DNA from: Gemmatimonadota bacterium
GTDB lineage: Bacteria > Gemmatimonadota > Gemmatimonadetes > Gemmatimonadales > GWC2-71-9
Direction of reading: 5' to 3'
Assembly: GCA_039586365.1 (NCBI GenBank)
Contig: JBDHKN010000098.1
Coordinates: 1 to 16,406, forward strand
DNA: 16,406 nucleotides
The notes beneath the pieces are model-generated. The model was given only the letters and a program-made list of their open reading frames with translations, did not search any database and was not told where the DNA came from. The first letter of the stretch is position 1. Every line of letters starts with the position of its first letter. A program made the position numbers and the translations under genes. Shown piece by piece: positions 1-16,406 of this stretch.

Positions 1-1062
1 TTCTGGATGTGGGTGACAGCACTCATCGGCTTTGCCACGAAATTCTCGGAAATAGCGCTGGGCCTCAAGTACAGAGAAAAGAACGAGGAAGGCACTTACG
101 TCGGTGGCCCCATGTACTATCTCACCAAGGGATTGGGCCTGCCCTTCCTCGGCGCGGTCTACGCCTTCTTCCTCATGATCGAACTCATACCCAGCATATC
201 CACGCAGACTGTCAACCTGGTTCAGACAGCTTCAAGCGTAGGGGTACCCAATGTGGTAACCGGTTTGGTCGTGACCGCGCTGGTGGGGCTCGTGGTGGTC
301 GGGGGAATCACGCGAATCGCGCAGGTGACCAGCCGGTTGGTTCCGTTCATGGCTCTGCTGTACATCTGCACGGCGCTTGTGATAATTCTCCTCAATGTCG
401 GCAGACTCCCTGGCGTTTTGTTCATGATATTCGAGCACGCCTTCTCACCTACTGCAGCTTTGGGTGGTTTCGCCGGATCCAGTATCGCAGCCACGTTGAG
501 ATGGGGAGTGGCCAGAGGTTGTTATTCCAACGAAGCCGGCATGGGAACAGCCTCAATTGCTCACGCGGCCGCTGTGACAGACCATCCTGCCCGTCAGGCA
601 ATGTGGGGCGTGTTCGGGATCATGGTCGACACTATGATCATATGCACCACCACCGCCTTTGTGGTTCTGGTGACGGATGTGTGGACAGTTGTGCCGCTCG
701 GAGAAGCCGGATCTATGCCGGCGCTGGCATTCCAGCAGCTACTGGGAGAAGGTCTTGGTGGTGGAGTTGTCACACTCTGCTTGATGCTCTTTGTGATCTC
801 GACGATCATCGTCGTCATCTTCTTCGGTGAGAAGCAGGCCGAGTATCTCTTCGGGATTCGGTTCTCGAAAGTCATGAGGGGCGTGTACCTCTTGGCCATT
901 CTTGCAGGATCTATGATTGAGTTGGAGTTTCTGTATCAGTTCCTGGACATACTCCTGGCGAGTATAGTCGTGCCCAACATGATAGGTATGGTGCTCATGG
1001 CCGGACAGGTGAAAGAGATGAAGGACGAGTTCTTGAAGAGCGTACAATCCTCAGGAAGCTGA
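1..1062 (+). CDS. Alanine/glycine:cation symporter (AGCS) family amino-acid carrier, 5'-truncated by the window
   Basis: The frame is open from base 1 (FWMW...). It carries the AGCS-typical motifs FWMW..A.IGFATKFSE, YVGGPMYY, GVARGCYSNEAGMG, HPARQ and DTMIICT.TA, has many hydrophobic helices, and stops at TGA 1060-1062. Confidence 0.93.
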   Translation, partial: FWMWVTALIGFATKFSEIALGLKYREKNEEGTYVGGPMYYLTKGLGLPFLGAVYAFFLMIELIPSISTQTVNLVQTASSVGVPNVVTGLVVTALVGLVVVGGITRIAQVTSRLVPFMALLYICTALVIILLNVGRLPGVLFMIFEHAFSPTAALGGFAGSSIAATLRWGVARGCYSNEAGMGTASIAHAAAVTDHPARQAMWGVFGIMVDTMIICTTTAFVVLVTDVWTVVPLGEAGSMPALAFQQLLGEGLGGGVVTLCLMLFVISTIIVVIFFGEKQAEYLFGIRFSKVMRGVYLLAILAGSMIELEFLYQFLDILLASIVVPNMIGMVLMAGQVKEMKDEFLKSVQSSGS

Positions 1063-1151
1063 TTCTCTATCTGGCAAGCGGCGGAATGATCGGGAAGCGC
1101 TGATGGCGAGGCCCACCCTGGTTACGCGGCGTCCTGAAGCCGATGGCAGGC

Positions 1152-1754
1152 CTAATCCAGTATGGGAAACTCCTCCATATGGGGTCTGATGGCTTTGCCC
1201 AGCCAGGCGATTGTCTCGCCGAGGTTCTTCATGTTTGTCAAACCTTCGGCATCCTGACTGACTTCGCCCTTATTCCTACCGATGCCCAGGTTCCAATAGC
1301 TGGAGCCGGGCACGATCATCTGGGACATAAGGAACATGTGGTTGATAGAGTCGAACACATGGGTGGCGCCCGCACGCCGCACGGCCACCACAGCCGCACC
1401 AATCTTGCCGCGCAAGGCGCGGTCGTTGGCCAGCCCGACCATGCCGGAGCGGTCGATGAAGGCCTTCATTTCCGCCGAGACGTCAGTGAAATAGGTGGGC
1501 GATCCGTAGATCAGGGCATCGGCCCTGACGACCTTGGCCATGACATCGTTGAAGATGTCCTTCTTTTGGACGCACTTCAGATCCTTCTTCTCCCAACACT
1601 CATAGCACGCCTTGCACCCTTCGATTCTCTTGCCGCCCACCTGAACCAGTTCCGTCTCCCAGCCGGCTGCGGACAAGGGCGCCAGTGCTGCGTTGAGCAA
1701 TGTTTCCGTGTTCCCGCCTTTTCTCGGACTGCCATTGACTGCCAATGCGTACAC
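1152..1754 (-). CDS. Flavodoxin-fold iron-sulfur flavoprotein / NADPH-dependent FMN reductase family protein
   Basis: It has the N-terminal FMN-phosphate loop NGSPRKGGNT, the compact Cys motif CX2CX2CX7C (CKACYECWEKKDLKC), GSPTYF, KAFIDR and a C-terminal D.EG...M.NLG. The GTG start follows a G-rich RBS-like sequence. Confidence 0.92.
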   Translation of the reverse strand: MYALAVNGSPRKGGNTETLLNAALAPLSAAGWETELVQVGGKRIEGCKACYECWEKKDLKCVQKKDIFNDVMAKVVRADALIYGSPTYFTDVSAEMKAFIDRSGMVGLANDRALRGKIGAAVVAVRRAGATHVFDSINHMFLMSQMIVPGSSYWNLGIGRNKGEVSQDAEGLTNMKNLGETIAWLGKAIRPHMEEFPILD

Positions 1755-2426
1755 GTTACCCCCTGTTCCGCTTCAGGAAGTTCTGGACTTCTCCCCGTCG
1801 CTTGAGAGCTACAACTTCTCCCCGACGCGGGGGCTGAGCCGGTGGCGATTGAGTTCCTGCCGCCGCGAGCTTGCGCTGCCGCTCCGCCAACCGCGCGGCC
1901 TGATTGCCGGCAGAGGAAGCCGCGCGTTACTCCGGAGGCTGTGATAGCGCCGCGGTGCTGGTTCGGTGCCTTGGTTGACCGCTGACCCAACAAAGTTGCT
2001 AGAAATGCAGGTGCAACTCCAGGCTGACGCGATCTTGGTCCGTGGCAAGCTGCGGGATATCGTCCGGCATCGTGTAGAACCCAGCCCGGGTGCCCTCGTT
2101 GTACCGGAGGGGAGTCATCTAGAAAAGACAGGGGAGATCGGCAACGATCGCCGGCCTCCCCTGATGGCTTCCAGTTCACACGAGCAGTTCGGTCAGTGTG
2201 CCTTCAGTGTGCCCGACTGATCGTCATTCACTGTGACTGCGGTCCCCGAAAGCCATGCCGCGGGCACGACCGCCAGCGAGCTGAAGTGCAGGGGTGACAA
2301 GGAGCATGCTTGCGCTGAGGTGGTGGAACCAGCTAATGGTCCGCGCTGCCCACAACCCCACCGTGCCAATGCCGTACTGATCCTCAATGGAACCATGCAG
2401 CAACATCCTCACGCGTCACCACACTC

Positions 2427-2636
2427 CTACTCATACCTCAGCACTTTGAGCGGATCCAGCCTCGCAACTCTGCGTGCCGGGAAGTAGCTCGCCGCAATGC
2501 CCGAGCCGAGCAGGATGACAATTGCCGCACCGAATGAGACAGCATCGAACGGACTGACTCCGAAGAGCCATAGCTACATACCTCTGGCAACCAGCGATGC
2601 CGTGAGAATCCCGACCAGTATCCATATCCCGGTTAG
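2427..2636 (-). pseudogene. C-terminal remnant of an ADOP/FtsX-type ABC permease with an internal stop
   Basis: The minus strand translates as LTGIWILVGILTASLVARGM*LWLFGVSPFDAVSFGAAIVILLGSGIAASYFPARRVARLDPLKVLRYE*. This matches the C-termini of the two permeases in this window (PALRAARLDPLVAVRSE; ASYLPARRASRVDPLVALRME). The internal TAG is at 2574-2576 and there is no start codon or upstream coding region. Confidence 0.88.
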
Positions 2637-2645
2637 GCACCCAAA

Positions 2646-2673
2646 GCCGCCGCCACGATCGGGGAGCGGCGGC
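2646..2673. repeat. GC-rich stem-loop
   Basis: GCCGCCGC (2646-2653) pairs with GCGGCGGC (2666-2673). It lies directly beside the truncated permease remnant. Confidence 0.5.
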
Positions 2674-2748
2674 GGTCTTCGCCACTCTTGTCAACCATCG
2701 GCCCCCCGACCTTGTCTAACCACCTGAACCATATGCCGAGGAGCTAGC

Positions 2749-5259
2749 ATGTCGGGTCTGGGCCAGGACCTACGCTTCGTCCTGCGGGTGCTGCGTCGCA
2801 GCCCCGGCTTCACGCTGGTCGCGGTGCTCTCCCTCGCGATCGGCATCGGCGCGAACACGGCGATGTTCGGCGTCGTGCGCACGCTCCTGCTCACCCCGCT
2901 TCCGGTCGAGCGCCCGCAGGAGCTGAAGCTCCTCGCGTGGCGCCGAGAAGGCGACCTCCGCATCAACAACACCGGTGCGACCTCGTACCGCGACCCTGAC
3001 ACCGGCGCCTCCTTGCACAGCAACTTCAGCTATCCGATCTACCGGGCGCTGCGCGACGCCGCTCCATCGGACGTTCGGATCTTTGCCTTCGCCTTCCTCC
3101 GCGGCGTCAGCGTTGCCGTGGGAGACCAGCCTGCCTTCGCCGCTGGGGGCGCACTGGTCGACGGACTCTACTTCTCGGCCCTGAAGGCTCCGATGGCGCT
3201 CGGGCGCCCCATCGTCCTGGACGACGACGCGCCCGACGCACCACTGGTTGCCGTGCTCAGCCACGCCTTCTGGATGCGCGCCTTCGGCGGCGACCGTTCC
3301 GTCGTCGGCCGCACGGTTCGCGTGAACGGCGTCACAGCGGAAGTCATCGGCGTCAGCGCGGAAGGCTTCAAGGGCCTCTCTATGGGCGGGTTCTTCCCGC
3401 AGACGGAGATCACCCTTCCGGTGGCCGCGCAGCCGAGGGTCTACCGCCGGCTCTCGGGTAACGGATCCAGCTTCACGTCGGACGACCTATTCTGGCTGCG
3501 CGTGATGGCTCGCGTTCCTTCGGGGACCGCTGAGGTGATCGTTCAGCAGAGCCTCGCCGCGGCGATGGGCACGGTGCCGTCGCCCCTCGTCGGGGGCGAC
3601 GGCTACTTCCCCGAGCTGCGCCTGATCGACGGGTCCCAGGGCGCACAGCCCGTGCGCCCGCAGACGGCGCGGCTCCTGTATTTCCTGCTCGGCGTCGTCG
3701 GGATCGTTCTCCTAATCGCGTGCGCGAATCTGGCGAGCCTCATGCTTGCCCGCGGCGTGAGCCGGCAGCGGGAGATGGCGGTCCGGAGTGCACTCGGAGG
3801 TGGTCGCGCCCGGCTCATGCGCCAGACGCTCCTTGAGGCTGTCGTGCTCTCGGTGGCCGGCACCGCGACCGGCTTCGCCCTCGCGGCGCTCAGCCGGAAC
3901 GCCCTGAAGGCACTCCTGACCGGGAGCCTGGGCTCGGGCGCGTTCGGCGACCTGGACATCCAGGTGAGCCTGGACCCGCAGGTGTTCGCCATCGGCGTGA
4001 CGCTCGCTGCCGTGGCGACGATCGCGTCCGGGCTCCTTCCCGCGCTCCGCCTCTCCAGCATCGACCCGATCGGATGGCTCAGGCAACAGGCGGGCGGCGG
4101 CTCGACACCCCGCCTGAGGGCGGGACGCATGCTCGTCGCCGCGCAGATCGCCGTGTCCGTGCCCCTCGTGGTCGGCGCCATCCTGTTCCTGTCCACGCTG
4201 GCGAACCTGGGGAGCGTGCAGCTCGGCTTCCATCCGCAGGGGGTCGTGTCCTTCCAGGTGGATCCTGGTTACACACGTCTGCCGGAAGAGCGGCATCCCC
4301 GGCTCTACCAGGAGCTGCTCGCGCGCGTCCAGCAGGTCCCGGGCGTCCGCTCCGTGACGCTCGTCGAGAACGCGCCTATGAGCGGGATCGTCTCAAACTC
4401 CTCGATCGAGGTCGATGGCAAGCGCGTCATTCTGTACAGGAACGCCATCGGCCCCGCGTTCCTCGAGACGATGGGCGCCAGCCTTCTGGAGGGGCGCATG
4501 CCCGGACTGCAGGACGGTCCGGATGCACTGCCGATCGGAGTGGTGAACCAGGCCGCGGTCCGGGAGATCTTCGGCGGGACGTCCCCAGTCGGGCGTACAC
4601 TGCGCATGGGCGGGCTCGACGTCCAGATCGTGGGCGTCGTCAACGACATGCCGTACCGCAACCGGCGCGACCCCGTGCCCTCCACGCTCTACCAGTCGGC
4701 CTTCCAGCGGTCCGCCTGGGGCGGCTACCACGTCTTCCTGCGCACCGGCGCGCCGCTCGCCCGTCTGGAGGGCCCACTGCGCGCGGCGGTGGCGGAGATC
4801 GACCCGGACATCCCGGTGCCCCACATCCGGACTCAGACCGAGATCATCGCCCAGGCCAGCGCCAAGGAGCGGGTGTTCACGCAGCTCCTGACGATCTTCG
4901 GCGGCTTCGCCCTCCTTCTCGCGAGCATCGGGCTGCACGGGGTGACGTCCTACGCCGTGACGCGGCGTACCAGCGAGATTGGCGTGCGCGTCGCCGTGGG
5001 TGCGACGCCCGGCCAGATCCTATGGATGGTGCTGCGCCAGGTGGTCGTCCTCGCTGGGGCCGGACTCGTGGTCGGCGTTCCCGCCGCCATAGCGGGGGCG
5101 CCGTTGGTCGGGAGCCTCGTCTACGGCGTGGCGCCCACCAGCCCCGTCGCCATCACGGCCGCCGCGACCGTGATGCTGGCGGTAGCGGTCGGCGCGGGAC
5201 TACTGCCCGCGCTGCGCGCGGCTCGGCTGGACCCCCTCGTGGCGGTGCGGAGCGAGTGA
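2749..5259 (+). CDS. ABC transporter permease, ADOP-type (duplicated MacB periplasmic core + FtsX)
   Basis: The 836-aa ORF has the start motif [35 protein letters not shown] and LLIACANLASLMLARGVSRQREMAVRSALG. A second FtsX repeat (GLHGVTSYAVTRRTSEIGVRVAVGA) and the ending RAARLDPLVAVRSE follow. A GAGGAG RBS precedes the ATG. Confidence 0.95.
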   Translation: MSGLGQDLRFVLRVLRRSPGFTLVAVLSLAIGIGANTAMFGVVRTLLLTPLPVERPQELKLLAWRREGDLRINNTGATSYRDPDTGASLHSNFSYPIYRALRDAAPSDVRIFAFAFLRGVSVAVGDQPAFAAGGALVDGLYFSALKAPMALGRPIVLDDDAPDAPLVAVLSHAFWMRAFGGDRSVVGRTVRVNGVTAEVIGVSAEGFKGLSMGGFFPQTEITLPVAAQPRVYRRLSGNGSSFTSDDLFWLRVMARVPSGTAEVIVQQSLAAAMGTVPSPLVGGDGYFPELRLIDGSQGAQPVRPQTARLLYFLLGVVGIVLLIACANLASLMLARGVSRQREMAVRSALGGGRARLMRQTLLEAVVLSVAGTATGFALAALSRNALKALLTGSLGSGAFGDLDIQVSLDPQVFAIGVTLAAVATIASGLLPALRLSSIDPIGWLRQQAGGGSTPRLRAGRMLVAAQIAVSVPLVVGAILFLSTLANLGSVQLGFHPQGVVSFQVDPGYTRLPEERHPRLYQELLARVQQVPGVRSVTLVENAPMSGIVSNSSIEVDGKRVILYRNAIGPAFLETMGASLLEGRMPGLQDGPDALPIGVVNQAAVREIFGGTSPVGRTLRMGGLDVQIVGVVNDMPYRNRRDPVPSTLYQSAFQRSAWGGYHVFLRTGAPLARLEGPLRAAVAEIDPDIPVPHIRTQTEIIAQASAKERVFTQLLTIFGGFALLLASIGLHGVTSYAVTRRTSEIGVRVAVGATPGQILWMVLRQVVVLAGAGLVVGVPAAIAGAPLVGSLVYGVAPTSPVAITAAATVMLAVAVGAGLLPALRAARLDPLVAVRSE

Positions 5260-5290
5260 ATTGGAGGGGCGTCGGTGGATGCTCCATTCA

Positions 5291-5380
5291 GAACGGTGTG
5301 AATCGGTATGCGTCGGTATGTAGTGGTACGTCGGGGTAGTAGGACGTATGAGAGCGTTTGAAGCGTATGGATACGAATGA
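5291..5380 (+). repeat. Degenerate tandem repeats with about 10-bp period
   Basis: GAACGGTGTG/AATCGGTATG/CGTCGGTATG/TAGTGGTACG (5291-5330) are followed by CGTATG, CGTTTG, CGTATG and CGAATG at 9-10 bp spacing (5345-5379). Confidence 0.55.
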
Positions 5381-5453
5381 GTACGCCCGATGCAGCATGA
5401 TCATAATCCACTGAGCGGCGGTGAGACCCCGACTCCGTGGCGGCCGGAAGCTG

Positions 5454-5473
5454 TGTCAGTTTCTATGTCAGTT
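5454..5473 (+). repeat. Direct repeat TGTCAGTT x2, candidate integrase arm-type sites
   Basis: TGTCAGTT occurs at 5454-5461 and 5466-5473 (12-bp period), about 105 bp upstream of a tRNA 3' fragment. The arm-site role is inferred from position only. Confidence 0.5.
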
Positions 5474-5579
5474 GGGTAGTACAAAGTCTTGCATGGAGGG
5501 ACATGAAGTACAACAACGGACGACACGAACTCGCAATTTGACAACAAGTTGCAACGAAACGATGTAAGACTTGGCCCGC

Positions 5580-5730
5580 CTCTTAATCAGTAGGTTGACC
5601 TGCGGCGCTGCGCGCCTCGGTCCGCTCTCCCAACCCAATCACCCCACACCTCGCGTTCGGGGTTCACGAGCAACCGCAGGCGTGCGCGATCTCGGCTCAC
5701 CTCCGCATCCGAGTCCCTGGCGGGGTACTA
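5580..5730 (+). pseudogene. 3' half of tRNA-Lys(CTT), att-site-like fragment interrupted by two short insertions
   Basis: Joining 5580-5596, 5658-5665 and 5711-5727 gives CTCTTAA TCAGT AGGTT CGGGG TTCGAGT CCCTG GCGGGGT A. This reads as anticodon loop (CTT), 3' anticodon stem, 5-nt variable loop, T-stem CGGGG/CCCTG (one G-U), T-loop, 7-nt acceptor strand and discriminator A, then CTA rather than CCA. No 5' half lies upstream. Confidence 0.75.
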
Positions 5731-5752
5731 CAGCTAACTCCTTACTAGAGCT

Positions 5753-5786
5753 AACGCTGGCCTATCGGTCGGCGTTTTTGTTTCTT
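5753..5786 (+). terminator. Rho-independent terminator downstream of the tRNA fragment
   Basis: The stem AACGCTGGCC-TATC-GGTCGGCGTT (10 bp, two G-U pairs) is followed by TTTGTTTCTT. Confidence 0.7.
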
Positions 5787-5912
5787 CGCCCTGGGGTAAA
5801 AGGCAGCTTTTGTACGACTGCCCTCGGTCCCTTTCAGACAACCCCTTTGCGCTATACACTTGGCTCGACCAAGGCGGATTGGCGGGCGTGAGGCCCTAGA
5901 GTCGCCTGTAAG

Positions 5913-8042
5913 CTAGGATCTCGGCAGGGGTCCCACTTTGGAAGAGACTGCGGTCGTTTGTAGACGGGGATGTTTAGCTTGTTGCTCACGGCTCAGGGCC
6001 GGCTCGGCCTCCGTCCATGCCCCCCGGGATGGCGGCCAGCGAGGGCTGACCCAGACATTGTTTTCCCGTTGGATATCGGGGAGGGTCTGCTCCGGATCAA
6101 GCGCCACCCTGGTAACCTCCTGGGAGGACTCCAAGGCGTACACATAGTGGTTACCCCGATGCCAGACCTCCACCGGCAACCGAAGGGATCTGCTGGTGCC
6201 GTCGGCGAATGTGATGTGTACCGGAACCGGCATGGGAAGTCCACCGTAACTTGTCAGGTGAAGCCGGGTGCTGATCCCTCCAGCCGTGTCAGTGCTCGCT
6301 ACAACCGAATCCACCGCGAGATCCACGACATCGGTTCGGAAGAAGGCTCCCCGCCAGAACCAGGAGAGATCCTCGCCCAGCGCATCGTCCATAGTACGGA
6401 AGAAGTCTGCCGGCGTCGGGTGTTTGAAGGCCCACCGGCGGATGTACTCCCGGAAAGCGGTGTCAAACGCGACGGTGTCGGCCAGCACATGATCACGGAG
6501 AAGGTGCAAGGCTGCCTTCGGTTTGAAGTACAGTGACCACCCCGTCCGTGCCCGGTCAGGGGGGATCACCAAGGGTTCGTCACGGCCAGTGAGCGTCCCG
6601 GCCACCCATCCCTCCTCCAGCCCCCATTCGCTTCTCCCCCGGGTCCAGTAATCGACCGAGTCGCTCTTTGCCAACGACCCTTCGCCAGGATACGCAGCCC
6701 GCCAACCCTGAAGCTCAAGGAAATTGGCGAAGCCCTCGTCCATCCAGGCATGGGCGTATTCGTTCGAGCCCACGATCATGGGAAACCACTGGTGCGCCAT
6801 TTCGTGCAGTGTGATGGCGGTCAAGTCGCGAATGCCAGCACCCGTACCACAGAAGCAGAGCATGGGGTATTCCATCGAGCCCGTGGGACCATGCACGTTG
6901 ATTGCGGTGGGGTATGGATACCGGAGCCACTTCTCGGAGTAGTGCTGGATTACTGACCTGACGATTTCGGCCGAGTGTGCCCAGGTGGAATCCGGCGGCC
7001 GTCCCTGCCAGGTCCAGTCCGGAGGCGCAGTAGCCGGATAGAAGGATTGAGCGAGGATGCCGTGCCAGCCTACAGCGTCCCAGCGGAAGTGTGGCGCCGT
7101 GGCCCAGGCAAAATCACGAACTCTTTCGGCTCGGAAGTGCCACGTGAGCGTCGGACCGTCCCCAGCCGGACGGGACGAAGCTTGTCCCGCTTCGGCCTTC
7201 TGGATTATGGACATAGCCGTGTCCGAGACCAGCGCATCGGCCAGTCGGTTACGCTGCTCTGCTGTCAGGACTTCCGGCGCGTTCACCAAGATGCCGGGGG
7301 CCGCAACGATGAAACCGCGCGGCACGGTGATGTATACGTCGAAGTCACCGAACTCCAGGTAGAACTCACCGTTGCCCAGGTACTGGTCTGTGTTCCACCC
7401 TCGGACATCGTCGTAGACCGCCAGGCGTGGATACCATTGCGCTATCTCATAGACTCTGCCCTCGCCCAGCTGGGCGTGAGCAGTGCGGAAGGTGCCTTCC
7501 TCGGGCGCTCGGAAATGAAAGTCCACCTCTAGCGTGACCATATCTTGCGGACCCAGAGGCTGCTCGAGGTCCACCCGGAGTAGCGTGCCATTCACCCGTG
7601 TGCCGAGCGAGACCCGCCCTGAAGTGTCTCCCGGGGCCGCCTCGACCACAGACACGGATCCGACGGCTATGCCCGTTCCTTCGTACCACGTTCCGGCAAA
7701 ACCCATCCCGCCAGGGTTCCCTCTCGCGTTCAACGCCGCTCCTCGGCTATCGGGGCGGAACAGGTTCTGTTCAAGGTGGAACCAGAGGTAACGCAGAGTA
7801 TCCGGCGAGTGGTTTCTGTAGCGGACAGTAGCCAGACCAGAGATTTCGTGGGTTGTGGTGTCGAGGGAGACGTGGATGTCGTAGTCCACTCGTTGCTGCC
7901 AGTATCCCGGACCCGGCGCACCAGAAGCACCTCGCGTCAGACTTGGGGCGGGGAGTTCGAGGCGTCGAAATGGGGACGTGTCTGCTTCCTGAGGCGGCAG
8001 CGAAGGCGACTGCAGCAGCGTAGCGATCAGAAGCGTGATCAT
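5913..8042 (-). CDS. Secreted M1 family metallopeptidase (aminopeptidase)
   Basis: The zinc motif is HEMAH-X18-E (HEMAHQWFPMIVGSNEYAHAWMDEG), with a GAMEN-like GSMEYP. Other motifs are GAPGPGYWQQRVDY, AQWYPR, YLGNGEFY, W.F.AERVRDFAW and WAFKHPTPADFF. The N-terminus is short and hydrophobic. Confidence 0.93.
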   Translation of the reverse strand: MITLLIATLLQSPSLPPQEADTSPFRRLELPAPSLTRGASGAPGPGYWQQRVDYDIHVSLDTTTHEISGLATVRYRNHSPDTLRYLWFHLEQNLFRPDSRGAALNARGNPGGMGFAGTWYEGTGIAVGSVSVVEAAPGDTSGRVSLGTRVNGTLLRVDLEQPLGPQDMVTLEVDFHFRAPEEGTFRTAHAQLGEGRVYEIAQWYPRLAVYDDVRGWNTDQYLGNGEFYLEFGDFDVYITVPRGFIVAAPGILVNAPEVLTAEQRNRLADALVSDTAMSIIQKAEAGQASSRPAGDGPTLTWHFRAERVRDFAWATAPHFRWDAVGWHGILAQSFYPATAPPDWTWQGRPPDSTWAHSAEIVRSVIQHYSEKWLRYPYPTAINVHGPTGSMEYPMLCFCGTGAGIRDLTAITLHEMAHQWFPMIVGSNEYAHAWMDEGFANFLELQGWRAAYPGEGSLAKSDSVDYWTRGRSEWGLEEGWVAGTLTGRDEPLVIPPDRARTGWSLYFKPKAALHLLRDHVLADTVAFDTAFREYIRRWAFKHPTPADFFRTMDDALGEDLSWFWRGAFFRTDVVDLAVDSVVASTDTAGGISTRLHLTSYGGLPMPVPVHITFADGTSRSLRLPVEVWHRGNHYVYALESSQEVTRVALDPEQTLPDIQRENNVWVSPRWPPSRGAWTEAEPALSREQQAKHPRLQTTAVSSKVGPLPRS

Positions 8043-8080
8043 GGCTACACTTCGGCTTTGGGGGAAGGGGATCCTGGTTC

Positions 8081-8109
8081 AAACTTCGCCTTCAAGGAAC
8101 AACCGTCAA
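8081..8109 (-). promoter_or_regulatory. Possible sigma70 promoter for the M1 peptidase
   Basis: The minus strand reads TTGACG-17 nt-AAGTTT about 40 bp upstream of the ATG. The -10 match is weak. Confidence 0.3.
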
Positions 8110-8526
8110 CGGAAAAGGGCACCCCGGCCCAGCGAAAGTCACGCAGGTCAATGCGGTCGGTCTGCTTCAAGCTCATTCTCCGGTTAATTCACGACTGCAG
8201 TTGGTCCAGATCAGTTCAGCTTCGGGATCATCGCCGGTTCCTTCGATGATGTCTGCGATCTCAAGCGCCAAAGCCTAGCAAGGATGACGGCATCTAACTG
8301 GGCTCCGGCAGTCTTCGGTTCGTCGTCTGGCGGGCGTCCTACAACGGCGTCTGCCTGGCGGCGGGGCACACAAAAGGCCACCGGCGTACTGTCTCCATAG
8401 CACGGATGGCCTTGAGGGCAATTTCTAATGTGAAGCGCGGTACGGTGGTTGGCTAGGAGGTGAGACGGAACGCCCCCAGCGCCGCGTGACGCCCGGGGCC
8501 GGGGAGAGAATCGTGCACTGACTGCT

Positions 8527-8545
8527 GGAGCTGCAGCGCAGCTCC
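8527..8545. repeat. Perfect 8-bp hairpin
   Basis: GGAGCTGC-AGC-GCAGCTCC lies about 22 bp past the stop of the 8568-9092 gene. There is no U-tract on the minus strand. Confidence 0.45.
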
Positions 8546-8567
8546 TTCTCCTCACTCTTCAGGGCCA

Positions 8568-9092
8568 CTATCCCGGGTGGGGAGTGATAGTCATCAGGAC
8601 GATTTCGAGGAGGAGCCTGGCCGTATCCTGTCTGTTCCCGCCTTCGAGAGCCTGAAGGCTCTGCGTGACTAGGCGTTCCACGTATCGCAGAGTCTTCTCC
8701 TGGAGTTCGGCGGGGGTGACAAATTCGTCGAGTTCCTTCGGCATCTCGTACTTCCTGCCGTCGGTCATCATACGGTAGGCGAAGGACAGGTATTGTCGGG
8801 CTTTGTCATCGAAAATGGACAGGCCCTTGATACGATCCTTCGCTACGACGATTCGGTTTTGGATCTCCGCCCTGTATTGGTTGTCGGGAGTCACGGCCGC
8901 CGATAGATCCAGCAGCTCGAAGACAGCAGCGACGATTGTCTCCATGGTGGGCGGAGAGCCCTGACGCCCCGTCAAGGCATTTGTGGCGCTGATGATCCGG
9001 CTTTTGACATCGTCCTGGACAGGCGGACCTGCAGAAACGTTCGGGACTGTCATCCCTGTGATGATCATCAGACAGAGGACGCTTGCGCCCAT
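8568..9092 (-). CDS. Hypothetical secreted, probably all-helical protein (174 aa)
   Basis: The ATG at 9092 is preceded by GGAG. The signal-peptide-like start MGASVLCLMIITGMTVPNVSA is followed by amphipathic helical sequence. No family was recognised. Confidence 0.75.
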   Translation of the reverse strand: MGASVLCLMIITGMTVPNVSAGPPVQDDVKSRIISATNALTGRQGSPPTMETIVAAVFELLDLSAAVTPDNQYRAEIQNRIVVAKDRIKGLSIFDDKARQYLSFAYRMMTDGRKYEMPKELDEFVTPAELQEKTLRYVERLVTQSLQALEGGNRQDTARLLLEIVLMTITPHPG

Positions 9093-9470
9093 CGGACTAC
9101 TCCGAGAGTGAGGACCGGCGGGGCCGATGAGGCCACCGGCGTTTACTGTCAAATTCGTGAGAGCAGCCGATTATGCAGTCGGGTACACCGATCTGCAAGC
9201 TCAAGCCAACCAACGACTAGTATCTGCGTCGATAGACGTCCGCTACATTCGCGGCATCACCATCAGGAGCCGCACCTGTGGAGCGTCTTTTCCCCATCCC
9301 AACGATGTGGGCCGAGCCAACGGCCAAGCAGTGGCTCTGCGACCATCCAGGCGGACGGCCTCTCGACAAACAGGAACTGTCCGAGGGTGCTTGGCTCGCG
9401 ATTCAGTACTGGAAAGCCAGCAGGACGTTGGAGTGGTTCGCTGAATTGGTTGGTGGTAAGCCGTCTCGCG

Positions 9471-10241
9471 CTACGAACCCTGAAGGAATGTGTGCCAGAG
9501 ACGCTCCGCTTCCCCCAGGGGCAGGCCGTAGACCGACTCGAAGGCCCTCAAGATGGTCTCCGTCGAGTCGTAGTCATCGACTGCCCGAAACAGCGACTTG
9601 AGAGTATCGAGACCGAACTCGGCCATCAGGAACTGCGTGAACGACCCCGCTTGCGGGTATGTTTGTGTCCACCGTCTGCCCCCAAACCCATCGTTGGCAA
9701 CAATGTCCCACAGGGGATAGAGGCTTCCTTCTTCGAGCCAGTTGTGGCAGAGGGTGTGAACGGGGGCCCCGAAGAATGGGACTTCTTCGCCTGTGAATGG
9801 GTTCAGATCCAAGGCCACCGCAATGCCCTCCGTGAAGAAGTCCGAGGGCCATCCGATGGCATACGAGTAGACGTGAATAGCCTCGTGTCCCTGCTGCAGC
9901 TCGACCGAATGGATAGCGTAGCGTTCAACGTCCGCCCACGAGCCGTACGGCTGTCCTGTGAGTTCCCGCATGTGGTCATTGTCGAGGTACTTGTAGTACC
10001 GAAGCCTCTGGGGCATCGAGATCCCGAGGTGCCGGACCGCCCAATCGTGGAACGCCTGCTGGTACTCCGCGTTCACCGAGTCACCCTCGGCAAAGTGGAA
10101 AGTGATGTCCAGGGTCTCGAGACGTTGATTCAGAGGTCGGTGGATCGAAGAGGGACCGGTGGAGCTCGGTTCGTCTCCGCAGGAAACGACGGCTACGGCT
10201 GCCAAGCCCGAGATCAGCAAACGGCTGAGTTTCGTTCTCAT
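9471..10241 (-). CDS. Lipoprotein with a HEXXH gluzincin (peptidase MA-like) domain
   Basis: The start MRTKLSRLLISGLAAVAVVS-C contains a lipobox. HEAIH is followed 14 residues later by E in FFTEGIA, and YPQAGSFTQFL...FG and FESVYG..L.E....W are typical of MA-like peptidases. A purine-rich GGTGGAACTGGAG precedes ATG 10241. Confidence 0.85.
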   Translation of the reverse strand: MRTKLSRLLISGLAAVAVVSCGDEPSSTGPSSIHRPLNQRLETLDITFHFAEGDSVNAEYQQAFHDWAVRHLGISMPQRLRYYKYLDNDHMRELTGQPYGSWADVERYAIHSVELQQGHEAIHVYSYAIGWPSDFFTEGIAVALDLNPFTGEEVPFFGAPVHTLCHNWLEEGSLYPLWDIVANDGFGGRRWTQTYPQAGSFTQFLMAEFGLDTLKSLFRAVDDYDSTETILRAFESVYGLPLGEAERLWHTFLQGS

Positions 10242-10329
10242 CTCCAGTTCCACCTTGCCCCGGCATTGGAGCGGGGTGCTACCAAATAGCATGTAGCCTC
10301 GCGTTGGTGCCCCCCACCTGTCGTGCCCG

Positions 10330-10358
10330 TTGGACTATCCTTTTCAAATGAGTATGAT
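10330..10358 (+). promoter_or_regulatory. Possible sigma70 promoter for the TPR-like gene
   Basis: TTGGAC-17 nt-TATGAT lies in an AT-rich patch between divergent genes. Confidence 0.4.
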
Positions 10359-10400
10359 ACTTACATAGCCATCGCACAGTCACGACGTAGGAGAGTCCGT

Positions 10401-12287
10401 TTGGGCGCCGACGACTGCCCTACACGCACATGGGGGCGCAAGCAGAGCCTGCGTTCCCGCAACCTCCATTCGGGCGGGGCCAGCCCCTACGCCCGCATCA
10501 GCGTCATCCTGCTGGCGCTTGGCTCCCTCAATGCGGCGGCATCATCTACGGCAGCGCAGCAGAGCTCCGTCTACTCCGTTCTCGTTACTTCTCCCTACCC
10601 GGACAATCCGGGGACCGACTCAGCATACGTTGCAGAGTTGGGAACGGACCTCCGGCACTACTTGTTCTGGCGTCTCGGCTACGGGATCAGAACCATCAAA
10701 CTCTGTGACGAAACCGACCTCTGCGAGACGTTGCTCGACGATGAGACCGCAACCGACGTTGCCCTACGCCTGAAGGCGGATCTCTTGGTCACCGGGAGAT
10801 TCACGAGGAACTCGGCGGCTCCACGTGTGGACCTCGACGTGATGGACACCGGTGAGAAAGGAGGAGTTCGGCATAGAGTCACGTCGCTGGCCATACAGGC
10901 AAACGCGGCGACCGAGCCGCATGAGCTGGCTCGGATGATCAGCGAGATCGTCGCAGACACGCTGACCAACGCGGTCCGAGCTGCTCGAGACGCACGGGAC
11001 TGTTGGCTCAAAACCGGAGAAAACGACTATCGCCATGCCAGGCTCTCTGCGGATCGAGCGTTTCACCGACTTCGAAATCACCCGTCGGCGGCGCTGTGCC
11101 TGTCGTACGTGTTTGCCGCGACAAGCATGCCGGACAGCGTGATATGGGCGTTGGAGCGGGCGGTGCTCGGCGACTCTACGCTTGCCGACGCATGGGAGCG
11201 CCTGGGTCATGCATACCTCGGAAGGGGTGACACCACGGCGGCCGTGCACGCCTACACCCAAGAGGTCCAGGCAGAGCCGGACAACCCCAGTCGACGGTTG
11301 AGTGTGGTGCGACGCCTAGATCGGGTTGGCCAACACGGTAGAGCGGTCTCGCTGGCTCGCACCGCTGCCGGCGACACCCTGAGCGGCGCATTTCGCCAAC
11401 TCCAGAGACGATTGTGTATCCAAAACGAGGACTGGGAGTGCGCTCTGGACGCACTGACCGCGCAGTACGCCAGCAACCCACGACTGATTGGCGACACGGC
11501 CTTCTACTCTCGGGCAATAGGATTAGCACAGACGGTCGGGGATTCGGCAGCGCTGGACTACTGGACGAGGGAGGCCGTGGATCGCGTGGACTCTCTGGTG
11601 AGCATCGCGTGGGAGCAGGTTGAACAGCACAGACAGGACGCGATGCAGGCGGAACGCGCGTTGCACTCACTCATGATTGCTCGGGCAGCCGTGCTCGATG
11701 GCAGAGGAAGCACGGATTCAGCGCTCGCGATCTACAGCGGCATTGGGGAAGCCGATCCTACAAACGTCCGTGCCCGAATTCTCGCCGCGCGACTCGTCAC
11801 ACGAGATCTTCACCGTGAAACGGGCCCGCTCACTCGTGCCGACTCGACCTCGCTTTGCACCGCTGATTCACTCTTGACCGTCGCTGCTGGACTCACTGAA
11901 GACACCCTGATGCTCCAGAGTGTCGCCCACTCCCGCCTGGAAGTAGCTGCTCGCCTTGTGCAAGCCAGGCAGGAGCCCACGTTGGCGCTGCGGTGGATCG
12001 AGCAATCGACGCGCTGCGATGTGGGCGGTGCATTGTTCACCCGTGCAAGTGCCTATGCGGCCCTGGCGTACGTATACCTCATAGAGGCGCAAGACGGTCG
12101 GGTTCGCGCACAGCAGGAGTGCAGCCTCGTGGAGGACGAAGCCGATCTCATTGCGCGAGCTTGGACCGCGATCACCCCCGCCCAAGCCGAGTTCCCCGAT
12201 CTGGCGCGTCGGGTGATTGCAGGAATTCGAGTGTACGAGGAGCTCGTGCCGCAATACCGAACTGCGCTGCGCTGTCCAGACGAGTGA
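10401..12287 (+). CDS. Secreted tetratricopeptide-repeat-like protein; start uncertain
   Basis: The ORF is open from 10323. The preferred start is TTG 10401, after AGGAG and downstream of the promoter candidate. It has a signal-like ISVILLALGSLNAAA, a TolB-N/CsgG-like segment (VALRLKADLLVTGRF) and TPR-like helices (AWERLGHAYLGRGDTTAAVHAYTQEVQAEPDN; ALAIYSGIGEADPTNVRARI). Confidence 0.78.
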   Translation: MGADDCPTRTWGRKQSLRSRNLHSGGASPYARISVILLALGSLNAAASSTAAQQSSVYSVLVTSPYPDNPGTDSAYVAELGTDLRHYLFWRLGYGIRTIKLCDETDLCETLLDDETATDVALRLKADLLVTGRFTRNSAAPRVDLDVMDTGEKGGVRHRVTSLAIQANAATEPHELARMISEIVADTLTNAVRAARDARDCWLKTGENDYRHARLSADRAFHRLRNHPSAALCLSYVFAATSMPDSVIWALERAVLGDSTLADAWERLGHAYLGRGDTTAAVHAYTQEVQAEPDNPSRRLSVVRRLDRVGQHGRAVSLARTAAGDTLSGAFRQLQRRLCIQNEDWECALDALTAQYASNPRLIGDTAFYSRAIGLAQTVGDSAALDYWTREAVDRVDSLVSIAWEQVEQHRQDAMQAERALHSLMIARAAVLDGRGSTDSALAIYSGIGEADPTNVRARILAARLVTRDLHRETGPLTRADSTSLCTADSLLTVAAGLTEDTLMLQSVAHSRLEVAARLVQARQEPTLALRWIEQSTRCDVGGALFTRASAYAALAYVYLIEAQDGRVRAQQECSLVEDEADLIARAWTAITPAQAEFPDLARRVIAGIRVYEELVPQYRTALRCPDE

Positions 12288-12676
12288 GTCCGCGACTCCC
12301 CTTCTGCCAGTGATGCAGGTAGCTGGCTTGCACGATTGTCTCTCGCCCACTAGCTCGATCCGCGAGAGTCTGAAGGTGGATGAGCTTTGCATGAGCCGAT
12401 TGGAGCCAATGAACGCGACCGACGCGCTTCGATGTCAGGCAATATCTGACGCGGCGCCGGCCCCCCAGGTGAGGTGTCGGGCAAGTCACGAGAGGAGTAT
12501 CAAGGCCTGGCGCGAGCAGCCCGGAGATACTCCCAAGCTCTCATTCTGAACGGGTGGACCTCTTCGGCGTGCAGCCGCGTGCGGCAGGGCCGGATGACTC
12601 TGGCCTCTCGTCAACACCCTGCCCGGTGCCGGAAGCCTAACACCAGATGGCCGTGTGGAATGTTGCCGAGGAACAG

Positions 12677-15442
12677 CTATTCCATACGCAAGGCCACCAG
12701 CGGATCGACTCTACTGGCCCGGCGGGCCGGTAGATAACTCGCCACCGCGACCACCCCGAGAATGATCCCCACCACTGCTGCGAATGTCCCCCGGTCCGTG
12801 GGGCTCACGTTGAACAGGAAACCGGTCAGCAATCTCGTGGCGGCAACCGCGGCTGCCAGGCCGACGAGCACTCCGCCGAGCGCAAGGACCAATCCTCGTC
12901 GCACAACCATGCCCTGCACCGCTCCCGAGCCTGCGCCGAGCGCCATGCGAATTCCGATCTCGTTGGTGCGTTGGGTGACACCATGAGAGATCACCCCGTA
13001 GACGCCGATGGCACCCAACAGGAGTGCCACGCCGGCAAACACCCCCATCAGCGTCATCACAAACCGAGGACGCGCCACCGATGCAGACGCGATGTCATCC
13101 ATCGTGCGCATCCAGACTATTGGCAGGCCGGGATCGGTAGCCCGTACCATCTCGCGGATGGGACCAGCCACGGTAAGGGGATCACCGTGCGTTCGAACGA
13201 TCACGCTCATCGTCCGTGCGAAGAAGCCTCCCGTCCACGCAACTGTCTGTTCGTAGGAGGGGTAGTACATGGGGTAGTTCTCCCCCAGTCCAAAGAACCG
13301 CACGTTGCCTACCACTCCCACGACCGTAGCCCAGGGACCATCGGTCGCGAGGAACCGGATCCGTTTTCCAATGGGATCCTCATCCGGCCAATACCGGCGG
13401 GCCAATTCCTCGTCGACGTTGACCACGATCGGGCCATCGGGCAGATCTGTTTCATCGATCAAGCGACCCCGGCGAAGCTCGATTCCGAGCGTTGCGAACA
13501 GACCAGGACCAACTGTGGCCTCGCCTCCGCTGCAACAGAATTCGCCTGCAGTGGCACCTTCCCTGCCTTCGATGTGGAAGCGTCCGTTTGCGTCACTGCG
13601 CAACAGGGGCGGCGCCGACGCAATTGCCGCGCTCGCGACGTCGGGCAGGGCCTCGATTCGTTCCCTGAGACCGGCATAAAAGCCCACGGTCTCTTCAGGG
13701 GTGTACTTACTCGCTGGCAACGAAAAGTGTGCGACGAGGAGGTTTCCCATGCGGAACCCAGGGTCTTGTTGTAGCAGGCGCCAGAAACTCTTCACCGTCA
13801 GGCCGGCACCGATCACCAGCAGGATAGCCACGGCCACCTCGGCGACCACGAGCCCGTCGCGGAACCGCAGACGCCTCTGACTCGCCGTCGTGGTCGGACC
13901 GGATTCCCGAAAGGCACACTGTACGTCAGCCTCCCCCACCCGCCACGCAGGCACCAGTCCGAAGATTAGGGTCGCGATCACCACGACGAACCCCGTGAAC
14001 AGCAGCACACGACCATCCAGACCGACCTGTTCGACGCGCGGAATGGTTCCTCCCTCGAGGGCGGGCAGCGCTCAAATCCCGGCCCTGGAGAGCGCCACTC
14101 CCAGAGCTCCACCTGCTACAGCCAGCAGAGCGCAGTCGGTGAGCAGCGGCTGTACCAACCGGCACCGACCGGCACCGAGCGCCTTACGCACGGCAACCTC
14201 ACGCACTCTTCCCTCGCTCCGCGCCAACGTCAGGTTCGCAACGTTCGCGCACGCGATGAGCAACACGAAGCCCACTGCGCCGAGCAACAGCAACAATGCC
14301 GGCCGAACATCACCCACCGTGTCGTGCAGCAGTGGCGCCAGGTAGAGACCATGACCAACGTGATGGTCGGGATAGTCAATCGCCCACTGCACCATCAACG
14401 TTGCCATTTCAGCTTCGGCCTGCTGGAGGCTCACGCCTGCGGCCAAGCGCCCAATCATCGAGAACCAGTGACCTCCGCGCCAGGTACGCGCCGGGTCGAG
14501 GGGCAATTGGGTCCACAGCTGCGTTTGCGGAGTCGGGAACGCAAAGCCTTCAGGCATCACACCGATGATTTCGCCCCCCGCACCATATTCCGCGACGTCG
14601 AGACCCACATCCAACCTCTGCCCCACGACGCTCGAGTCGCCGCCGAAACGCCGCTGCCACAGATCGTAGCTCAACACGTACACCGGACGCGGCTGAGGTC
14701 CGTCATCGGCCCCTATTAGCGTGCGTCCCAGCAAGGGTGGTGTGCGCAGCACGGAGAACATGCTCGACGATACGTAGCCAGCAGTCACGATCTCCGGCTC
14801 ACCTGTGCCGTCGGTGATGGTCAGACGTTCGATCGATATTGCCGCCACCCGCTCCATGGTTTCGTTCTGATCGACGTAGTCGAAATACTCCGGCGAGCCG
14901 ACGGGGTACTGCGGGAAATCGTACCCGCTCTCAGGCGTGAATCGGGTCCATATCGCCACTAAATCGCCGGGATTGTCGTACGGCAGCGGCTGTAGCAGAA
15001 CACCGCTCACTACGCTGAAGATCGCAGTGTTGGCGCCGATGCCGATGGCGAGCGTGAGAACCACGACCGCCGTGAAGCCCGGCGTCTTCAGCAGGTTCCT
15101 AACGGAGTACCGAATGTCGGCGGGAATCGCGGCAAGAACGGACCGTCTCCGCCGGCCGTTGGAGGGATTGACGGACGGACCCCGCGTGTTGCCGCCCCGC
15201 TCCCACAGACTGTCCCAGCGCGCAAAAGCACCGTGGATGATGGCGTCCCGTACCGAACGCCCCCAGAACAGCAGTACACCGCTGTACTTGGCCCGACGGT
15301 ACTCTTCGCGATAGCGGTCACGAAACAGTTCGAGAGCGTCGGCCCCATGGGCATGCCTAAGTTGTGCGGGAAAGGCGTAGAGCAGGATTCGGTAGAGGCG
15401 TTCGGAAGACCCCAATCCGCGAGCCGGCGTCTGCGGGCTCAT
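12677..15442 (-). pseudogene. ADOP-type ABC permease interrupted by a single in-frame TGA
   Basis: ORFs 14072-15442 and 12677-14008 are in the same frame. Reading through TGA 14072-14074 gives ALSRAGI*ALPALEGGTIPRVEQVGLDGRVLLFT and a complete 921-residue permease, with an N-terminal [14 protein letters not shown] prefix and both FtsX repeats. Confidence 0.9.
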
Positions 15443-15819
15443 CGAATCACCTCTCCTTCAGACACGGCCAGCCTCGCGTCAGCCGCCGCGACCAACGCCC
15501 GAATCCTCTCGGTTTCGGCGACAACGACCTGCCGACCGAACTCGGTAATGCTGTAGTAACGGCGCCGCTCGTCGTCCGACTCCGGAGCCGGCCGCCGGTC
15601 CGACTCGGCAAGGAGCCCCTCTTTGATCAACCTGCGCACGGACCGATACAGATTACCAGCCTCCAACCGGATCTGACCACCCGTCTGGCGACCGATCTCC
15701 TTCACCATCCCATAGCCGTGGCGCTGACCATCCAGCAGCACCAAGAGGATGTGGTAGTCCTGCGCCCTGAGGGGGAGTAGAGCGGCCACTTCGTGGCTGC
15801 GATCTGGGTCCTGTGACAC
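15439..15819 (-). CDS. PadR family transcriptional regulator
   Basis: It shows the winged-helix motifs [33 protein letters not shown] and [12 protein letters not shown]. The GTG start follows GGAGG, and the stop overlaps the permease ATG (ATGA). Confidence 0.94.
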
Positions 15820-15849
15820 TGCTCCTCCAAGGCTGCGGCGGCGGACCGA

Positions 15850-15888
15850 AGCCTATAATCATCTCACCTATATGTCAAGTGATTATAG
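15850..15888 (-). promoter_or_regulatory. Sigma70 promoter of the padR-permease operon overlapped by an inverted repeat (candidate operator)
   Basis: The minus strand reads TTGACA (15873-15878)-17 nt-TAGGCT (15850-15855). A perfect 9-bp inverted repeat CTATAATCA (15853-15861)/TGATTATAG (15880-15888) overlaps it. Confidence 0.75.
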
Positions 15889-15926
15889 TCTCTGCATAGA
15901 GAGTTTGGCCGGCCTCGAGGCCGTGC

Positions 15927-16406
15927 TCAGCTGACGCCCTGGGCGCGCCACCACTCCCCGGCTTCGGCGGACGTCCAGGGTGGGAGTTCCCGGGCGCAGG
16001 CCTGGGCGGCGGCCGCCAATTCGTCCGCAGTTTCGGGGCGCTCCCCCGGGTCCTTGGAGAGACAGCGCAGCACCAGGGCGTCGAGTCCCGGCGGTATCGG
16101 CGCGTCGGTCTTGCTCGACGGCGGCTGCGGGGCCTCCGTTGCGTGCTTCATCATCATCTCCACCGGCGTGCGCCCGGTGAACACGAGTTGCCCGGTGAGG
16201 GCGAAGTAGGCCACGCATCCGGCCTGATAAATGTCGGCGCGTCCATCGATGGTTCCGTCACCCAACGCCTGCTCAGGTGCCATATAGGCCGGCGTGCCGC
16301 CCAGGACGGTCTCGGCCGTAAGCTTCAGGCTGGCCTCGCCGTCGGCGCGCACCGTTTTCACCATGCCGAAATCCAACACCTTGACCCAGTCGTATTCGCG
16401 GCCGTA
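15927..16406 (-). CDS. Hanks-type serine/threonine protein kinase, C-terminal part (5'-truncated by the window)
   Basis: VKVLDFG, GTPAYMAPEQ, DGRADIY..GCVAYFALTG and CLSKDPGERP correspond to kinase subdomains VII-XI. The frame is open to the window edge. Confidence 0.93.
   Translation of the reverse strand, partial: YGREYDWVKVLDFGMVKTVRADGEASLKLTAETVLGGTPAYMAPEQALGDGTIDGRADIYQAGCVAYFALTGQLVFTGRTPVEMMMKHATEAPQPPSSKTDAPIPPGLDALVLRCLSKDPGERPETADELAAAAQACARELPPWTSAEAGEWWRAQGVS

Follow-up and report, generated by a model that had tools for sequence, protein, structure and literature searches.

Organization of the locus

The window, by which we mean the whole 16,406-nucleotide stretch of DNA analyzed here, is an entire contig of a 5.4-Mb Gemmatimonadota genome (86% complete), and it carries the 3' half of a tRNA-Lys(CTT) divided into three pieces by two small inserts, with the following features on the forward strand:

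5440-5579, forward strand: conserved end of a tRNA-Lys-targeting integrative cassette, putatively the P side of attR; 78-91% identity to the stretch before same-genus Lys fragments
5451-5461 and 5463-5473, forward strand: paired direct repeats of repeat family D3
5580-5596, forward strand: tRNA-Lys(CTT) piece 1, from the anticodon loop to the variable loop, ending in the first GGTT motif; identical to the intact genes in G002 and G003
5597-5657, forward strand: insert 1, at an off-T-loop GGTT^CGG site, delimited by its fold and by orthologues in G005, G518, L328 and L371; it consists of a hairpin (5597-5622), a CGCT linker (5623-5626), a C-rich spacer and the tail end
5658-5664, forward strand: tRNA-Lys piece 2, the 5' strand of the T-stem and the start of the T-loop
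5665-5709, forward strand: insert 2, a 45-bp deletion remnant of an 80-bp two-hairpin T-loop insert, aligned with G005, L371 and G003
5710-5727, forward strand: tRNA-Lys piece 3, from C56 to the discriminator; identical to the intact genes
5753-5782, forward strand: terminator-like hairpin and T-run behind the tRNA fragment (fold z -1.85), a putative terminator

The insert positions given in the initial annotation, 5597-5657 (61 bp) and 5666-5710 (45 bp), hold, the latter being equivalent to 5665-5709 with a C at both ends, and the tRNA 3' half rebuilt from the remaining pieces (5580-5596, 5658-5664 and 5710-5727) matches relatives with 0 mismatches. Intact tRNA-Lys(CTT) genes of the same genus in G002 (L032) and G003 (L050) served as references, and the three pieces also match empty att copies in G002 (L031, L046) and G008 (L007). 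No intact tRNA-Lys(CTT) gene was found in the 86%-complete assembly to which the window belongs, and ARAGORN and Rfam searches detected nothing at the locus. Of five genomes compared, a Gemmatimonadaceae genome has the UvrC closest to that of this assembly (54% versus 38-43%), which points to Gemmatimonadota.

The locus is real rather than an assembly artefact, since the insert at the first site is found again in G005, in G518 and at L328 and L371, two metagenome loci, with G005 and L371 having inserts at both sites. In addition, the insert junctions are covered by contigs of four estuary or sediment sequencing runs, one of which may be the source sample, and one run contig spans 5599-5928 with 1 differing letter. 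Position 5707 is G in all four runs versus A in the window, the G restoring the common tail letter, while a joint that skips 5609-5682 is present in three runs, has 29 letters on one side only and may derive from another organism. Orthologous loci with zero or one insert, as envisaged in the initial annotation, were found as well: the Lys fragment is empty at L031, filled at the T-loop only in G003 and at G002 L004, filled at the upstream site only in G518, at L328 and at G005 L034, and filled at both sites in the window, at G005 L002 and at L371.

On the antisense strand, the loop of the insert 1 hairpin reads C-GCA-G, and the subfamily of insert 1 is also found at the T-loop in G002 L004. 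Insert 1 is matched by our model R1, with the caveat that this row belonged to the R1 training set. Compared with the 80-bp form in G005, G003 and L371, insert 2 has lost 36 nt at a short direct repeat, and it folds no better than shuffled sequences (z +0.83). Since insert 2 is an 80-bp element minus 36 nt, the resemblance initially seen between the two inserts stands in part and is in part chimeric, the left arm of one hairpin having been joined to the right arm of another. As to the junctions of insert 1, the GTT present at each had been read as a possible 3-bp target duplication, but an extra T is carried by only 1 of 90 distinct family inserts, which is insert 1 of the window itself, and the orthologues of insert 1 have ends that differ from this copy.

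At 5415-5425 the window contains an 11-bp inverted copy of the insert 2 tail, followed by a worn 15-bp copy of a T-arm 3' half (5429-5443); these repeats possibly represent a decayed older fragment, or chance.

The tRNA fragment as an attR scar

Judged by its sequence context, the Lys fragment is an attR scar, i.e. a displaced tRNA 3' half, within a stack of cassettes, because in G002 and G003 cargo units of 2.3-2.4 kb, which lack an integrase and finish with the same element end, follow an intact tRNA-Lys gene. The 140 bp before the fragment constitute this conserved end, which is found before many Lys fragments in the genus and whose D3 repeat pair may, by analogy with tyrosine integrases, represent arm-type sites of the cassette. 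The locus shares with the attR fragments of tRNA-integrating islands and with tandem integrase-less cassettes, which we take to be CIME-like, a 3' tRNA fragment that starts at the anticodon loop and lies downstream of cargo, a preceding conserved element end with paired repeats, and tandem cargo units of 0.6-3 kb. As a whole, the contig is made up of stacked cassettes that derive from several integrase systems. Neither an intact tRNA nor an integrase is present in the window, and the genes of the window are of cargo type (transporter, FMN reductase, MacB/FtsX permeases, peptidase, PadR, kinase), with no recombinase among the 11 scanned, in line with the earlier statement that the window holds no cognate enzyme. 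The sole damage described in the accessible sections of the Islander paper (PMC4383910) is a small deletion near the discriminator, in contrast to the structured insertions reported here.

The window also contains two element ends of other tRNA-targeting systems. At 5290-5408 lies one that resembles those before tRNA-Arg fragments on contig C3 and that terminates in a short remnant resembling a Met anticodon loop, and the stretch 2131-2240 matches element ends in G002 loci that precede a Met fragment. Behind tRNA-Arg(TCT) on G000:C3 (16900-19800), repeated 3' fragments form a tandem array whose units each contain one or two small lipoprotein-like ORFs and a shared leader. At L229 (4261-4723), and also behind the Lys fragments in L002 and L004, there is an ORF, presumably of the GxxExxY type, together with a short repeat of the kind that we take to be usual beside such genes.

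A family of small inserts in tRNA-derived DNA

A family of very small non-autonomous elements had been suggested in the initial annotation; that such a family exists, gene-less and with a strong tie to tRNA sequence, is borne out by 93 copies, corresponding to 90 distinct inserts of 37-80 bp, in Gemmatimonadota-like genomes, where about 14 tRNA types are hit (labels by best match). The loci examined comprised those supplied by the searches, 80 regions chosen by eye and 77 metagenome loci, and the finder, which required a hairpin and tRNA-matching flanks, returned 97 parses, of which 4 double parses were dropped. Pattern searches, with chance matches included, gave matches in 60 of 401 genomes at the phylum level (17 control matches) and in 70 of 301 genomes at the family level, and a minimal-form pattern was found at 22 places in 11 of 201 genomes with 0 control matches; the genome tallies include the unpublished G021 and G106, and no claim depends on either. 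The insert motif thus occurs elsewhere in the same genome and in relatives and is enriched in tRNA fragments, as anticipated in the initial annotation. In the genome of the window, at least 5 further clear members (one in tRNA-Pro and four in tRNA-Phe) and a worn one are present, and 7 of the 10 model matches at E<=1 lie in tRNA-like fragments by eye; BLAST of the inserts against this genome returned chance-level words only, and the members emerged only from structural searches.

The samples searched beyond those genomes gave no sign of the family. There were 12 matches in 11 of 121 Acidobacteriota genomes versus 11 control matches, matches in 6 of 61 Eisenbacteria versus 16 control matches, and 2 weak model matches, not tRNA-linked by eye, among 61 Myxococcota. 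The minimal form was absent from a Gemmatimonadaceae-centred sample (0/26), the viral scan yielded 1 match that was not tRNA-linked, and plasmid BLAST yielded 1 chance match. A scan of the genome collection with the right-end motif was discarded as chance-dominated: only 3 of its 120 loci passed a crude T-stem test, and none of these was a tRNA by eye.

The inserts follow the grammar GGT-K-[hairpin]-YGCT-[none or extra hairpins]-NCGCR-W-CR, with a tail that is usually a mini-hairpin and a minimal size of about 38 bp. Some of this conservation is built in, because the search patterns fixed part of the tail and of K and W; with K and W left free in the pattern, K was G in 20 and W was A in 18 of 22 matches. 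The basal 4 bp are complementary in 85 of the 90 distinct inserts, one basal pair being fixed by the search pattern, and the tail Y-R pair is complementary in 87. In a 29-row alignment, one of the basal pairs shows 15 double changes and the tail pair shows 8, values that none of 500 shuffles reached and that are inflated by related rows.

At the junctions, T55 of the tRNA (or the equivalent T) is replaced by K and W, which read T,T in 44 inserts, G,A in 32, T,A in 8 and G,T in 6, and T55 is absent at both junctions in 32 of the 90. Both flanks agree with the cognate tRNA at their locus and are otherwise unchanged, with no co-conversion seen in the flank comparison. At L328 and L469, K and W are kept and the insert body is gone, which is a possible excision footprint. 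With regard to spread, inserts that are 89-95% alike occur in different targets, and the nearest neighbor lies in a different target for 29 of 76 inserts and in the same target for the other 47. Because no identical copies were found in different tRNA types and 47 of 76 neighbors share a target, the inserts may have spread largely by passive means, and they may move only rarely or have moved only long ago.

Target site and strand

The T-loop accounts for 82 of the 93 copies. The remaining 11 (7 in tRNA-Pro, after the anticodon, and 4 in tRNA-Lys) lie at other tRNA positions that share the GGTT^CR motif, so the T-arm per se, initially proposed as the target, is too narrow a description: the target is the GGTT^CR motif within tRNA-derived DNA. 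Independent double insertions, as in the window, also occur in tRNA-Pro fragments. With patterns asking only for GGTK and a hairpin, tRNA context was assigned by script to 55 of 65 strong-hairpin matches versus 5 of 23 weak ones, against a background of 88 among 7067 GGTTCR sites in the genome of the window. Of the 10 strong-hairpin exceptions, several proved by eye to be tRNA fragments and about three did not; listed among the latter are L422, L464 and two chance matches in coding sequence. This comparison includes 60 regions selected visually for good hairpins, which makes the metagenome set, being unselected, the cleaner test; there, 13 of 16 strong stems are tRNA-linked by script and the other 3 by eye. 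A family-type hairpin in a repeated T-arm-like unit with no recognizable tRNA was observed at L422 and L487 (G032:C43 9680). On the same contig, L047 (G032:C43 38150-38623) contains three tandem full-length tRNA-Lys copies with duplicated upstream sequence, of which the first two have T-loop inserts and the last is intact.

A strand signal accompanies the target preference. Apical loops read C-TNC-G (49) or C-TNNC-G (9) in 58 of 94 parses and in the opposite sense in 0, the loops not being fixed by the patterns; on the antisense strand relative to the tRNA, these loops are GNA/GNNA mini-hairpins. Also on the antisense strand, the internal loop places GA opposite GNA, an arrangement that would allow sheared G-A pairs. 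A published account (PMC13037366) describes hairpins of the type GCGNAGC/GCGNNAGC as extraordinarily stable in DNA, with far lower stability in RNA, and places GNA/GNNA mini-hairpins at single-strand origins. As the DNA-stable GNA/GNNA caps lie on the antisense strand only, the acting molecule would be folded single-stranded DNA.

Comparison with known systems

The initial annotation recognized no named element that fits, yet a close analogue exists in the RtT or rttR repeats (E. coli tyrT-tyrV locus, RF00391), even though the inserts are not members by test. Both are gene-less multi-hairpin modules behind tRNA genes, with a GGTTCGA motif on one side and a repeated tRNA 3' end on the other, so that a hairpin module ending in a tRNA 3'-end copy at a tRNA locus is common to the two; both have C-TNC-G capped arms, and a GCCC-TTC-GGGC arm is found in RtT and in long family members. 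In RtT, on the other hand, the GNA caps are on the tRNA-sense strand rather than the antisense strand, the junction lies after GGTTCGA rather than at T55, and the closing stem is an inverted tRNA 3'-end copy, whereas window positions 5400-5800 contain no such copy and the left flanks of the family are true tRNA sequence. The family further differs in its minimum of about 38 bp, its off-T-loop sites and its double insertions. The RF00391 model gave no match in the window (E<=5) or in 12 family loci (E<=2), with the control L508 scoring 105 bits, and model R1 did not match the RtT core. With no RF00391 match, the opposite strand, a different junction and no inverted tRNA copy, the inserts are RtT-like in design and outside RtT membership. 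When a test pattern was run on Enterobacterales, the one T-loop-like insert (1/61) was RtT. Two sources (PMC7542023; 10.1101/2024.07.17.603846) give the function of RtT as unknown.

REP/REPIN-RAYT and IS200/IS605-type elements resemble the family in being short imperfect palindromes with a conserved foot, no coding capacity, presumed movement in trans and slow turnover. The family differs from them in its few copies per genome (about 8 in G000), its restriction to tRNA-derived DNA and the lack of Y1 clustering and of a GTAG/CGTC tag, and a REP assignment was rejected, the inserts not being high-copy dispersed repeats. A MITE was likewise rejected, as the ends are asymmetric and there is no target-site duplication. 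The attC sites of integrons are comparable as strand-specific DNA hairpins with unpaired bases, a GNA-type apical loop and a GTT-containing target, and are distinguished from the family by the RYYYAAC/GTTRRRY core pair, the cassette ORF and the linked integron integrase. The names TRIP and tRIP, possibly used for tRNA-linked palindromic repeats, did not turn up in our literature search; nor did this search, which covered openly accessible papers, find the insert family described, and an earlier description is possible.

Search for a mobilizing enzyme

Mobilization in trans, as put forward in the initial annotation, is a reasonable inference, but no enzyme was found for it. Among 145 ORFs flanking inserts, 3 tyrosine integrases or remnants and 1 IS21-like ORF were detected, which makes tyrosine integrases the only recurrent recombinase near inserts, and the genome of the window contains 11 tyrosine integrase matches. 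The suggested link to REP/RAYT or GIY-YIG enzymes found no support: Y1_Tnp is present in 5 of 5 genomes tested, but the insert motif is absent beside it at 12 loci from these 5 genomes, and the GIY-YIG search returned long UvrC-like frames and a few weak short matches. Y2_Tnp, present in 1 of 5 carrier genomes, gave no link, and a reverse transcriptase was rejected, being present in 2 of 5 genomes and absent from the single-contig carrier G166. No autonomous long copy was seen among 20 loci checked for a distant right end.

Proposed mechanism and alternative explanations

We consider it reasonably probable that the locus is an attR scar which received two independent insertions of a non-autonomous micro-element moving as single-stranded DNA in trans. 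The micro-element would move as a folded single strand, with catalysis supplied in trans. The most likely enzyme, tentatively, is a tyrosine recombinase drawn from those acting at tRNA att sites, which would use the hairpin as a substrate in the manner of integron attC; an HUH transposase is the next candidate and somewhat more doubtful. Tyrosine recombinases are favored on two grounds: the element keeps to their att sites, and the Lys fragment is often truncated at the very two sites that carry inserts (L005, L006, L035-L039). Insertions would survive only in redundant tRNA copies, from which they may spread passively with the cassettes and decay by deletion, as with insert 2. If a cassette were excised through a filled attR, the tRNA so rebuilt would be broken, which would presumably lock the cassette in. 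Points against this explanation include, besides the lack of a linked enzyme or autonomous copy in our searches, the exchange of T55 for two element-derived bases, which is expected neither from a simple single-nick HUH insertion nor from one tyrosine crossover, and the range of targets, since isotype-specific integrases do not readily account for one element entering many tRNA types.

The inserts might instead be non-autonomous HUH elements (IS200/IS605-, RAYT- or IS91-like), in which a Y1 or Y2 transposase binds the antisense hairpin and inserts it without target duplication. Strand-specific bulged hairpins, the lack of duplication and the universal presence of Y1_Tnp in the genomes tested agree with this, as does a tail end that is precise while the other end can join elsewhere, duplicating 13 bp or more (L242, L318); moreover, IS91 cuts at CTTG/GTTC, which the target tetranucleotides of the inserts resemble. 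Such an origin is nevertheless unlikely, given the 12 Y1 loci without an adjoining motif, the single Y2-bearing genome and the IS608 guide-pairing rule, which did not fit by inspection, and it explains neither the restriction to tRNA-derived DNA nor the loss of T55. Movement in the present is not needed if the inserts are passive relics, i.e. a few ancient insertions that cassette arrays carried from genus to genus and that duplication or gene conversion multiplied, no enzyme being active on them today. Subfamilies do follow tRNA type across genera (Trp, Ser and Met sets), near-identical copies lie within single arrays (G160, G007, G262) and most nearest neighbors share a target. However, one and the same site can hold several unrelated subfamilies (Lys and Pro T-loops), a single subfamily occurs at different sites, double insertions recur and stems keep compensatory changes, which leaves this scenario improbable.

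Least likely of all, with only a slight chance of being correct, is that the inserts are RtT-like structured RNAs retained behind tRNA promoters for a role in processing or termination or as a small RNA. The annotation of RtT as a processed sRNA, the K-Y positions, which can be read as G-U wobbles in sense RNA, and the full-length interrupted tRNA copies with duplicated upstream sequence in G032 are compatible with such a role, but the sense loops are UGC, UUC or UAC triloops instead of GNRA or UUCG tetraloops, it is the other strand that has the stable caps, and most copies lie kilobases behind the tRNA gene, after cargo.

Returning to insertion of a single-stranded micro-element, a bolder and rather doubtful extension is that units of 38-80 bp such as these rank among the smallest mobile DNAs with site specificity, being gene-less single-stranded hairpin cassettes that would parasitize tRNA-targeting recombinases, with GGTT^CR insertion in any tRNA-derived att site, a 2-nt excision footprint and island locking; RtT would then be their gammaproteobacterial opposite-strand branch and not primarily a small RNA.

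Relevance to RtT-type repeats and genomic islands

For decades, annotations have listed RtT-type repeats as small RNAs whose function is unknown. The family described here is a real, well-defined RtT-type relative with good mechanistic handles and no enzyme linked to it. It reduces the RtT-type design to about 38 bp and offers what RtT lacks, namely alleles with and without inserts, a defined target motif that extends to sites off the T-loop, precise rules for the junctions, a candidate footprint of excision and a strand bias toward DNA mini-hairpins. In this regard, the family suggests that RtT-like repeats move as folded single-stranded DNA, and the origin and mobility of such repeats become testable with oligonucleotides and a few host enzymes. 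Island-mapping tools that need an intact tRNA fragment will miss filled att sites, and a filled attR suggests a route by which islands become fixed.

Cargo-less units were also observed behind tRNA-Trp, tRNA-Gln and tRNA-Pro (G000:C51 at about 760-880 and 26130-26260, G000:C125 at about 148100-148270, L236 and L242). They consist of a terminator, in some cases an inverted piece of the tRNA end, hairpins and a second tRNA 3' end from C56, and are closer to the classical RtT layout.
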